Part shown: positions 1 through 64,000 of the stretch, piece after piece | How positions within the stretch are numbered: the first letter of the stretch is position 1 | Layout: each line of letters starts with the position of its first letter | From: Akkermansiaceae bacterium | Lineage (GTDB): Bacteria; Verrucomicrobiota; Verrucomicrobiia; Verrucomicrobiales; DEV007 | Direction of reading: 5' to 3' | Assembly: GCA_024233085.1 (NCBI GenBank) | Contig: JACKQC010000020.1 | Location: 35,884-99,883 of the forward strand | Length of the DNA: 64,000 nucleotides | Program-made: the position numbers and the translations under genes | Notes under the pieces: generated by a model | What the model saw: the letters and a program-made list of their open reading frames with translations, nothing else | What the model was told of the DNA's origin: nothing | The model's database searches: none

Positions 1-237
1 TTGAATCGGGTCGAGTCTCATGTCTGTCGGGAAAACAAAGAGTTTTTCCGCGCACCTTTTTCTTGTCTCCGCGAATGAACTGCGCCAAAAAAATCCAAGA
101 ACGAACACAGGCATGCGAGTCCACCGTTTCCGCCATTCGGCGAACGCTTGCAATCTCGGCTGGTTTTCTTAAATGGCTCTCCGTTTTCCGGGTTTCCCGA
201 CTCGGGTCCGGTGCCGCATGATCTTTTCTGCATCAAG

Positions 238-909
238 TTGAATAAATTATACTGTTCACCTGAAAAATTGAAGATTTACTGGCAAATCCTGATTCTCCTC
301 TTTCTCGCTTCCTGCGCGGAGAAAGAGTCAGCCGGTCCTGACGGTGGACCGGTTGAACCACCGGAGCCGGAAATTACCGAAATCGTGTGCCCCGTTCATG
401 AGGTTCCGGTCCACAAGGTTCATGCTTCATACGCCATCTCCTGCCACGCCTGGGATCCAAAACTAGGGCTTACAGTCGAACAAATCAGAAACCGATTCCC
501 TTACGCAATTTGGGATTCGAATCTTCATCGGGTGGATGAATCCGAGGGTGCGAAGTTTCCCAGATACAATCTTGTCTGTAATCGTTGCCAAGACAGTTGG
601 GGCAAGTATGCCGCGGAGAATTCACCTCCCCCGGACGATAGATTTGTGATTTCGATAACCGAATTCCAGAAAATCTTGATCAACGAAACGGAATTTTCGA
701 TCGAGCAAGTCACGGCTGTCGCCAAGGCGACTTCGAGTCATTACGCCAATCCTCGCCTCCTCATCCGTGCCCACGGATCAACCGATACGGAAATCATCAA
801 ATCGGTAGTTGATGCCTGTGCGGAGGCAGGTCTCACGGATGTCATTTTTGGATCGTATGACACCGGTTCCGAGATGATCCCACCACAGGCGGCGAACAAA
901 CCAGAGTAG
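238..909 (+). CDS. Putative lipoprotein (hypothetical); C-terminal part reminiscent of ExbD/TolR-type periplasmic domain
   Basis: ORF 148..909. The in-frame TTG at 238 gives a basic n-region, a hydrophobic core and the lipobox LFLA-SC. GC is visibly lower than in neighbouring genes. C-terminus is RLLIRAHGSTDTEIIKSVVDACAEAGLTDVIFGS. Start and function are uncertain. Confidence 0.4.
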   Translation: MNKLYCSPEKLKIYWQILILLFLASCAEKESAGPDGGPVEPPEPEITEIVCPVHEVPVHKVHASYAISCHAWDPKLGLTVEQIRNRFPYAIWDSNLHRVDESEGAKFPRYNLVCNRCQDSWGKYAAENSPPPDDRFVISITEFQKILINETEFSIEQVTAVAKATSSHYANPRLLIRAHGSTDTEIIKSVVDACAEAGLTDVIFGSYDTGSEMIPPQAANKPE

Positions 910-943
910 GCGAACCTCCCCCATTTTGAGTCGAAGACCTTAT

Positions 944-1075
944 GGACAACGACCGGATCGACCGCGAGCAGCGCCGGATCAAGAACAACAGAGATCCGCC
1001 TCGCCGCGGATGGGGGCGAATGTTGAGCTTGAAGGAGAAAACACTGGAAGCCCGATCGACCGGCGCCTACAGTCA
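944..1075 (+). pseudogene. Relic fragment of a PhoD-like phosphatase gene
   Basis: nt 944..1000 align by eye to 2182..2237 of the intact gene 1717..3177, with GACGACCGGATCGACCGCGAGCAGC identical. Peptide DNDRIDREQRRIKNN matches [16 protein letters not shown] weaker continuation follows (LKEK...). There is no full-length ORF. Confidence 0.5.
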
Positions 1076-1079
1076 CGAA

Positions 1080-1289
1080 ATGACCACTCAAGAGATCAAG
1101 GATCTTCCGATAGACCAAAAATTCCAGATCATGGAAGCGATTTGGGAAGATCTTCGTGAGCGAATCGAGCGGATCGAGATTCCCCAGCAATACAAGGATC
1201 TCCTGGATGAGCGGCGCGCGAGGGTTGCGAGCGGAGAGGCTCGCCTCCTCGACTGGGATTCTGTGAAATCGACCATTGGGAGACCGTGA
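1080..1289 (+). CDS. Type II antitoxin, 'putative addiction module component' type
   Basis: Internal ATG of ORF 942..1289 gives MTTQEIKDLPIDQKFQIMEAIWEDL...ARLLDWDSVK. This has the layout of the small antitoxins paired with ParE/RelE toxins. Its stop overlaps the toxin start (GTGA at 1286..1289). Confidence 0.6.
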   Translation: MTTQEIKDLPIDQKFQIMEAIWEDLRERIERIEIPQQYKDLLDERRARVASGEARLLDWDSVKSTIGRP

Positions 1290-1597
1290 TTCGAGTTCAG
1301 ATTTCCGAGGAGGCGCTGCGGGATTTGAACGAAGGTTTTCTGTTCTACGAGCGCCAGGAACCAGGCCTTGGCGATTACTTCGTCACCTGCCTTCGTTCGG
1401 ATATCGAGCGATTGAAGTTCGCGGCGGGAACCCACCGGATTGTCCACGAGGATTACCAACATGTTGTAAGCAAAATTTTCCCGTACGGTGTGTTCTACAC
1501 GCTCGATTCGAAGGCCGACCTCGCGATCGTCTGGGCGGTCATCGATCTCAGGCGCGATCCTCGATGGATTCGAGATCACCTGGAAAGGCAGCCCTAA
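1286..1597 (+). CDS. RelE/ParE-family type II toxin
   Basis: 103 aa. MIRVQISEEALRDLNEGFLFYE...YGVFYTLDSKADLAIVWAVIDLRRDP matches the ParE/RelE 'plasmid stabilisation' pattern. The GTG start overlaps the antitoxin stop. Confidence 0.65.
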   Translation: MIRVQISEEALRDLNEGFLFYERQEPGLGDYFVTCLRSDIERLKFAAGTHRIVHEDYQHVVSKIFPYGVFYTLDSKADLAIVWAVIDLRRDPRWIRDHLERQP

Positions 1598-1716
1598 CCC
1601 AACGGAACGCGGGCGGGCTTGAAGAGGTCAAGCGGGCGGATTTCGAGACCCGCGTCCCCGCCATCCCGAAATTCCAGGCTTGTTCCGCGGCCTCAAACCG
1701 CGAATGCTGACGGGCC

Positions 1717-3177
1717 ATGAAACGCCTTTTTCTGCTTCCCGTTCTCCTGCTCGGCGCCGGCTGCGATGCCACCGGCGACGGCCCGATACCCGCCGCCGGC
1801 CAGGGCATTCTGGTGGGCGAGGTCACGGACCATGCCGCCTTTGTCCAGGTGCGCCTGACGGCGACCGGCCGGCTCGTGGACCGCGATGTTCCGGGGAGGG
1901 CGGGCACGGTGGACTTCACGCTGTCGGAAACGGGAAACGCCGACGCGGCGTTGGCGGAGACGCAAACGGTCGAGGCGGCGGCGGACCACGATTTCATCGC
2001 CCGCGCGGCATTCACGAAACTGAAGCCGGGCACGGTTTACCAGTGCCGGACGCGGCTCGCGGTCTCCGGCGGCGCGGCCGTCGAGGGGCCGGTGGCGACT
2101 TTCCGAACGCTGCCGGGCGCGGCCAAGGCGGACCCGGTGAAGCTCGTCGTGGTGACGGGAATGAACTACGCGAAATTCCACGGAGACGACCGGATCGACC
2201 GCGAGCAGCACAAGATCGAGAACAACACGGACCTGCCGGCGCCCTATGCCGGTCCGGACAAGGCGCTCGGCTACCCGGCGCTGGCGTCGATTCTGAAGGA
2301 GAAGCCGGACGCCTTTGTCGGCACGGGAGACAATGTGTACTACGACACGCCGGACAAACCGCGCGCGGAGTCGATCCCCGAGCTTCGCCGGAAATGGCAC
2401 GAGCAATTCGTGCAGCCGCGCTACCGCGATCTCTTCGCCGCGGTGCCGACCTACTGGATGATCGACGACCACGACTATCGCTACGACGACTGCGACAACA
2501 CGGGCGACGATTTGCCGACCCCGGCGCAGGGCCGGACGATGATGATCGAGCAATTGCCGGTGGCGGCGATGGAGTCGGGCGAGACGGCGAAGACCTACCG
2601 CACCCATCGGCTGAACCGCGATCTCCAGATCTGGCTGCCGGAGGGCCGGATGTATCGCAGCCCGAACGCGATGACGGACGGCCCCGACAAGACGATCTGG
2701 GGCGCCGAGCAGAAGGCGTGGCTGAAGGAAACGCTGCTGGCCAGCGACGCGAAGTTCAAGCTGCTCATCTCGCCGACGCCGCTGGTCGGTCCCGACGATC
2801 TGCGCAAGACGGACAACCACTGCGACATCGGCGGCTTTCGCCACGAGCGGGACGAATTCTTCGCCTGGCTGAAGGAGGCGGGTCTCGACCGGCGGCATTT
2901 CTACCTCGTCTGCGGCGACCGGCACTGGCAGTATCACGCGATCGATCCCACGGGCCTCGAGGAATTCTCCTGCGGCGCGCTGGTCGACGCCAATTCCCGG
3001 CTCGGCCGAAAGTCGGGCGACCCGAAGTCGACCGACCCCGAGGGCCTGATCCGGCAGCCCTATCTCCAGAGCCCGCGTTCGGGCGGCTATCTGGCGATCG
3101 AGGCGGCGGCCGGCAAGCTCATCTTCACCTGGCGCGACGAGCACGGGGTGGAACTGCACCGGGAGGTGAAGGAGTGA
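1717..3177 (+). CDS. PhoD-like phosphatase / metallophosphoesterase, lipoprotein
   Basis: 486 aa. Lipobox LLGAGC. Motifs [31 protein letters not shown] and [10 protein letters not shown] are typical of the PhoD-like alkaline phosphatase family. Confidence 0.75.
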
Positions 3178-3333
3178 GACAACGAAGCGAACGAGGCACT
3201 GACATGAGAAAATCTCCCACGGCGGCGGAGGTGGCGTGAAGGTCGTGGATTGAAGCGGGAAGGAAGGCCTGACGAGCCCCGATCGCGTGCCTGTTCGCGG
3301 CGCGGAAGGCCCGGCATGATCGGCGGCATCCCC

Positions 3334-4698
3334 ATGAAGACCCGCCTTACCCTTCCCGCTCTCCTGTCCGCCGGGCTGCTCGCGTTGACGGTCCTCATCC
3401 TCGGCGCGGCGAACCCGGAGCCGCCCTTTGGCGCGACGCCGGAGCCGCCTCCCCAGCCGCCGAAACCGCTCGCGCCCCACGTGCCGGTGACGTGGAAGGC
3501 CGGCTTCGCCCGCGCGACCATCACGCCGGAGAAGCTGATCTGGATGTCGGGCTACGCGGCCCGGAAAAAACCGGCCGAGGGCAAGGTGCAGGATCTTTTC
3601 GCGAAAGCGATGGCGCTGGAGGACGAGACGGGCGGGCGCTTCGTCTTCGTGACGCTCGATCTCATCGGCGTGCCGCAGGGCCTGCGCTGGCGGGTGGCGA
3701 AACGGGCGGAGGAACAGTTTCAACTGCCGCCGGAGCGGCTGCTGCTGAACGCCTCCCACACCCACAGCGGTCCCGAACCGTGGCGGCGGGCCGAGCCGCC
3801 CACCGAGGAACAACTCGAGAGCCAGAAAACCCGCGACTCGTGGGAATACACGCGGGATCTGGAGGAAAAGATGGTGGCCATCATCGGCGACGCGATCGGG
3901 AGGCTCGAGGCCGCGCGGATCACCTTTGGCCACGCGCGCTGCGGTTTCGCGATGAACCGGCGGCGCGACTACTCGCTGCCGGAGGGGCATCCCAACGCGA
4001 ACAAGGCGCCCAATCCCGACGGCCCGGTCGACCACGCCGTGCCGGCGCTGCGGATCGAGGCGCCGGACGGCGCGCTGAAGGGGGTGCTCTTCGGCTACGC
4101 CTGCCACAACACGAGCCTCGGCTTCCAAAACTACTGCGGTGACTACGCCGGGTATGCGCAGGAATACCTGGAGGCGAATCGCGAGGGTTTCCAGGCGATG
4201 TTCCTGATGGGCTGTGCCGGCGACCAGAATCCCTACCCGCGCCGCTCCGGCGTGGTGCCGGGCGTCACCGATCTCGAGCTGGCGATGCAGCACGGCCGTT
4301 CCCTGGCCAACGCGGTCGAGATGGCCCTGACGGTCAATCCGCGCGGGGTGGGCGGCGGGATCGTGGCCGGCTACGAGGAGATCGACCTCGTTTACGCCGA
4401 TCCGAAGAAGCCGAACCATCCCTACCCGGTTCAGGTGGTCCGCTTCGGAAAGGACGTCACCCTGGTGGCGCTGGGGAGCGAGGTGGTGGTGGACTATTCG
4501 CTGCGGTTCAAGAAGGAACTCGCCGGCGAGGCCGACGTGTGGGTGGCCGCCTATTCGAACGACTACACCGGCTACGTGCCGAGCCTGCGGGTGCTGAAGG
4601 AGGGCGGCTACGAGGCCGCCGCCGGCCACGCGGAGGATGTCGAGGACCGCATCGCGTCAAAAGTCCGCGACCTCTATGAAAAGACCGCCCGACCCTGA
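3334..4698 (+). CDS. Neutral/alkaline ceramidase-like N-terminal-domain protein, secreted
   Basis: Internal ATG of ORF 3250..4698 gives a signal peptide, MKTRLTLPALLSAGLLALTVLILGA. Family-like motifs are ATITPEKLIWMSGYA, FVFVTLDLIG and NASHTHSGPE. Confidence 0.6.
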   Translation: MKTRLTLPALLSAGLLALTVLILGAANPEPPFGATPEPPPQPPKPLAPHVPVTWKAGFARATITPEKLIWMSGYAARKKPAEGKVQDLFAKAMALEDETGGRFVFVTLDLIGVPQGLRWRVAKRAEEQFQLPPERLLLNASHTHSGPEPWRRAEPPTEEQLESQKTRDSWEYTRDLEEKMVAIIGDAIGRLEAARITFGHARCGFAMNRRRDYSLPEGHPNANKAPNPDGPVDHAVPALRIEAPDGALKGVLFGYACHNTSLGFQNYCGDYAGYAQEYLEANREGFQAMFLMGCAGDQNPYPRRSGVVPGVTDLELAMQHGRSLANAVEMALTVNPRGVGGGIVAGYEEIDLVYADPKKPNHPYPVQVVRFGKDVTLVALGSEVVVDYSLRFKKELAGEADVWVAAYSNDYTGYVPSLRVLKEGGYEAAAGHAEDVEDRIASKVRDLYEKTARP

Positions 4699-4767
4699 GG
4701 CGGCGGCCGGGCGGCGCCGGCGGGACTGACCGAAAGCCAAGCTGACTTGGACTGAAGAGAAGTTGTG

Positions 4768-5391
4768 TCATCCGGGACGACGCGTCGCCGCGGGAGGCGT
4801 GGCATTGACGTTGCCCGCGGGGCCGCCAATTTTTCCCGTGACTCGATACCGGGAATGGGCCAATTCCGGCGCGTCCTCGGGCGCTTCCTCCACCACCCCG
4901 CGACCCGGGCCCGAATGGATGAACACGATCCCGCCATCCGGATCGACCTTCAGAAACCCGGTGTGATTGTCCAACCCCACGAGGTAGTATCCTTCCCCTT
5001 GAAGTCTGACGCCTTCCAGAAAGGCCTCCAGCGGCGCGTCGCTGTAACGCCTGATCGAATCCGGCTCCGCAAGGGCCAGTATCATTTTCTCGGAAGCCGC
5101 CTGGGCCAGCCGAACACGATCCAATTCAAGGCCGGCCTGTTCCAGGGTCGTGGTGACAAAATACCCGCAGGCGATCGAACCCTGGCGAGGGGTTTGGGAC
5201 GTTCCCGTGAAAGTCCAGGCGGTTCCCATCCACTCCTGATGGATGGCCCTGAGTTTTTCGTCAAAGGCTCTTGCCTCCGGGGTCCGCGGGAGGAGGTGGA
5301 TATTTTTCGCCGTCTCAGGGGGCGGGGGTTCCGGATCCCCGCCGCAGGCGACGAGCAGAATTCCGAGAAACAGGATGGATGGTCTCCTCAT
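4768..5391 (-). CDS. Hypothetical lipoprotein
   Basis: Internal ATG of ORF 4768..5523 gives MRRPSILFLGILLVACGG, a lipobox. No family recognised. Confidence 0.5.
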   Translation of the reverse strand: MRRPSILFLGILLVACGGDPEPPPPETAKNIHLLPRTPEARAFDEKLRAIHQEWMGTAWTFTGTSQTPRQGSIACGYFVTTTLEQAGLELDRVRLAQAASEKMILALAEPDSIRRYSDAPLEAFLEGVRLQGEGYYLVGLDNHTGFLKVDPDGGIVFIHSGPGRGVVEEAPEDAPELAHSRYRVTGKIGGPAGNVNATPPAATRRPG

Positions 5392-5496
5392 CGTTCGGTC
5401 GCAAGGTTTTTCGGTCCTCCAAGTTTTCCCACCATGACGGGCTCCATTCTGGCGGGGCGAGCCTGGAGTGGCAAGACATCCGCGCGGCGCCCTTCG

Positions 5497-5540
5497 TTCA
5501 ACAGGGTAGGGTCGGCGACCCAACAGGGTTGAGTCGGCGC
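5497..5540. repeat. REP-like hairpin cluster (2 units)
   Basis: Intergenic TTCAACAGGGTAGGGTC and GACCCAACAGGGTTGAGTC. Family consensus is GACCCAAC-AGG/CCT-GTTGGGTC (8-bp stem, 3-nt loop). Confidence 0.7.
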
Positions 5541-5547
5541 GGGGCGG

Positions 5548-5937
5548 TCAGCTCTCGGGATCGTCGGCGCGGGGTTCGTCGCGTCTCGGTTCCGTCCCGA
5601 CCCACAGCACGTTCCCGTCGGGATCTTCGAATTTCATCTCGTAGGCCCAGCTCCAGTTCCGGGGCTCCTGCGCGACTTTCGCCCCGGCCTCCCGCCATTC
5701 CTGAAAGACTGTCTCATCCTCGAGCCCGATCCACACCCACTGCGGGGACGCGGGGCCGAATCCTCGCGCGAGCATCACGCCGCATCCGTCGCGCGACACG
5801 GAGCCGATCCGGCTCCCCTCCTCGCCTCCCCAGTCGAGCCGGAAACTGAGCACGCGGGTGTAGAAATCGAGGCTCCGAGCCAGATCGGATACGGGCAGCA
5901 CGGGGATGGTGTTCTCGATCTTGTTTGGGGGTGTCAT
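5548..5937 (-). CDS. VOC (glyoxalase/bleomycin-resistance) family protein
   Basis: 129 aa. IPVLPVSDLARSLDFYTRVLSF...MKFEDPDGNVLWV is a typical VOC-fold pattern. Confidence 0.7.
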   Translation of the reverse strand: MTPPNKIENTIPVLPVSDLARSLDFYTRVLSFRLDWGGEEGSRIGSVSRDGCGVMLARGFGPASPQWVWIGLEDETVFQEWREAGAKVAQEPRNWSWAYEMKFEDPDGNVLWVGTEPRRDEPRADDPES

Positions 5938-6008
5938 AGGTCAGAGGAATGGGTTTGTCTTGGTTGGTGAGGGTGAATGAGATCGTGGCTGCTCATGGTC
6001 TCATTCCC

Positions 6009-7553
6009 TCACCCCACGGCCCGCCGAAACGCGGCCTCGTAGCCGACCGCGCCGTCGACGCCGCGGAGCTGGAACTTGATGACGCTCTCATTGCCTTCGC
6101 GGCCGAGATCGACGCAGAGGAAGCCGCCTTTCACGCGGTGGAAGCGATGGATCGCGGGGTCATGGCCGGGGGTGCCGCCGGCGTGGGAGTCGCTCGCGGC
6201 GCCGACGCTGAACTCCTGCACGCCGGTGGCGGGATGGACGGAGTGATACTGCCAGTGGCGGTCGCCGCAGACGACGAAAAAATTGTCCGGCACGTGGTCG
6301 CGGATCCAGGCGCGGATTTCGTCGCCCTCGTGGGCGAAGCCGGCGTTGGAGTGGTTGTCGTTCTTGTTCTTGCGGTCGGGTCCGACGAGCGGGGTGGGGC
6401 TGACGAGGACTTTCCAGGTGGCGTCGCTCTCGGCGACGGTGCGCTTGAACCAGGCCTTCTGTTCGGCGCCCCAGATGGTCTTGTCCGGGCCGTCAGGCAT
6501 CTTGTTGGGCGAGCGGAAGTCGCGGCCGTCGGTGAACCACACCTGCAGGTCGCGGCCCCAGCGATAGGTGCGGTAGATATTTTCGCCCATGGGAGCCTGC
6601 TGGCGGAAGATCTCGAGTCCCTGGTCCCAGGTCAGCTCGCCGGCGGTCATGCCGGGCCAGCCGTCGTTGGTGAGGCTGTCGTGGTCGTCCTTCAGCCAGT
6701 AGCTGGAGGCGTTGCGCATCACGGCGACGAGGCGGGGGAGGCTGAACATCCGCTCCCAGTGCAGCCGGGCGAGGGCGGGGGTGACGGCGCGCGGGGCGTT
6801 GCTGTCGTAGTAAACGAGGTCGCCGGTCATGCAGACGAAGCGCGGCTCCAGGGCGAGCATGGAGGGATAAATGGGGTGGCCGTCGGGATGATCGCGGTCG
6901 GGATAGCCCTGGCAGGTCATGACGCAGAAGCGAAACGCGCTCGGGGTGTCGGCGGCTGGGGCGGTGAAAAATTTCCCGGGAAAGGCGCCGTGGACGGGCC
7001 CGTCGTCGCCGGGGCCGGCGGTAAGGCTCTCGTAGTGATAGGTGGCGCCGGGTGTCAGGCCGTCGAGCCGGAACTGGTGGATGAAGTCGGTGGCCTCGGT
7101 GACCGCGATCCAGGGTGTCTCGACGGCGTCGGAAAGATCGGCTTTCCGCCCGTAGCGGAGGCGGACGCGGCCGGCCATGCCGGGGCAGGCGCCCTCGATC
7201 TGGTCGGCGGGGACGGTGACTTTCTCGCCTTTCTTGGGCCGGCCCTCGAAGAGGACGCCGTCGTGGTTGCGCTCGGGAAATTTCGTCAGACGCGTCCAGA
7301 CGATGGCGGTGGTGTCGGAGACTTCGCCGACGCGGGTGCCGGTGGCCTGGTGAATGGTGGCGGCATCGGCGGCGGCATCGGCGGCGGCATCGGCGGCGGC
7401 ATCGGCGGCGCGCGCGTCGTGCGGCAGCCCGAGGCCTAGGCCGAGGGTGGTGGCGGCGGCCGCGGCGGTGCTTTCGCGCAGGAAACGGCGGCGGGAGCGG
7501 GGAAAAGCGGTGGCGTCGGCGGGTCGGGGCGATTCGGGAGGGTGCATGGCCAT
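6009..7553 (-). CDS. PhoD-like phosphatase with Tat signal
   Basis: ORF 6009..7583, with internal ATGs at 7553 and 7547. Twin-arginine motif SRRRFLRES. Motifs [26 protein letters not shown] and [10 protein letters not shown]. Paralogue of 1717..3177. Confidence 0.75.
   Translation of the reverse strand: MAMHPPESPRPADATAFPRSRRRFLRESTAAAAATTLGLGLGLPHDARAADAAADAAADAAADAATIHQATGTRVGEVSDTTAIVWTRLTKFPERNHDGVLFEGRPKKGEKVTVPADQIEGACPGMAGRVRLRYGRKADLSDAVETPWIAVTEATDFIHQFRLDGLTPGATYHYESLTAGPGDDGPVHGAFPGKFFTAPAADTPSAFRFCVMTCQGYPDRDHPDGHPIYPSMLALEPRFVCMTGDLVYYDSNAPRAVTPALARLHWERMFSLPRLVAVMRNASSYWLKDDHDSLTNDGWPGMTAGELTWDQGLEIFRQQAPMGENIYRTYRWGRDLQVWFTDGRDFRSPNKMPDGPDKTIWGAEQKAWFKRTVAESDATWKVLVSPTPLVGPDRKNKNDNHSNAGFAHEGDEIRAWIRDHVPDNFFVVCGDRHWQYHSVHPATGVQEFSVGAASDSHAGGTPGHDPAIHRFHRVKGGFLCVDLGREGNESVIKFQLRGVDGAVGYEAAFRRAVG
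7359..7410. repeat. 12-bp tandem repeat GGCGGCATCGGC x ~4.3, inside the coding sequence
   Basis: Read directly. On the minus strand it encodes (AADA)n immediately after the Tat signal of the PhoD-like protein. Confidence 0.8.
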
Positions 7554-7638
7554 GGCATAACCGGAAGGGGAGGGCGCTGTCAATGGGTGATGCGGGCGCG
7601 GGTGCGGGCGCGGCGGCTCATGGGCAACCCAAAGGGAA

Positions 7639-7786
7639 GGTGGGGCGAAGCGTCCCCGCTGAGCCGTCGCTTGCCTGGGTGGTTTGCGACTCGGTCCCGC
7701 CCCCGCTCTCCGGTGTCGTGGGCATTTTTTTGGAGGAAGTCCGCGCGGGACACCTCGACGGCTCGGCCGGGACGCCTCGCCCCACC
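7639..7786. repeat. IR-bounded intergenic element, short copy (family of 54968..55268 and 57325..57652)
   Basis: Left IR 7639..7669 is GGTGGGGCGAAGCGTCCCCGCTGAGCCGTCG. Right IR 7757..7786 is CGACGGCTCGGCCGGGACGCCTCGCCCCACC. About 28/31 positions are complementary. The element lies between divergent genes. Confidence 0.65.
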
Positions 7787-7907
7787 CATCTTTTGGCCAA
7801 TGGACGATCGGAGGGTATGCCCCGGTTTTTCAAGCGTCAATGAACGCGGCCACCGCCGCCGCAGTCGGCGCTTGCGGAGGACGGAGTTGGGGCGGAAAAT
7901 TCGGGCG

Positions 7908-10049
7908 ATGTTCTGGCTTCGGCTCGTCTGGTATTCCCTCCCGCTTGGGGTCGCGGCCGCGGCGGTGTGGCTGACGCTCCAGGCCCGCGAGTTCGAATAC
8001 CGCGCCGATTCGGACCTGGTGCTGCTGATCCCGGAGCGCCCGGCGGCCTTCAATCCCCTCGCGCCGTCGGAGGGCGCGGCGCGCGACGTGACGGAACTGA
8101 TCTACGACCGCATGATGCGCCGCGACGACGAGCTGATTCTCCGGCCGAACCTGCTCAAGTCGCTCGAATACCGCCGGCGCACGACCTTTTATTTCACCGG
8201 CGAAAAGGAGGCCGAAAAAGCCGCCGCGAAAATCGAGTCCTCCAAAACTGAATGGGCCGCCTGGGGCCTGGCCGACGCGGTGCGCGAGGGCGCCCTGATC
8301 CACATCTCCCAGACGCTGCCCCAGCCGGAGGCGCCGGACCGGGTGGCCGAGGGCTTCGACCCGAAGGGCCTGGCGAAGCTGCTGCGCGTGCGCCTGACCC
8401 TGAAAGGCGCGGTGAAACCCTCGCTCCAGAGCTTTCTCGGCGGCTCGATCGAGAAAGGCCAGATCCAGCACACCCGCTACGACGGCGACCGGGTGGCCGA
8501 CCTGTTCCTGCTCGGCGACACGGACCTCTTCCTGAAGGAGTTCGAGCTTTACTACCGGTCGAATCCGAATCTCGAGCCCCTCATCGAGGTCGCCGAGACG
8601 ACCTCGCGCATTTCGACGCTGGAAATGACGCTCGAACTGCGGGACGACGTCGTCTGGCACGACGGCGAGGCCTTCACCGCCGACGATGTGCTTTTCACCT
8701 ACGAGGAAGTCACGCGCCCGGCCGCGATGTCGCCGCTGAAGGAGGGTTTCGCGTCCATCGCCCGGCTGGAGAAGGCCGGCGAATACACTCTGCGGGCCGA
8801 TTGCCGCGAATACTACGCCCCCATGGCCGAGGCGTGGGAGGCGCTGGCGCCGCTGCCCGAGCACCGGCTGAAGACCGCGGTCAGCCCGGCGGACTGGGCC
8901 GCGTTTTTCGCCGCGCCGGTTGGCACGGGACCCTTCGCCCTCGACCCGGAGGCCTCCGCCGCCTCCGGCAAGGACGAGCTGGTTCTGCGGCCGAACGAAG
9001 CCTACTTCCGCGGAAAACCGCTCCAACCCCGCCTGCGCTACCGCGTCATCGCCGATCCCGAGCGCCGCCTGCTGGCCTCGCGGCTGGGAAACATCGACGG
9101 CTGTCTCCCGCTCGGCCGCGAGCCCCTGCCCGATCTGGGGCCGGCCTTCGTCGCGGCGTCCGATGTGGCGCGTTACCACACCTTCGTGGCGTGGAACCTC
9201 GACCGCGAGCTTTTCCAGGACAGCCGCGCGCGCCAGGCCCTCGCCTGGCTGGCGGACGTGCCGAAGGTCCTCGCCGACGCCGCCTCCGGCCCGGAACCGC
9301 TCGCCGGCTGTCGCGGCCTGTTTTTTCCCGACAGCCATTTCTGCCAGGCCGTGCTCCCGGCGATTCCCCACGACCGCGAAGCCGCCGAGCGCGCCCTGAC
9401 CGACGCCGGCTGGAAGCGCCGGGGCGGCGCCTGGCAGTATCCCGAGGGAAAAGCGGCGGCCTTCCGCCTCGCCTACGACCGCGCGAACCGGCAGCACAGT
9501 CGCCTCGCCGAGGCGCTCGCCGCGCACTGGCGCGAGGCCGGCATCGACGTCGCGCTGGAGGGGCTCGACTGGGCCCAACTCATCGAGAAACGCCTCGCTC
9601 CCCGCGAGTTCGACGCCGCGCTGCTGGAGTGGGAACTCGGCTTTGGCCGCGACCAGTTCGCCGTGTGGCATTCCTCCCGGGCCGGGCCGGGTGGCGCGAA
9701 TTTCTCCGGCCTGCGCAACGCCGTGGTCGACGATCTGCTGGTCAAACTGCGCGCCACCGAAGTCGAGGACGAGATTCGCCGGCACGCCGAGGCGCTCCAG
9801 GCCCAGATCCACGAGCTGCAACCCTGCCTGTTCCTGTGCGAGACGGGCGGCGCCATGCTTTTCCGGGCCGACGCCGTGAAACAGTCCCGGCCCAAAACCG
9901 CGGGCGCGCGAAGTTTCGACGCCGTCTCCACCGGACGCGCCGGACTTTACGCCGGGCGCCCGTGGTGGGTCCGCGACACCGCGGAAACCCGCCGCCTCCT
10001 CGAGGAGGAGACCGCGCCCGCCGCTCTCGCCGCGCCGCCGAATTCCTGA
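7908..10049 (+). CDS. ABC transporter substrate-binding protein, family 5 (peptide/nickel type), N-terminally anchored
   Basis: Internal ATG of ORF 7542..10049 gives MFWLRLVWYSLPLGVAAAAVWL. Family-5-like stretches include VWHDGEAFTADDVLFTY and LVLRPNEAYFRGKP. Two permease genes and an ATPase gene follow. Confidence 0.7.
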   Translation: MFWLRLVWYSLPLGVAAAAVWLTLQAREFEYRADSDLVLLIPERPAAFNPLAPSEGAARDVTELIYDRMMRRDDELILRPNLLKSLEYRRRTTFYFTGEKEAEKAAAKIESSKTEWAAWGLADAVREGALIHISQTLPQPEAPDRVAEGFDPKGLAKLLRVRLTLKGAVKPSLQSFLGGSIEKGQIQHTRYDGDRVADLFLLGDTDLFLKEFELYYRSNPNLEPLIEVAETTSRISTLEMTLELRDDVVWHDGEAFTADDVLFTYEEVTRPAAMSPLKEGFASIARLEKAGEYTLRADCREYYAPMAEAWEALAPLPEHRLKTAVSPADWAAFFAAPVGTGPFALDPEASAASGKDELVLRPNEAYFRGKPLQPRLRYRVIADPERRLLASRLGNIDGCLPLGREPLPDLGPAFVAASDVARYHTFVAWNLDRELFQDSRARQALAWLADVPKVLADAASGPEPLAGCRGLFFPDSHFCQAVLPAIPHDREAAERALTDAGWKRRGGAWQYPEGKAAAFRLAYDRANRQHSRLAEALAAHWREAGIDVALEGLDWAQLIEKRLAPREFDAALLEWELGFGRDQFAVWHSSRAGPGGANFSGLRNAVVDDLLVKLRATEVEDEIRRHAEALQAQIHELQPCLFLCETGGAMLFRADAVKQSRPKTAGARSFDAVSTGRAGLYAGRPWWVRDTAETRRLLEEETAPAALAAPPNS

Positions 10050-10087
10050 CCGCCGATTTCTTTTTTGTCCGCTTCTCCCCACCGCCC

Positions 10088-11050
10088 ATGCCGTCCGCCA
10101 TCGTCCGAGGAGTCCTGCGCCTGATCGTCCGGTTGATCCTGACCGCGGTGGTCTTGCTGGCGGCGGTGCAGCTCTCGCTGATGCTGGCGCGCGGGCAGGG
10201 CGGCGGCGAGGCGGCCGGGGCCGACGCGCTCGAGGTGGCGCGGGCGATCCCGGCGGGCGAGGTGCCGCCCGGGCTCTCGATTCTGGAGAACGGCGGCGGC
10301 AACGCCAAACCGGCGAGCTGGATCGACGAGGCCCTCGCGCGCGCGCCCGGGTCGCTGCGGATTTTCGGTCTGGCGGTGTTGGCCGCCCTGGCGACCGGTC
10401 CCGCCCTGGGCACGCTGGCCGGGCGCCACCGCCGCCTCGGCTTGGCGCTGGAGGGACTGCTGAGCCCGCTGTTCGCCGCCGTGTGGCTGCCGGCTTTCTG
10501 GGGAGCCTGTCTCGTCGCCTGGGTCCAGGTCGCGTGGTGGGGGCATCCCGGCTTCGCCGACGCGCCGGGGGCGATCAACGACGCCCGCGGCCTCGAGCCC
10601 TGGTGGCGCGCGCTGCCGCCGGCCGTCCTCGTGACGCTGAGCATGCTGGGCTGGCAGGTCCGCGCCGTGTCCGGCGGGCTGAAGCGCGCCGCCCGGGCCG
10701 GGCACGTCCGCGCCGCCCACGCCCAGGGGCTGGCGGGAGCGGGACTGTTTTACCGCCATGTCTTTCGCAACGCCCTCGAGGCACCGGCCCGCTGCCTCGA
10801 CCGTTCCCTGCCCGCCATGCTCGGCACGCAGATCCTCGTCGAGTGGGTGCTGCGCTTTCCCGGCCTCGGGACGCTGCTGGTCGACTCGGCGCGCGAGGCG
10901 CAGTTTCCCGGCATGCTCGTCGCGGGCGCCCTGCTGGCCGCGCCGTCGCCGGTCTTTCGGTTTCTCGGCGAAATGCTCCACGCCGCCACCGACCTGCGCG
11001 CGCGCCGGCCGGCCGCCCTCGCCCCCGACCCTGTTGGCTCCCTGACCTAA
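10088..11050 (+). CDS. ABC transporter permease (DppB/OppB-like)
   Basis: ATG at 10088 in the frame of ORF 8252..11050. Multiple hydrophobic spans. Operon context supports the call. The last ~8 codons and the stop lie inside REP units. Confidence 0.65.
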   Translation: MPSAIVRGVLRLIVRLILTAVVLLAAVQLSLMLARGQGGGEAAGADALEVARAIPAGEVPPGLSILENGGGNAKPASWIDEALARAPGSLRIFGLAVLAALATGPALGTLAGRHRRLGLALEGLLSPLFAAVWLPAFWGACLVAWVQVAWWGHPGFADAPGAINDARGLEPWWRALPPAVLVTLSMLGWQVRAVSGGLKRAARAGHVRAAHAQGLAGAGLFYRHVFRNALEAPARCLDRSLPAMLGTQILVEWVLRFPGLGTLLVDSAREAQFPGMLVAGALLAAPSPVFRFLGEMLHAATDLRARRPAALAPDPVGSLT

Positions 11051-11086
11051 CCCTGTTGGGTCCGCCACTCAACCCTGTTCGATCCG
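11027..11086. repeat. REP-like hairpin cluster (3 units)
   Basis: GACCCTGTTGGCTC, CTAACCCTGTTGGGTC and CTCAACCCTGTTCGATC, between the two permease genes. Confidence 0.7.
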
Positions 11087-11983
11087 ATGCCGAAATCCGC
11101 CAAGCGCCAGAATCGCCGCCGCCCCCGACTGCGGCGGGCGGCCGGTCGCGCCGCCGGGCGACTCTGGCTGGGCTGGGATCCCTACCTGCTGCTCGGCTGT
11201 TACGCGCTGGTCTTCGGCCTCCTGGGCGCGGCCCACATCCTGCTGCCCTCCGCCAAGGCCGCGGCCGACGGCGCCCGCGCCTGGCTGGCGCCGAATGTCT
11301 CCCACTGGTTCGGTCTCGACGCGGCGGGCAACGATCTGCTGATGCGGTCGCTGCGGGCCGGCGCGGTGTCCCTCTGGATGGCCCTGCTGGCCACGCTGGC
11401 CGGCGGAGCCGCCGGGCTCGCCGCCGCGGCCGCCGTCGCCCTGGGCGGGCGCGACCGCGGCTACCGCCTGCTCGCGAAACTGTGCGACCTGCCCGCGCTG
11501 GCGCCGGGGCTGATCCTGCTTTTCATCCTGTCCGCCGGCGCCGGCCAGGGTTTCTGGATATCCGTCGCCCTGCTCGCGCCCTTCGTCGCCGTTTTCGCGG
11601 CGGGCCGGGCCGCGGCCTGGTTTTTCGACTGGGAAATCGCCGGCGACGTCCTCGCCGCCCGGACGCTGGGCTACTCCCGCGCGCGGCTGGTGTGGGAGCA
11701 TTACGTGCCGCGTCTCTGGCCCCGGGTCACGGCCCTGGCGGCGGGAATCCTGCCGGCGGTGTTGCTGGCGCAGGCGGGCCTGAGCTTTTCGGGCTTCGGC
11801 GCGGGGGCGGAGGCGCCGGATCTCGGGCGCGTCGTGGCCGAGGGGCGCGCGCACCTTTTCGAGGCGCCCTGGGTGGCCTTTTGCCCCGGGCTGATGTTGT
11901 GGACATTCACCCTGATGCTCGCGATGCTGGGCTGGGCGGTGCGCCGCACGGCGGGCGAGCCGGTCGTCGAGCGTGTCTTTTAA
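11087..11983 (+). CDS. ABC transporter permease (DppC/OppC-like)
   Basis: 298 aa, polytopic hydrophobic protein in the operon. Confidence 0.7.
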   Translation: MPKSAKRQNRRRPRLRRAAGRAAGRLWLGWDPYLLLGCYALVFGLLGAAHILLPSAKAAADGARAWLAPNVSHWFGLDAAGNDLLMRSLRAGAVSLWMALLATLAGGAAGLAAAAAVALGGRDRGYRLLAKLCDLPALAPGLILLFILSAGAGQGFWISVALLAPFVAVFAAGRAAAWFFDWEIAGDVLAARTLGYSRARLVWEHYVPRLWPRVTALAAGILPAVLLAQAGLSFSGFGAGAEAPDLGRVVAEGRAHLFEAPWVAFCPGLMLWTFTLMLAMLGWAVRRTAGEPVVERVF

Positions 11984-12016
11984 AGAACGAGAAGCCTCTC
12001 CTTTTTTCCGGTCCCC

Positions 12017-12967
12017 TTGAAAAAAACCCGCCCCAAACCCGGTCTCGGCGAGACGCTCGGCAAGGCGCCGCCCCTGCTGGAAGTCGCCGGCGTCACCATC
12101 GACTACCCGCGAAAGGGCGGCGCGGAGCCGGTGCTCGGCGCGCGGAACGTCTCCTTCTGGCTCGACCCGGGCGAGGTGATGGCGCTGGTCGGCGCCACCG
12201 GCAGCGGCAAGACCACCCTGACCCGCGCCCTCGGCGGTCTGCTGCCGCGCCGGGCCCGCGTCCTCGGCGGCACGGCGGTGCTCTCGCCCGGCATCAACCC
12301 CGACGGCCGCCACCGGCCCGTCGATCTGCTCGCCGCCCCGGCCCGGCAGATGCGCCTGCTGCGCCGCGAGCGCCTCGCCTACCTGACGCGGGAGTTTTCC
12401 ACCCAGCTCAACCCGCTGCTGACCATCCGCCGCCACATCCGCGAGGCCGTGCGGCTCGGGCGGCGATCTATCGAGTTCGCCGCCGAGGCCGCCTGGATGC
12501 CGGTGCTCTACGATGTGGGGCTCGTCGAGCCCGAGACGCTGCTCGACCGCTTTCCCGCCCAGGTGCCCGGCATCGCCCTGCAGCGCCTGCTCGTCGCCAT
12601 GGCCCTGATGCGCGGCGTGGAAATCCTGATCGCCGACGAGCCGACCTCCTCGCTCGACGCCGCGGCCGGGGCGCAGTTTCTCCGCCTGCTCGACGACCTG
12701 CGAAAACGCCACCGGCTCGCCATTTTGTTCGTGACCCATTCCTTCGGCGCTGTGCGCGGTTTCGCCGACCGCGTCGCGGTGCTCTTCGAGGGCGGGGTGA
12801 TCGAGACCGGCCTCGCCGACCAGGTGCTCAATCGCCCGAAGTCCGACTACACCCGCGCCCTGCTCGACTGCGTGCCCCGGCTCGGCGAAAAACGCGCCCG
12901 CCTCGGCGAAGTCGATCGCGTCGCCGCCCGCGATGCCGCCGCCCGCGTCGGTGCCGTCGAGGCCTGA
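12017..12967 (+). CDS. ABC transporter ATP-binding protein
   Basis: Walker A GATGSGKTT and Walker B ILIADEPTSSLD. TTG start as given in the track. Confidence 0.8.
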   Translation: MKKTRPKPGLGETLGKAPPLLEVAGVTIDYPRKGGAEPVLGARNVSFWLDPGEVMALVGATGSGKTTLTRALGGLLPRRARVLGGTAVLSPGINPDGRHRPVDLLAAPARQMRLLRRERLAYLTREFSTQLNPLLTIRRHIREAVRLGRRSIEFAAEAAWMPVLYDVGLVEPETLLDRFPAQVPGIALQRLLVAMALMRGVEILIADEPTSSLDAAAGAQFLRLLDDLRKRHRLAILFVTHSFGAVRGFADRVAVLFEGGVIETGLADQVLNRPKSDYTRALLDCVPRLGEKRARLGEVDRVAARDAAARVGAVEA

Positions 12968-13028
12968 GCGCCGCTCCGAACCGGCTCCCCGCTTGCACTT
13001 TCGGCGATTCCGGAGAACTTGCCGCAAC

Positions 13029-14576
13029 ATGTCCGGAACAAAGAAACCTGTCGTTCTCATCATTCGCGACGGCTGGGGCGACAACCCCGGCGGCGACGCC
13101 GCCGCCCGCCAGAACGGCGACGCCCCCCGCCTGGCGAACACGCCATTTCACGACCGCCTCTACGCCGAGTATCCCGTCAGCCACATCAGCGGCAGCGGCG
13201 CCGATGTCGGCCTGCCCGACGGCCAGATGGGCAATTCCGAAGTCGGCCACCTCAACCTCGGCGCCGGCCGCATCGTTTACCAGGACCTCACCCGCATCAA
13301 CAAAGCCGTCGAGTCCGACGCTCTCGCCAAGAGCGAGATTCTCCAGGAAGCCTTCGAAAAAGCCGCCGGCGCCCGGCTTCACCTCATCGGTCTGGTCTCC
13401 GACGGCGGCGTGCACAGCCACCAGGATCACCTCGTCGCCCTCGCCCGCACCGCCCGCGACGCCGGCGTGACCGACATCATGGTCCACGCCATCACCGACG
13501 GCCGCGACACCTCCCCGACCGGCGGCGAGAAATACCTCGGCTACTGCGAGGACAAGCTCGCCGAAGCCGGCGCCCGCATCGTCACCGTCATCGGCCGCTA
13601 TTACGCCATGGACCGCGACAAGCGCTGGGAACGCACCAAGCTCGCCTGGGACGCCATCGTCCACGGCAAGGGCGAAAAATCCGAGGTCCTCGCCTCCGAG
13701 GCCGTCCACGCCTGTTACCAGGCCCAGAAAACCGACGAGTTCCTCCTGCCCATCATCTTCGACTCCCACGAGGAGGACCGCGTCCGCGACGGCGACGTCG
13801 TCCTGTTTTTCAACTTCCGCGCCGACCGCGCCCGCCAGCTCAGCCAGGCCTTCCTTTACCGCGACTTCAACGGCTTCGCCCGCGGCAGCACCCCGAAGGT
13901 CCACTACGTCACCCTCACGGAGTACGACGAAAACTACGACTGCCCCGTCGTCTTCCCCACCGAGACCCTCGACGACGTGCTCGGCAAGGTCGTCGCCGAC
14001 GCCGGCAAGAAACAGCTCCGCATCGCCGAGACCGAGAAATACCCGCACGTCAGCTTTTTCTTCAACGGCGGCGTCGAGGAACCCTTCGAAGGCGAGGACC
14101 GCGAGCTGCTCCAGTCCCCCAAGGACGTCGCCACCTACGACCTGAAGCCCGAAATGAGCGCCGAGGCCGTCACGCAAACCCTGCTCGCCCGGCTGCCCGA
14201 CTACGACCTGGTGATCCTGAACTTCGCCAATCCCGACATGGTCGGCCATACCGGCGTGCTGGAGGCCGCCATCCAGGCCGTCGAAGTCATCGACGACTGC
14301 GTGCGCCGCGTTGTCGAAAAGACGCTCGAACTCGGCGGCGCCCTGCTCATCACCGCCGACCACGGCAACTGCGAGCAGATGATCAATCCCGACGGTTCCC
14401 CGCACACCGCCCACACCACGAACCTGGTCCATCTCGTCTACGTCGCCGCCGACGCCGCCGACTATCGGTTGGAGGACGGCATTCTCGCCGACATCGCCCC
14501 GACCCTGCTCGAGCTGATGGGCGTCGAAAAGCCGGCCGCCATGACCGGCTCCAGCCGCCTGAAGGCGAAAAAGTAA
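13029..14576 (+). CDS. gpmI: 2,3-bisphosphoglycerate-independent phosphoglycerate mutase
   Basis: Internal ATG of ORF 12933..14576. MSGTKKPVVLIIRDGWG..., GQMGNSEVGHLNLGAGR and ITADHGNCE are conserved iPGM motifs. Confidence 0.9.
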   Translation: MSGTKKPVVLIIRDGWGDNPGGDAAARQNGDAPRLANTPFHDRLYAEYPVSHISGSGADVGLPDGQMGNSEVGHLNLGAGRIVYQDLTRINKAVESDALAKSEILQEAFEKAAGARLHLIGLVSDGGVHSHQDHLVALARTARDAGVTDIMVHAITDGRDTSPTGGEKYLGYCEDKLAEAGARIVTVIGRYYAMDRDKRWERTKLAWDAIVHGKGEKSEVLASEAVHACYQAQKTDEFLLPIIFDSHEEDRVRDGDVVLFFNFRADRARQLSQAFLYRDFNGFARGSTPKVHYVTLTEYDENYDCPVVFPTETLDDVLGKVVADAGKKQLRIAETEKYPHVSFFFNGGVEEPFEGEDRELLQSPKDVATYDLKPEMSAEAVTQTLLARLPDYDLVILNFANPDMVGHTGVLEAAIQAVEVIDDCVRRVVEKTLELGGALLITADHGNCEQMINPDGSPHTAHTTNLVHLVYVAADAADYRLEDGILADIAPTLLELMGVEKPAAMTGSSRLKAKK

Positions 14577-14629
14577 TCCTTCCCGTTCGCGGCCACCTTC
14601 CCAGGTCGAGGGAAAACTTGCGTCCGTTT

Positions 14630-14761
14630 GCGGTTCAAAAAGACCGCCGCCCTTTCAAGGAGCGGCGGTATGATACCGCCGGCGGAGCCCCGGCCTCCGC
14701 GGACAGGCGCGGGCGGTATCATACCGCCCCTCCCTGAAAGCCTCACCGTCGCGGTTCAAAA
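14630..14761. repeat. Composite element: two mutually inverted hairpins bracketed by direct repeats
   Basis: Hairpins GGCGGTATGATACCGCC (14664..14680) and GGCGGTATCATACCGCC (14712..14728). Flanking direct repeats GCGGTTCAAAA at 14630 and 14751. The element lies 3' of gpmI. Confidence 0.6.
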
Positions 14762-14980
14762 CGGGGGATAACCAAGCCGGAGTGCGCCATGCGAGGCGCC
14801 ATTTGGGTTTGGAGACCACCAAAGGCGAGGCCGGGCACCGCCGCCGGAGGGGGATGGCGACAAAATTTGACCCGAAGAAAAAAGAGGGAACTCTCGAAAA
14901 AAAGAACGACGATGCGCCTGCAGACACCTCGGCAAGCTGGAATCCGGCAAATGCCGCATTCTGACAAACTCCGCGCTCCG

Positions 14981-16201
14981 ATGAAGACGATTCCGTTTCC
15001 ACGATTTTTCGGCCCGATCGCCTGGCTGGCGGCGATTTTTTCATCCGGCGCGACTCTGGCGCAGGAGAAGAAGGTCGATATCACCGAAAACCAACTCGCG
15101 CAGTGGCTGGAGCGTTTTCCGGACGCGGACACCGACGGCGACGGAAAACTTTCGCTGGCGGAGGCGGACGCCTACCGGAAGAAGCTCGGGATCGGCGAGC
15201 CGGGGAAGCGGGGCGGGGCACCGAAGACTTTCGCGGTCGATCCGGGCTGGGAGGGGCCGGAATTTCCCGAAAAGGCCGTCTTTCGCCTGTCGCCGGAAGG
15301 GATCAAGGCGGCAAACGGGGGCGAGGCGCGGGCCTTTCCGAAGCCGGCGGACGGGGTGCTGCGCGTGGTGGGGACGGGCCACAGCTTCATGGCGCCGGGC
15401 TACAAGACGCTGCCGGCGATCTGCCGGTCGGCGGGCTTCGAGCAGCCGCTCCACACGCACACCGGCGGCGGGGTGACGGGCAGCGCGCGCTACAAATGGG
15501 AGGAGGAAAACGGAATCTTCCAGTTCGATGGCCGGCCGAAGCCGGTCCTGCTCTCGGCCATCGCCAACGCGGATTGGGAGGCCATGATCTGGGGACCGTA
15601 TTACCAGGACAGACCGGCCTATTACGAGTGCTGGATCGACTTTTGTCTGAAGTATCACCCCGGCATGAAATTCTATCTCTCGGACGCGTGGCCGCAGGTC
15701 GAGCAACTCGGCGAGATCCCCCGGAACGAGGAGGTCCTGACGGCGGAAACCGTGGCCCGGCTGGGCCGGGAAAAGAACGCGCAGTATGGCACGCTGATCG
15801 AGACGCTGAATGCGAAGTATCCGGGCAAGGTCTTCGTGCTGCCCACCAGCGACGCGCTGGTGCTGGCGGTGGAGCGGTTCCACCGGGGCGAACTCGAGGG
15901 GGTGGAGGGGATCAACCGCGCGATCGGCAAAAAGGAACGCTCGATCTGGCGGGATCAGCTCGGGCATCTCGGCCCGGGCTTCGAGTGGCTGGAGGGATAT
16001 GTGTTTTACGCGACGCTCTACGCGAAATCGCCGGAACTGATCGCGGAGGACATCGCGCCGTCGGTGAAGCAGGCGGGTGGTTTCCCGGGGCGCGCGCTGG
16101 ACAAGGTCTTTCGCCAGATTGCGTGGCAGGCGGTGATTCATCATCCGCTGAGCGGGGTGCGGGACGCGGATGGGGATGGCGTGGGCGACGCTTTGCCGTG
16201 A
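14981..16201 (+). CDS. Secreted hypothetical protein with N-terminal EF-hand-like loop
   Basis: Internal ATG of ORF 14789..16201 gives the signal MKTIPFPRFFGPIAWLAAIFSSGATLA. DTDGDGKLSLAE fits a 12-residue EF-hand loop. The rest is unassigned. Confidence 0.5.
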   Translation: MKTIPFPRFFGPIAWLAAIFSSGATLAQEKKVDITENQLAQWLERFPDADTDGDGKLSLAEADAYRKKLGIGEPGKRGGAPKTFAVDPGWEGPEFPEKAVFRLSPEGIKAANGGEARAFPKPADGVLRVVGTGHSFMAPGYKTLPAICRSAGFEQPLHTHTGGGVTGSARYKWEEENGIFQFDGRPKPVLLSAIANADWEAMIWGPYYQDRPAYYECWIDFCLKYHPGMKFYLSDAWPQVEQLGEIPRNEEVLTAETVARLGREKNAQYGTLIETLNAKYPGKVFVLPTSDALVLAVERFHRGELEGVEGINRAIGKKERSIWRDQLGHLGPGFEWLEGYVFYATLYAKSPELIAEDIAPSVKQAGGFPGRALDKVFRQIAWQAVIHHPLSGVRDADGDGVGDALP

Positions 16202-16292
16202 AGGTCGGCGGGGTGGGGGAGGCGGACGAATTTTCGGGTATTCGGGGATTGACTTCCGGGCGGGCGTAAACAATTTGAGGGGTCGAAACAGT

Positions 16293-16367
<75 letters not shown>

Positions 16368-16772
16368 GAAAAGACCGCAAGAATTCGCGGTTTCATAATT
16401 TTCAGAATCTCTTCGAAAACGTTTTGGGGTGGAGCGCGTGGGAGCGGAGAATTTCTTGAAAATTTCTTCTGAAATCCGGTTGCGGGGATGGGGGCACTGA
16501 CTATATTCCCGCCCCTCGCCGCTGGGGGAGTCGAGTGATCGGTCTTTCTGGCGTCGGCTTTGACCCTCTCTCACGAGCCCCGTGAGGAACGCGGAGCGCG
16601 AGCAAACCCCAAAACCCGGGGATGGCGCGTGTCCGAATTCGGGTCGGAAAAACCAAAGTGTGAGAGAATTTTATCGTTTTGTGAAGAATTTGTCCCCGGG
16701 CGTGACGGCCTCTTGACCGAAGCGGTCACTTCCGGGAAAACCCTGAAACTTTCAGCCAGACGGAGAAGCGTT

Positions 16773-17156
16773 ATGCCAACCATCAACCAGCTCGTTCGCA
16801 AAGGCCGGCAGGACAAGCCGTTCAAGTCGAAGTCCCCGGCTTTGGATTCCTGTCCGCAGCGCCGCGGGGTGTGCCTGCAGGTGTACACCCGCACGCCGAA
16901 GAAGCCGAACTCCGCCCTCCGAAAGGTCGCCAAAGTCCGCCTGACCAACGGCGAGGAAGTCATCGCCTACATCGGTGGTGAGGGCCACAATTTGCAGGAA
17001 CACTCCATCGTGCTGGTGCGCGGCGGACGTGTGAAAGACCTTCCGGGGGTGCGCTACCACGTGGTGCGCGGCGCCCTCGACACGCTGGGCGTCGACAAGC
17101 GGCGCCAGGGCCGTTCCAAATACGGCGCGAAACGACCTAAGCAGAAGGCCGGCTGA
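16773..17156 (+). CDS. rpsL: 30S ribosomal protein S12
   Basis: [12 protein letters not shown]...[19 protein letters not shown]... Confidence 0.95.
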
Positions 17157-17265
17157 CGGCTCGGTCCGGCGGGTGGGCGAATCTGAAAGACGGCCCCCGC
17201 TCCCGAGTTCCGAAACCGGTCTTCCGCGGCGATACGAATGATTTAGCCAGACTGAATACAATCCT

Positions 17266-17739
17266 ATGTCCCGTAGAAAAAGAGTCTTTGAAAAGCCGGA
17301 GATCACCGATCCCCGTTACGACAGCCTGTTGGTGGCGCGTCTCGTCGCCAAGGTCATGGGCCGGGGCAAGAAGTCCCTCGCCGAGCGCATTGTCTATGCC
17401 GCCATCGACCGCGCCAACGAAGGGTCCGAATCGGTCGATCCGCTGGAGATCCTGAACCGCGCGGTGGAGAACGCCAAGCCGCGCGTCGAGGTGAAGAGCC
17501 GCCGCGTGGGTGGCGCGACCTATCAGGTGCCGCTGGAGGTGGCGCCCGATCGCCAGGAATCGCTGGCGATGCGCTGGCTGGTCAACGCGGCCCGCAACCG
17601 CAAGGGCACGCCGATGCACGTGGCGCTGGCCAACGAGATTCGCGACGCGAGTTCCAACCAGGGAAGCGTGGTCCGGAAGCGCGACGAAACGCACAAGATG
17701 GCCCAGGCCAACCGCGCTTTCGCCCACTTCCGCTGGTAA
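17266..17739 (+). CDS. rpsG: 30S ribosomal protein S7
   Basis: 157 aa, ...[11 protein letters not shown]...[10 protein letters not shown]. Confidence 0.95.
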
Positions 17740-17866
17740 CTCCGACCGATTTGACGCGGCTCGCGGGCCGCCGACGGATGGAAGCCCGGCTTCCTCCTCT
17801 CCGGCGAGTCCCTCCGAGTCCGGTAACCTTGATTTCAACGCCTTTACCTTTCTTTCACTCAATCCC

Positions 17867-20017
17867 ATGAGCGCCAACCCCAATTCACCGAAACGAGACA
17901 TGCCGCTGGAGCGCACCCGCAACATCGGGATCGCGGCGCATATCGACGCCGGCAAGACCACGCTGACCGAGCGCGTGCTGTTCTACACGGGGATGATCCA
18001 CAAGATCGGGGAGGTGCATGACGGCGCCGCCACGACGGACTGGATGGAGCAGGAGCGCGAGCGCGGCATCACGATCACCTCCGCCGCGGTGAGCTGTAAA
18101 TGGAAGCAGCTCGAGCAGCCCGGCATTTACAAGATTTTCTCCGGCCAGGAGCAGCGGGTGAACATCATCGACACTCCCGGGCACGTGGATTTCACCGCCG
18201 AGGTGGAGCGTTCCCTGCGCGTGCTCGACGGCGCCATCGTTGTTTTCTGCGGGGTGGCCGGGGTGCAGCCCCAGTCCGAGACCGTGTGGCGGCAGGCGGT
18301 GAAATACAACGTCCCGCGCATCGTTTTCGTCAACAAGATGGACCGCGTCGGCGCGGACTTCGCGAATGTCGTCAAGGAAGTCCGCGAAAAGCTCGGGGCC
18401 AACGCCCACCCGGTCCTGATCCCGATCGGCGCCGAGGACCAACTGAAGGGGCAGATCGACGTGATCAACAAGAAGGCGGTCATTTACACCGATGACGACG
18501 TCTTCGGGTCCACCTACAAGATCGAGGAACTGAGCGACGAGCAGCGCAAGCTGGCCGACGAAGCCTACGAATCGCTGGTCGAGGCCCTCGTCGACGCCGA
18601 CGAGGAGATCGGCATGATGTATCTCGAGGAGGCGGAGATCACCCTCGCCGACGTCAAGAAAGCCCTGCGTCGCGCGACGATCGCCAACAAGGTGGTGCCG
18701 GTCGCTGGCGGTTCGGCTTTCAAGAACAAGGGTGTGCAGTTCCTCATCGACGCCGTGGTCGATTACCTGCCCAGCCCGCTGGAGATTCCGCCGGCCAAGG
18801 GCCAGGACCCGGACGACGAGTCGATCGTCCTCGAGGCTCCCGCCGACGACAACGCGAAATTCTGCGCGCTGGCCTTCAAGCTTTGGTCCGACAAGTTCGT
18901 CGGCAAGCTGGTCTTCATCCGCGTCTATTCCGGCACGATCACGAAGGGCGACCAGGTCATCAATCCGCGCACCCGCAAGAAGGAGCGCATCGGCCGCCTC
19001 ATTCAGATCCAGTCCGACGAGCACAAGGACATCGAGACTTGTTACTCGGGCGATATCGCCGCCATCGTCGGCATCAAGAACGTCAAGACGGGCGACACCC
19101 TGCACGCCGACGACTACGACATCATGCTCGAGCCGCCGGCCTTCCCCGAGCCGGTCATCTCGATGGCCGTCGAGCCGAAGACGAAGGCCGACCAGGAAAA
19201 GATGGCCAACGCCCTGCAGCGTCTCGCGGAGGAAGATCCGACCTTCGTGGTCAGCACCGACGAGGAAACCGGCCAGACCATCATCGCCGGGATGGGCGAG
19301 CTGCACTTGGAGATCATCCAGGACCGCATGAAGCGGGAATACAATGTCGAGACCAACTCCGGCAAACCGCAGATCGCCTACCGCGAAACGATCACCGTCG
19401 AGACCGACGCCGAGCACAAGCTGGTGAAGCAGACGGGCGGCCGCGGCCAGTACGGCCACGTCATTCTGAAGATCTATCCGAACGAGCGCGGCAAGGGCCT
19501 GACCACCGACAACAAGATCGTGGGCGGCACGATTCCGAAGGAGTATCACAACGCCTGTTTCGCCGGGATCAAGGAGGCGATGAACAACGGCGTCATCGCC
19601 GGCTACCCGGTGGTGGACGTGCATGTCGAACTGCTCGACGGCTCCTTCCACGAAGTCGACTCCAACGAGCAGGCCTTCAAGATGGCGGCCATCCTCGCGA
19701 TGAAGGACGGCTTCCGCAAGGCCAAGGCCATCCTGCTGGAGCCCATCATGGCGGTCGAAGTGGCCACGCCCGAGGATTACCAGGGCGACATCATCGGCGA
19801 CCTGAACCGCCGCCGCGGTCGCATCGGCCAGATCGACTCGAAGCAAGGACTCAGCATCGTGAAGTCCGAGGTTCCGCTGGCGGAGATGTTCGGCTATTCG
19901 ACCGACATGCGCAGTCTTTCGAGCGGTCGCGCCAGTTATTCGATGGAGCCCTCGCACTTCGAGCAGGTTCCGAACAACATCGTCTCGCAGATCATCGAGG
20001 AGCGCGGCGGCAAGTAA
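17867..20017 (+). CDS. fusA: Elongation factor G
   Basis: Internal ATG of ORF 17510..20017. [35 protein letters not shown]. An alternative ATG lies at 17900. Confidence 0.95.
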
Positions 20018-20045
20018 GCAAGAAATTCAGAAAGGATCACCCGAC

Positions 20046-20354
<309 letters not shown>

Positions 20355-20419
20355 ATTCGCGCCGGCCCGCGGGTGGACGGAGGTCCCCCGGCCCAGAACC
20401 CCATTAACTTTCCCTTCCC

Positions 20420-21124
20420 ATGAGCATCGGATTGATCGGCAAGAAACTCGGCATGACCCGCATCTTCACCGAAGACGGCGAGGCCATCGCGGTCACCGTC
20501 ATCGACGTGAGCGACAACGTTTTCGTGCAGAAAAAGACCCAGGAAAAGGACGGCTACACCGCGGTGCAGGTCGCCTTTGACGACCAGAAGGAATCCCGCC
20601 TCAACCAGCCCGACGCCGGCCATTTCAAGGCCCACGGGACGAAGGCCAAGCGTTTCGTGCGCGAGTTCCGCCTGGAGAGCGACGAGCAGTTGCCCGAGAT
20701 CGACCATCCCGGCCTCGACCTCTTCGAGGAGGGGCAGTGGGTGGACATCATCGGCACCTCGAAGGGCAAAGGCTTCCAGGGCGTGATGCGCCGCTACAAT
20801 TTCCAGGGCCAGCGCATGACCCACGGCTCGATGATGCATCGCCGCCCCGGCGCCATCGCCGCCGGTTCGACCCCCGGCCGCGTGTGGAAAAACCAGAAAA
20901 TGCCCGGCCAGCACGGCAACTTTCACAAGACGATCCAGAACCTGAAAATCGTCCGCAAGCGTCCCGAGGACAACGTGCTGCTCATCAGTGGCGCGGTGCC
21001 CGGCGCCAAGGGCGGTTACGTCATCATTCGTCCGGCCAAGAAGAAAGAGGGTCCCGTGCAGGATCTGAGCCAGAAAGCCGCTCCGGCCCCCGCCGCCGAG
21101 ACCCCCGAAGCCGCCGCCGAGTGA
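20420..21124 (+). CDS. rplC: 50S ribosomal protein L3
   Basis: [16 protein letters not shown]... with a ~25-aa Pro/Ala/Glu-rich tail. Confidence 0.95.
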
Positions 21125-21186
21125 TCCCGGCTCGTCCTCATCCCGTTTTTCACCCTTAGACAACCTTTTTCCTCCCAATCATCATC

Positions 21187-21801
21187 ATGGCTGCCAAAGC
21201 ATTCACCCTGGACGCGGCGAAGAGCGCGAAAATCGCGGTCATCGAGGACGGGCGCGGCAATCAGGCCGTGCACGACGTGATCACCGCGATGCGGGCCAAT
21301 CGCCGCTCCGGCACCGCGAACACCAAGACCCGCGGAGAAGTTTCCGCCTCCGGCCGCAAGCCCTGGCGCCAGAAAGGCACCGGTCGCGCCCGTTCCGGCG
21401 GCAACGCCTCCCCCATCCACTACGGTGGCGGCGTCGTTTTCGGCCCCCGGCCCCGCGATTACTCGAAGAAGGTCAACAAATCCACCCGCCGCCTCGCTTT
21501 CGCCCGCGCCCTGACCGAGCGGATCATGGACGGCGACGTGTTGACGGCCAAGGATTTCGCCATCGGCGACGGGAAGACGAAGAGCTTCATCCAGGCCGCC
21601 GGAGCCCTCGTGGCCACCGATCGGCTGCTCATCGTCGGAAAAGGCTTCGACGAAATGACCAAGCGCGCCGGACGCAACCACCAGCACGCCCTGCTGATGA
21701 CCGCCGACGAAGTCAACACCGAGCACCTGCTCTATTTCGACAAGATCGTCGTGCTCGACGACGCCCTCGAAACCCTCGCCGCCCGCACCGGCGGCGAATG
21801 A
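21187..21801 (+). CDS. rplD: 50S ribosomal protein L4
   Basis: ...[14 protein letters not shown]... Confidence 0.95.
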
Positions 21802-22118
21802 CCCGCGATTTCACGCCCACCCCGAACGGAGACATGAAAGACATTTTCCAGGTTATCGAAAACATCCAGCTCAGCGAGAAGGCCACGCTGTTGACCGAGA
21901 CGAACAACGAATACGTGTTCAAGGTCGATCGCCGCGCCAACAAGCTGGAAATCAAGCAGGCGGTGGAAAAGCTCTTCGGCAAGAAAGTCGAGCGCGTCCG
22001 CACCGCCAACTACGACGGCAAGAAAAAGCGCGAGCGCCGCGCCGATTTCGGCCGCACCGCGCACTGGAAAAAGGCCTTCGTGAAGCTCCAGGAAGGCGAA
22101 ACCATCGACCTCGTCTGA
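21798..22118 (+). CDS. rplW: 50S ribosomal protein L23
   Basis: ATG overlaps the rplD stop (ATGA). The alternative ATG at 21834 ([10 protein letters not shown]...) gives a more typical length. Confidence 0.9.
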
Positions 22119-22162
22119 TTCGTCCGAGAATCCACCTTTTAACCCGCAACCTTTCGCGAGTC

Positions 22163-23008
22163 ATGCCGCTGAAAAAATACAACCCGGTCACCCCGTCCAG
22201 CCGCTACAAGCTGCTGCCCGACTTTGCCGAGATCACCAAGAAAACGCCCGAGAAAAGCCTCCTGGTGACCCTGAAGAAGTCCGGCGGACGCAACAACAAC
22301 GGCCGCATCACCTGCCGTCATCGCGGCGGCGGCCACAAGCGGAAGTACCGGATGATCGATTTCCGCCGCCAGCGTCTCGACGACACGGCCAAGGTCGTCG
22401 GCATCGAGTACGATCCGAACCGCTCCGCCCGCATCGCCCTGATCGAGTACGGGGACGGCCAGAAGAGCTACATCCTCGCCCCCCGCAACCTTGAAGTGGG
22501 CGCCGAGGTGCAGGCCGGCGAGAAGGCCCCGATCAAGCCCGGCAACGCCCTGCCCCTGTCGAAGATCCCGACCGGCACCGTGATTCACAACGTCGAGATC
22601 GTCCCCGGCCGCGGCGGCCAGGTCGCCCGCAGCGCCGGCCAGAGCTGCATCCTGAACAACCGCGAAGGCGACTACGCCCTCATCAAGATGCCCTCCGGCG
22701 AGATTCGCAAGATCAACGTCAAGTGCTTCGCGACCATCGGTGTCGTCGGCAATTCCGACCACATGAACGTGCAGAGCGCCAAGGCCGGCCGCACCCGCTG
22801 GAAGGGCATCCGCCCCACCGTGCGCGGCATGTGCATGAACCCGGTGGACCACCCGAACGGCGGCGGCGAAGGCAAGTCGAAGTCCGGCGGCGGACGCCAG
22901 CACCTCAAGAGCCCCTGGGGCCACGCCAAGGGCCAGACCACCCGCAAGAAATACAAGCCGAGCAACAAGTTCATCGTGCAGCGCGCGAAGAAGAAACGCC
23001 GCGGCTGA
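22163..23008 (+). CDS. rplB: 50S ribosomal protein L2
   Basis: ...[14 protein letters not shown]... Confidence 0.95.
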
Positions 23009-23066
23009 TCCCACTCCGACCCGAACCGATCGTTTTCCGACACGTTAACCACCCCCTTTATTTGCC

Positions 23067-23345
23067 ATGGGCCGTTCACTGAAAAAAGGACCCTTCGTCG
23101 ACCAGAAACTGCTGGTGAAAATCGACACCCAGAACGAGGCCGGCTTCAAGAAGCCGATCAAGACCTGGTCGCGCCGCTCGATGATTACCCCCGATTTCGT
23201 GGGCCACACCTTCCTGGTCCACAACGGGAAGGATTTCATCTCCGTTTTTGTCACCGAAAACATGGTCGGCCATCGGCTCGGCGAGTTTTCCCCGACCCGG
23301 AAATTCGCCGGCCACAGCGGTCACAACCCGAAAATCAAAGGCTGA
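23067..23345 (+). CDS. rpsS: 30S ribosomal protein S19
   Basis: [16 protein letters not shown]... Confidence 0.95.
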
Positions 23346-23386
23346 CCCAACCCTGTTTGGTCCCCGACCCAACCCTGTTGACTCCT
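23345..23386. repeat. REP-like hairpin cluster (2 units)
   Basis: GACCCAACCCTGTTTGGTC and GACCCAACCCTGTTGACTC, directly after the rpsS stop. Confidence 0.7.
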
Positions 23387-23404
23387 TCCCGTTTTCCCGA
23401 CCCG

Positions 23405-24253
23405 ATGACTCCTCCCCGTCAGACCCGATCGTCTCAACCGGCCGGTGGCACTCGTGCCGCCCTGGCGGCCGGAGCGGCGGCGGCGTTCGTGACCGTGGTG
23501 AGCCTGGAGGTCGTCGCCCCGGGACGGGCCGTCGCTCAGGAAAGCCGTGCCGCGCGCCCGGCCGCCTCGATCGAGGCGGAGGAGTTGCGGACCGCGCTCG
23601 AAGTTTCGCAAAAACAGCTCGCCGACACCCGCAAGCAGCTCGCCGCCTCGGAAACCAAGGTCGCGGCCCTCAGCGAGAGCCTCGCCGAGTCGAACCGTGT
23701 CTTCGAGGACACTCGCAAGGCTTACGAGGAATTGTCCCTGCGGATGGCGGCGTTCGGTGTCGATTTGCTCAAACCCGACCCGAAGAGCCTCGAACAGCGC
23801 CTGCTCAAGGCGGTGCACGACCAGGACCTCGCCGAGCAGGAGAAGCAGAAGATCGCCGCCCGGTTGCTGCGCCTGAGCGAGGCCGTCTTCAACCTGCTGC
23901 GGACCGTTCCCGAATCGCCCGACCGCGCCGGCGTCGAGACCGAGCTGCGCGCCGCCAACGAAACCCTCGGACTGGCCACCACCCCGGCGCACGAAACCGC
24001 GCGGAACCTGTCCGACGGACGCGTGGTGAGCATCGATCCGGAGATCGGCCTGCTGGTGCTCAATATCGGACGAAAGAGCGGCGTGCGCGTCGGAATGCCC
24101 TTGCGCATTCTGCGGGATGAACGGACTGTCGGCGCCGCTCTGGTCGTCGATGTGCGCGACGGCATCTGCGGCGCCGTGCTGCGGGACCTCGCCGCCAAGG
24201 GCGAAGACGTCAAGGTGGGCGACCGAATTCTGCCCGAGGTGCAGCAACTTTGA
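23405..24253 (+). CDS. Hypothetical membrane-anchored/secreted coiled-coil protein with C-terminal beta-rich domain, inserted in the S10 operon
   Basis: Internal ATG of ORF 23357..24253 (the upstream codons are REP-encoded). Hydrophobic segment AALAAGAAAAFVTVVSL. A long heptad-like region follows (ELRTALEVSQKQLADTRKQLAASETKVAALSESLAE...). C-terminus is GRVVSIDPEIGLLVLNIGRKSGVRVGMPLRIL...VKVGDRI. Confidence 0.6.
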   Translation: MTPPRQTRSSQPAGGTRAALAAGAAAAFVTVVSLEVVAPGRAVAQESRAARPAASIEAEELRTALEVSQKQLADTRKQLAASETKVAALSESLAESNRVFEDTRKAYEELSLRMAAFGVDLLKPDPKSLEQRLLKAVHDQDLAEQEKQKIAARLLRLSEAVFNLLRTVPESPDRAGVETELRAANETLGLATTPAHETARNLSDGRVVSIDPEIGLLVLNIGRKSGVRVGMPLRILRDERTVGAALVVDVRDGICGAVLRDLAAKGEDVKVGDRILPEVQQL

Positions 24254-24302
24254 ACCTTTAATGATCGATTTTTGAATTGTTAACAACTCGCCGCGTTTCA
24301 CG

Positions 24303-24767
24303 ATGGAAGTGACTTCGACCTACAAATTCGCCCGCGTCTCGGCGCGGAAGGCACGGGAAGTGGCCCGCGAGATCCAGGGACTGCCGGTCTCGGACGCGCT
24401 GGACATCCTCACCTTCACGCCGCGCAAGGCTGCTCACCTCATCGGCAAGACGGTGAAGGCCGCCATGGCCGACGCGGAAAACAACTTCGAACTCTCGCTC
24501 GACAAACTCGTCGTCAAGAGCGCCATCATCGGCGAGGGACCGACCTTCAAGCGCTTCCGCCCGCGCGCCCGCGGCTCCGCGTCGTCGATCCGCAAGCGCA
24601 CCAGCCATATCCGCATCGTCCTGACAGATCTGGAGGGCGCCGAAGACGCCGCCGCAGAGACCGCTCCGGAAACCGAGGCCGCCGCCGCGCCGAAGAAGAA
24701 AACCGCCGCGAAGAAGAAAACGGCCGCCGGGAAGAAGACCGCCGCGAAAAAGAAATCCGCCGAGTGA
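24303..24767 (+). CDS. rplV: 50S ribosomal protein L22 with Lys/Ala-rich C-terminal tail
   Basis: The core ends around SHIRIVLTD. It is followed by ...[27 protein letters not shown]. Confidence 0.95.
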
Positions 24768-24862
24768 AGAGGCGTCCGCCGCGCGGTTCGCAGCCGCCGG
24801 CCCTGCCCGACCGAATTTCCGATCATCACCCCGAATTTTTCACAGGAGAACAACACAACGCC

Positions 24863-25555
24863 ATGGGTCAAAAAGTTCATCCCACCGGTTTCCGCCTCGC
24901 CGTCAGCAAGGACTGGCGCTCGAAGTGGTACGCCCCGGAGAAGGATTTCGCCGATCAGCTTCACAGCGATCTGCGGGTCCGCGAGTATCTAAAGGAAAAG
25001 CTGCAGATGGCGGCCATCGCCAAGGTCGTGATCGAGCGCGCCTGGAACAGCGTGCGCGTGACGCTGCACACCTCCCGCCCCGGCATCGTGATCGGGCGCA
25101 AGGGCGCCGAGATCGAGAAAATGACCAGCGACATCAGCGGCATGTGCGGCGGCGCCCAGGTGAAGATCGACATTTTCGAAATCAAACAGCCCGAGCTGGA
25201 CGCCCAGCTCGTGGCGGAAAACGTCGCCGTGCAGTTGGAGCGCCGGATTTCCTTCCGCCGCGCCATGAAACGCGCCGTGCAGACGGCGATGGACTTCGGC
25301 GCGGAGGGCATCCGCATTCGCGTCGCGGGCCGTCTGGGCGGGGCGGACATCGCCCGCGCCGAGGCGTATCGCGAGGGCAAGGTGCCGCTGCAGACCCTGC
25401 GCGTGCCGATCGATTTCGGTTTCGCCGAGGCCCGCACCACCTGGGGGGTGATCGGCGTGAAATGCTGGATCAACAAGAAGGAAGACGCCGGCAACGCCGC
25501 CGGCTCGAACCGCCGTCCCGGGGCGGGAACCCGCCGCGGAGGCCGCCGTCACTGA
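24863..25555 (+). CDS. rpsC: 30S ribosomal protein S3
   Basis: Internal ATG of ORF 24764..25555: [12 protein letters not shown]... Confidence 0.95.
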
Positions 25556-25618
25556 GAAGCGGCGACCGGGCGCGAACGCAGAAACGAATTTTCAACACCA
25601 GACTGAGGAGACACAGCC

Positions 25619-26041
25619 ATGCCTTTGATGCCAAAACGGGTCAAGTTCCGCAAGACCCATCGCGGAAGCCGCGCCGGAAACGCCAAGCGCGGAACGAAAG
25701 TGAGTTTCGGGGAGTTCGGCCTGCAATCGCTGGATCGCGGCTGGATCACCAACCGCCAGATCGAGGCCTGCCGTGTTTCCATCAACCGTTACCTGAAACG
25801 TAAGGGGAAGGTCTGGATCCGCATCTTCCCGCACAAACCGGTGACCGCCCGTCCCCCGGAAACCCGAATGGGGAAAGGGAAAGGCGCCCCGGAGTTCTGG
25901 GTCGCCGTGGTGCGCCCGGGATCGATGCTTTTCGAGGTGGGTGGCGTGTCCGAGACCGCCGCCAAGGACGCCCTGCGCCGCGCCTCGGCGAAGCTCGGCC
26001 TCCGTTGCCGCTTCGTCAGCCGCACCCAACAACACGGCTGA
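25619..26041 (+). CDS. rplP: 50S ribosomal protein L16
   Basis: [16 protein letters not shown]... Confidence 0.95.
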
Positions 26042-26071
26042 ACCGCCGCCGGCCGTTAACCGCCTTTTTCC

Positions 26072-26287
26072 ATGAAAATCAAAGAAATCCGCGAACTGAG
26101 CAACGACGAACTGGCCTCGCGCCGCCGGGACCTCAAGGAAGAGGCCCTGAATCTCCGCGTGCAGCAGGAGAGCGGCCAGTTGGAAAATCCCGCCCGCATC
26201 CGCCTGATCCGGCGCGAAGTGGCCCGGATCGAGTCCGTCCTCTCCCAGCGCCGTGTGAAGGCCGCCGCGGAAGCCGCCGGCGCCTGA
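26072..26287 (+). CDS. rpmC: 50S ribosomal protein L29
   Basis: [29 protein letters not shown]... Confidence 0.9.
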
Positions 26288-26357
26288 GCCCCGAGGCACC
26301 CCGCCGGAATACACGATTTACCCTCCCAGATATCACGAACCTTTCCTCCATTCGACC

Positions 26358-26645
26358 ATGAGCGAAGCCGCCGCCAACACCGATCCCCAGGCCGCCGACA
26401 ATCGCGGGAAGCGCAAGACCCGCATCGGCGTGGTTGTCTCCGACAAGATGAACAAGACGATCGTCGTCGAAGTGGTGCGCCGCGTGCCGCATCCGCAGTT
26501 CAAAAAGATCGTGAAGAAAACCACCAAACTCTACGCCCACGACGAGAAGGGCGAGGCCAAAATCGGCGACAAGGTCCTCATCATGGAGACCCGCCCGCTG
26601 AGCAAGACCAAGTGCTGGCGCCTGATCGAGGTTCTGGCGCATTGA
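26358..26645 (+). CDS. rpsQ: 30S ribosomal protein S17
   Basis: ...[18 protein letters not shown]...[10 protein letters not shown]... Confidence 0.9.
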
Positions 26646-26716
26646 TCGATGACGCGGAAGCCGGCGCGCCCACCCATTTTCCCCTTCTTTCCGAACCCAA
26701 CGATCCCCCTTTCGTC

Positions 26717-27082
26717 ATGATCCAGATGGAATCCAAATTGCAGGTCGCCGACAACACCGGCGCCCGCGTCGCCAAGATGATTGGCGTCATCGGCAAGCGC
26801 ACGCGCTCGGCCGGCATTGGCGACATCATCACCGCCCACATCCGCGAGTCGATCCCCACGGCGAACGTGAAGAAGGGCGATGTGGTCCGCGCCGTCGTCG
26901 TGCGCACCGCGGCCCCGATACGCCGGGCCGACGGATCGGTGCTGCGCTTCGACCGCAACGCCATCGTCATCATCGACAAGGACAAGAACCCGCGCGGCAC
27001 CCGCATCTTCGGCCCCGTGGCCCGCGAGCTGCGCGAAAAGAATTTCATGAAGATCGTTTCACTCGCACCGGAGGTTTTGTGA
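26717..27082 (+). CDS. rplN: 50S ribosomal protein L14
   Basis: Internal ATG of ORF 26612..27082: [16 protein letters not shown]... Confidence 0.95.
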
Positions 27083-27318
27083 TGGCCAAGCGAATCAAGA
27101 CACACGTTAAGAAGAACGACGAAGTCGTCGTGATTGCCGGAAACCACAAGGGAGCCACCGGGAAGGTGCTCCAGGTTTTCCCGGAAAAGAGCCAGGTGCT
27201 CGTCGAGGGCGTCCGCCTCATCAAAAAACACGCCCGGCGCAGCCAGGACCGTCCCGAGGGCGGCATCATCGAGCGCGAAGGCCCCATCCATATTTCGAAC
27301 GTCAAGAAAACCGGCTGA
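27079..27318 (+). CDS. rplX: 50S ribosomal protein L24 (short form)
   Basis: [21 protein letters not shown] (KOW motif). GTG at 27079, or ATG at 27082. Confidence 0.9.
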
Positions 27319-27388
27319 AGCCCCCCGCGAGTCCGCCCTCCGGGCGAGACCGGCCCCGACCCCTGATCCCTGACCCTTGAACCAGACC

Positions 27389-28003
27389 ATGGAACCCACC
27401 ATGCAGACCCTCTACCGGGAAAAAGTGGCCCCGGCGTTGAAGGAGAAATTCCAATACGCCAACGTCCACCAGATCCCCAGGCTCTCGAAGATCGTCCTCA
27501 ACAGCGGCTTCGGCCAGACCGACGACCGCAAGGCGACCGCCGAGATCGTGATGGACGAAATCGCCGCCATCACCGGGCAGAAACCCGTGCCGACCCAGGC
27601 CAAGAAGGCCATCTCGAACTTCAAGCTGCGCGTCGGGGAAACCATCGGCGCCCGCGTCACGCTGCGGAACCGCCACATGTGGGAGTTCGCCGACCGCTTC
27701 ATCAACGTCGCCGTGCCGACCATCCGCGACTTCCGCGGCGTGTCGCCGAAGAGCTTCGACGGGCGCGGCAACTACACCCTCGGGATCAACGACCACACCA
27801 TTTTCCCCGAGATCGAGATCGACAAGGTCAAGCGGACCGTCGGCTTCGACATCACGTTTGTCACCACCGCCACGACCGATGACGAGGCGCGAGAATTGCT
27901 CATCCTGCTTGGCATGCCCTTCCGCAAGCCGGGGGGCGGCTCCACCCGCGCCGAAGGCGGCGGCGGTGACGAAGGCGACGGCGGCGAGGAAGGCGCCGAA
28001 TGA
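27389..28003 (+). CDS. rplE: 50S ribosomal protein L5 with Gly/Glu-rich tail
   Basis: ATG within ORF 27377..28003. ...LYREKVAPALKEKFQYANVHQIPRLSKIVLN... Confidence 0.95.
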   Translation: MEPTMQTLYREKVAPALKEKFQYANVHQIPRLSKIVLNSGFGQTDDRKATAEIVMDEIAAITGQKPVPTQAKKAISNFKLRVGETIGARVTLRNRHMWEFADRFINVAVPTIRDFRGVSPKSFDGRGNYTLGINDHTIFPEIEIDKVKRTVGFDITFVTTATTDDEARELLILLGMPFRKPGGGSTRAEGGGGDEGDGGEEGAE

Positions 28004-28053
28004 CCGAAACAACCCGGCAGGATTTTACCCGCAGTTTTTAACCCGAAAAGAAC

Positions 28054-28455
28054 ATGGCCGTTGTCAGTGACCCCATCGCGGACTTTTTGATCCGCTTCAA
28101 GAATGCCACCCGCGCCGAGAAAGAGGAGTTCACCGCTCCCTTTTCCAAGGCCAAGGCCGAGATCGCCCGCATCCTCAAGGAGGAGGGCTATCTCTGGTCC
28201 TACGAAGTCTCGACCGAGGAAGGCTCGCACCCCACCATCAAGGCCAAGCCCAAGTATCTTGACAGAACCCCGGCCCTGACCGATGTGAAGCGCGTGAGCC
28301 GCCCCGGCCTGCGCCAGTATGTCGGCGCCGGCGAGATTCCCCGGGTGCTGGGAGGCATGGGGATCGCGATCCTTTCCACCTCGAAAGGGCTCATGACCGG
28401 CCACCAGGCCCGCAAACAAAATATCGGCGGCGAACTGCTCGCCCTCGTGTGGTGA
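28054..28455 (+). CDS. rpsH: 30S ribosomal protein S8
   Basis: SDPIADFLIRFKNA...; starts 50 nt after rplE, so there is no room for rpsN. Confidence 0.95.
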   Translation: MAVVSDPIADFLIRFKNATRAEKEEFTAPFSKAKAEIARILKEEGYLWSYEVSTEEGSHPTIKAKPKYLDRTPALTDVKRVSRPGLRQYVGAGEIPRVLGGMGIAILSTSKGLMTGHQARKQNIGGELLALVW

Positions 28456-28539
28456 CGACGCGCTCCGCGGACCGCTTTCCCACCGCCCGTTTTTCCCGAA
28501 CGACCCCATCCATTTTTCCAACCCGAAAACCAGAGAGCC

Positions 28540-29082
28540 ATGTCGCGCATCGGCAAAAAAACCATTTCCCTTCCGGAAAAAGTTTCCGTGAAGGTGGACG
28601 ATCAGTCCCACGTCACCGTGGAAGGCCCGAAGGGCAAGCTGGAGTGGGATCTCCCCGCCGGCATTTCCCTGGTCGAGGAAGACGGACAGATCCGCCTCGA
28701 CAAGGAGCGTGAAGAGCGCCGCCTGCGCGCCCTCCACGGCACCAGCCGCAGCCTCATCGCGAATATGATCCAGGGGGTGAGCACCGGTTTCACCCGGGAA
28801 CTGGAGATCAAGGGCGTCGGTTTTCGCGCCACCGTCAAAGGGACCGTCCTCGACCTCAACCTCGGCTATTCCCATCCGCTCGAGCACCCCATCCCCGCCG
28901 ACCTTACCGTGACGGTCGAGGAGAACACCCGCATCAAGGTCGAAGGCATCGACAAGCAGCGCGTCGGCCAGTTCGCCGCCGACGTTCGCGGCTACTACCC
29001 GCCCGAGCCCTACAAGGGCAAAGGCGTCCGCTACAAGGACGAATACGTTCGCCGCAAGGCCGGCAAGAGCGTGCAGAAGTAA
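28540..29082 (+). CDS. rplF: 50S ribosomal protein L6
   Basis: [15 protein letters not shown]... Confidence 0.95.
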
Positions 29083-29135
29083 CCGATTCCCGCGTTCCCA
29101 CCCTTCGCGATTTCCCAATCCATTCCCGACCCAAC

Positions 29136-29492
29136 ATGAGCCAGTTCAACCGCAAGAAAGCCCGCGCCAGCGTCCACCGGCGCATCCGCAAAAAGGTGAC
29201 CGGCACCCCGGAGCGCCCGCGCCTCTCCGTGCACTTTTCCAACCGCAACGTCTACGCCCAGGTCATCGACGACGTGGCCGGCCGCACCCTGGCCGCCGCC
29301 TCGACCAAGGACCCGGAGGCCGGCTCGGCCGGCGCCAGCATCGACTCGGCCGTCAAAGTCGGCCAGTTGGTCGCCAAGCGCGCCAAGGCGGCGAAGGTCG
29401 GCGGCGTCGTCTTCGACCGCGGCGGCTACATTTTCCATGGCAAAGTCAAGGCGCTGGCCGATGCCGCGCGGGAAAGCGGACTCGAATTCTGA
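29136..29492 (+). CDS. rplR: 50S ribosomal protein L18
   Basis: ...[18 protein letters not shown]...[23 protein letters not shown]... Confidence 0.95.
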
Positions 29493-29506
29493 AGCAAGAC
29501 AGCCGA

Positions 29507-30235
29507 ATGAGCGAAGAAACCAACAACGATACCCCGGCCGAAGAATTGGAAACGCCGGAGGCCAACGAAGCCGCGGCCGAAACCCCGGCGGCCGAAGCCC
29601 CGGCGGTCGAAACCCCGGAAGCCGAAGCCGATGCCCCGGCCGATGCCGAAGGCGACAGCAGCGGTGGCGCCGCGGAATCTTCCGGCGAGGAGCGCTTCGA
29701 CAAACTGGCCGCCGCCGAGCGCCGCCTGGGTGAATTCCGTAGCGGCGAGGAAGGTCCCGAATACCACGAGAAAGTCGTGCACATCAACCGGTGCGCCAAG
29801 GTGGTCAAAGGCGGCCGGCGCTTCAGCTTCAGCGCCCTGGTCGTCTGTGGCGACAAGCAGGGCCGCGTCGGCTACGGATTCGGCAAAGCCAACGAAGTCT
29901 CCGAGTGCATCCGCAAGGCCAGCGACGCCTCCCGCAAGGACATGGTCGAGATCAGCCTGCGCGACACCACCATCCCCCACGAGGTGATCGGCGAATACGG
30001 CGGCGGTCGCGTGCTGCTGCGGCCCGCCTCGCCCGGGACCGGCATCATCGCCGGCGGAGGCGTCCGCGCCGTCGTCGAAGCCGCCGGCATCAAGGACGTG
30101 CTCGCCAAATCGATGGGCTCCAAGAATCAGTTCAACGTCGTCAAGGCGACCCTCGCCGCGCTGGAAACCCTGCGCACCCGCGACGAGATCTTCCAACTCC
30201 GCGGCAAGAAAACCCGCGACCAGAAAGCCATCTGA
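29507..30235 (+). CDS. rpsE: 30S ribosomal protein S5 with ~75-aa acidic N-terminal extension
   Basis: The core starts near [21 protein letters not shown], preceded by [32 protein letters not shown]... Confidence 0.95.
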
Positions 30236-30300
30236 CCGATCATCCACCGCCGGCGCGAAGCCCGCGCCCGCCCAACCATTCCTCCAACCGATCCAGGACC

Positions 30301-30774
30301 ATGCGACTGCACGATCTCAAACCGAATCCCGGCTCCAAGCACCGGCGCAAGCGCCTCGGCTGTGGCGAAAGCTCCGGCCACGGCAAGACCTCCGGCAAAG
30401 GCCACAAAGGGATGAAGGCCCGGTCCGGCGGCGGCAACCGTCCCGGTTTCGAAGGCGGCCAGATGCCCATCATGCGGCGCCTGCCGAAGAAAGGGTTCAA
30501 CAACGCCCAGTTCTCGAAAAAATACGCCGTGGTCAACGTCGCCGCCCTCGAAGCCAAATTCGACGACGGCGCCGAGGTGAACGAGGAGACCCTCCGCGCC
30601 GCCGGCCTCGTGCAGGGCGGCGCCTGGGACGGCGTCAAGATTCTCGGCAACGGCGAGCTGACCAAGAAACTCAGCGTCACGGCCGACAAGGTCAGCGCCG
30701 GGGCGAGGGAAAAGATCGAGAAAGCCGGCGGCAGCGTCTCCGTGACCGCCGCTCCGGCCGAATCCGAGAGTTAA
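30301..30774 (+). CDS. rplO: 50S ribosomal protein L15
   Basis: ATG at 30301 in the frame of ORF 29791..30774: MRLHDLKPNPGSKHRRKR... Confidence 0.95.
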   Translation: MRLHDLKPNPGSKHRRKRLGCGESSGHGKTSGKGHKGMKARSGGGNRPGFEGGQMPIMRRLPKKGFNNAQFSKKYAVVNVAALEAKFDDGAEVNEETLRAAGLVQGGAWDGVKILGNGELTKKLSVTADKVSAGAREKIEKAGGSVSVTAAPAESES

Positions 30775-30777
30775 GGC

Positions 30778-30840
30778 ACCCAACCCTGTCAGGTCATCGA
30801 CTCAACCCTGTTTGGTCCGCGGCATAACCCTGTTCGATCG
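30778..30840. repeat. REP-like hairpin cluster (3 units)
   Basis: CCCAACCCTGTCAGGTC, GACTCAACCCTGTTTGGTC and CATAACCCTGTTCGATC, between rplO and secY. Confidence 0.7.
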
Positions 30841-30866
30841 AAACCGTTTCCCCCTCCGCCGACGTC

Positions 30867-32378
30867 ATGATTTCCGCGTTCGCGAACTCCCTGAAAATTC
30901 CGGAACTGCGGCAGCGCATTCTTTTCTCGCTGCTCGTCATCGTCATCGTCCGGCTCGGGGCGAACATCACGCTGCCGGGGGTGGACATCACGGTGCTGCA
31001 GGACATCCTGCGCAAGATGCAGGAGCAGGCCGGGGGCAGCACCGGTTTCGCGGCGGTCGCGGCGCTGATGAACGTCTTCAGCGGCGGCGGCCTGCAAAAC
31101 TGCGCCCTGTTCGCCCTGGGGATCATGCCCTACATCAGCGCGTCGATCATGATGCAGTTGCTCACGGCCGTGATACCGCGTCTCGGGAAACTGGCGCGTG
31201 AGGAGGGCGGCCGGCAGAAGATCAATCTCTACACCCGGTATGTCACCATCGCCCTGTGCCTGTTTCAGGGATACATGCTGGCGCAGTCGCTCATCAACCC
31301 CAGCGCCAACCCCATCCTGCGGAATTACGCCGAAAAATCGGCCAGCGAACTGGTTCCCGACGGCGGGATGCTGTTCGTGTTTTCGACCGTGGTGATCATC
31401 ACGACCGGAACGCTTTTCCTGATGTGGCTCGGCGACCAGATCACCGAGCGCGGCATCGGCAACGGGATTTCGCTCATCATCACGGTCAACATCATCTTCG
31501 CCCTCCCGGGCGCCCTGTTCCAGGTTTACAAGACCTACGTGGAAGGCGCGGCGGGCAACCCGCTCAAACCCCTGCAACTGGTGGCGCTGATGCTCTTCCT
31601 GTTCTTCGTGGTGGCGGCGGTCATCGCCATCACCCAGGCGCAGCGGCGGGTGAGCATCCACTACGCGAAGCGCGTCGTGGGGCGCAAGATGTACGGCGGC
31701 CAGACCCAGTACATGCCGCTGAAGGTGAACTACGCCGGCGTCATGCCCATCATTTTCGCGCAGGCCATCCTCCTGTTTCCCTCGCAGATCATCGGGTTCC
31801 TGTTCCCCAATCAGGAATGGGCGCGCGAGCTGTCGATGGCGCTCGGCGGGGGCGGCCGCGGATGGGTCTATTACTCGCTGTCGGCGCTGATGATCTTTTT
31901 CTTCAGCTATTTCTGGGTGGCGACCATGTTTCAGCCCAACCAGATCGCCGACGACCTGAAGAAGAACGGCGGTTACATCCCCGGCGTGCGGCCCGGGAAA
32001 TCGACGGCCGAGTTTCTCGATTACACCATGAGCCGGCTGACTTTTGCCGGGGCGATCTTCCTGACCATTATTTCGGTGCTGCCCGGCATCCTGAGCCGCG
32101 TGATGCAGGTGCCGCCGGTGGCGGCGCAGTTCTTTGGCGGGACGAGCCTCCTCATCATGGTCGGCGTGCTGCTCGATGTGATGCGGCAGGTGGAGACGCA
32201 CCTGATCCAGCGCCATTACGACGGTTTCCTGCGCAAAGGACGCATCCGGGGACGCTTCGACCGGCCGGGCGGCAAGGGCGCGGTGGCCTCGGGCACCTCG
32301 ATCGTGTGGCTGTTTTTCCTGGTCGCGCTGCTGGTGATCGTGGGCATCACGTATTTCCTGATCAGTCAGGGCAAGTGA
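30867..32378 (+). CDS. secY: Preprotein translocase subunit SecY
   Basis: 503 aa, polytopic. ...FSGGGLQNCALFALGIMPYISASIMMQLL... Confidence 0.95.
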   Translation: MISAFANSLKIPELRQRILFSLLVIVIVRLGANITLPGVDITVLQDILRKMQEQAGGSTGFAAVAALMNVFSGGGLQNCALFALGIMPYISASIMMQLLTAVIPRLGKLAREEGGRQKINLYTRYVTIALCLFQGYMLAQSLINPSANPILRNYAEKSASELVPDGGMLFVFSTVVIITTGTLFLMWLGDQITERGIGNGISLIITVNIIFALPGALFQVYKTYVEGAAGNPLKPLQLVALMLFLFFVVAAVIAITQAQRRVSIHYAKRVVGRKMYGGQTQYMPLKVNYAGVMPIIFAQAILLFPSQIIGFLFPNQEWARELSMALGGGGRGWVYYSLSALMIFFFSYFWVATMFQPNQIADDLKKNGGYIPGVRPGKSTAEFLDYTMSRLTFAGAIFLTIISVLPGILSRVMQVPPVAAQFFGGTSLLIMVGVLLDVMRQVETHLIQRHYDGFLRKGRIRGRFDRPGGKGAVASGTSIVWLFFLVALLVIVGITYFLISQGK

Positions 32379-32532
32379 GAGCCGCGCCGGGTCTTCCGCC
32401 ACGGAAATTGGGCGGTTTTTCCCCGGGCCACGGCTGAATTCAGAGCGGCCGGACGCAACCATGGACCATCCCGCCGGCGGCCAACGAACCGGTGGTGGGT
32501 ATTACGATTTTCTGAAGGGAATTTTTTCGCGA

Positions 32533-33363
32533 ATGGCCAAGAAGAAAAAACGCATTCACTACCGCTTCGGGCGGGAGGCGGAGGCGATGCGCGAAGCGGG
32601 CCGGATCGCCGCGGAAATTCTCGCCGGCACGGCCGAATTGGTGAAACCCGGCGCCACCACCGGCGAAATCGATCGCGCGGCGGCGGAGTTGATCGCCGGT
32701 CGGGGCTGCCGCAGCGCCTTTCTGGGGTATCGGGGATTTCCGGGCCATATCTGCATTTCCCTGAATCAGGAAGTCGTCCACGGCATCGGAAATCCGAAGC
32801 GAGTCATTGGCGAGGGCGACATCGTCAAAATCGACGTGGGCATCGTGACGCCCGGCGGATGGGTGGGGGACAACGCGAAGACCGTCGCGGCCGGCACTCC
32901 CTCGCCCGCGGCGCTCCGGCTGATGTTCGCGACCGAGGAGTGCCTCGAGGTGGCGATCCGGCACGCCCAGACCGGCAACCGGCTCTCGGATCTCTGCGTG
33001 GCCGTCGAGGAATGCGCGCAGGGGTTCGGATATACCGTGGTTCGCGAGATGGTCGGACACGGCGTGGGCCGCGAATTGCACGAGGAACCCCAGGTCCCGA
33101 ACTACTGGGATTTCTCGACCATGGGACGCGGACCGAAACTGGCACCGGGGATGGTCCTGGCGATCGAGCCCATGATCAACGCCGGCACGGCGGAGATCGT
33201 GATTCTCGAAGATCAGTGGACGGTGGTGACGGCCGACGGGGATCTTTCGGCGCATTTCGAGCATTCGGTGATGATCACCGAAGGGGAGCCGATCATTCTG
33301 ACACCGAGGCCGCGCCTGGTGTCGAGGCAGGCCGTGCCGGATGCGGTCGCGGCGGAGGTTTGA
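32533..33363 (+). CDS. map: Type I methionine aminopeptidase
   Basis: Internal ATG of ORF 32461..33363. ...EVVHGIGN...GDIVKIDVG...GHGVGRELHEEPQV...FEHSVMIT... Confidence 0.9.
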   Translation: MAKKKKRIHYRFGREAEAMREAGRIAAEILAGTAELVKPGATTGEIDRAAAELIAGRGCRSAFLGYRGFPGHICISLNQEVVHGIGNPKRVIGEGDIVKIDVGIVTPGGWVGDNAKTVAAGTPSPAALRLMFATEECLEVAIRHAQTGNRLSDLCVAVEECAQGFGYTVVREMVGHGVGRELHEEPQVPNYWDFSTMGRGPKLAPGMVLAIEPMINAGTAEIVILEDQWTVVTADGDLSAHFEHSVMITEGEPIILTPRPRLVSRQAVPDAVAAEV

Positions 33364-33606
33364 CCAATTTTGAAGTATGGAAAAAATGAAGGTTTTTGAG
33401 ACTTTTGGGGATGGCAAAAAAGTGCCCCGCTTTTTTTCCGGAAACGAGATTCCCGCCTTGCCAGCCGGGAAACATGTGATAAAGATTCCGTCCCCCGCCT
33501 CCCGAGGTGGAAGCGCCGATTTGTGCCCGCGCGCCAGAGGTTTGGAGCCGCTGCCGGCTTGAAGCGAACCGGGGGACCAAAGCCAAACGAATCATTCATT
33601 TTTCTC

Positions 33607-33720
33607 ATGAAAGTCAGACCGTCCATCAAGCGCCTGTGCAGCGACTGCCGCATCATTCGCCGCGAGGGGATTTTGCGGGTCATCTGCAAAAATCCGCGGC
33701 ACAAGCAGCGCCAGGGCTGA
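33607..33720 (+). CDS. rpmJ: 50S ribosomal protein L36 (Cys-rich zinc form)
   Basis: [37 protein letters not shown]. Confidence 0.9.
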
Positions 33721-33775
33721 TCGATCGGCTCCGATTTTCCGTCGAGTTTCCCGCGAAATTTTACCCACATCTCCC

Positions 33776-34153
33776 ATGGCCAGACTGCTTGGTGTCGAAA
33801 TTCCCAACGAAAAGCGGATCGAAGCGTCGCTGCCCTATATTTACGGCATCGGACGCACCACCGCGAAGAAAGTCCTCGAGGAAGCCGGGATCGATCCCGA
33901 TATCCGCACCGGCGAACTGACCGACGATCAGCTCAGTCGCATCGCCCATTCGGTGACCAACGGGGGCATCCTGATCGAGGGCGATCTGCGCCGGGATGTG
34001 CAGGGGCACATGAAGCGCCTGACCTCCATCAACTGCTACCGGGGCATCCGTCACCGCCGCGGGCTGCCTGTGCGCGGCCAGCGCACCTCCACCAACGCCC
34101 GCACCCGCAAGGGCAAACGCAAGACCGTCGGCGTGATGCGCGCCAAGAAGTAA
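33776..34153 (+). CDS. rpsM: 30S ribosomal protein S13
   Basis: [26 protein letters not shown]... Confidence 0.95.
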
Positions 34154-34227
34154 GCGGGAATTTTCGCCCCGGCCGCCCGGCCCGCTGAAACGGGCGCCGT
34201 TTCGATCCGATTTGTTTTTCCACAGCC

Positions 34228-34812
34228 ATGGCTGAAGAACCCGAAACCAACAACGAAACCGAAACTCCCGTGGCGGCCTCCGCGCCGGCGGAAGAACCGA
34301 CTCCCGCGGCGGCGCCCGCCGCACCCGCGGAAGAGGCTGCCCCGGCGGAGGAATCTCGTCCCCCCCGGAAAAAAGAACGCACCGCCGAGGACGTGTTCCT
34401 CGAGCTGGAGGGAGCCGAGGGCGGCCCGGAAAAGCCGAAAATTCTCAAGGCCAAGGGCAGCAAGAACGTGCATGCCGGCGTGGTGCATGTTTACGCGACC
34501 TTCAACAACACCATCGTTTCGGTCAGCGATCCCAACGGCAACGTGATCGGTTGGTCGAGCGCCGGCAAGATGGGATTCCGCGGTTCCCGCAAGAGCACGG
34601 CTTACGCGGCCCAGTTGGTGTCCCAGGACGCTTGCCGCCAGGCCATGTCGCACGGCCTGCGCCAGGCCGAGGTCCGGGTCAAAGGCCCGGGCGCCGGGCG
34701 CGAATCGGCGGTCCGCGCCGTGCAGGCACTCGGGATCGACGTTCTCAAAATCCGCGACGTGACGCCCGTGCCGCACAATGGCTGCCGCCCGAAGAAGGCC
34801 CGGCGTGTCTGA
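34228..34812 (+). CDS. rpsK: 30S ribosomal protein S11 with ~60-aa Pro/Ala/Glu-rich N-terminal extension
   Basis: Core ...[30 protein letters not shown]..., preceded by [33 protein letters not shown]... Confidence 0.95.
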
Positions 34813-34877
34813 GGCCCGATGGCGCGGAATCCAGAGAAACACGAACGTTTTCAGAAACTCCGAACGATTTTCACATC

Positions 34878-35489
34878 ATGGCAAGATACACGGGTCCCAC
34901 CGACAAAATCAGCCGCCGTTTTGGCGTGCCCTTGTTTGGTCCTTCGAAGTCGCTCGAGCGCCGGGCTTATCCTCCCGGCCAGCACGGGGCGCGCAGCGGT
35001 CGTCGCAAGCGTTCGGACTATGCCATCGCCCTGGGCGAAAAGCAGAAGCTGCGCCTTCAGTACGGAATTCTGGAAAAGCAGTTTCGCCGCTATTTTGCCG
35101 AAGCTTCCCGCCGCCGCGGCATCACCGGCGATATCCTGCTTCAGTTGCTCGAACTCCGCCTCGACAATGTCTGTTACCGGCTCGGTCTCGGTAACACCCG
35201 GCGCGCTTCCCGGCAGTTGGTCAATCACGGGCACGTCCTTGTGAACGACAAGAAGGTGGACATCCCGTCCTACCAGTGCAAGCCCGGTGACGTCATCAAG
35301 GTCAACGACAACAATCGCTCGCGCCAACTGGCGATGCGCGTCCTCGACTCGACCCAGGCCCGGCCCGTGCTGGACTGGCTCACCATGGATCGCGACAAGA
35401 TCGTCGGAGCCGTGACCCGCGTGCCCGAGCGCGAGGAGATCGACCCGATGGTGAACGAGCAGCTCGTCGTCGAGCTTTACTCCCGCTGA
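34878..35489 (+). CDS. rpsD: 30S ribosomal protein S4
   Basis: ATG in the frame of ORF 34551..35489: MARYTGPTDKISRRFG... Confidence 0.95.
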   Translation: MARYTGPTDKISRRFGVPLFGPSKSLERRAYPPGQHGARSGRRKRSDYAIALGEKQKLRLQYGILEKQFRRYFAEASRRRGITGDILLQLLELRLDNVCYRLGLGNTRRASRQLVNHGHVLVNDKKVDIPSYQCKPGDVIKVNDNNRSRQLAMRVLDSTQARPVLDWLTMDRDKIVGAVTRVPEREEIDPMVNEQLVVELYSR

Positions 35490-35712
35490 GGAGTCTCCCT
35501 TCGTCCGCGGAGGCGTCCCACGACGGCTGGTGTATCCGGCCGGCCCCGCCGTTTTGTTCCGGTGGAGAGGACCGGCGTTGTCACGGGAGGGAATTCCGGG
35601 ACAATTGGCTGGCGATGCGCCGATTTTACGCTAAGGTCTAGGCCCTTCGAGAGCCCCATCAGCGGGCGCGCCTTTCCCTTCAAAACGAAAACATCCCAAA
35701 CTGCGTCAGCGA

Positions 35713-36603
35713 ATGCACCGGTTCACCTTCTCCCTCGCCGTGGCGGCGATTCTGTCCACCTCGGCCCTCTCGTTCCCTCAAAGTGCCTCCGCTCAGGACG
35801 CCGTCGGCGAGGCCGCCCGGGGTCTTCTGGAAAAGTACAAACTGGCGCTGGTCGTGGTCACGGTCGATGGGCGGCTGCAGGCGGTGACCGACGGTGATCC
35901 GCTGCCCGACCGCGAACAGCAGCGTCGCACGCTCGGGGTGACGATTCGTGACAACGGTCTCATCGCCATTTCCAACGCCTCGGTCGATCCCGCCGTCGGA
36001 TTGGAGGGGCAAAAGGCGCGCATGGGCGACAAGGTGGTCACCATCCAGTCGGCGAAGACGGAATTCGTGAATGTCGAGATCAGCTATGGCGACAAGACCA
36101 TCCTGCCCGGAAAAATCATCAAACAGGATGTGAACTCCGACATCGCCTTCGTGCTTCCCGACGCCGGGGCGGCCCAAGCGATCAAAAAGCAGTTCACCTT
36201 TGTCGACTTGAAACAAGCCGCCCAGGTCCAGGTGGCGGACGAAGTGGTCGGGTTGTCCCGATCCTCGGCCGCGTTCTTCTACATGCCGACGGTGATCGTC
36301 GGGCGCGTGACGGCGATTCACACCTCCGACCGGACCTTTTACATCACCACGGCGGGCACGGCCCAGGGCATCCCGATCTTCGCGCTGGACGGTCGGCCCG
36401 TCGGCATCACTCTGGAGCGGATACTCGACAACAATCGATCCGGAATCCTGGGCACGATCGCCGCCGGTTCCATCAGCATCATGGCCGACATCGCGCTCGA
36501 CGCCGCCAGCAAGGAGGGAGCGGCCGCTCCCGCGACCGGGACACCCGCTCCGGCCGCGCCCGCGGCTCCGGCTCCAGCCCCCGCGGCTCCGCCCGGAAAC
36601 TAA
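35713..36603 (+). CDS. Secreted trypsin/HtrA-fold-like protein, probably catalytically inactive, with Pro/Ala-rich tail
   Basis: Signal peptide MHRFTFSLAVAAILSTSALSFPQSASA. Remembered S1C blocks align as GLIAISNASV (vs TNNHVV), DIAFVL (vs DIALLK) and TAGTAQGIPIFALDGRPVGI (vs GNSGGPLVNLDGEVIGI). Confidence 0.5.
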   Translation: MHRFTFSLAVAAILSTSALSFPQSASAQDAVGEAARGLLEKYKLALVVVTVDGRLQAVTDGDPLPDREQQRRTLGVTIRDNGLIAISNASVDPAVGLEGQKARMGDKVVTIQSAKTEFVNVEISYGDKTILPGKIIKQDVNSDIAFVLPDAGAAQAIKKQFTFVDLKQAAQVQVADEVVGLSRSSAAFFYMPTVIVGRVTAIHTSDRTFYITTAGTAQGIPIFALDGRPVGITLERILDNNRSGILGTIAAGSISIMADIALDAASKEGAAAPATGTPAPAAPAAPAPAPAAPPGN

Positions 36604-36677
36604 GCGCCTTTTCCAGCTTTGGGCATCCGGTCCGGTGGAAAGGGGTGAGAGTCGAGGGTGGCCGGAGGTTCGATCCG

Positions 36678-37718
36678 ATGCGGTGCAACACCCGGAAGAA
36701 AACCCGATTTCCCAACCGGCTCCCGATCGTGAAAAAGACAAGTTCGCTCCTGAAATCCCCGCGACCGAATCGACGCGGCGCCTCGATTGGAACGATCGGT
36801 TCCATCGCCCTCGCCATTTCTATTCTGGCGACCCGGAATGCGCCCGCTCAGGGTCAGTCTCAGCCCTTCGAGTTTTCCGATGGGGAACGAGTTGTCCTGA
36901 TCGGAAACACCCTGGCGGAGCGTTTCGTCTATTTCGGCTGGCTGGAGACGCGGCTTCAGCTCGCTCATCCCGACAAGCATCTGTCGATCCGCAATCTCGG
37001 ATGGAGCGGCGATGAGGTGGCCCTGATGCCTCGCCCGTTGGATTTTGGCTCGCTGGAGGATCATCTGGCCGCGCAAAAAGCCGACACCATTCTCCTGTTT
37101 TTCGGTGCGAACGAGTCCTTCGCCGGCGCCGCCGGAGTGGAGAAATACGGGAGGGATCTCCGTGCGCTCTGCGAAAACCTGCGAAGCCGGAAGTTTAACG
37201 AAAAGTCCGCCCCGCGGCTGGTGCTCCTGTCGCCGATCGCCCACGAACAACTCGGGCCGCCCTGGCCGGATGCGGGCGACCGCAATGTCGAGCTGGAACG
37301 CTACACCGACGCCACCCGCCGCGCCGCCGAGGCGCTGGATCTGGTCTTTATCGATCTTTTTCATCCCACCCGGACCCTGATGGCGGAGAATGGCACCGGA
37401 AAACCGCTCACGATCAATGGAATCCACCTCACCGACGACGGTTGTCGCGCCGTGAGCGAAATCATCGCCGCCGGCCTCGGCATCACGGATCCGCTGCCCG
37501 GGGATGTTTCGTCGATTCGCTCGCTGGTGATGGAAAAGAACCGCCAGTTTTTCCTGCGATGGCGCCCGGTCAACGCCGAGTACGTCTTCGGCCGTCGGAA
37601 GGAGCCGTTCGGCGTCATCACCTTTCCTCCGGAAATGGAACAGTTGGACAAGCAGATCGCGGAACTCGACGGGAAGATACAAGCCGCCGCCGCCAAACTC
37701 AGCGCCCCGAAACCATGA
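36678..37718 (+). CDS. SGNH/GDSL-hydrolase-fold protein (secreted)
   Basis: ORF 36645..37718. Candidate starts are ATG 36678 and GTG 36729. Blocks VVLIGNTLAE, LLFFGANES and INGIHLTDDG. The stop overlaps the next start (ATGA at 37715). Confidence 0.55.
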   Translation: MRCNTRKKTRFPNRLPIVKKTSSLLKSPRPNRRGASIGTIGSIALAISILATRNAPAQGQSQPFEFSDGERVVLIGNTLAERFVYFGWLETRLQLAHPDKHLSIRNLGWSGDEVALMPRPLDFGSLEDHLAAQKADTILLFFGANESFAGAAGVEKYGRDLRALCENLRSRKFNEKSAPRLVLLSPIAHEQLGPPWPDAGDRNVELERYTDATRRAAEALDLVFIDLFHPTRTLMAENGTGKPLTINGIHLTDDGCRAVSEIIAAGLGITDPLPGDVSSIRSLVMEKNRQFFLRWRPVNAEYVFGRRKEPFGVITFPPEMEQLDKQIAELDGKIQAAAAKLSAPKP

Positions 37719-40558
37719 GGATTTTCCGTTCCGAAACGAATCGGTTCCCGCGTCCTTTCCTCCTTTGGACGCTGGCGACCGCCTGTTTTAGCCTGTTGGG
37801 AATCGGAACCGGGCGGGTGGACGCGACCGATCTGGTCGGCGGCGAGGCGCCCGTCCTGTTGAGCCCGGAGGAGGCTCTCAAGAAATTCACGATGGCCGAC
37901 GGCTTCGAGATTTCCCTCTGGGCGTCGGAGGCGGACATGCCGCTGCAAAGTCCGTGCGCGATGACCTTCGACAGCGAGGGACGGCTCTGGGTAACGAATA
38001 TCCCAAGCCAGCCCCACGCCAAGCCGGACGTCAAACCGGACGACTCGATTGTGGTGTTGCGGGACACCGACCGTGACGGCAGGGCGGATGCCTCCACCGT
38101 TTTCGCGACCGGGCTCTATCTGCCGATGGGGTTGGCGGTGGCGGACGGGGGCAAGACCGTCTACGTCTGCGACGAGCCGAATCTGCTGAAGCTCACCGAC
38201 GAAGACGGCGATCTGAAAGCCGACAGGAAAGAGATTTTTCTCCACGGCTTCGGGACCGAGGACAATCACCACTTCATTTCGGGGTTTCAGTGGGGACCGG
38301 GAGGTCGCCTGTTTTTCGGGCAGGGCCTCTTTCTGAACACGCAGGTGGAAACGCCATACGGTCCGGTGCGAGCCCACGAGGCGGCCGTATTCCGGCTCGA
38401 TCCGCGCGACCAGAAGCTGGAAGTGTTCGGGAACTACGGCTGGTCGAATGTGTGGGGGGTGGTCTTCGACGACTGGGGGCAGGGGCTCATCGCGGACGCG
38501 TCGCCGGCGCTGAACTATTATCTGAGCCACACCACGGGCCGGTTCGATTATCCGAAGCCCGGCAAATACGACAACTTCATTGCGGTGCGCGGCGGCTATT
38601 CGTTCACGCCGACCGGCCGCCGCCCCTCCTGCGGGAACGAACTGCTCTGGAGCGCGCATTTTCCGGAGGAAGTCCGCGGCTGGTACGTCACCAACCAGAT
38701 GAAAGGCTGGCACGGCCTGCGTTGGTACCGGCTGAAGGAAGAGGGCAGCGGTTATGTCGCCGACCAGCCCCGCGGCGAGGAGGAACTCCTGACGTGCTCG
38801 GACATTATCTTCCGGCCCGTCGCCCAGCAGATCGGGCCCGACGGCGCGCTCTACGTGCTGGATTATCACAATCCCATCGTCGGCCACACGACCTACAGCT
38901 TTCGCGATCCGCGCCACATCAAAACCTACGGGCGCATCTGGCGAATCACGGCCCAGGATCGGCCGCTCGCCTGGCAGCCAAAGATCCGCGGGGAGGCCGT
39001 CGAGACCCTTCTCGATCTTCTCAAGGACCGGGAAAATTTCCGCTGGCGCTATTTCGCGCGGCGCGAGCTTCAGGAAAGGAAGCCGGAGGAAGTCCTGCCC
39101 GTCCTCGAAAAGTGGATCGCCGCGACCGCGGACGAGCATGACTGGTGCGAGGCGCTCTGGGTCGAGCAGGGATTGAATCATTACGATCTCGACCTGCTTC
39201 GACGGCTTTTAAAAGCCGAGAGCCACGACGCCCGGACCGCGGCGGTGCGCGTGCTCCGCTACTGGCAGGAAAAGCTGCCGGCCGGCGAGGCGGCGACCCT
39301 GCTCGAGGCGGCGGTGACCGATCCCAGTCAACGCGTCAGGCTCGAGGGATTGGTGGCCGCCGGCTGGTATCGCGACCCGGCCCGGGCCATCGAGATCGCG
39401 GCCCTCGCGTTGGATCGGGAGATGGACCTCGGTTTTCAGTTGGCGGCGCAGGATACCCTGACCTGGTTGGCGAAGCGGGTGGACCCGGCGCCGGAGTCGG
39501 TGGAGCGCTTTCTGCTGCCCACCCGGGACGACGCGACGCTGCTGACCCGCAAGATCGACGAATCGGTGGCCCGGGAGTTGCTGAGCCGGTCCGCCATTCC
39601 CGCCGGGAAACACCGGGAAGCCCTGGCGGTGTTGGGCGAGTCCGCGGGCCGTTCCGCGCTTGAGGAATTGCTTCACCAATTGGGAAGCCCGGAGAAGGCC
39701 GGCGAGAAATTGCTCCCGGTCCTGAATGCCCGCCTGCTCGACTGGGATGCCGGCGAAACGGAAGCGCGAGTTCCGGACCTGGAATCGCTGGCGACCGCCT
39801 CGACCGACGCGACGATTCGCGCCCACGCCGGCGCCGTGCTGGTTCGATTGGGACGGGAGGCCGAGCCTTCGGAGAAATCTCCCGCCGCGAAAAAGATCGA
39901 TTTTCTCGGGGCGGTCAAACTCGCCGGTCGCGGCCGGGTTCCCGGACCTCTGGCGGACGCCGTCGAAGCCCTGCTGGCTCCTTCGCAACCGGTGTCCGTG
40001 CGCCAGGCCGCCGCCGCCGCGATTCCCCTGTTCCCCGACCGGGACGCGGCCCACCTGAAACTGCTCGCCGAGATGGCCGACGCCAACGCGGGCAAGGATT
40101 TGCCCACCAGTTTCGCCGCCCTGGAGGCGATGAAGCGCATACCGCAATCGTCGTGGCCCGCCGAATACGCGAACAAAACCCTGACACGCATCCGGATCAG
40201 TGCCACGCCCAATTTGCGCTTCGATCCGGATCAGTTCGCGGTGAAGGCCGGCAGCGCGGTCGAGCTGACCTTTTACAATCCGGACAATCTCTACCACAAC
40301 CTGGTGCTCGTCGACGCCGGCGCCCTCGAAAGGGTCGGCACGGCCGCGGACATGATGGCGGGAGTACCCGACGGGCTCGAGAAAAACTACGTGCCCGACG
40401 ATCCGGGAGTGCTGCACTGGACGCCGCAGCTCACCATCGGAGGGGCGCGGACGCACGTTCTGCGCTTTTACGCGCCGGATAAGCCGGGCGATTACCCCTA
40501 CATCTGCACCTTCCCCGGCCACTGGCGCGCCATGCGGGGGGTGATGCGGGTGGAGTGA
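37715..40558 (+). CDS. Membrane-bound-dehydrogenase-domain / HEAT-repeat protein with C-terminal azurin-like cupredoxin domain
   Basis: ATG 37715 in the frame of ORF 37442..40558. Signal or anchor at the N-terminus. FTMADGFEISLWASE...DSEGRLWV is the PVC 'putative membrane-bound dehydrogenase' N-terminal domain. The C-terminus YHNLVLV...YPYICTFPGHWRAMRGVMRV matches the azurin ligand pattern H...C-TFPGH-xxxM. Confidence 0.7.
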   Translation: MRIFRSETNRFPRPFLLWTLATACFSLLGIGTGRVDATDLVGGEAPVLLSPEEALKKFTMADGFEISLWASEADMPLQSPCAMTFDSEGRLWVTNIPSQPHAKPDVKPDDSIVVLRDTDRDGRADASTVFATGLYLPMGLAVADGGKTVYVCDEPNLLKLTDEDGDLKADRKEIFLHGFGTEDNHHFISGFQWGPGGRLFFGQGLFLNTQVETPYGPVRAHEAAVFRLDPRDQKLEVFGNYGWSNVWGVVFDDWGQGLIADASPALNYYLSHTTGRFDYPKPGKYDNFIAVRGGYSFTPTGRRPSCGNELLWSAHFPEEVRGWYVTNQMKGWHGLRWYRLKEEGSGYVADQPRGEEELLTCSDIIFRPVAQQIGPDGALYVLDYHNPIVGHTTYSFRDPRHIKTYGRIWRITAQDRPLAWQPKIRGEAVETLLDLLKDRENFRWRYFARRELQERKPEEVLPVLEKWIAATADEHDWCEALWVEQGLNHYDLDLLRRLLKAESHDARTAAVRVLRYWQEKLPAGEAATLLEAAVTDPSQRVRLEGLVAAGWYRDPARAIEIAALALDREMDLGFQLAAQDTLTWLAKRVDPAPESVERFLLPTRDDATLLTRKIDESVARELLSRSAIPAGKHREALAVLGESAGRSALEELLHQLGSPEKAGEKLLPVLNARLLDWDAGETEARVPDLESLATASTDATIRAHAGAVLVRLGREAEPSEKSPAAKKIDFLGAVKLAGRGRVPGPLADAVEALLAPSQPVSVRQAAAAAIPLFPDRDAAHLKLLAEMADANAGKDLPTSFAALEAMKRIPQSSWPAEYANKTLTRIRISATPNLRFDPDQFAVKAGSAVELTFYNPDNLYHNLVLVDAGALERVGTAADMMAGVPDGLEKNYVPDDPGVLHWTPQLTIGGARTHVLRFYAPDKPGDYPYICTFPGHWRAMRGVMRVE

Positions 40559-40580
40559 AATTTGCCCACTTCCCGGTTAC

Positions 40581-40645
40581 CTCAACAGGGTTTGCCCGCC
40601 GACCCAACAGGGTTGAGTCAGTGACCCAACCCTGTTGGGTGTCCG
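40581..40645. repeat. REP-like hairpin cluster (3 units)
   Basis: CTCAACAGGGTTTGCCC, GACCCAACAGGGTTGAGTC and GACCCAACCCTGTTGGGTG. Confidence 0.7.
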
Positions 40646-40665
40646 CCGATCCGTTTTTCTCGAAA

Positions 40666-41280
40666 ATGACCAAATCGATCGAATTCGACCTGGAGGGCAA
40701 AGACCGGGAACACGCCTACCGTTTGCTCGGCGGCTTGGTGACTCCGCGTCCGATCGCGTGGGTGACGACGCAGGATCGGGAAGGCCGGGTCAACGCGGCG
40801 CCGTTCAGTTTTTTCAACGTGCTGGGAACCTGCCCGCCTATCCTGGGATTCGCCCCGGGAAACAAGAGCGCGGATCTTCCCAAAGACACAGCGCGTAACA
40901 TTCGCGCGACGGGAGAGTTTGTCGTCAATCTGGTGGACGAGGCGGTGGCCGAAGCGATGAACCTGACCGCCGCCGAACTGGAATACGGCCGGAGCGAGAT
41001 CGACCACGCCGGCCTGACGGTGGCGGAGAGCGCGGTGGTGGCGCCGCCCCGGATCGCCGAGGCGCCCGTGGCGCTGGAATGCCGGGAGTGGTCCACGCTG
41101 GAGTTTGGCCGCAATCGTTTGGTGATCGGACGAATCCTCCGGATTCAGGCCCGGGAGGGAATCGTCGATCCGGCGACTCTGCGGGTAAATGACGAAGCTT
41201 ACCTTCCCATCGGCCGCATGCGGGCGCCGGCCCAGTATTGCCGGACCCGGGATCGCTTCGACATGGAGCGTCCGGATTGA
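40666..41280 (+). CDS. Flavin reductase-like (FMN-binding split-barrel) protein
   Basis: Internal ATG of ORF 40555..41280. ...LLGGLVTPRPIAWVTTQDREGRVNAAPFSFFN... Confidence 0.7.
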   Translation: MTKSIEFDLEGKDREHAYRLLGGLVTPRPIAWVTTQDREGRVNAAPFSFFNVLGTCPPILGFAPGNKSADLPKDTARNIRATGEFVVNLVDEAVAEAMNLTAAELEYGRSEIDHAGLTVAESAVVAPPRIAEAPVALECREWSTLEFGRNRLVIGRILRIQAREGIVDPATLRVNDEAYLPIGRMRAPAQYCRTRDRFDMERPD

Positions 41281-41286
41281 ATCGGC

Positions 41287-41880
41287 TCAGTTGCGGGCCA
41301 GGATCACGCGGCGGAGGCGCCCGACACCGCGCCGGATGCGGGCTTTGACGGTGCCGATCGGTTCGCCGAGACGGCGGGCGATTTCGTCCTGGGAAAGCCC
41401 GTCAAAATAAGCCATCTCGATCGCCTGGCGCTGGATGTCGGTGAGTTCGATAATCGCGTTCCACACCGTCTCGCACTGCTCGCGGCGCATCGCGAGGGCG
41501 CGGCCGTCAAGATGGGGTTTCTGGGGATCGGCGGTTTCGCCGGACTCTTCCAGGGAGGAGCGCAGGCGATGGCGCCGCCGATTGGCGCGGAGGCGATCGA
41601 TGGCGCGGTTTCTCGCCAGAGAAGTCAGCCAAGTCACGGGGCGTCCCCGCGAGGCCTCGTATAGTCCGGCTTTCCGCCAGAGGGCGAAAAGCGTTTCCTG
41701 AAGGACTTCTTCCGTGTCTTCCGCCTGATTGAGAACCTGAAAGATCGCGGAGTAAAGATGTCGGGAATAACGCTCGTAGAGCCGGCGAAAGCTGTCGCGA
41801 TTGCCGTTGGCGATGCCGCGCAACAGCAACGTGTCGCTTTCGTCATCGAAAGCGGAGGATTCAGGCGTGGAGGCATTCAT
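41287..41880 (-). CDS. ECF-type RNA polymerase sigma-70 family factor
   Basis: Internal ATG of ORF 41287..42147. Region 2: FRRLYERYSRHLYSAIFQVL...EEVLQETLFALWRK. Region 4: LTDIQRQAIEMAYFDGLSQDEIARRLGEPIGTVKARIRRG. Confidence 0.8.
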   Translation of the reverse strand: MNASTPESSAFDDESDTLLLRGIANGNRDSFRRLYERYSRHLYSAIFQVLNQAEDTEEVLQETLFALWRKAGLYEASRGRPVTWLTSLARNRAIDRLRANRRRHRLRSSLEESGETADPQKPHLDGRALAMRREQCETVWNAIIELTDIQRQAIEMAYFDGLSQDEIARRLGEPIGTVKARIRRGVGRLRRVILARN

Positions 41881-42025
41881 ATCAATAACACTAATAAATG
41901 GGGCAAATTTTGCTTCAAATGGATTTGGCATTAGATTTCCGAATATAGAAAATCTTTGGGTTAGCGAGGCTTTTGATCTCGATCCGAAAAAAATCGAATG
42001 CGCGGGAGGAGCCGACGTGCTTTCG

Positions 42026-43384
42026 ATGATGATGGCGATCCAATCCAGAAGCGGAACCGTTTTGTCGGTTTCGGAGCTGACTCGTTCGATCCGGGACACG
42101 CTGGAGGGACGTTTCGGCACGGTCTGGGTGGAGGGGGAAATCAGCAATTATCGTCCCCACGGCTCGGGGCATCATTATTTCACGCTGAAAGACGACACGG
42201 CTCAACTGTCTTGCGTGCTGTTTCGCGGACAGGCCCGAAACCTGTCGATGCGGCTCGCCGACGGGCTGAAGGTTCAGGCGGAGGGGGAGATCACGGTGTA
42301 CGAGGCGCGGGGGCAATATCAGTTGGTGGCCAAATGGTTGCAACCGGTGGGCCGCGGGGAGTTACAGGCGCGTTTCGAGGCCTTGAAACGGAAGCTGGAA
42401 GTCGAGGGATTGTTCGATCGGGGGGCGAAGAAGCCGGTGCCCCGGTTTCCCCGCTGTGTGGGGGTGGTCACTTCGCCGACGGGCGCCGCGATCCGGGACA
42501 TTCTCAATGTGTTGAGCCGACGCGCGCCGTGGGTGCGGGTCTTGGTGTTTCCGGTGCGGGTCCAGGGCGAGGGAGGCGAGCGCGAAATCGCGGAAACCCT
42601 GAACTGGATCGGAAGCCTTCGGACGGGAGATCTTCCCCCCATCGACACCCTGATCGTTGGCAGGGGAGGCGGCAGCATCGAGGATCTTTGGAATTTTAAC
42701 GAGGAGATCGTGGCCAGGGCGATTCATGCCTGCCCGATTCCGGTGATTTCGGCGGTCGGACACGAAATCGATTTCACCATTGCCGACTTCGTGGCCGATT
42801 TGCGGGCTCCCACTCCGAGCGCGGCGGCGGAATTGGCCGTGCCGGACGGGGAAGAACTGGTTCGGAGGCTCGGCTCCCTGTCGGATCGGCTCAATGCCGA
42901 AGTGGAGGACGCATTGGAGCATTTCGCGATGGTCATGGAATTGACGGAGAAAGCGCTCCTTGCCCACGAGCCGAGACGCCTCCTGCAGGGCTACGCGCAG
43001 TCGATCGACCACGCGCAGGAGCGGCTTGGGCAATGGGTGGAGTCGGCCATGGTGGAGTTTTCGGGAAGGCTCGATCTCCTCGGGAGTCGATTGGGTTCCC
43101 AGCGTCCGATCGACCGAATCGAATCGGAACGGAACGCCGCTGGGAGATTGTGGGAACGCCTCGATTTTGCCGGCAAGATCGGAATGGACAAGACTGGCGA
43201 CACGCTGGCCGGTCTCGCAAAGGCGCTGGAGATGCTGAGCCCGTCGAACGTGATGGGGCGAGGCTATTCGATGACGTTCGATCGCGATGGGAACGCCGTG
43301 ATCGATCCGGCGAGGGTGGAAGCGGGGGATATTCTCACCACTCGGGTGGCGAAAGGAGAAATCGAGAGCGTGGTTCGCGGATGA
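42026..43384 (+). CDS. xseA: Exodeoxyribonuclease VII large subunit
   Basis: Internal ATG of ORF 41801..43384. LSVSELTRSIRDTLEGRFGTVWVEGEISNYRPHGSGHHYFTLKD..., GRGGGSIEDLWNFNEE. Confidence 0.85.
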   Translation: MMMAIQSRSGTVLSVSELTRSIRDTLEGRFGTVWVEGEISNYRPHGSGHHYFTLKDDTAQLSCVLFRGQARNLSMRLADGLKVQAEGEITVYEARGQYQLVAKWLQPVGRGELQARFEALKRKLEVEGLFDRGAKKPVPRFPRCVGVVTSPTGAAIRDILNVLSRRAPWVRVLVFPVRVQGEGGEREIAETLNWIGSLRTGDLPPIDTLIVGRGGGSIEDLWNFNEEIVARAIHACPIPVISAVGHEIDFTIADFVADLRAPTPSAAAELAVPDGEELVRRLGSLSDRLNAEVEDALEHFAMVMELTEKALLAHEPRRLLQGYAQSIDHAQERLGQWVESAMVEFSGRLDLLGSRLGSQRPIDRIESERNAAGRLWERLDFAGKIGMDKTGDTLAGLAKALEMLSPSNVMGRGYSMTFDRDGNAVIDPARVEAGDILTTRVAKGEIESVVRG

Positions 43385-43401
43385 GATTTTCTGGGAAAAC
43401 G

Positions 43402-43440
43402 AAAAAACCCCGGCGGACTGGGGCGTCCGCCGGGGTTTGT
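43402..43440. terminator. Bidirectional rho-independent terminator candidate
   Basis: AAAAAACCCCGGCGG-ACTGGGGCGT-CCGCCGGGGTTTG. An 11-bp GC-rich stem (43406..43416 / 43427..43437) is flanked by an A-run and a T-run, between convergent genes. Confidence 0.6.
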
Positions 43441-43470
43441 CGATGAGTAATGGTAGGTCGAGAAAAGGAC

Positions 43471-44160
43471 TCAGGGCATCAGCACCCTGTCCTGATCGAC
43501 GGCCAACAGGCCGCGGGACTCGCCCTCGTCGCCGGCGGCTCGTTTTTCGAAGATCTCGAGACCGTCGCGGGTCTTGACGACCGCGCCGGGCTCGCGGGAG
43601 TCGAGGCGTTCCGAGGCGACGTTGCCGCCGCAGTAGCCGACCACGGCCTTCTTCGAGTTCAGCCAGGGATGAAACTCGCCATAGGTGCCGACGCTTTCCT
43701 GCTCGTCCGCCACCAGCGGGGAACGGCTGAAGGTGGTGTCGAGCTGGCCACTGACGTAGGTGTAGGTCACCTCTTCGGTTTCCAGCTCGCCATTCTCGCG
43801 CGGCGGGCGTTGCTTTTCCGGATTGGTGGTCTTGTACCAGAAGATCGACTCGGTATCGATGTAACCTTCCTGGATCAGAACATTGAACGCCTCGGTGGAG
43901 GTCCCCAGATCGGAGTCCTGATCCCCGCTGTCCGCCGCGTCGTCGATTTTCCACGAGGGATAGGAACCCTCGTAGTCGGTCGCGAACGACTTGCAGGCGA
44001 GGATGATTTGGCGGACGTTGCTGATGTCCTTGGTAATCTTCGCGCTTTCCTGCATCCGGGTGAATGCGGGCATGGCGAAGCTGGCCAGCACGGCGATGAT
44101 CGTGATCACCACCATGAGTTCGATCAGGGTGAAGCCCTGATTTTTTCGTTTCGCTTTCAT
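43471..44160 (-). CDS. Prepilin-type N-terminal cleavage/methylation domain protein (pseudopilin-like)
   Basis: Internal ATG of ORF 43471..44238: MKAKRKNQGFTLIELMVVITIIAVLASFAMP. Confidence 0.75.
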   Translation of the reverse strand: MKAKRKNQGFTLIELMVVITIIAVLASFAMPAFTRMQESAKITKDISNVRQIILACKSFATDYEGSYPSWKIDDAADSGDQDSDLGTSTEAFNVLIQEGYIDTESIFWYKTTNPEKQRPPRENGELETEEVTYTYVSGQLDTTFSRSPLVADEQESVGTYGEFHPWLNSKKAVVGYCGGNVASERLDSREPGAVVKTRDGLEIFEKRAAGDEGESRGLLAVDQDRVLMP

Positions 44161-44380
44161 TTCTTGTAGTCCTTTTATTTGGGTATAAGGCCGTTTCCGG
44201 CATATGACTGCATTGGAGCCGTCACGAGAGCCCCGCACTCGCGGGAACCATGGCCGACTCCGGGTACAGACTGCCAGTTTCGCGAAACGAAGGCAAGAAA
44301 AACCGCCGGTTTTCGACGATTCCCGAATCGCCGCCGGAGTTCCCGGAAAAAGAAACGCGCGGAAACGCGAGAACCGGCGT

Positions 44381-46600
44381 TCAGGAGGAAGCGCGTCTGA
44401 AAATCACTGTGGCCAGGGGCGGCAATTGAACCTGGATCGACTGGTCGCGCCCGTGGGAGGAAATTCCCTCCGAAGGCGCTCCGCCAAGGCTGCCGACATT
44501 CGAGCCGCCGTAGCGGTCCGAGTCCGTGTTGAGGATTTCCTCGTAAAACCCGGCCTGAGAGACTCCGACCCGGTAATCGCGCCGCGGAACGGGGGTGGCG
44601 TTGACAATCACCAGCAGATCCTCCCCGCGTCTCCCGCGCCGAACGAAGGCGAAGGTGCTGTTTTCGTTGTCCAGATGATCGATCCACTCGAAGCCCTCGG
44701 GCCGATGATCGAGTTCGTTCAAGCCGGGCTCGCTTCGGTAGAGGCGGTTGAGATCCTGCACGAGAGTGCGCACGCCGGCGTGTTCCCGATGCCCGAGCAG
44801 GTGCCAGTCGATGCTGCCGTCGAAATTCCACTCGGCCGACTGGGCGATCTCACAGCCCTGAAAGAGCAGCTTTTTCCCGGGGTGGGCGAACATCCAGGCC
44901 AGAAACAGGCGCAGGTTGGCGAATTGCTGCCAGCGGTCGCCCGGCATCTTTTCCAGGAGCGACTTCTTGCCGTGCACCACCTCGTCATGGCTCAGCACGA
45001 GGATGTAATTCTCGTGGTAGGCGTAGATCATCGCGAAGGTCGCCTCGCCATGGTGAAAGCGCCGGTGCACGGGGTCGCGGCTCATGTATTGCAGGAAATC
45101 GTGCATCCAGCCCATGTTCCACTTGAAGCCAAAGCCCAGGCCTCCGGTGTCCACCGGCTTCGACACGCCGGGGAAGGCGGTCGATTCCTCCGCCGCCATG
45201 ACGATGCCCGGGTGTTCGGCGTAGCAGACCGAATTGAGTTCCCGCAGAAAGCCGATCGCTTCGAGGTTTTCGCGTCCCCCGTGCCGATTCGGAACCCACT
45301 GGCCCTCCTCCCGCGAATAGTCGAGGTAAAGCATCGACGCCACCGCGTCCACCCGGAGGCCATCGATGTGATATTCATCCAGCCAGAACAAGGCGTTGGC
45401 GATCAAGAAATTGCGGACCTCGTTGCGGCCGAAGTTGAAAATCAGCGTGCCCCAGTCCATGTGCTCGCCCTGGCGGGGATCGTCGTGTTCGTAGAGGGAT
45501 GTCCCGTCAAAGCGCGCCAAGCCGTGGTCATCCTTCGGGAAATGCGCCGGCACCCAGTCGAGGATGATCCCGATACCCCGTTGATGGGCACGGTCCACGA
45601 ACTCGCGAAACTCGTCCGGGCTTCCGAAACGGCTGGTCGGCGAGAAATAACCGCACACCTGATAACCCCACGAGCCGTCGAAGGGAAATTCCGTCACCGG
45701 CATCAGTTCGATGTGGGTGAAGCCCATCTCCGCGACATAGTCGAGCAGGCGATCCCCCAGTTCGCGATAGCTGAGAAAGCGGTCGCCCTCCTCCGGGACT
45801 CTCGCCCAGGAGCCGAGGTGAACCTCGTAGATGGAGACCGGCCCCTGGTAGAGATCGCGCTCGGCGCGGGAGGTCATCCAATCCGCGTCGCCCCATTCGT
45901 AGCGGTTCAGGTCGTGGACGATCGACGCGGTCGAGGTTCCGTGTTGGGAGAAAAAAGCGAGGGGATCGCTCTTCTTGAACAGCCTTCCGTCGCCGCCGAT
46001 CAGCTCGAATTGGTAGTGGTCGCCGGGGGCCGCGTGCGGCACGAAGATTTCCCACACCCCGGTCTCGACCCGCTTGCGCATGGGATGGACGCGCCCGTCC
46101 CATTGGTTAAAATCGCCGGTCACGCTCACCCGGCGGGCGTTCGGCGCCCAGACGGCAAAGCACACACCGGTCACCCCGTCGAATTCCGCGGGGCGGGCGC
46201 CGAGCTTTTTCCACAGCCGGCGGTGTGAACCCTCGGCGAGGAAATACATGTCCATTTCACCCAGCATCGGAGGAAACCGAAAGGCGTCCTCGACCGGCCC
46301 GCGCGCCGTTCCCGTCGGGTCCACCCACCTCAAACGGTAGACCGGCGGCGCGCCGTCGGCGGGCGAACCGAGCCGGCCTTCGAAGACCCCCGCGGGGTGC
46401 CGTTTCGCGCACTCGATCTCCCTCCCGTCGTCGAGGAGGATCCAAAGCTGTTCAGCGCCGGGTCGCATGGCGCGGACGATCCATTCGCCGGACTCCGGGC
46501 ACGCGTGGGCGCCGAGCACCGAGAAAGGATCCCCGTGCTCGCCGTTCGCGATGCGCTCGACTTCGGCGGCGTCACGGAAATGGGGGGTGGGATCGGGCAT
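44381..46600 (-). CDS. glgB: 1,4-alpha-glucan branching enzyme
   Basis: Internal ATG of ORF 44381..46762. ...GFTHIELMPVTEFPFDGSWGYQ..., IGIILDWVPAHF, DGLRVDAVASMLY. Confidence 0.9.
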   Translation of the reverse strand: MPDPTPHFRDAAEVERIANGEHGDPFSVLGAHACPESGEWIVRAMRPGAEQLWILLDDGREIECAKRHPAGVFEGRLGSPADGAPPVYRLRWVDPTGTARGPVEDAFRFPPMLGEMDMYFLAEGSHRRLWKKLGARPAEFDGVTGVCFAVWAPNARRVSVTGDFNQWDGRVHPMRKRVETGVWEIFVPHAAPGDHYQFELIGGDGRLFKKSDPLAFFSQHGTSTASIVHDLNRYEWGDADWMTSRAERDLYQGPVSIYEVHLGSWARVPEEGDRFLSYRELGDRLLDYVAEMGFTHIELMPVTEFPFDGSWGYQVCGYFSPTSRFGSPDEFREFVDRAHQRGIGIILDWVPAHFPKDDHGLARFDGTSLYEHDDPRQGEHMDWGTLIFNFGRNEVRNFLIANALFWLDEYHIDGLRVDAVASMLYLDYSREEGQWVPNRHGGRENLEAIGFLRELNSVCYAEHPGIVMAAEESTAFPGVSKPVDTGGLGFGFKWNMGWMHDFLQYMSRDPVHRRFHHGEATFAMIYAYHENYILVLSHDEVVHGKKSLLEKMPGDRWQQFANLRLFLAWMFAHPGKKLLFQGCEIAQSAEWNFDGSIDWHLLGHREHAGVRTLVQDLNRLYRSEPGLNELDHRPEGFEWIDHLDNENSTFAFVRRGRRGEDLLVIVNATPVPRRDYRVGVSQAGFYEEILNTDSDRYGGSNVGSLGGAPSEGISSHGRDQSIQVQLPPLATVIFRRASS

Positions 46601-46806
46601 GGGTAAAAGCGAGTGGCGCCGAATGAACAATTTCCATTCGCAAAGTGCGCGGTAAAAATGCGTCGGCAGGATGCGGGCCGGAAAAGATTCGGCCGTTTTA
46701 CCTCGTTTACAAGCACTCAGCGTCTCTCCGGGGTTCGAAGGGGCGGGCGATTTTTCCGCCACTCGGCCTTGCGCGGGTGCGACGGTTTTCGGATAGTGCC
46801 CGCCCG

Positions 46807-47304
46807 GTGAACCTACGTCCCCTGCCCACGCCGCCCGAGTTGTTTCGGCTGTTCGAGCGGAAGCAAATCTCGCGCGAGCAATTGCAGACGGCCATGGCCC
46901 TTCACGCCCGCGCCCTGATCGAGGAAATGGTCGAAGCGCGGCGGAATCCCGTCGCGGCGCTGCTGGAGACGGTTCGGAATCGGGCCGCCGCGGCCGTGCT
47001 CGCCCGCCGTCACGGGAGCGCCAGAGTTCGCGAAGTGTTTGCCGCGCTCGGAGCGGTCGAGGATTTTCCTCCGGCCCAGATCCTGTGGAATGCCTCCCAT
47101 CCCGAGGTGCCCCTTCACTGCTTCATTCGCACGGGGCGCCACCCGTTGTTCCGCGTGCAAAAACTCGCCATCAAGCCCCTCCTTGCCGACATCGCCGTGG
47201 AATACACCGTGTCCGCCGAGTCCCCGCTTTACCGCGAACGGCTGCGACTGCGGCGCGACCGATTGGGGCGCCTGGAGGTCGTGGAGAGGCGGGGCGATTC
47301 GTGA
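46807..47304 (+). CDS. Hypothetical protein
   Basis: ORF 46645..47304. A GTG at 46807 is proposed as the start. No recognisable motifs. High-GC codon bias is consistent with coding. Confidence 0.3.
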   Translation: MNLRPLPTPPELFRLFERKQISREQLQTAMALHARALIEEMVEARRNPVAALLETVRNRAAAAVLARRHGSARVREVFAALGAVEDFPPAQILWNASHPEVPLHCFIRTGRHPLFRVQKLAIKPLLADIAVEYTVSAESPLYRERLRLRRDRLGRLEVVERRGDS

Positions 47305-47420
47305 AAAACGGCGCCTCGCCCCGAGGCGTTTCCGGCGCTTGAGAAGCCATCCACCCGGCGCTAGTATCCGCGTTTCCCGCCTCCTCCGGGGGCCTATCAG
47401 CAAACACCAACGACACGTTT

Positions 47421-48131
47421 ATGGGCAGAGCCTTCGAATACCGCCGAGCTTCCAAGGAAAAACGCTGGGACAAGATGTCCAAGGTCTTTCCCAAGATCAT
47501 CAAGGCCATCACCGTCTCCGTCCGGGAGGGCGGCGCCGATCCTGAACTCAATCCCCGGCTCCGGGCCGCGATCGCCAATGCCAAGGCCGAAAACATGCCC
47601 AAGGACAACGTCGACGCGGCCATCAAGCGCGCCACCAGCAAGGACGCCGGCGAGTTCGCCGAGATCGCCTACGAAGGCAAGGGACCCCACGGCGTGCTGA
47701 TCTTTGTCGAGTGCGCCACCGACAATACCAACCGCACCATCGCCAACCTCAAGACCTGCTTCAACAAGGGCGGCGGCCAGATCGTCCAGACCGGTTCCCT
47801 CGAATTTCTTTTCTCCCGCAAAACCGTCGTCGAGTTCGACGTGCCCGCCGACCGCGAGATGGACGAGATCGAGCTCGAACTCATCGACCACGGCCTCGAG
47901 GAACTCGAAATCAACGACGGCGTCGCCTACGCCTACGGCGACTACAGCGACTTCGGCAGTCTTACCAAGGCCATCGCCGGAATGGGCATCGAATCGCGCA
48001 AGGCCACGCTGAAACGCATCGCCAACTCCCCCATCGAGCTGTCCGAGGAACAGATCGCCGATGTCGAAAAACTTATCGACCGCCTCGAGGACGACGACGA
48101 CGTCCAGGCCGTTTACACGAACATCTCCTGA
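47421..48131 (+). CDS. YebC/PmpR-family DNA-binding regulatory protein
   Basis: MGRAFEYRRASKEKRWDKMSKVF...ENMPKDNVDAAIKRA... Confidence 0.9.
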   Translation: MGRAFEYRRASKEKRWDKMSKVFPKIIKAITVSVREGGADPELNPRLRAAIANAKAENMPKDNVDAAIKRATSKDAGEFAEIAYEGKGPHGVLIFVECATDNTNRTIANLKTCFNKGGGQIVQTGSLEFLFSRKTVVEFDVPADREMDEIELELIDHGLEELEINDGVAYAYGDYSDFGSLTKAIAGMGIESRKATLKRIANSPIELSEEQIADVEKLIDRLEDDDDVQAVYTNIS

Positions 48132-48151
48132 GCCGCCGGCCCCGCCCGCGG

Positions 48152-49057
48152 TCAGAGCGTCTTTTCGAAAAACGCCGCCATCGCCTCGACGAAGGGCGTT
48201 CGCCAGGGTTCGGCGCCCCACTGGCCGTGCCTCGCGCCCGGAATCATGACGAACTCGTTCGTCACTCCCAGCGCGTCGAGTTTCTTCCGCATGTCGACGT
48301 AGCGCTCGCCCGGCTGGTCAAACTCCCCGTCGAGAAACAGCAGCGGCGGCGTCTCCGCGCTGACGTGCGTGATGGGAGAGCCTTCGGCGTAAATCTCCGG
48401 ATTCTCCGCGTATTCCGCGCCGAAGAAAATCGAGCAGTTCTCGATGTGCCGGTTTTTGGCCGCCTTCACCCGCGCCACCTGGTCAACGCCCGCGCCCATC
48501 AGCACGGCCGCTTTCAGGGTGGCGGACGGCTGGCCCGCGCTCTCGCCCGCGAATTTGCGGTCGCCGGTCGTCGCCACCATTCCCACCAGGTGTCCGCCGG
48601 CCGAGCCGCCGACGCCGCCGATGCGCTCCGGGTCCAGGCGCAGCTCCCCGGCGTGCGCCCGCATCCAGCGAAGCGCCGCCTTGCAGTCCAGCACCGCTCC
48701 GGGGAATTTCGCCTCCGTCGCGAGCCGGTAATCCACGTTCGCCACCACGTGGCCGTGTCCGGCGAGCATCGCCGCCACCGGCTGGAACGCGTGACGGCTT
48801 CCCCCGGTCCAGCCCCCGCCGTGAACCAGCAGGACGCCCGGAAAGGGGCCTTCGCCCGCCGGGAGATACACATCCATCGTTAGATCGCGGCCCCCGGGCG
48901 AGGCGTAGACGATGTCCCGGCGCGCGGTCACGCCCTCGGGTGGCGGAAGTTGCGGCGGCCCCTTCGGCTTCGGCGCCTCCCGGGAAAGCGCGACGGCTCC
49001 CCCCGCCGCCAGGGCCGCGAACATCGCCACGAACCGTCCCGCGATCGCCGTGTTCAC
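48152..49057 (-). CDS. Alpha/beta-hydrolase esterase/lipase
   Basis: C-terminal part of ORF 48152..50293. LLVHGGGWTGGS, GGVGGSAGGHLV. The GTG start at 49057 overlaps the upstream stop (GTGA) and gives a signal-like N-terminus. Confidence 0.7.
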   Translation of the reverse strand: MNTAIAGRFVAMFAALAAGGAVALSREAPKPKGPPQLPPPEGVTARRDIVYASPGGRDLTMDVYLPAGEGPFPGVLLVHGGGWTGGSRHAFQPVAAMLAGHGHVVANVDYRLATEAKFPGAVLDCKAALRWMRAHAGELRLDPERIGGVGGSAGGHLVGMVATTGDRKFAGESAGQPSATLKAAVLMGAGVDQVARVKAAKNRHIENCSIFFGAEYAENPEIYAEGSPITHVSAETPPLLFLDGEFDQPGERYVDMRKKLDALGVTNEFVMIPGARHGQWGAEPWRTPFVEAMAAFFEKTL

Positions 49058-50217
49058 GAAATGTGGGCTCCCCTGGTCTCCACGAAAACCGCGTAGAGCG
49101 ACGAACTCCCCGTCATGAAGAGCCGGTTGCGCTTCTGGCCGCCAAAGCACACGTTCGAGCAGATCTCGGGCAGCAGAATCTGTCCGATCCGCTTTCCATC
49201 CTCCGGCGCGAAGACATGCACCCCGTCGTAGCCGTCGCCGACCCAGCCCGCGCTCGCCCAGATGTTGCCGTCCTCGTCGGCGCGGATGCCGTCGGCGCCG
49301 CCGCTCATCTCGCCCAGTTGCATCGAGCAGAAAACGCGGCCGTTTTCGAGCTTCGTGCCGTCGGCGGAAAGGTCCCAGACCTTGATCGGCTTGTGCTCGC
49401 CCGCCTTCGGCTCCCCGGTGTCGGAGACGTAGAGCTTCTTGTAGTCGGGGGAAAAGCACAGGCCGTTGGGTTTGTCGATCTCGTCGGCCACCTTCGCGAT
49501 CGCGCCGGTTTTCGCGTCGATCCGGTAAACCGCCTCCTTCAGCTCCAGCGGACCCTTGTTTCCCTCGTAGTTCATCATGCTCCCGTAGCCCGGGTCGGTG
49601 AACCAGATGGCGCCGTCGGCCGGATGCACGACCACGTCGTTGGGCGCGTTGAACGGCTTGCCCTCGAAGCTCTCCGCCAGCACCGTGGTCTTCCCGTCCT
49701 GCTCGTGGCGCACCACCCGGCGCGTGCCGTGCTGGCAACTGATCTGCCGTCCCTGGTAGTCGAAGGTGTTCCCGTTGCTGTTCCCGGACGGGTGCCGAAA
49801 AATCGAGACGTGCCCGTCCTCCTCGAGCCAGCGCAGTTGGACGTCGTTCGGGATGTCGCTCCACAGCAGGAAGCGCCCGACACCGCTCCAGGCCGGACCC
49901 TCCGCCCACAGCATGTTCGGGCTGTGATAAAGGCGCTGGATCGGCGTGTTGCCGATCTTGTATTTCGCGAATCGCTCGTCGAGCACCACGATGTCCGGGT
50001 CCGGGTAGCGCGTCGGGATCGTTCCCGTCCAGTCGCGATCCCTCGTCGCGGGCTGTTGGGCGAAGAGACCTCTCCGGGCCGCCAGGGTCGCCAGCACGGC
50101 GGCGCCCGCGCGGGTAAAAAACCGGCGCCGGCTCCGGTCGCCGACGAAGGCTTCGACTTCGGGCGCGAGGGCTTCGGCCACTTGGGGATGAACAGGGGAT
50201 GGGTTCGGGGAATTCAT
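49054..50217 (-). CDS. SMP-30/gluconolactonase/LRE-family protein with Tat signal
   Basis: 387 aa. DRSRRRFFTRAGAAV, AEGPAWSGVGRFLLWSDIPN, NGLCFSPDYKKLYVSD. Confidence 0.8.
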   Translation of the reverse strand: MNSPNPSPVHPQVAEALAPEVEAFVGDRSRRRFFTRAGAAVLATLAARRGLFAQQPATRDRDWTGTIPTRYPDPDIVVLDERFAKYKIGNTPIQRLYHSPNMLWAEGPAWSGVGRFLLWSDIPNDVQLRWLEEDGHVSIFRHPSGNSNGNTFDYQGRQISCQHGTRRVVRHEQDGKTTVLAESFEGKPFNAPNDVVVHPADGAIWFTDPGYGSMMNYEGNKGPLELKEAVYRIDAKTGAIAKVADEIDKPNGLCFSPDYKKLYVSDTGEPKAGEHKPIKVWDLSADGTKLENGRVFCSMQLGEMSGGADGIRADEDGNIWASAGWVGDGYDGVHVFAPEDGKRIGQILLPEICSNVCFGGQKRNRLFMTGSSSLYAVFVETRGAHIS

Positions 50218-50283
50218 GCCCCGGATTGTAATGAAACCCGCCCCCGCGGCCAGTCTGAAATCGCGTGAATCGCCACCCGCTCG

Positions 50284-50335
50284 GGTCCGCCACTCAACAG
50301 GGTATGGTCAAGGACCTAACCCTGTCAGGTCCCTC
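50284..50335. repeat. REP-like hairpin cluster (2 units)
   Basis: CTCAACAGGGTATGGTC and GACCTAACCCTGTCAGGTC. Confidence 0.65.
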
Positions 50336-51422
50336 ACCAGAAACGGTGGAGAAAACGGCCGATGACGCCTCGGGGTTTTTCGGGCGGCGGCTGGGTGTTG
50401 GCCGGCACCTCCATCGCCTCGCGGCCGTCGGCCGACGGGACCGACTGCGGCGGAACGGGAGCGCCGGGTTCGCCGGCGATGGGCCGGGCGGTCGGCGCCT
50501 CGGTCCGGCCGCCTCCGGAGGGGCCGAACATGGGGCGTTCGAACCCGCCGCCGTCGTTTGTGGCGGGCGGAGGCGTCGCCGCGGTGGCGTTGAGATCCGG
50601 CATGGGCGGCAGGCCGCGGTCGGTGCGGCGGTAATCGTCGTTGTCGAGCGCCGAACCGGGCGCGGCGGGCGCGGGGGCTTGCGGGATGTCGTCGGTGGCC
50701 AGCTTCGGCATCGGGGGCAGGCCCCGGCCCGTCATGGCGGGGTTCGAAGGCGGCGCGGTGGCGTCCGTGAGGGCGTCGGGATCGGCCAGGTTCGGCACGG
50801 GGGTGATGGAATTTCCGGGGCCGCTCTGCGGGCCTTCGCGGACGACGGCGCTTTGGATTTCCACGCGGTCGACGGGGTTGTTGTTCGAGTCCGTCACGAC
50901 ATTGGCGACGGCGTCGAGCGCCTCGAGGCCGCTGACGACTTTGGCGAAGACGGTGTATTCGCCGTCGAGCGCCGGGATTTCGCGCAGGCAGACGTAGAAC
51001 TGGCTGCCGCTCGAGGCCTTGGTCGGGTTCACGGCGTCGCCGAGGCGGGCCATGGCGACCGCGCCGCGGACGTGGGCCATTCCCAGCTCGGCGGGCACGG
51101 TGTAGCCCGGTCCGCCGGTGCCCCAGAGCGCCTTTTTCGAGACATCCTTCGTCATGGGATCGCCGGCCTGGACGATGTAGTTGGGAATGACGCGGTGGAA
51201 CGCCAGACCGTTGTAAAAGCCCTCCTCGCACAGTTTCTTGAAATTGGCGCAGGTCTTCGGCACGTCGCGCTCGTTCAGCTCGATGACCACCTTGCGCGTG
51301 TCGCCGCCGCCGATCGAAACGGTCAGCTCCACCGTGGTGGCGCGGGCGGTCGCCGCGGCGGCCAGCAGGGACAGAGCGACCGCCAGGGCCGCCGCCGGGG
51401 ATGGGTTCAGTGTCGTTTTCAT
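50334..51422 (-). CDS. Secreted cyclophilin-type peptidyl-prolyl isomerase with ~170-aa Pro-rich C-terminal extension
   Basis: Signal peptide, then NFKKLCEEGFYNGLAFHRVIPNYIVQAGDP...GSQFYVCL. The tail contains RGLPPMPKL and RGLPPMPDL. Confidence 0.85.
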   Translation of the reverse strand: MKTTLNPSPAAALAVALSLLAAAATARATTVELTVSIGGGDTRKVVIELNERDVPKTCANFKKLCEEGFYNGLAFHRVIPNYIVQAGDPMTKDVSKKALWGTGGPGYTVPAELGMAHVRGAVAMARLGDAVNPTKASSGSQFYVCLREIPALDGEYTVFAKVVSGLEALDAVANVVTDSNNNPVDRVEIQSAVVREGPQSGPGNSITPVPNLADPDALTDATAPPSNPAMTGRGLPPMPKLATDDIPQAPAPAAPGSALDNDDYRRTDRGLPPMPDLNATAATPPPATNDGGGFERPMFGPSGGGRTEAPTARPIAGEPGAPVPPQSVPSADGREAMEVPANTQPPPEKPRGVIGRFLHRFW

Positions 51423-51444
51423 GTTGCCGGGTGCGGACGCGGTT

Positions 51445-52350
51445 TCACGGTTCGGCTTGCTCGAATGTCCGGACTTCCAAACCGAAACTCAACTTACCGT
51501 CTGGCCCGGCGGTGACAAGCTTCGTTTCCGGTTCGGCCAGGTCGCGGCCCACATACGCGAGCGCCAGAACGCGGCCTTCCGCGGGGCTGAAAACCACGCT
51601 CGTCACGGTGCCGGCCGGTTTTTCGCCGGCTCCCGTTCCGGATTCGGCCGGGAAAATCGCCGCGCCGGCCTCGGGCCGGAAATCGTTCGCCGCTCGATTC
51701 GCCGGGCCGGCGAGCAGACAGAGGCGGCGATTCACGCGACCGACGCTCTCGATGCGCGAGATCACCTCCTGCCCGAGGTAGCATCCCTTGTGGAAATCGA
51801 TCGCCCGCCGGTCGAGCCCGGCTTCGGCGGGGAGGATGTCGGGCGAAAGTTCCGCGCCCCAGGCCGGCACGCCGTGGCGGACGCGGATTTCCTCGATGGC
51901 CTCGGCCGGCAGCAGCCCTTCGGCGGCGGACACCGCGTCGCGGGAAGCCGCCGCGACCCAAAGATCGTGACCGGCGGGGCCGAAGCGATTCGACGCCCGC
52001 CAAACCGCGCCGGGCAGGCCGGGCCGCTCGCCGAGACAATGCAGCAGGGACCATTCGCCGGTGATGTCCTCGATCTCGCAGTCCTCCGAAATAATGTAGC
52101 GGGCCAGACGGGCGAACAGGCTGTCGCGCAGCGTGACGGGGGCGTCGATGACCAGGTTTTCGCCGCCGACATTCGCGGTCACCTGGACGACGCCGTCGAG
52201 TTTGCCTTTGAGATTGCAGACGCAGGCCTCGAGGGCGGCGGTGTCGTCGAGGCGCGCGACATTGGCGGAGACCTGGCCGTTCAGCCAGCGGACGCGGTCA
52301 TTCCCGGTGACGCGAAAAACCGCGCGTTCTGTGAGGTCGATGCAGGGCAA
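51445..52350 (-). CDS. YgfZ/GcvT-like folate-binding protein
   Basis: C-terminal part of ORF 51445..53652. Signature FHKGCYLGQEVISR. There is no in-frame ATG, so a TTG at 52350 (or 52410) is proposed as the start. Confidence 0.7.
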   Translation of the reverse strand: MPCIDLTERAVFRVTGNDRVRWLNGQVSANVARLDDTAALEACVCNLKGKLDGVVQVTANVGGENLVIDAPVTLRDSLFARLARYIISEDCEIEDITGEWSLLHCLGERPGLPGAVWRASNRFGPAGHDLWVAAASRDAVSAAEGLLPAEAIEEIRVRHGVPAWGAELSPDILPAEAGLDRRAIDFHKGCYLGQEVISRIESVGRVNRRLCLLAGPANRAANDFRPEAGAAIFPAESGTGAGEKPAGTVTSVVFSPAEGRVLALAYVGRDLAEPETKLVTAGPDGKLSFGLEVRTFEQAEP

Positions 52351-52463
52351 GGGGCGAGAGGGGACAGGGATCGGGGAATGAGGGGCGGGATCGGGACAGG
52401 AGTAACACAATTTGTTCCATGGTTTCCAGCCCGCGCCACCCTTGTCGCCGGTCGGCCGGTCTT

Positions 52464-53855
52464 TCAATCGCCGAATGAGAACGAGTAGAGCTTCGCCTTT
52501 CTCAACTCGAACCGCAGCCGGATGACCTCCGGCGCGAGGGGGTCGCTCCAGTTCAAACGGCCGTCGGTCACCGTTTCCCGGACCGGATCGGCGGTTCGCA
52601 CCGTCCTTCCGTCCGCGTCGACCACGCTCGCGACGACCGACCCGCCCGCCGCCACATCGGCGCTGATCCGGATTTCCCGGCCCGTGAAAGGAATCGCCGC
52701 GGTGACGATGACGGCGCCTTGGTCCGGGGATTCCGGTTCGTAACCCGCGAAGCCATCCGGCCGAAGGGTCGCCAGGCAAAGCGACCCCGTGCGCCAGCCG
52801 AAGTGGAGGTAATCGCTGCCGCCGTAGTAGAGCCGGATCTCGTCCTTCAGGAAAACCGGGCCCGCGCAGGCATAGACACAGCCGTAGTCGTGGGCGAGCG
52901 GCGTCTCCGAGCACGGGATCAGCGGCGTGCCGGGCGCCACGCGATGCCACGCCCGCGTGTCGGGGCTCCAGGCCAGCTCCGTCCAGACCCGGTCCACCGG
53001 CGGCTGCGCGTGAATCGCCACCAGGCCGAGGTAAACCCCGCCGTGGAAGCACACCGGCATGGCATAGGTCTGGAGGCTTTTGTCGAGCCCCTCCAGCACG
53101 ACATCCGGCTCCGACCAGTTCACGAAATCCGCGCTCTCGATCCGGGCCACCTGCCGACCCAGCGGGCCAAGGGTGCGGGTCATGGCGACATACTTCCCGA
53201 GCGTCGGCGCCCAGAAGGCGTTGTTGTGCGTGTCGCCGCGCACCTGGATGCCCTCCAGCCGGTGCGGCGGCGCCCAGTGCAGCCCATCCGGCGAGGCGCT
53301 GACCTTCAGTCCCTGAAAGATCGTCTTGTAGGCCCGTTGCGGATCGCTCGCGTGCGGATCCCGGAAGACACCGGCCCCGTGAATGCCGCGCCAGACCAGG
53401 TTGTTGGCAGTGCCGCCCTCGTAATCGACCAAGCCCAGGCTCGGTTTTTCCCAGTGGATCCCGTCCCCGGACTCCGCGTAGCAGAGCGCCATCTCGCGTC
53501 CCTTCGGCGGCCGGTAGGGCTTCGCCCGTTCCTCGAGCGTCATCCCCTTGGCGGAATGATCGACGATGAAGGGACAGTACCAGCAGCGGTAGCGCTTCGT
53601 CGCGGCGTCGTAAACGATGTTCCCGTAGAGGTTGTCGAAGCGCTTTTCCCAAGGCCGGTCCTCGCCGAAGAGCGGATTGGCCGGGTGCTTCCGAACCGTG
53701 CCCGGAATGAGCTTTGCGTGTTCCGCACTCGCGACCACGCGGCTGTCGAGAAGGAGGAAACGGTCGCGCGGCGGGGTTGACGAGGAATCGTCTCCGAGGG
53801 CTGCGGTGGTCGCGAAACTGGTCAGGGCCAGGATTGAGAAAGAATTGGCAGTCAT
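52464..53855 (-). CDS. Secreted beta-propeller glycoside-hydrolase-like protein
   Basis: Internal ATG of ORF 52464..53924 gives the signal MTANSFSILALTSFATTAALG. Repeated S-x-DG-x-HW blade motifs (SGDGIHW, SPDGLHW, SPDTRAW) resemble the GH32/43/130-type propeller superfamily. Function is tentative. Confidence 0.5.
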   Translation of the reverse strand: MTANSFSILALTSFATTAALGDDSSSTPPRDRFLLLDSRVVASAEHAKLIPGTVRKHPANPLFGEDRPWEKRFDNLYGNIVYDAATKRYRCWYCPFIVDHSAKGMTLEERAKPYRPPKGREMALCYAESGDGIHWEKPSLGLVDYEGGTANNLVWRGIHGAGVFRDPHASDPQRAYKTIFQGLKVSASPDGLHWAPPHRLEGIQVRGDTHNNAFWAPTLGKYVAMTRTLGPLGRQVARIESADFVNWSEPDVVLEGLDKSLQTYAMPVCFHGGVYLGLVAIHAQPPVDRVWTELAWSPDTRAWHRVAPGTPLIPCSETPLAHDYGCVYACAGPVFLKDEIRLYYGGSDYLHFGWRTGSLCLATLRPDGFAGYEPESPDQGAVIVTAAIPFTGREIRISADVAAGGSVVASVVDADGRTVRTADPVRETVTDGRLNWSDPLAPEVIRLRFELRKAKLYSFSFGD

Positions 53856-53975
53856 CCGGATTCGTTCAACGCGTCGAAGATTCTTCGGAGACGGATAGCT
53901 CGGGAGATGAATAACTTGGTTCATGCGGAACGGTTAGCCGTCGGTGTGGAGCCATTTGTTCGCCGATTTCTGGAA

Positions 53976-54533
53976 TCAGATTTCCCGTGGAGTAAAGTAT
54001 ATAGCCTCTACGGGAGCAAACCTCTCTCGTCCTCGAAGCAACCGCACGGCATACACCAACGATCGATGGCTTCCATCACCGTGGCTGAGGGTGTACGTCG
54101 AACCCGGATCCAGGCTTTGGTGCTCATTTTTGAGGTCTGTTACAACGATCGGTGAAAGGCGGGATACATCAAAGTTCTCAGCAACAGGAACGCAAGGTCG
54201 AAACCATTTTGGTTTGTGCAATTGCTCATCTAGAGAAGGCTCCGAAGCCAATCTTTCAAAAGTATAGCCGTTTTCGCGAATTCGTTCAGCCACTGATCTC
54301 AGAGAATGGCTCCCATGTTTTGGAACGATGATTTCATTTTCTCGATGAATTGGCTGAACTGTAATCTCGAGGAATTCATCGATCTTTTCGAATTGAAGCC
54401 ACTCCAATTTCCGTGGCGGTGACAGCCTTTCCTTGATGCCTTTCCCGAAATTGCGTAGCGCCCTCAATTCCCCCATACAGAGAAGCCGTTTAATCTCTTC
54501 ATACGTTGTCACACGACGCTTCATATAATTCAC
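53976..54533 (-). CDS. Hypothetical protein with C-terminal ParB/Srx-like motif (low-GC island)
   Basis: 185 aa. Markedly lower GC than the flanks. SPIVVTDL...STYTLSHGDGSHRSLVYAV resembles the ParB N-terminal/sulfiredoxin-fold 'DG-x-HR' box. A purine-rich stretch precedes the ATG. Confidence 0.5.
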   Translation of the reverse strand: MNYMKRRVTTYEEIKRLLCMGELRALRNFGKGIKERLSPPRKLEWLQFEKIDEFLEITVQPIHRENEIIVPKHGSHSLRSVAERIRENGYTFERLASEPSLDEQLHKPKWFRPCVPVAENFDVSRLSPIVVTDLKNEHQSLDPGSTYTLSHGDGSHRSLVYAVRLLRGRERFAPVEAIYFTPREI

Positions 54534-54595
54534 TTCTTTCTTTCGGCGGGCGATTCAATAGTGATGCAACAACCGATTCACTTGGAACGTAACGG

Positions 54596-54766
54596 TTACT
54601 CAAAAGTCGAGAAAACTTCCATCGTAACTTGCTCGCCATTTTCACCCGTGAATTTATAACTCAACGACGCGCGACCCGTAAGGAAATTTTTTCCATCGGC
54701 CGACCGCGGAAGACGAGATGAAAGCGCTCGAAAATCCCCGTTTTCCTCCCGTGCAATTTCAGGCAT
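54596..54766 (-). CDS. Small hypothetical protein (low-GC island)
   Basis: Internal ATG of ORF 54596..54859 (the upstream codons are REP-encoded). 56 aa, no motif. Lies 62 nt upstream of the 185-aa gene on the same strand. Confidence 0.35.
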   Translation of the reverse strand: MPEIAREENGDFRALSSRLPRSADGKNFLTGRASLSYKFTGENGEQVTMEVFSTFE

Positions 54767-54791
54767 CTCCTTTCGCTGGATCTGGCGGATT

Positions 54792-54858
54792 GATTCAACC
54801 CTGTTTGGTCCCCAATCCAACAGGGTCAGGTCCGGGACCCAACAGGGTTGGGTCGACA
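54792..54858. repeat. REP-like hairpin cluster (3 units)
   Basis: TTCAACCCTGTTTGGTC, ATCCAACAGGGTCAGGTC and GACCCAACAGGGTTGGGTC. The last is a perfect 8-bp stem. Confidence 0.7.
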
Positions 54859-54967
54859 TGGGGGCCGGAAGGGGGCAAATCCCGGTTACTCATGGCCGTG
54901 CCGTCGGGCGCGTCGTTCGCGAGGAGGGGCAGTCTCCCCATTCGCGTCAACTTGACGAAATCGAAGC

Positions 54968-55268
54968 GCTCAAAGGACCGATCCAGTGCCGGCTTCCGCC
55001 AACGGTGGGGAAAAGGCGCACGGCGGCAGCCGGGTGGGGCGAGGCGTCCCGGCCGAGCCGTCGCGATGCCCCGCCGCGTCCGTCCCGCCCGATCCCGCCC
55101 TCGAAACCATCCGCGAAAGAGAAACCGGGAGAGTCCGGGCTCCAACGGATGGCCAGAGGACGTCCGACGCTTTCGGGCCTCACGACGGCTCGGCCGGGAC
55201 GCCTCGCCCCACCCACCCATCCATCGCCGCGGAATCGTGGCTCCGTGATTTTGTCTCATCCTCCCGCG
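54968..55268. repeat. IR-bounded intergenic unit, copy A (candidate invertible element)
   Basis: Perfect 31-32-bp inverted repeats at 55033..55063 (GGTGGGGCGAGGCGTCCCGGCCGAGCCGTCG) and 55183..55213. The 119-bp core lies between them. The outer flanks are colinear with copy B (57325..57652). Confidence 0.75.
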
Positions 55269-55451
55269 TTCAGGGCGACGCCGATGGAGGCGGTTTCCAA
55301 CCGCCCGCAGAGCCAGCGCAGGCGCTTGGAAAGTGTATCTCTTGGATTTCCACCGCCCTCCGATGCGCCAAACTCGCTCCAGCCCCGTTTTTGGCGGAAA
55401 GGACGGTTTTGGATCGGAAATCGGCGCCGAACTTCGGGAAAAATCGATTTT

Positions 55452-55795
55452 CCCACAGGAAAAACCATTTTTCCCATGGGGTTTGGCGTTGTTCCCATGG
55501 GGTTTGGCGTTGTTCCCATGGGGTTTGGCGTTGTTCCCATGGGGTTTGGCGCTGTTCCCATGGGGTTTGGCGCTGTTCCCATGGGGTTTGGCGCTGTTCC
55601 CATGGGGTTTGGCGTTGTTCCCATGGGGTTTGGAGCAATTCCCATGGGTAGCGCCGCAATTCCCATGGGGTTTGGAGCAATTCCCATGGGGTTTGCTGAA
55701 AAACCCACGGGGTTTGAGGCCATTCCCATCGGGTTTGCGGCAAAACCCGCGGGGTCGGCGGCTTTTCCCGGAGGGTTGACCGTCATTCCTCCCGG
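55452..55795. repeat. 21-bp tandem array (~16 units) with phased CCCATGGG palindromes
   Basis: Perfect CCCATGGG occurs at 55473+21n for n=0..10. Degenerate cores occur at 55452, 55704, 55725, 55746, 55767 and 55788. The core TTCCCATGGGGTTTGG is conserved and the 8-nt spacer varies. Confidence 0.85.
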
Positions 55796-55861
55796 ATCAC
55801 GGGCTTTTCCCGCGGGGACTGCGGGCGATCGTGGCCGGAATTCGGCCGCCCGAGCGGCGAT

Positions 55862-56371
55862 TCAGGCGGGCGGAAGGCCGCCCACGAGCCGGCGCAGGAA
55901 AATGCCGGCGCCGAGACAGGAAAAGCTGACGAAGGCGCCGACAACCATGGGCAGCCAGAGCTGCTTGTCGGAATAGATCTCGGCGCTCTTCGGGCTGCCG
56001 GGCACGTGGATGACGCGGACGCTGTCGCCCGCCTTCAATTCGTGGCCGAAGGTGCTGGTGGTCACGAAGTCGAAGGGCTCGGCGCCCTCGGGGGCGCAGT
56101 GCACGTGGAGTTCGTGGGTGATGCTGGCCCGGCTCCGCTGGCCGTAACTGTCCATCGATTCGCCCGGTTTCCGGGAGCCGCCGCCGCCGTAGGTGACCCG
56201 GGTGGTGACTTCGGTCACCGCGCCATCGATCACCTGACCGAGGACGACGAGGCGAACCTGGTTCCAGAGCAGGGCGCCGAGGAAAAAAACGCCGGCCGCG
56301 AGCAGAATCCAGCCGAGCGCGGAGAGGCAGCCGCGATTTTTCTGAAGGGCGTGGTTCGAGTTCACAGGCAA
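55862..56371 (-). CDS. DUF3592-like membrane protein
   Basis: 169 aa. N-terminal TM (LSALGWILLAAGVFFLGALLW), a beta-rich middle and a C-terminal TM, which is the DUF3592 layout as remembered. Confidence 0.55.
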   Translation of the reverse strand: MPVNSNHALQKNRGCLSALGWILLAAGVFFLGALLWNQVRLVVLGQVIDGAVTEVTTRVTYGGGGSRKPGESMDSYGQRSRASITHELHVHCAPEGAEPFDFVTTSTFGHELKAGDSVRVIHVPGSPKSAEIYSDKQLWLPMVVGAFVSFSCLGAGIFLRRLVGGLPPA

Positions 56372-56402
56372 ATCGATCGGGGGATCGGGAAACCGGGCGA
56401 AT

Positions 56403-57218
56403 TCACACGCCGCAGCCGATTTCGAGCACCTTCTCGGCGCCCTTCGGCCCGAGTTTCCAGAGGGTGGTGGCGCCGCCCTCGTAATACTGAGAGTGCAGGA
56501 CGATCTCCATGACGCCGTCGCCGTCGAGGTCGAGCAGGCCGCCGACGTGGTGGACGTTGGGGGCGTTGAACTCCTGGGCTTTCTCGTAAAACTCGCCGTC
56601 GAGGATCTGGGTGACGACGCGCCCGTCCACGACGCGGCGCAGGGCGACGAAGGAATAATCGCCGGGGCCGGAGGCGGTCGGCGCGCTGCCCTCGCCGTCG
56701 GCGGTGGGGTAATGGGTGGCGGCCAGCAGCACCTCCTCCTCGCCGTCGCCGTCGAGATCGACCCGGAGATGCTGGGTGATGCGGACGTCGGGCTTGCGGA
56801 TGCCCTGGCCGGCGAGGATTTCGGCCACGGCTTTCACGTAAACTTCCACGGTGTTGTCGGCGATCTTCACGGGGCGCGGCAGCGGGTTCCACGGGGCGGC
56901 GACGGCGATGGCGGGGGTTTCGTCCGGCTCGGTGTCGAGGGCGGCGATCCAGACGTCGGGGCAGACATCGACGTCGGGCCCCGCGCGGCGGGCCGTCACG
57001 CGGCCGGCTTCGCCTTTCAGGGTGAAAAGGCGGAAGGCGGCGCCGGGCGCGATCGTTTTTCCGGCTTGCTCGCTGGTGAGCCATTTCCCGTCGCGAAAAC
57101 CGCCGATCACATAGCGGTAGGGCAGCTCGAGGAAGGTGGCCGGCTCGGCGGCGGCGGAGAATCCGGCGGCGGCGGCGATCAGGAGCGCGGTCGGGCCAAA
57201 AGATCGGAGGCGGTGCAT
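56403..57218 (-). CDS. Secreted hypothetical protein with FG-GAP/VCBS-like DxDGDG motifs
   Basis: Internal ATG of ORF 56403..57275 gives the signal MHRLRSFGPTALLIAAAAGFSAAA. Motifs RVDLDGDGEEEV and LLDLDGDGVMEIV. Confidence 0.55.
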   Translation of the reverse strand: MHRLRSFGPTALLIAAAAGFSAAAEPATFLELPYRYVIGGFRDGKWLTSEQAGKTIAPGAAFRLFTLKGEAGRVTARRAGPDVDVCPDVWIAALDTEPDETPAIAVAAPWNPLPRPVKIADNTVEVYVKAVAEILAGQGIRKPDVRITQHLRVDLDGDGEEEVLLAATHYPTADGEGSAPTASGPGDYSFVALRRVVDGRVVTQILDGEFYEKAQEFNAPNVHHVGGLLDLDGDGVMEIVLHSQYYEGGATTLWKLGPKGAEKVLEIGCGV

Positions 57219-57324
57219 CGCGTGCGGGGGGGGAAGAGGCTCGGGAAATGTCGTCCGCGCGGCGAAGAATCCCATCGAAAACTTCGGGCGAGGTTCAGAT
57301 AGAGTGTGAGGGAAGCCGGGGGGG

Positions 57325-57652
57325 GCTCAAAGGGTCGATCCCGTGTCGGCTCCCGCCAAGGGCCGAGGATAACGCGAACGGCGTCAGCCGGGTGGGGCGA
57401 GGCGTCCCTGCCGAGGCGTCGTGATGCCAGATCGCATCGACATTTTTCGGCCATTCGACTGAGCCCTGGCTTTTGGTCTTTTTTCCTTCGCGGCTGATTT
57501 CACGGACGGGATTGGGCGGGACGAACGTGGCGGGGCCTCGCGACGGCTCGACAGGGACGTTTGCCTTCGGCGATCTCCGCTGAGTTTCGGTTCGCCCCAC
57601 CACTCCATCGCTCCGGAATCGTGGTCCCGCCATTTTGGCTCGTCCTCCGGCG
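57325..57652. repeat. IR-bounded intergenic unit, copy B (core inverted relative to copy A; right IR interrupted)
   Basis: Left IR at 57391..57421. The right IR is split into 57541..57559 and 57591..57601 by a ~31-nt insertion. The core is the reverse complement of the copy A core, while the flanks are colinear. Confidence 0.7.
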
Positions 57653-57705
57653 CTCAATTGCCGCGAATGGGCGAAATGGCCACGCCAAGTTGGCCAGCCC
57701 GAGGA

Positions 57706-59181
57706 TCACGGCAGCTCGTCGAGGGCCTCCAGGAGCGGGCGATAGGCGAAGTCGTTGAGCAGGGCGATGGCGCCGCGGTCGCTCGGATCGGCGGCGACCT
57801 CGCTGTGGATGCCCAGCGCGTTGTGCATGGCCTCGACGGCGGCTTCCAGATTCTCGGCCCAGGCGTCGTCGTCCTTGGCGGCGCGGGCGATGGCGGCGTT
57901 CCGGGCGGCCTCGACGGCGGTGAGGTAGTGCAGGGCGAAGGTGTAGCGCTTCGCGTGGTGGAGGATCCAGGGCCGGGCGCCGTCGCGGGCGCGGGTGTTG
58001 GCGCGATACATTTCGCCGACGGCCTTGCCGTAGAGTTCCTTCCCTTTGGCCCACCATTCGGGGGCGGGCTCGGCGCCGGCGTAGTGTTCCATGAACATCT
58101 TCGGATCGGGCACGGCGAAGGCGGAGTCCGCCTTTTCGATGAGGGCGGAAACTTCGGCGACGGCGGCGAAACCGAGCGCGAGGGTTTCCGCGACGCCCTC
58201 GCCGCAGATGGGGGTGGCGAGGTCGCGCAGGGCGCTCTCGGGGGTGACGGAGTCGTCCCAGGCGGCGCGGGAGAGGTAGTGAAGCTCGGGATTGAAATCG
58301 CCGACGATGGCCGCCTCGACGGCGAAATCTCCCGCGGGCAAGACGACCGGCGCCGTTTGCGGCAGGAGACCGCCCTGTGGCTGGCCGAGGGAAATCGTGG
58401 CCGCCGCGGCCGGGGCCGGGTCGCTCGTCAGGCCGAGGGCGCCGGCGGCGTCACGAATGCCGGCGAGCCATTTTTCCGCGGCGCCGGGGTCGCCCTCGAG
58501 ATCGGGATTGGCGAAAGACTTCGCTCCGCCGAAAACGGAGCGGCCGGCGATGTCGCCGGTGACGTCGATGGGTTCGAAGGCGATGGGCTCGTCCTTTCCG
58601 GGAAGGATGACGGCGTTGAAGGCGAGCTTGGCGAGCTGTCGCAGCAGTATTTCGTGATCGGCGACGGTCCAGGCGGCCTGGCTGGCGGGGCCGTTCGCCC
58701 GGACGCGCCAGGCGCGGGTGGCGTGGCGCGGGGTCCGGACAATGTCGAAGCCGTCGAGGGTGAAGGCGGGCTTTTCCCTGGGCGGGAAGTCGCCGCCGGT
58801 GAGATAGCGCATCCCGTTGGCGTAACCGTATTCATAGACGGCCCAGAGGGTCGCGACGGGGCTGTTCCCGGCGATGACGAGACCCGAGGGGGTTGACTTG
58901 ACGACATGACCCTGTTGGCCCAGATCGGCGGTCAGGGCGCCCGCTGACTGGGCCGCGCCCAGCCGGATCACGCGGGTCGCGCCCTCCGGCGGGTTGCCCT
59001 TCGCTATCGTGACCCTGGCGTCGAAGAGCGTCGTCAGCAGGCCGGTCAATTCCTTCGCGGCATGAGTTTCCAGCGGGGCGGCGTTCGGATCCGTCACGAG
59101 GGTGACGGAGGGGCCGTCGGCGGCCGAGACGGAGGAAAGAATCGCGGCAAGGCAAAGGGTGGAGAAAAGGGTCGTTTTCAT
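57706..59181 (-). CDS. Secreted hypothetical protein
   Basis: ATG at 59181 in the frame of ORF 57706..60066 gives the signal MKTTLFSTLCLAAILSSVSAA. 491 aa, no family recognised. Confidence 0.5.
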   Translation of the reverse strand: MKTTLFSTLCLAAILSSVSAADGPSVTLVTDPNAAPLETHAAKELTGLLTTLFDARVTIAKGNPPEGATRVIRLGAAQSAGALTADLGQQGHVVKSTPSGLVIAGNSPVATLWAVYEYGYANGMRYLTGGDFPPREKPAFTLDGFDIVRTPRHATRAWRVRANGPASQAAWTVADHEILLRQLAKLAFNAVILPGKDEPIAFEPIDVTGDIAGRSVFGGAKSFANPDLEGDPGAAEKWLAGIRDAAGALGLTSDPAPAAAATISLGQPQGGLLPQTAPVVLPAGDFAVEAAIVGDFNPELHYLSRAAWDDSVTPESALRDLATPICGEGVAETLALGFAAVAEVSALIEKADSAFAVPDPKMFMEHYAGAEPAPEWWAKGKELYGKAVGEMYRANTRARDGARPWILHHAKRYTFALHYLTAVEAARNAAIARAAKDDDAWAENLEAAVEAMHNALGIHSEVAADPSDRGAIALLNDFAYRPLLEALDELP

Positions 59182-59222
59182 GGGAAAGGGAGGAAGAGGG
59201 GGGGAGCGCTCGGCGGCGGCGA

Positions 59223-60668
59223 TCACTTCGCCTCGCTGGAAACGCAGAACACGCTCTCGCGGGTGCGGATGAAGAGCCGGCCGTCGGCGACGGAGGGAGT
59301 GGCGAGGATTTCCTCTCCCATGTCGTTTTTGGCGAGAATATTCAGCTCGGGCTTGTCGTCGAGCACGACGACGAAGCCGTTGCGGCCGGCGATGTAGATC
59401 TTGCCATCGGCGGCGATGGGGGAGGCGTAGTAGTCGCCGAAGTTTTTCAGCCGCGTGCGGTCCCACACGGTGGAGCCGTCCCGGGCGTCGAAGCAGCTGG
59501 AAATGCCGCCGCTTTTCACGACGTGGAGCCGGTGGTTGAAGACGAGGGGCGAGGAGAGATTCGAGGGCGACTTGTTGTCGATGTTCCAGACGACGTGGGT
59601 TTTCGTCACGTCGCCGGCGCCGCCGCCGCGCACGGCCTGGATGGTGTTGCCGCCGGCGGCCTGGTTGTCGGGATGCTGGAAGGCGGTGTCGATCTCGGTC
59701 TCGTCGATCAGCTTGTCGTGGTTCTTGTCGGAAACGTCGAAGCGCTCCAGGAATTCCTTCGGCATTTCCTCGCGGGCGAGCTTGCCGTCCTGGTTGGTGT
59801 CGAGCCATTCGAGCAGGGCGAACTTCAGCGTGCGGGTCGAGTCGCCATAGCTCTGCACGGCGACGTAGATGAGGTCGCCATCGACCACGGGCGAGGTCAT
59901 GATGGTGCGCAGCAGGCTGTTGCAGGTCCAGATTTCCCGGCCGGTGGCGGGGTCGTAGCCCTTCAGTTTGCCCGAACCGGCGAGGACGAGGTCTTTGCGG
60001 CCATTGGCCTCGCAGATGACCGGGAGCGAGTAGCCGGCCAGCATTTCGGGGCGCGAGGTTTTCCACAACGGCTGGCCCGTTTTGGCGTCGAGCGCGACGA
60101 CGAAGGGGTTCAGGTCGTCGTCCTGCGCGAAAAAGACGCGCCCGTCATGGACCACCGGCGAGGCGCCGGCGCCCCAGTCCATGAGGTAGGCGGGCGGGGG
60201 TAGCTCGTGTCGCCAGGCGTCTTTTCCCGTCGCGGCGTCGAGGGCGAGAAGGCCCAGGGTGCTGAAATAGACATAGACGCGCTCGCCGTCGGCCGCCGCG
60301 GTGGAGGAGGCGTGGCTGTTCGGCGGCGTGATGCGGGGCAGGTCGCCGGCGGGGAATTCGCGTTTCCACAGTTCGCGGCCCGAGGCGGCGTCATGGCCAT
60401 AGACGACGAAGGTTTTCCCGTCGACGAGGGCGGTGTTGAAGACGCGACCGCCGACGATCACCGACGAGCCGATCCCGTCGCCGAGCGTGGCTTTCCAGAG
60501 GACTTTCGACTCGAAGGAAAACTCCGTCGGCAGCGGATCGGTGCCCGTGGCGATGCCGGATCCGTTGAGGCCGCGGAACTGCGGCCAGTCGTCGGCGGAG
60601 GCGGTCGCCGCGGACATGGCGAGTGAGGCGGACGCGGCGAGGAGGAGAGAGGCGGTGCGGGCGTTCAT
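59223..60668 (-). CDS. Secreted PQQ-like beta-propeller repeat protein with inserted EF-hand pair
   Basis: Signal peptide, then DDWPQFRGLNGSG. Repeated propeller blades (ALDAATGKDAWR, ALDAKTGQPLWK, GYDPATGREIW). DTNQDGKLAREE and DKNHDKLIDETE fit EF-hand loops. Confidence 0.75.
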   Translation of the reverse strand: MNARTASLLLAASASLAMSAATASADDWPQFRGLNGSGIATGTDPLPTEFSFESKVLWKATLGDGIGSSVIVGGRVFNTALVDGKTFVVYGHDAASGRELWKREFPAGDLPRITPPNSHASSTAAADGERVYVYFSTLGLLALDAATGKDAWRHELPPPAYLMDWGAGASPVVHDGRVFFAQDDDLNPFVVALDAKTGQPLWKTSRPEMLAGYSLPVICEANGRKDLVLAGSGKLKGYDPATGREIWTCNSLLRTIMTSPVVDGDLIYVAVQSYGDSTRTLKFALLEWLDTNQDGKLAREEMPKEFLERFDVSDKNHDKLIDETEIDTAFQHPDNQAAGGNTIQAVRGGGAGDVTKTHVVWNIDNKSPSNLSSPLVFNHRLHVVKSGGISSCFDARDGSTVWDRTRLKNFGDYYASPIAADGKIYIAGRNGFVVVLDDKPELNILAKNDMGEEILATPSVADGRLFIRTRESVFCVSSEAK

Positions 60669-60912
60669 GAATGGCGTCGATTACACCAAGTCGCGGCGAC
60701 GCGGGCAATGGCCCATTTCGGCCATTTGGCGGGGCGGGGATCGGTTCCGGGAGAGAGAGCGTTTGTTTATCGGAAGAGGGAAAATCCGGAAATGCCGCCG
60801 CCCGGGCGATGGGGGCGCGAGCGGACCGAATGAATGCGCCGGCGATTGGGAAGGCGTCAAAGCGAGAGAAGGGAACCGGCCGAGCCTGCCGCAAAAGAAG
60901 GAGCGTGCGCAA

Positions 60913-61112
60913 GAGAGCGGGAGAGCGGGAGAGCGGGAGAGCGGGAGAGCGGGAGAGCGGGAGAGCGGGAGAGCGGGAGAGCGGGAGAGCGGGAGAGCGG
61001 GAGAGCGGGAGAGCGGGAGAGCGGGAGAGCGGGAGAGCGGGAGAGCGGGAGAGCGGGAGAGCGGGAGAGCGGGAGAGCGGGAGAGCGGGAGAGCGGGAGA
61101 GCGGGAGAGCGG
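60913..61112. repeat. Perfect 8-bp microsatellite (GAGAGCGG)x25
   Basis: Counted directly: 25 uninterrupted units. Intergenic, between the propeller gene start and the IS200-like element. Confidence 0.9.
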
Positions 61113-61296
61113 GCGGGTGCCGGCAGGGAGATTCGATCCCGGAGGCATCGCCCCTGATCCCGGAGGGATCGCCCATGAATAGCCGGGAGTCGAAGACTCC
61201 CGGAACTCCCGGAACCACCGGTTCGCCCGGAAAACCCCGGAGGGGTTGACCATGGGGATGTCGCGCCGACCGAGCCGACCGAACTCAGCGAGACCA

Positions 61297-61782
61297 TCAC
61301 GGAAGAAATTCCGGCTTCCACTCCAAATGAGCCGCTTCGACAAGGCGTTTCAATTCGGCCACAAAATCCTCGCGATCGGACATCGCGCCGCCCGCGTGGT
61401 GAGCTTCCTGGTTTTTGATGTAGTCAATCAGGGCCGGACGCGCCTCGGCCGCGACAGTGAAGGCGCCATATCCCTCCTGCCAGAAATCGAAGCGTGGAAA
61501 CACCCCTTTGCCTTTGATCCAGGCGGAGGACGCGGTCTTGATCTCCTTCACCAGATCCGCCAGCGCAATGGTGGGATGGAGAGAAGTGAGGATGTGGAGG
61601 TGATCTTCAATGCCGCCGATCCGGTAGAGGTGACATTGCCGATTTTTGAGAATCCCCCAGATGAATCGATAGAGGTCGTCGCGCCGGGATTTTTCGAGGA
61701 CGGGAGCCCGGTGTTTGGCGCCAAAGACGATGTGATAGGTGATGTCCGTGTAGGTGGCATGGGAAGAGGATAGGACAATCAC
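61297..61782 (-). CDS. IS200-like Y1 (HUH) transposase / REP-associated tyrosine transposase-like protein
   Basis: ORF 61297..61869, with a GTG at 61782 proposed as the start. YHIVFGAKHRAPVL, HUH motif DHLHIL, WQEGYGAFTV, and the catalytic-Tyr region LIDYIKNQEAHH. Confidence 0.75.
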   Translation of the reverse strand: MIVLSSSHATYTDITYHIVFGAKHRAPVLEKSRRDDLYRFIWGILKNRQCHLYRIGGIEDHLHILTSLHPTIALADLVKEIKTASSAWIKGKGVFPRFDFWQEGYGAFTVAAEARPALIDYIKNQEAHHAGGAMSDREDFVAELKRLVEAAHLEWKPEFLP

Positions 61783-61924
61783 AGCGCAATGGGCAACCCC
61801 AGGTTGTTTTTGGGTCGGACGCGGCCCCGGTCGATGACCCCGGTATTCCGGGTGATCCTCCGGGATCAATTTGGTGCCAGGCTTTTGGTTTTGAGTTTGA
61901 GGATTGCGGATGGCGAGATCTGCC

Positions 61925-62066
61925 CGGCTTTGGCATTGGCTTGGCTGTGGCTGGCTGGGCTGTGGCTTGGCCTGTTTGCTGCTGGGCTGTGGTGTAGCTT
62001 GTTGGCTGTGGCTGTGGCTGTGGCTTTGGCTTTGGCTTTGGCTTTGGCTTTGGCTTTGGCTTTGGG
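61925..62066. repeat. Hexanucleotide microsatellite (TGGCTG/TGGCTT)n
   Basis: About 11 clean units at 62002..62066, preceded by degenerate units from ~61925. Lies upstream of the transposase start, inside the element. Confidence 0.8.
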
Positions 62067-62352
62067 CCTGTGCGGCTCAATGTGGCTCTCAGAGACTTGG
62101 TCGGGCTCGGTTCGATTGTCCCATTCCGCCCCTCGGAAAACCGATCTCGGAGGGATCGCCCATGAATAGCCGGGAGTCGAAGACTCCCGGAACGAAGACT
62201 CCCGGAACGAAGACTCCCGGAACTCCCGGAACTACCGGTTCGCCCGGAAAACCCCGGAGGGGTTGCCCATTGGGGATGTCGCGCCCTTTCCATGGCGTGG
62301 ATGCGCGGACTTTTCTCGCCAAATCCCGCCCAACTGCGGCCATCTTTTTTTC

Positions 62353-64000
62353 ATGCCGGCTCCCGTTCTTTTCACCCGACCCGCTCCGGGCTGGTCCTTC
62401 GTGTGCGCGCTGCTTGCGATCGCCTGCGCCACCCTCGCGCGGGCCGACGAAGAAAAGGTGCTCTTCAATCGCGACATCCGCCCCATCCTTTCGGACGCCT
62501 GCTTCCAATGCCACGGCCCCGACGAAAAGGAGCGCAAGGGCGGTTTCCGCCTCGATTTGAAGGAGGAAGCCCACATGCCGGGGGAATCGGGCGCCACGCC
62601 GCTGGTCCCGGGCAAACCGGACGCGTCCGAACTCTACGTCCGCGTCCTGCTCCACGCCGACGATCCGGACATCATGCCGCCGCCCAAGTCCGGCAAGAAA
62701 CTGTCCGACACCCAAAAACAAACCCTTCGCCGATGGATCGAGCAGGGCGCGGAATACCAGGGCCACTGGGCGTTCATCAAGCCGGAGCGCCCCGCCGTTC
62801 CGGAAAACGGCGAGAAACACCCGGTGGACGCCTTTCTGCGCGCGAGGCTCGATCGGGAAGGTCTCTCCATGCGGCCCGAGGCGGACCCGGCGACGCTGCT
62901 GCGCCGGGTGTCGCTCGACCTCACCGGCCTGCCGCCGACCCTCGCCGAGCAGGAGGCTTTCGAAAAAGACACCGCGTCCGGCGCCTACGAGCGCGCCGTG
63001 GACCGCCTGCTGGCGTCGCCCCATTTCGGCGAGCGCATGGCGATCGAGTGGCTTGATTTCGCGCGTTATGCGGACAGCAACGGATTCCAGAGCGACGGCA
63101 GCCGCCAGATGTGGCTGTGGCGAGACTGGCTCATCGACGCCTACAACCGGAACCTGTCCTTTGACCGGTTCACCATCGAGCAGCTCGCCGGCGACCTGCT
63201 GCCGCACCCGACCGAGGAGCAGATCATCGCGACGGGTTTCAACCGCAATCACCGGCTCAACGGCGAAGGCGGACGCATCGTCGAGGAGTGGTTCGCCGAA
63301 ACCGTCATCGACCGGGTCGAAACGACGGGGATGACGTGGATGGCGCTGACCCTGAACTGCTGCCGCTGCCACGACCACAAGTACGACCCGATCTCGCAGA
63401 AGGAATTCTACCAACTGTTCGCCTTCTTCAATTCCATCGACGAATCCGGCGTGCTCGGTCCCGAGGGCAAGAACGGCGTCAACACCCCGCCGCTCCTCCG
63501 CGTGGCCGACGCCCCGCAAAAAGCCGAGCGCCTCCGTCTCGATGCCGTCATCGCCGCCGCGGAAGCCAGGGCGCGCGACGCCGAAAAAGCCATGCCCGCC
63601 GCCTTCGCCGCCTGGGAAAAGGACCTGCGCGAAAAACTGTCCGCGAACCGTTCCGTCTCTCCCTGGACGCCCCTGGCGAAGGAAACCGCCAAGAGCGCGG
63701 GCGGCGCGACCTTGACGAGGCAGGCCGACGGCGCCTGGCTCGCCGGCGGGAAAAATCCCGTCAACGACACCTACGAAGTGACCGCGCCCCTGCCGGTGGA
63801 CGGGAAATTCGGTGGCGTGCTGCTGGAGGTATTTCCCGACCCGTCGCTGCCGAACCAGAGTCTCGGCCGCGGATCGAACGGGAATTTCGTCCTCACCGAC
63901 GTGGAAATGCGGCTGCGCCATTCCGGCCAGAAAGATCCGGCGGGCGATCTCGTGCCGCTGGCGAAGGCGGAGGCCGACTACGAGCAGGCCAACTACCCCG
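62353..64000 (+). CDS. PSCyt1/DUF1549 (PSCyt2)/DUF1553 (PSD1) domain protein, 3'-truncated by the window end
   Basis: ATG at 62353 is followed by a signal-like segment. CFQCHGPDEKERKGGFRLD (PSCyt1), HWAFIKPERP...DAFLRARL...LLRRVSLDLTGLPPT (DUF1549) and CCRCHDHKYDPISQKEFYQLFAFFN (DUF1553). The frame stays open to nt 64000 and is not in the ORF track because it has no stop. Confidence 0.85.
   Translation, partial: MPAPVLFTRPAPGWSFVCALLAIACATLARADEEKVLFNRDIRPILSDACFQCHGPDEKERKGGFRLDLKEEAHMPGESGATPLVPGKPDASELYVRVLLHADDPDIMPPPKSGKKLSDTQKQTLRRWIEQGAEYQGHWAFIKPERPAVPENGEKHPVDAFLRARLDREGLSMRPEADPATLLRRVSLDLTGLPPTLAEQEAFEKDTASGAYERAVDRLLASPHFGERMAIEWLDFARYADSNGFQSDGSRQMWLWRDWLIDAYNRNLSFDRFTIEQLAGDLLPHPTEEQIIATGFNRNHRLNGEGGRIVEEWFAETVIDRVETTGMTWMALTLNCCRCHDHKYDPISQKEFYQLFAFFNSIDESGVLGPEGKNGVNTPPLLRVADAPQKAERLRLDAVIAAAEARARDAEKAMPAAFAAWEKDLREKLSANRSVSPWTPLAKETAKSAGGATLTRQADGAWLAGGKNPVNDTYEVTAPLPVDGKFGGVLLEVFPDPSLPNQSLGRGSNGNFVLTDVEMRLRHSGQKDPAGDLVPLAKAEADYEQANYP

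Follow-up and report, generated by a model that had tools for sequence, protein, structure and literature searches.

The arrangement of two paralogous intergenic units, A and B, in a 64-kb stretch of DNA from an Akkermansiaceae bacterium (the window in the following) raises the question of whether they represent two states of a working gene switch or the outcome of a past rearrangement. Both units carry outer flanks in the same direction, and the segment enclosed by inverted repeats points one way in A and the other way in B. A sequence-only reading had interpreted this architecture as an invertible promoter or phase-variation switch of the fimS or hin type, with a MITE whose interior flips as a fallback. 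On the evidence presented here, A and B look like an old rearrangement of repeat DNA and not like a working gene switch.

The geometry of the two units was established by pairwise alignment (Table 1). The left flanks are colinear (54968–55070 versus 57325–57428, 84.6% identity over 104 nt), as are the right flanks (55212–55272 versus 57596–57656, 80.3% over 61 nt), and the middle is inverted with its arms included (A 55045–55214 versus B 57559–57390 on the opposite strand, 77.5% over 173 nt, E = 2e-32). When the cores are aligned alone, the reverse-complement alignment gives 87 identical positions out of 122 and a score of 102.5, far above the same-strand score of 13.5 and those of 500 shuffles (mean −1.8, sd 6.9, maximum 19.5); the cores are therefore true reverse complements of each other and not merely palindromic. 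A rigorous alignment, which the sequence-only reading had named as its own check, thus upholds the two paralogous units with colinear flanks and the core reverse-complemented at about three-quarters identity, and reveals neither cores in the same orientation nor flanks out of line. The postulated perfect inverted repeats of A were likewise recovered as exact matches on opposite strands. Of the proposed unit limits the starts were retained, whereas the ends shift from 55268 and 57652 to 55272 and 57656. The 31-mer GGTGGGGCGAGGCGTCCCGGCCGAGCCGTCG occurs with 0 mismatches at both arms of A, with 2 mismatches at the left arm of B and again at both arms of a third element, copy C, where no match is expected by chance. 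Divergence between A and B amounts to 15–25% across flanks, arms and spacer alike. The two arms of A are capable of extended pairing over 49 nt at 88%, and unit A is predicted to fold with a minimum free energy of −196.5 kcal/mol on the minus strand (z = −6.5) and of −177.1 kcal/mol on the plus strand (z = −7.4), the flanks pairing mutually in the minus-strand fold and thereby lengthening the hairpin. Unit B is decayed and folds no better than shuffled sequence (z = −0.46).

Table 1. Positions of the repeat units and their parts in the window.
Feature	Position	Strand	Description and basis
Unit A	54968..55272	.	Complete unit made up of the REP dimer and both flanks; homologous to B directly at the ends and inversely in the middle
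Degenerate REP in left flank of A	55005..55031	+	In tandem with the left arm; 3' part CGGCGGCAGCCGG; 21/28 matches
A left arm	55033..55063	+	REP stem-loop with GTGG head, GGCGAGGC / GTCCCG / GCCGAGCC; exact match, covariation over 206 monomers
A spacer (core)	55064..55182	.	119 nt, reverse complement of the B spacer; alignment
A right arm	55183..55213	-	REP, 31/31 same as left arm; exact match
Unit B	57325..57656	.	Diverged, decayed paralogue of A; begins 50 nt past the upstream minus-strand stop (57706)
B left arm	57391..57421	+	REP, 2 mismatches to the A arm; pattern match
B spacer	57422..57540	.	119 nt, inverse of the A spacer; alignment
B right arm	57541..57602	-	Hybrid, disrupted REP; outer half GGCGAACC and inner half GTCGAGCC split by filler
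Copy C	7639..7786	.	REP dimer, the third one in head-out arrangement; its arms (7639-7669, 7756-7786) show 3 differences

The arms of A and B are REP stem-loops of the GTAG-type superfamily. Each consists of an unpaired GT(G/A)G head followed by the stem-loop GGCGAxyC-GTCCCN-Gy'x'GAGCC, which contains a tandem G·A within its 8-position stem. Among 206 monomers the two variable stem positions form Watson-Crick pairs in 197 and 198 cases, respectively (GG/CC 116, GC/GC 31, AG/CT 23 and AC/GT 20), the central G·A/A·G is invariant, and the head reads GTGG in 164, GTAG in 31 and GCAG in 3. To collect the family, a 25-nt derivative of the arm was searched for in a single genome of each species; the loci listed stem from genomes other than that of the window, and the numbers of monomers and dimers refer to them. 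It is present in more than 109 loci and, among the matches listed, in Kiritimatiellia, Verrucomicrobiota (including Akkermansiaceae and Opitutaceae) and Lentisphaerota MAGs. What these listed loci have in common with the window is the arm alone, usually followed by a variable spacer and an imperfect inverted copy, and they include at least 58 head-out dimers with spacers of 5–133 nt. The arms are generic dispersed REPs and not locus-specific recombination sites. The window itself harbours five intact REPs and a broken one, arranged in three dimers which are all intergenic; the spacer of copy C is unrelated to those of A and B, and the dimer lies between divergent genes and is devoid of the A/B flanks. 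A further partial arm match at 41482–41506 reads as coding sequence and was discarded as probably due to chance.

In Di Nocera et al. (2013; PMC3733652), GTAG-tagged REPs are described as extragenic elements with an unpaired GT(A/G)G head beside a short G+C-rich stem-loop, with covarying stem sub-families and, in some families, non-complementary GA residues in the stem; they are mostly organized as head-out (HH) dimers 20–100 bp apart and occasionally in clusters. The A/B repeats resemble them in each of these respects, and GTGG-headed repeats are reported from the verrucomicrobium Opitutus terrae. However, the REP-encoded peptides listed there for the O. terrae families differ from all frames of the A/B REP, such that its stem and loop are unmatched on a comparison made by peptides only, and the A/B family spans three PVC phyla among the loci listed. 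A literature search for the REP sequence yielded no paper containing it, and in the literature searched we found no description of a REP family that combines a head of GTGG or GTAG with a GTCCCN loop and a stem containing the tandem G·A. Rfam, applied to the whole 64-kb window at gathering thresholds and to 54700–57900 at E ≤ 10, returned one tRNA and noise only.

Because their arms conform to the REP definition and are paired head-outwards, A, B and C are REP dimers which resemble REPINs and BIMEs. Bertels and Rainey reportedly defined REPINs in 2011 as REP doublets that form hairpins. The likeness to REPINs and the BIMEs of E. coli comprises the two inverted REPs with a spacer folding into one long hairpin, the mosaic build with conserved linker or flank motifs, and the multi-copy occurrence. 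In contrast to REPINs, no cognate RAYT was found beside A/B-type REPs in the window or in the loci listed, and the 119-nt spacer of A and B is at the long end. To our knowledge, REPINs have not been described in which copies with shared flanks differ in spacer orientation. In the Kiritimatiellae MAG RGIG6903, at least 25 near-identical REP units were counted; each contains a spacer of constant length (41 nt) between conserved flanks of about 70 nt, and many of them are located at contig ends. In PVC MAGs, this REP family is among the main reasons why assemblies are fragmented.

The flanks of A and B also carry traces of this repeat family. The degenerate REP in the left flank of A scores 21/28 against an intact REP, a value reached by none of 1000 shuffles, and the motif CGGCGGCAGCCGG is found again in units of Akkermansiaceae UBA2367, in five of which CGGCGG(C/T)AGCCGG adjoins the REP head. 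Since it abuts REP heads there as well, the left-flank motif is part of a mosaic common to genera of the family. The arm next to the motif is of the AC/GT type in all five UBA2367 units and of the GG/CC type in A and B, and the AC-type half-arm of B sits at the end far from the motif. Due to this swap of the flank-adjacent arm type relative to UBA2367, whole modules together with their arms occur both ways round relative to the flank. The UBA2367 spacers, which were compared with those of A and B for a canonical orientation, display no detectable homology to them. In the right arm of B, the outer half-stem belongs to another stem type (AC), the inner half is one change away from the GG type, and a unique filler of about 32 nt (57560–57591) interrupts the arm exactly at the hybrid junction, as though left behind by an illegitimate exchange. 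Polymorphisms near the arms, read directly from the A and B sequences, give conflicting breakpoint signals. A and B are the only copies found with these flanks: metagenome scans for the left junction and for the right flank gave 0 matches each, and a translated ORF spanning A had no match among 5.8 billion proteins.

On balance, we consider it fairly probable that A and B are diverged composite REP elements of the REPIN/BIME kind whose module was flipped once and which represent a fixed rearrangement without a programmed ON/OFF switch. In such an element the two REPs, pointing head-outwards around the 119-nt spacer, would form one long hairpin or cruciform, and the conserved flanks would belong to the same mosaic, the left one being a decayed third REP. 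The mosaic unit might have been duplicated, whereupon the REP-spacer-REP module was presumably turned round once in one copy while the outer flanks stayed colinear. The likeliest route would be an exchange between the inverted arms, be it by recombination, by gene conversion or by template switching during replication. Such an arm-to-arm exchange is favoured because A and B share homologous flanks on the left as well as on the right, because the arms of A are identical over 31/31 positions, and because the right arm of B is a hybrid with the filler exactly at its junction. Among the REP loci listed, an arm identity like that of A is shared by only 3 of 58 dimers, and it suggests homogenisation between the arms. 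The sequence data show the REP nature of the arms, the distribution of the family, the inversion and the decay of B, while the mechanism and timing of the flip as well as the absence of a function are inferred. As turning the module leaves the long stem unchanged, the flip was probably neutral for any role exerted by the hairpin, be it in DNA structure or in transcript-end stabilisation. A loop lying both ways round between unchanged arms and unchanged outer sequence is also known from the flip and flop forms of the AAV ITR and from plastid inverted-repeat isomers; these interconvert continually within a population via replication or recombination, whereas the two states of A and B sit at two different and diverged loci. 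Points against a fixed state are the small number of copies with these flanks (two), the conflicting breakpoint signals near the arms, the perfect 31–33-bp arms of A, which would equally suit an ongoing inversion, the reported richness of Verrucomicrobiota in invertons (PMC13343947), and the restriction of the promoter scan to consensus sequences of the sigma-70 type.

According to the opposing scenario, the REP arms, at least those of A, serve as recombination sites at which a distant recombinase or a Y1 enzyme reversibly flips the 119-nt segment, thereby altering minus-strand expression of a low-GC cassette in the case of A and of an FG-GAP/DUF3592-like pair in the case of B. We regard a working inverton of this type as highly improbable, although several observations are in line with it: the opposite states in two paralogues imply that the module was inverted at least once, the arms of A are perfect over 31 nt, both units lie upstream of genes, one of which encodes a secreted FG-GAP protein, dozens of invertons of about 190 bp exist in Akkermansia (PMC11892184, PMC13343947), and other assemblies fail to cross A. 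Its difficulties begin with the arms, which are generic REPs with spacers down to 5 nt at other loci, and with the broken arm of B. A scan of 39 ORFs of the window against Pfam detected no tyrosine or serine recombinase; the earlier statement that the window encodes no recombinase is correct in this sense, but overlooks a Y1 (HUH) transposase at 61297–61869. No sigma-70-like site was detected in either core when 54500–57800 was scanned with consensus sequences of the sigma-70 type, as distinct from PVC promoter types. The spacers are diverged by about 25%, like the flanks, and thus give no sign of an extra constraint. In fimS- and hin-type switches, inverted repeats bracket a short segment upstream of genes, as in A and B, but these repeats are short and locus-specific, the gene of a tyrosine or serine recombinase is adjacent, and the segment contains a promoter; none of these three attributes was found at A and B.

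Invertons of Akkermansia offer a closer comparison. They are characterized by repeats of about 17 bp with the motif CGGATT..AATCCG and by a shared promoter motif (PMC13343947, PMC11892184), as documented for Akkermansia muciniphila by the motif of Jiang et al. 2019, group 138 (PMC11892184) and the cps1 inverton (PMC13343947). They occur in the same family as A and B and are similarly intergenic, multi-copy, located upstream of surface-related genes and about 180–190 bp long overall, with inverted repeats around a segment of about 120–160 bp. However, the shared promoter motif is lacking in A and B and the repeat motif is absent in and near A, B and C, the window containing elsewhere one match with 2 mismatches where 5.2 are expected. 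Moreover, both orientations of the Akkermansia invertons are proven by reads, whereas the orientations of A and B were read from assembled sequence.

Other assemblies provide information on the orientation of the modules. GCA_020439965.1, which belongs to the same species (99.875% identity over 4014 nt), spans B with zero differences inside it and in the same orientation, such that B has a single orientation in two assemblies. Three same-species assemblies (99.8–99.9% identical) terminate at 54860–54956, i.e. 12–108 bp left of A and 77–173 bp outside its left arm. Ends outside the arm and not at it are not the pattern expected of an inversion bubble. A Logan contig stops at 57408, inside the left arm of B, at the variable loop base. 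Candidate causes of the stops near A and in the B arm are further identical copies, hairpin-related coverage loss or heterogeneity. Among the listed loci of other genomes, 123 of 124 pairs of REP dimers sharing flank and spacer homology are concordant in orientation, and the single discordant pair looks like a spurious artefact of low similarity. Beyond the geometry of repeat, spacer and repeat, nothing supports a programmed switch, and the fimS/hin-type interpretation is unsupported in view of the generic arms, the absence of an invertase gene from the ORFs scanned and of a sigma-70-like site from the cores, the broken arm and the constant orientation of B, and the absent Akkermansia repeat motif. 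The MITE-like fallback fares better in one respect, since an interior flip between inverted repeats is close to the evidence and inverted terminal arms are present, but a target-site duplication is lacking: the bases abutting the dimer differ (in A, ...CAGCCG before and CACCCA... after it), and so do those abutting the whole unit. It is likewise highly improbable that identical-arm REP dimers such as A constitute an unrecognised natural class of invertons, the head-out loop of which flips reversibly by arm-to-arm exchange or by means of a Y1/HUH transposase cutting the GTGG heads; A and B would then be two frozen states of such a switch, placed before a low-GC cassette of foreign origin and an operon for a secreted protein, respectively.

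The main rival to arm-to-arm exchange is transposase re-insertion, which appears possible but rather doubtful. Here, REP-spacer-REP would be a mobile REPIN which a Y1 transposase of the RAYT type inserted, or excised and re-inserted, in opposite direction beside the same preferred target of decayed REP and flank; the colinear flanks would correspondingly be target or older mosaic sequence and not parts of a duplicated unit that was later inverted. This proposal gains from the swapped arm type next to the flank motif (AC/GT in 5/5 UBA2367 units, GG/CC in A and B), from copy C as a dimer without the A/B flanks, and from the view that REP dimers are mobilised as units, a REPIN concept cited in PMC3733652. 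The genome also contains a RAYT-like Y1 transposase lineage. The window gene at 61297–61869 (minus strand) matches PF01797 with an E-value of 3.8e-23; it exceeds the cut-off of the IS200 equivalog profile (68.9 bits versus 55) and stays below that of the RAYT profile (24 bits versus 80). It is flanked by repeats of about 100 nt at 61156–61257 and 62143–62274, which are direct copies in the window and consist of (A)ATAG plus a 9-bp hairpin, CCGGGAGTC-GAA-GACTCCCGG (CCGGGRGTC hairpin). Relatives whose Y1 protein is 73–80% identical carry the repeat as inverted copies on both sides of the gene (L118:1885–2635; L120:1868–2779), an arrangement of gene and own REP that is RAYT-like as judged by sequence. 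This repeat is a REP distinct from the GTGG REP of A and B, and the window Y1 transposase was consequently rejected as their mobiliser. The homology of about 65 and 60 nt on the two sides further implies that re-insertion would require two insertions at exactly the same paralogous point. No target-site duplication is visible in the directly read sequence, no Y1 gene is present within the REP loci listed (at least 109), neither these loci nor the 64-kb window contain a cognate RAYT flanked by A/B-type REPs, and the A and B spacers share homology with one another but with no further copy. As an observation apart, a perfect (GAGAGCGG)x25 microsatellite and a (GGCTGT/GGCTTT)n array lie on either side of the Y1 gene (60913–61113 and 61926–62065).

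A and B might alternatively be structured RNA or cis-elements on the minus-strand transcript, which would stabilise 3' ends or provide a site for RNase III or for other processing between genes, the loop orientation being irrelevant to such a function. This idea, which we hold to be improbable, is compatible with the position of both units between co-directional minus-strand genes, 50 nt separating B from the stop of the preceding 491-aa gene and 107 nt from the FG-GAP gene (start 57218) that follows it, and with the folding of A far better than shuffles on both strands; GT pairing and RNA-level roles have, in addition, been proposed for REPs (PMC3733652). It is weakened by the lack of an Rfam match, by the failure of B to fold better than shuffles, by the placement of C between divergent genes and by the absence of a U-tract after the stem in the directly read sequence. 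The element is, moreover, missing from the orthologous operon of relatives: where the FG-GAP protein is 72% identical, the operon is tight, with an upstream gap of 36 bp and no REP, which makes B a lineage-specific insertion and not a conserved regulatory region. A role as RNA would, in any case, concern function and leave the flip unexplained.

A fixed rearrangement of REP elements, which we prefer to these alternatives, has consequences beyond this locus. It removes a false lead, as such inverted repeats are widespread in PVC genomes and could be flagged by inverton predictors that work without reads. It documents a REP family common to Kiritimatiellia, Verrucomicrobiota and Lentisphaerota that fragments their assemblies. 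The A/B pair provides a clean natural case of a module between inverted REPs having been turned round while the surrounding mosaic stayed. The flip thereby bears on the evolution of REP clusters and, if it were still ongoing, would link REPs to phase variation.

The gene layout of the region agrees with the sequence-only reading, which placed A 5' of a low-GC minus-strand operon and B 5' of a secreted-protein/DUF3592 pair; gene calls from other assemblies likewise place the starts at 54766 and 57218. H7A52_15700 [Akkermansiaceae bacterium] has 100% identity to the FG-GAP protein encoded downstream of B. Unit A is situated between a 21-bp tandem array and the low-GC two-gene cassette (start 54766). 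The cassette (53976–54766, minus strand) has a GC content of 47.5% compared with 64.7% for the window and was probably acquired horizontally. It encodes proteins of 56 and 182 aa, for neither of which a Pfam match was obtained; three further assemblies of the species encode the 182-aa protein in identical form. The tandem array (55403–55780) adjoins A between the unit and the stop of the DUF3592-like gene and comprises about 11–18 copies of the consensus TTCCCATGGGGTTTGGCGCTG, which holds the palindrome CCCATGGG; one same-species Logan contig terminates within the array. A second dispersed palindrome, GACCCAACAGGGTTGGGTC (CCAACAGGGT / ACCCTGTTGG), is found at 54796–54858, with two to three copies just upstream of the cassette start codon, and also at 5520, 11028–11060, 40604–40640 and 58909, where it forms pairs at three intergenic sites; an operator or a further family of repeats is conceivable. 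Finally, a type II toxin-antitoxin pair at 942–1597 (plus strand) combines an Unstab_antitox antitoxin with a weak match to a ParE toxin and has a GC content below that of its surroundings.

Follow-up and report, generated by a model that had tools for sequence, protein, structure and literature searches.

A phased 21-bp palindromic repeat array in an intergenic spacer of an Akkermansiaceae bacterium, a candidate REP/BIME-like minisatellite

The array and its intergenic setting

The window analysed here is a stretch of 64,000 nucleotides (64 kb) from an Akkermansiaceae chromosome. It contains a tandem array of 21-bp units, located in a 1.3-kb repeat-filled spacer between two genes that are both on the minus strand. 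Some 35 nt separate the stop codon of the right-hand gene, which encodes a 169-aa membrane protein, from the last unit that can be recognised. The features of the spacer and its borders are as follows.

53976..54533, minus strand: 185-aa ORF of low GC content (47.5%) with the motif FYIxDGxHRSLVLA, member of an uncharacterised ~175-aa family
54796..54852, no strand assigned: 22-bp doublet of the second dispersed REP family (CCAACAGGGTTGGG)
55032..55214, no strand assigned: inverted REP pair with 49-nt arms (55032-55080 and 55166-55214), from a dispersed GC-rich family with other copies at 7642, 7756 and 57394
55436..55467, minus strand: terminator-like hairpin followed by a T-run; a consensus scan of the interval from the 169-aa gene to the 185-aa ORF gave no other on this strand
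55436..55474, no strand assigned: left boundary, with two A/T-armed palindromes and the first in-register unit, TTCCCACAGGAAAAACCATTT (55450-55470)
55471..55701, no strand assigned: homogenised array centre, 11 x 21-bp units, all with a perfect CCCATGGG core and with the consensus TTCCCATGGGGTTTGGCGYTG; identical units in blocks of 3+3+1, with AGCAA-type units after them
55702..55827, no strand assigned: six degenerate units in exact register, TT/AA-CCC...GGG kept and the rest scrambled
55862..56371, minus strand: native membrane-protein gene of 169 aa, GC3 0.86, called as a 166/167-aa gene in assemblies L121 and L130

The window contains 12 copies of the sequence CCCATGGG, where 1.45 would be expected by chance, and 11 of the 12 follow one another in exact 21-bp steps from 55473 to 55683, as the initial annotation had described. 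Tandem Repeats Finder reported a period of 21 with 10.7 copies, 91% matches and 0% indels over 55471-55695, and a weaker, degenerate continuation to the right as far as ~55762-55769. When followed in a fixed 21-bp register, the array comprises 18 head-to-tail units, from 55450 (TTCCCACAGGAAAAACCATTT) to 55827 (TTCCCGCGGGGACTGCGGGCG), with zero indels: one A-rich boundary unit, then 11 near-identical units, then six that are progressively degenerate. The array that had been annotated is thus present, and its original count of about 16 units was slightly low.

The core of the main units is an exact 8-bp palindrome. The longer string TTCCCATGGGGTTTGG is exact in nine units, carries one mismatch in one unit and two in another, and deviates in the unit at 55639. 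The variable part corresponds to unit positions 16-21, which read GCGTTG in three units, GCGCTG in three and GCGTTG in one, followed by the AGCAA-type units. The best-kept part is TTCCC (GGGAA on the minus strand), present in 16-18 of the 18 units. Two degenerate units contain an alternative palindrome, CCCGCGGG, in which the dyad is retained. The palindrome that had been noted just upstream of the array was found as GGGAAAAATCGATTTTCCC at 55436-55454, and a second one, GGAAAAACCATTTTTCC, follows at 55458-55474. Palindromes of this size (17-19 bp) occur only in the boundary units, while the 8-bp palindrome of a main unit could pair only with that of a neighbouring unit. Outside the array, the window holds a single further match to TTCCCNNGGG, which is below chance, and no further copy of the unit; 64 kb was the scope of the intragenomic search. 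A moderately A+T-richer stretch lies at one end of the array.

Two short-read assemblies made independently, L121 and L130, match the right part of the array (55661-55860) at 99.5-100% identity, and the array is therefore not an artefact; the count of identical central units comes from the source assembly alone. All short-read contigs of this species end either at the REPs or within the array, at 55661. Sample L130 carries a 1-nt deletion inside the array (CCCC to CCC, ~55754), which puts the outermost units out of register.

The surroundings are rich in repeats of other kinds. The CCAACAGGGTTGGG REP family has six loci in the window, with 2-3 copies at each and a spacing of 21-22 bp. To the right of the array, at a distance of 5.5 kb, is a Y1_Tnp (IS200-like) gene (61297-61869, Pfam E=3.8e-23), flanked by direct repeats of ~120-130 bp and by the perfect arrays (GAGAGCGG)x25 of 8-bp period, (GGCTKT)x23 of 6-bp period and (CGAAGACTCCCGGAA)x3 of 15-bp period. 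Tandem arrays of various periods are therefore both generated and tolerated in the non-coding DNA of this genome, and a near-two-turn period is not unique to the array. The initial annotation had pointed out that 21 bp corresponds to two helical turns. The geometry is correct; it does not discriminate between the readings considered below, because a dispersed REP family spaced at 22 bp is found in this genome too, along with perfect 8-bp and 6-bp arrays. The degenerate unit at 55765 (CCCGGAGGGTTGACC) was suspected of similarity to the REPs that border the Y1 transposase, a lead that was dropped with a local alignment score of 25 against a null maximum of 24.

Pfam annotation of the ~9 kb to the left revealed ordinary metabolic and housekeeping genes, and the neighbours include GCV_T, prolyl isomerase, SGL, esterase, YebC, FG-GAP and PQQ beta-propeller genes. 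The ORFs to the right, up to 61869, encode FG-GAP and PQQ beta-propeller proteins, one protein without a Pfam match and the Y1 transposase. The FG-GAP protein adjoining the array is 100% identical to H7A52_15700. An Rfam scan of the window detected one tRNA and nothing at the array.

Coding potential, transcript and replicon context

The period of the array is divisible by 3 and both frames are open, and the degenerate units retain Pro-x-Gly. The array could accordingly be read as encoding a heptad-repeat protein, with (NPMGTAP)n as its repeat if read from the minus strand (ORF 55256-55786) and (PMGFGVV)n if read from the plus strand, and coding-looking MNPMG-type 21-bp arrays do exist in other bacteria (L005, L047, L054). 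The coding statistics speak against this. All six array frames score between -0.16 and -0.60 bits per codon, compared with +0.30 to +0.62 for 18 confident genes of the window, and their GC3 is a flat 0.54-0.64, compared with 0.8-0.9 in real genes. Mismatches to the consensus are distributed over the codon phases as 29/31/21, with no 3-periodicity, and third positions carry 31 of the 81 changes. The synonymous fraction is 17-36% in every frame; applied to putatively coding control arrays, the synonymous/non-synonymous test met too few changes to discriminate.

A search of 5.8 billion proteins at E<=0.001 gave no homologue of the minus-strand ORF (176 aa, NPMGTAP repeats), which also lacks a Pfam match; the sole Shine-Dalgarno-like GGAGG ends 1 nt ahead of the ATG. 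The deletion in the natural sample L130 falls in this ORF and would shift its frame. The plus-strand ORF (54858-55976) passes through the REP elements and overlaps the oppositely oriented neighbour gene. Every unit of the related L143/L149 family has a TAG stop codon in both Pro-Met-Gly frames. Host codon usage, third-position variation, a frame intact across strains and homologues, by which a heptad-repeat protein would be recognised, are all lacking, and a protein-coding role is highly improbable. The array is non-coding and is not translated as a conserved protein. This agrees with the initial annotation on two points: every ORF across the interval that it called gene-free has a negative coding score, and its argument that variation away from every third position indicates nucleic-acid-level constraint rather than a heptad-repeat protein is upheld by the phase counts, the coding scores, the lack of homologues and the L130 deletion.

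A role at the RNA level was also considered. Termination at the terminator-like hairpin of 55436..55467, if it takes place, would make the array the 3' untranslated part of the mRNA of the 169-aa gene. The array could then act as a ~400-nt minus-strand 3' tail of that mRNA; alternatively, it could form a small RNA of its own, with 55467-55436 as the end. Pairing between adjacent CCCAUGGG palindromes would give a string of hairpins that could protect the mRNA from 3' exonucleases, or display ~16 GGGAA motifs to an RNA-binding protein. REP elements are known to protect mRNA from 3' exonucleases. The layout is compatible with such a role: the array begins ~35 nt past the stop of the co-oriented gene, the sole minus-strand terminator-like site lies at its far end, GGGAA is the best-kept part of the unit, and related arrays whose neighbours are readable also lie close behind a gene 3' end. 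Both strands fold far better than shuffled sequences (z = -6.2 and -6.8), but a strong fold is automatic for repeated palindromes and is equal on both strands. The region holds four terminator-like sites, compared with 3.9 in shuffles, and the predicted folds place the GGA motifs in stems rather than loops. The orientation of the array relative to the upstream gene also varies between loci. Unlike CsrB/RsmZ-type sponge RNAs or members of curated RNA families, the array has no Rfam match and no promoter-like site, its GGA motifs are predicted to lie in stems, and a terminator-like site is found at one end only. On balance, we consider an RNA-level role distinctly unlikely.

Phased direct repeats with dyads are also found at replication and partition sites. 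F sopC consists of 12 x 43 bp, and the parC sites of R1 and pSK41 consist of 10-20-bp tandem repeats. The array resembles partition arrays and iterons in its many phased direct repeats of about two turns with an internal dyad, and in the A+T-richer stretch at one end. It differs in that no parA, parB, parR or rep gene is adjacent and the context is one of chromosomal housekeeping genes: Pfam annotation of the ~9 kb on the left and a scan of the right-hand ORFs up to 61869 brought up neither a Rep nor a Par gene. Neither the array nor a synthetic ancestral array gave a BLAST match in PLSDB plasmids or INPHARED phages, and IMG/VR viral contigs contained no pattern match to the array or to the inferred ancestral unit. 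The direct repeats are of iteron type (17-22 bp; here 18 x 21 bp), whereas an adjacent Rep gene and a plasmid or phage replicon are absent; likewise, the phased dyad repeats of a partition site are present, whereas a linked operon of ParA/ParM and a centromere-binding protein is not. The array is not tied to a replicon. A replication origin was considered and dropped, with no skew switch at the array and, at 55447, only what may be a loose resemblance to a DnaA box.

The initial annotation had offered, as one hypothesis, the 185-aa ORF to the left, with its ParB-like box, as the partner of an iteron- or centromere-like array. The ORF, probably acquired horizontally, encodes a protein with no match in Pfam, NCBIfam, PADLOC or PDB sequences. 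A word-indexed search found one close relative only, and an exhaustive HMMER search retrieved 93 family representatives, mostly of ~175 aa, with the conserved FYIxDGxHRSLVLA motif. The family profile matched nothing in PDB or Pfam. An AlphaFold model from the single sequence was unusable (pLDDT 31), whereas the model built with the family alignment was confident (pLDDT 93.5). Its best Foldseek neighbours in PDB are ParB/Spo0J N-terminal domains, at E=0.94-3.7 and TM ~0.25 (top ParB: E=0.94, TM 0.27). This match is not significant, and the predicted ParB-like box is a lead rather than a result.

The homologue loci L134, L195 and L196/L197 contain no tandem array, and the family profile found nothing in six-frame translations of 68 other array-bearing loci. 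At L196/L197 the homologue directly follows an N6_N4 DNA methyltransferase gene and lies near an AbiEii-like gene (a faint Pfam match), a setting that suggests an accessory of restriction or defence more than a partition protein. A link between the array and the 185-aa ORF is thus not supported: the ParB match is not significant, these homologue loci are array-free and the 68 other array-bearing loci lack the family.

Related arrays in other genomes and metagenomes

The closest relative found (L123-L125; FG-GAP protein 72% identical) lacks the array, the spacer and the ORFan altogether. A 162-aa gene stands there at the position of the 169-aa gene of the window and abuts the next, convergent gene.

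In a genome collection, a loose scan for three CCCATGGG cores with gaps of 4-34 gave at least 120 loci, and most of those listed are coding Pro-Met-Gly repeats whose period is divisible by 3; CCCATGGG-cored arrays with many other periods exist. The comparative search was made with a fixed 10-nt core, TTCCCATGGG. The strict two-unit pattern was absent from JGI metagenomes and IMG/VR, while the looser pattern TTCCCATGGG-N11-TTCCCATGGG yielded 60 metagenomic loci, including long 21-bp arrays in several lineages. By a rough, order-of-magnitude estimate, any 10-mer would yield a handful of long 21-bp arrays in such a collection. One locus with the same core (L165) was left out of the bacterial comparison as eukaryotic, with a retrotransposon integrase-like ORF.

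Several groups carry such arrays. GC-rich contigs (L138, L150/L160, L163) have the unit TTCCCATGGGGTTGGCTCAGA, FG-GAP and sulfatase neighbours, and arrays embedded in REP-like sequence. A rhizosphere lineage of GC 0.5 has the unit TTCCCATGGGCTAGATCATTT in arrays of 14-23 units at three different loci. A lineage of GC 0.44 is represented by L144/L151, and in L151 the 21-bp register is held over 27 units of three unit types. In each of two metagenomic lineages, same-core arrays occupy at least three unrelated intergenic loci. L150 and L160 are the same locus in two samples, with 8 and 10 units, respectively. Similar arrays are thus interspersed elsewhere, one of them with variable copy number.

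No flanking gene is common to array loci of different lineages. Where neighbours are readable, the related arrays lie close behind a gene 3' end or between convergent genes. Some related arrays have amplified cores that are not palindromic, TTCCACTGGGG in L150/L160 and CCCCCATGGCC in L181, and in L149-type arrays the boundary units retain the A-rich remainder of the unit and not the core. Comparison of boundary units revealed a 16-nt string, ACAGGAAAAACCATTT, that matches exactly and in register between the window and the rhizosphere family (empirical p ~0.001). This match suggests that the ancestral unit was close to TTCCCATGGGAAAAAYCATTT and had two dyad axes in each period; each lineage would have amplified its own variant of it.

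A literature search found no mention of TTCCCATGGG as a repeat, and the unit and its possible relatives are absent from the searchable literature; CCCATGGG in a CsoR operator paper is a chance flank within an oligonucleotide. Bacterial intergenic minisatellites and REP clusters are known kinds of element.

Origin and possible role of the array

We favour, with moderate confidence, the reading of the array as a non-coding, REP/BIME-like interspersed minisatellite (a bacterial VNTR) lying just past a gene 3' end. It consists of head-to-tail repeats within the 10-100-bp range in non-coding DNA, as minisatellites do, and it is intergenic, non-coding and close to a gene 3' end, as REP/BIME elements are. 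Identical units come in blocks (3+3+1), and the units at the edges are degenerate. The initial annotation had listed a satellite among its alternatives, and it is this option that the identical-unit blocks, the REP setting and the L150/L160 variation now bring to the fore.

A plausible history can be outlined. The seed may have been a short pair of A/T-armed hairpin palindromes behind the gene 3' end, with a unit close to TTCCCATGGGAAAAAYCATTT; TTCCCACAGGAAAAACCATTT at the left boundary (55450-55470) looks like this ancestral form. The GC-richer variant TTCCCATGGGGTTTGGCGYTG would then have been amplified in blocks, via replication slippage or unequal recombination between neighbouring units, and the older units at the right edge would have decayed. 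The 21-bp period would go back to the seed unit and would not reflect selection for a partner protein with a gene in the vicinity. A present-day effect, if any, would most likely be structural, through hairpins in 3' untranslated RNA or through phased, bendable DNA; structural effects of this kind have been proposed for REP elements. Of this history, slippage as the mechanism and the ancestral unit are inferred, as is the absence of any dedicated function.

The conservation pattern is not entirely that of a neutral repeat. Seven diverged units never change at positions 3, 4, 9 and 10 (CC...GG), which runs against the minisatellite reading. In the diverged units the arms show 12% mismatches, compared with 54% in the rest (Fisher p ~1e-6, likewise for G/C positions only), a contrast that includes some ascertainment bias, since degenerate units were recognised partly by their arms. 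A register maintained over 18 units here and over 27 in L151 is not obvious for a purely neutral satellite and fits selection for a phased dimer-binding site. The 16-nt boundary similarity to unrelated genomes is a hint that local slippage was not the whole cause and that a shared constraint or a mobile origin may be involved.

Because the CC/GG arms and the register are conserved, a second explanation was kept. The array could provide cis-acting phased sites to which a dimeric protein, the product of a gene elsewhere in the genome, would bind with one dimer per CCCATGGG dyad. Candidates would be a nucleoid-associated protein or a protein of ParB/Noc type or ribbon-helix-helix type. By analogy with sopC, parC and the lambda-ori iterons, the two-turn spacing would place the dimers on one face of the helix, where they could polymerise or wrap the DNA. 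This explanation gains from 8-bp palindromes at exact 21-bp spacing, indel-free over 18 units, from degenerate units in which the CC/GG arms never vary, the dyad persists (CCCGCGGG) and the remainder is scrambled, and from the recurrence of the same core and period in several bacterial lineages. The palindrome of the inferred ancestral unit, TTTTCCCATGGGAAAA, may also resemble ParB-family sites in its size and in its T-rich/A-rich arm style.

Several observations weigh on the other side. No DNA-binding, Par or Rep gene was found near the array (left ~9 kb and right-hand ORFs to 61869), the flanking genes are not common across array loci, and in 64 kb the motif has a single occurrence beyond the array. 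Relatives have amplified non-palindromic cores (L150/L160 and L181), L149-type boundary units keep the A-rich remainder instead of the core, and the deletion in L130 shifts the register of the outermost units. Plasmid, phage and viral-contig collections are without a match, and the number of such arrays is within chance for any 10-mer on the order-of-magnitude estimate given above. We therefore regard a phased binding array as possible but rather doubtful. If this explanation is true, the locus would represent a new cis element with a trans factor, within a family of phased palindrome-cored arrays conserved across lineages.

A broader proposal concerns the arrays as a group. They may belong to one family of interspersed "double-dyad" arrays of 21-bp period that go back to a unit close to TTCCCATGGGAAAAAYCATTT. 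The family would be present in Verrucomicrobiota-like and other bacterial lineages at several loci per genome, and its strict two-turn phasing would be maintained by a widely conserved dimeric protein that binds each unit or would result from propagation of a mobile unit. We consider this unlikely on present comparisons.

Returning to the REP/BIME-like minisatellite, comparison with known systems shows both likeness and difference. REP/BIME elements of Enterobacteria and Pseudomonas, which are linked to RAYT/Y1 proteins, are likewise short intergenic palindromic units, clustered behind gene 3' ends and non-coding, and here two dispersed REP families lie in the same spacer, with Y1_Tnp 5.5 kb away. 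A REP is typically an imperfect palindrome of ~20-40 nt that forms a stem-loop on its own and has many dispersed genomic copies. In this array, the palindrome of the main units is only 8 bp, reaching 17-19 bp in the boundary units alone; the array is strictly head-to-tail with 18 copies instead of alternating REP pairs; the 64 kb hold one further TTCCCNNGGG and no further copy of the unit; and the similarity to the Y1-flanking REPs is marginal (25 versus a null maximum of 24).

Mycobacterial MIRUs/VNTRs are similar to the array in having tandem units of tens of base pairs in chromosomal intergenic spacers. They also share with it an identical centre with decayed edges and, as seen in the related families, several loci per genome and copy-number variation (L150 versus L160). 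A MIRU unit measures ~50-100 bp, whereas the unit of the array is 21 bp and is built on a perfect palindrome. If the minisatellite reading is true, no gene annotation is warranted across the array, and the locus, which breaks short-read assemblies, would be a candidate strain-typing VNTR for this Akkermansiaceae lineage. Uncultured Verrucomicrobiota would then be seen to carry REP-type repeat systems, here made up of two dispersed REP families, a Y1 transposase with microsatellites, and a minisatellite.

Copy number and register of the 21-bp arrays

Comparison of L150 (130-306) and L160 (765-975), which represent one metagenomic locus in two samples, revealed a difference of exactly two 21-bp units, demonstrating natural copy-number polymorphism in an array related to that of the window. 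In another metagenomic locus with the same core, L151, convergent genes of TonB-dependent-receptor and accD-like type flank the periodic region, which traverses three quite different unit types with the 21-bp register unbroken. This region (1096-1642) comprises 27 units with perfect 21-bp periodicity.

Within the window's own array, an independent short-read assembly of the species (L130, one sample) carries a 1-nt deletion at ~1650, corresponding to window ~55754, in a C/G run of a degenerate unit. The deletion breaks any reading frame there, and moves the two outermost units off the 21-bp register. L165, a eukaryotic contig containing a retrotransposon integrase-like ORF, also has the TTCCCATGGGAA core of the window's array, in a long 21-bp satellite (478-1320), and the core alone is thus insufficient to define a bacterial family.

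REP families and the Y1 transposase

Two REP families are present in the window:

5498, 11024, 23346, 30779, 40604, 54817: CCAACAGGGTTGGG loci, with partner copies 21-22 bp away
7642-7783, 55036-55210, 57394-57421: second family, GC-rich, GGGGCGAGGCGTCCCGGCCGAGCCGTCG

The 13 dispersed CCAACAGGGTTGGG copies, at six loci, are nearly always grouped in twos or threes with a spacing of 21-22 bp, and these doublets and triplets form a miniature counterpart to the 21-bp array. Copies of GGGGCGAGGCGTCCCGGCCGAGCCGTCG occur as a rule in inverted pairs ~90-120 bp apart, and give rise to spurious ORFs containing 'LGRDASPHP'.

An IS200-like transposase, possibly REP-associated, is flanked by direct repeats, and three microsatellite arrays, perfect or nearly so, border it as well:

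61297-61869, minus strand: Y1_Tnp transposase gene
61135-61270 and 62143-62290: direct repeats of ~120-130 bp, either side of the gene
60913-61113: microsatellite (GAGAGCGG)x25
61926-62065: microsatellite (GGCTKT)x23
62178-62223: microsatellite (CGAAGACTCCCGGAA)x3

The 185-aa ORFan family

53976-54533, minus strand: 185-aa ORFan, member of an uncharacterised ~175-aa family

The family has 93 representatives sharing the motif FYIxDGxHRSLVLA; its AlphaFold model is confident, and searches of PDB and Pfam returned no match. The family may be an accessory of defence or restriction-modification. In one genome (L196, 2692-4543), a member directly follows an N6_N4 DNA methyltransferase gene, and an AbiEii-like gene, with a faint Pfam match, lies nearby.
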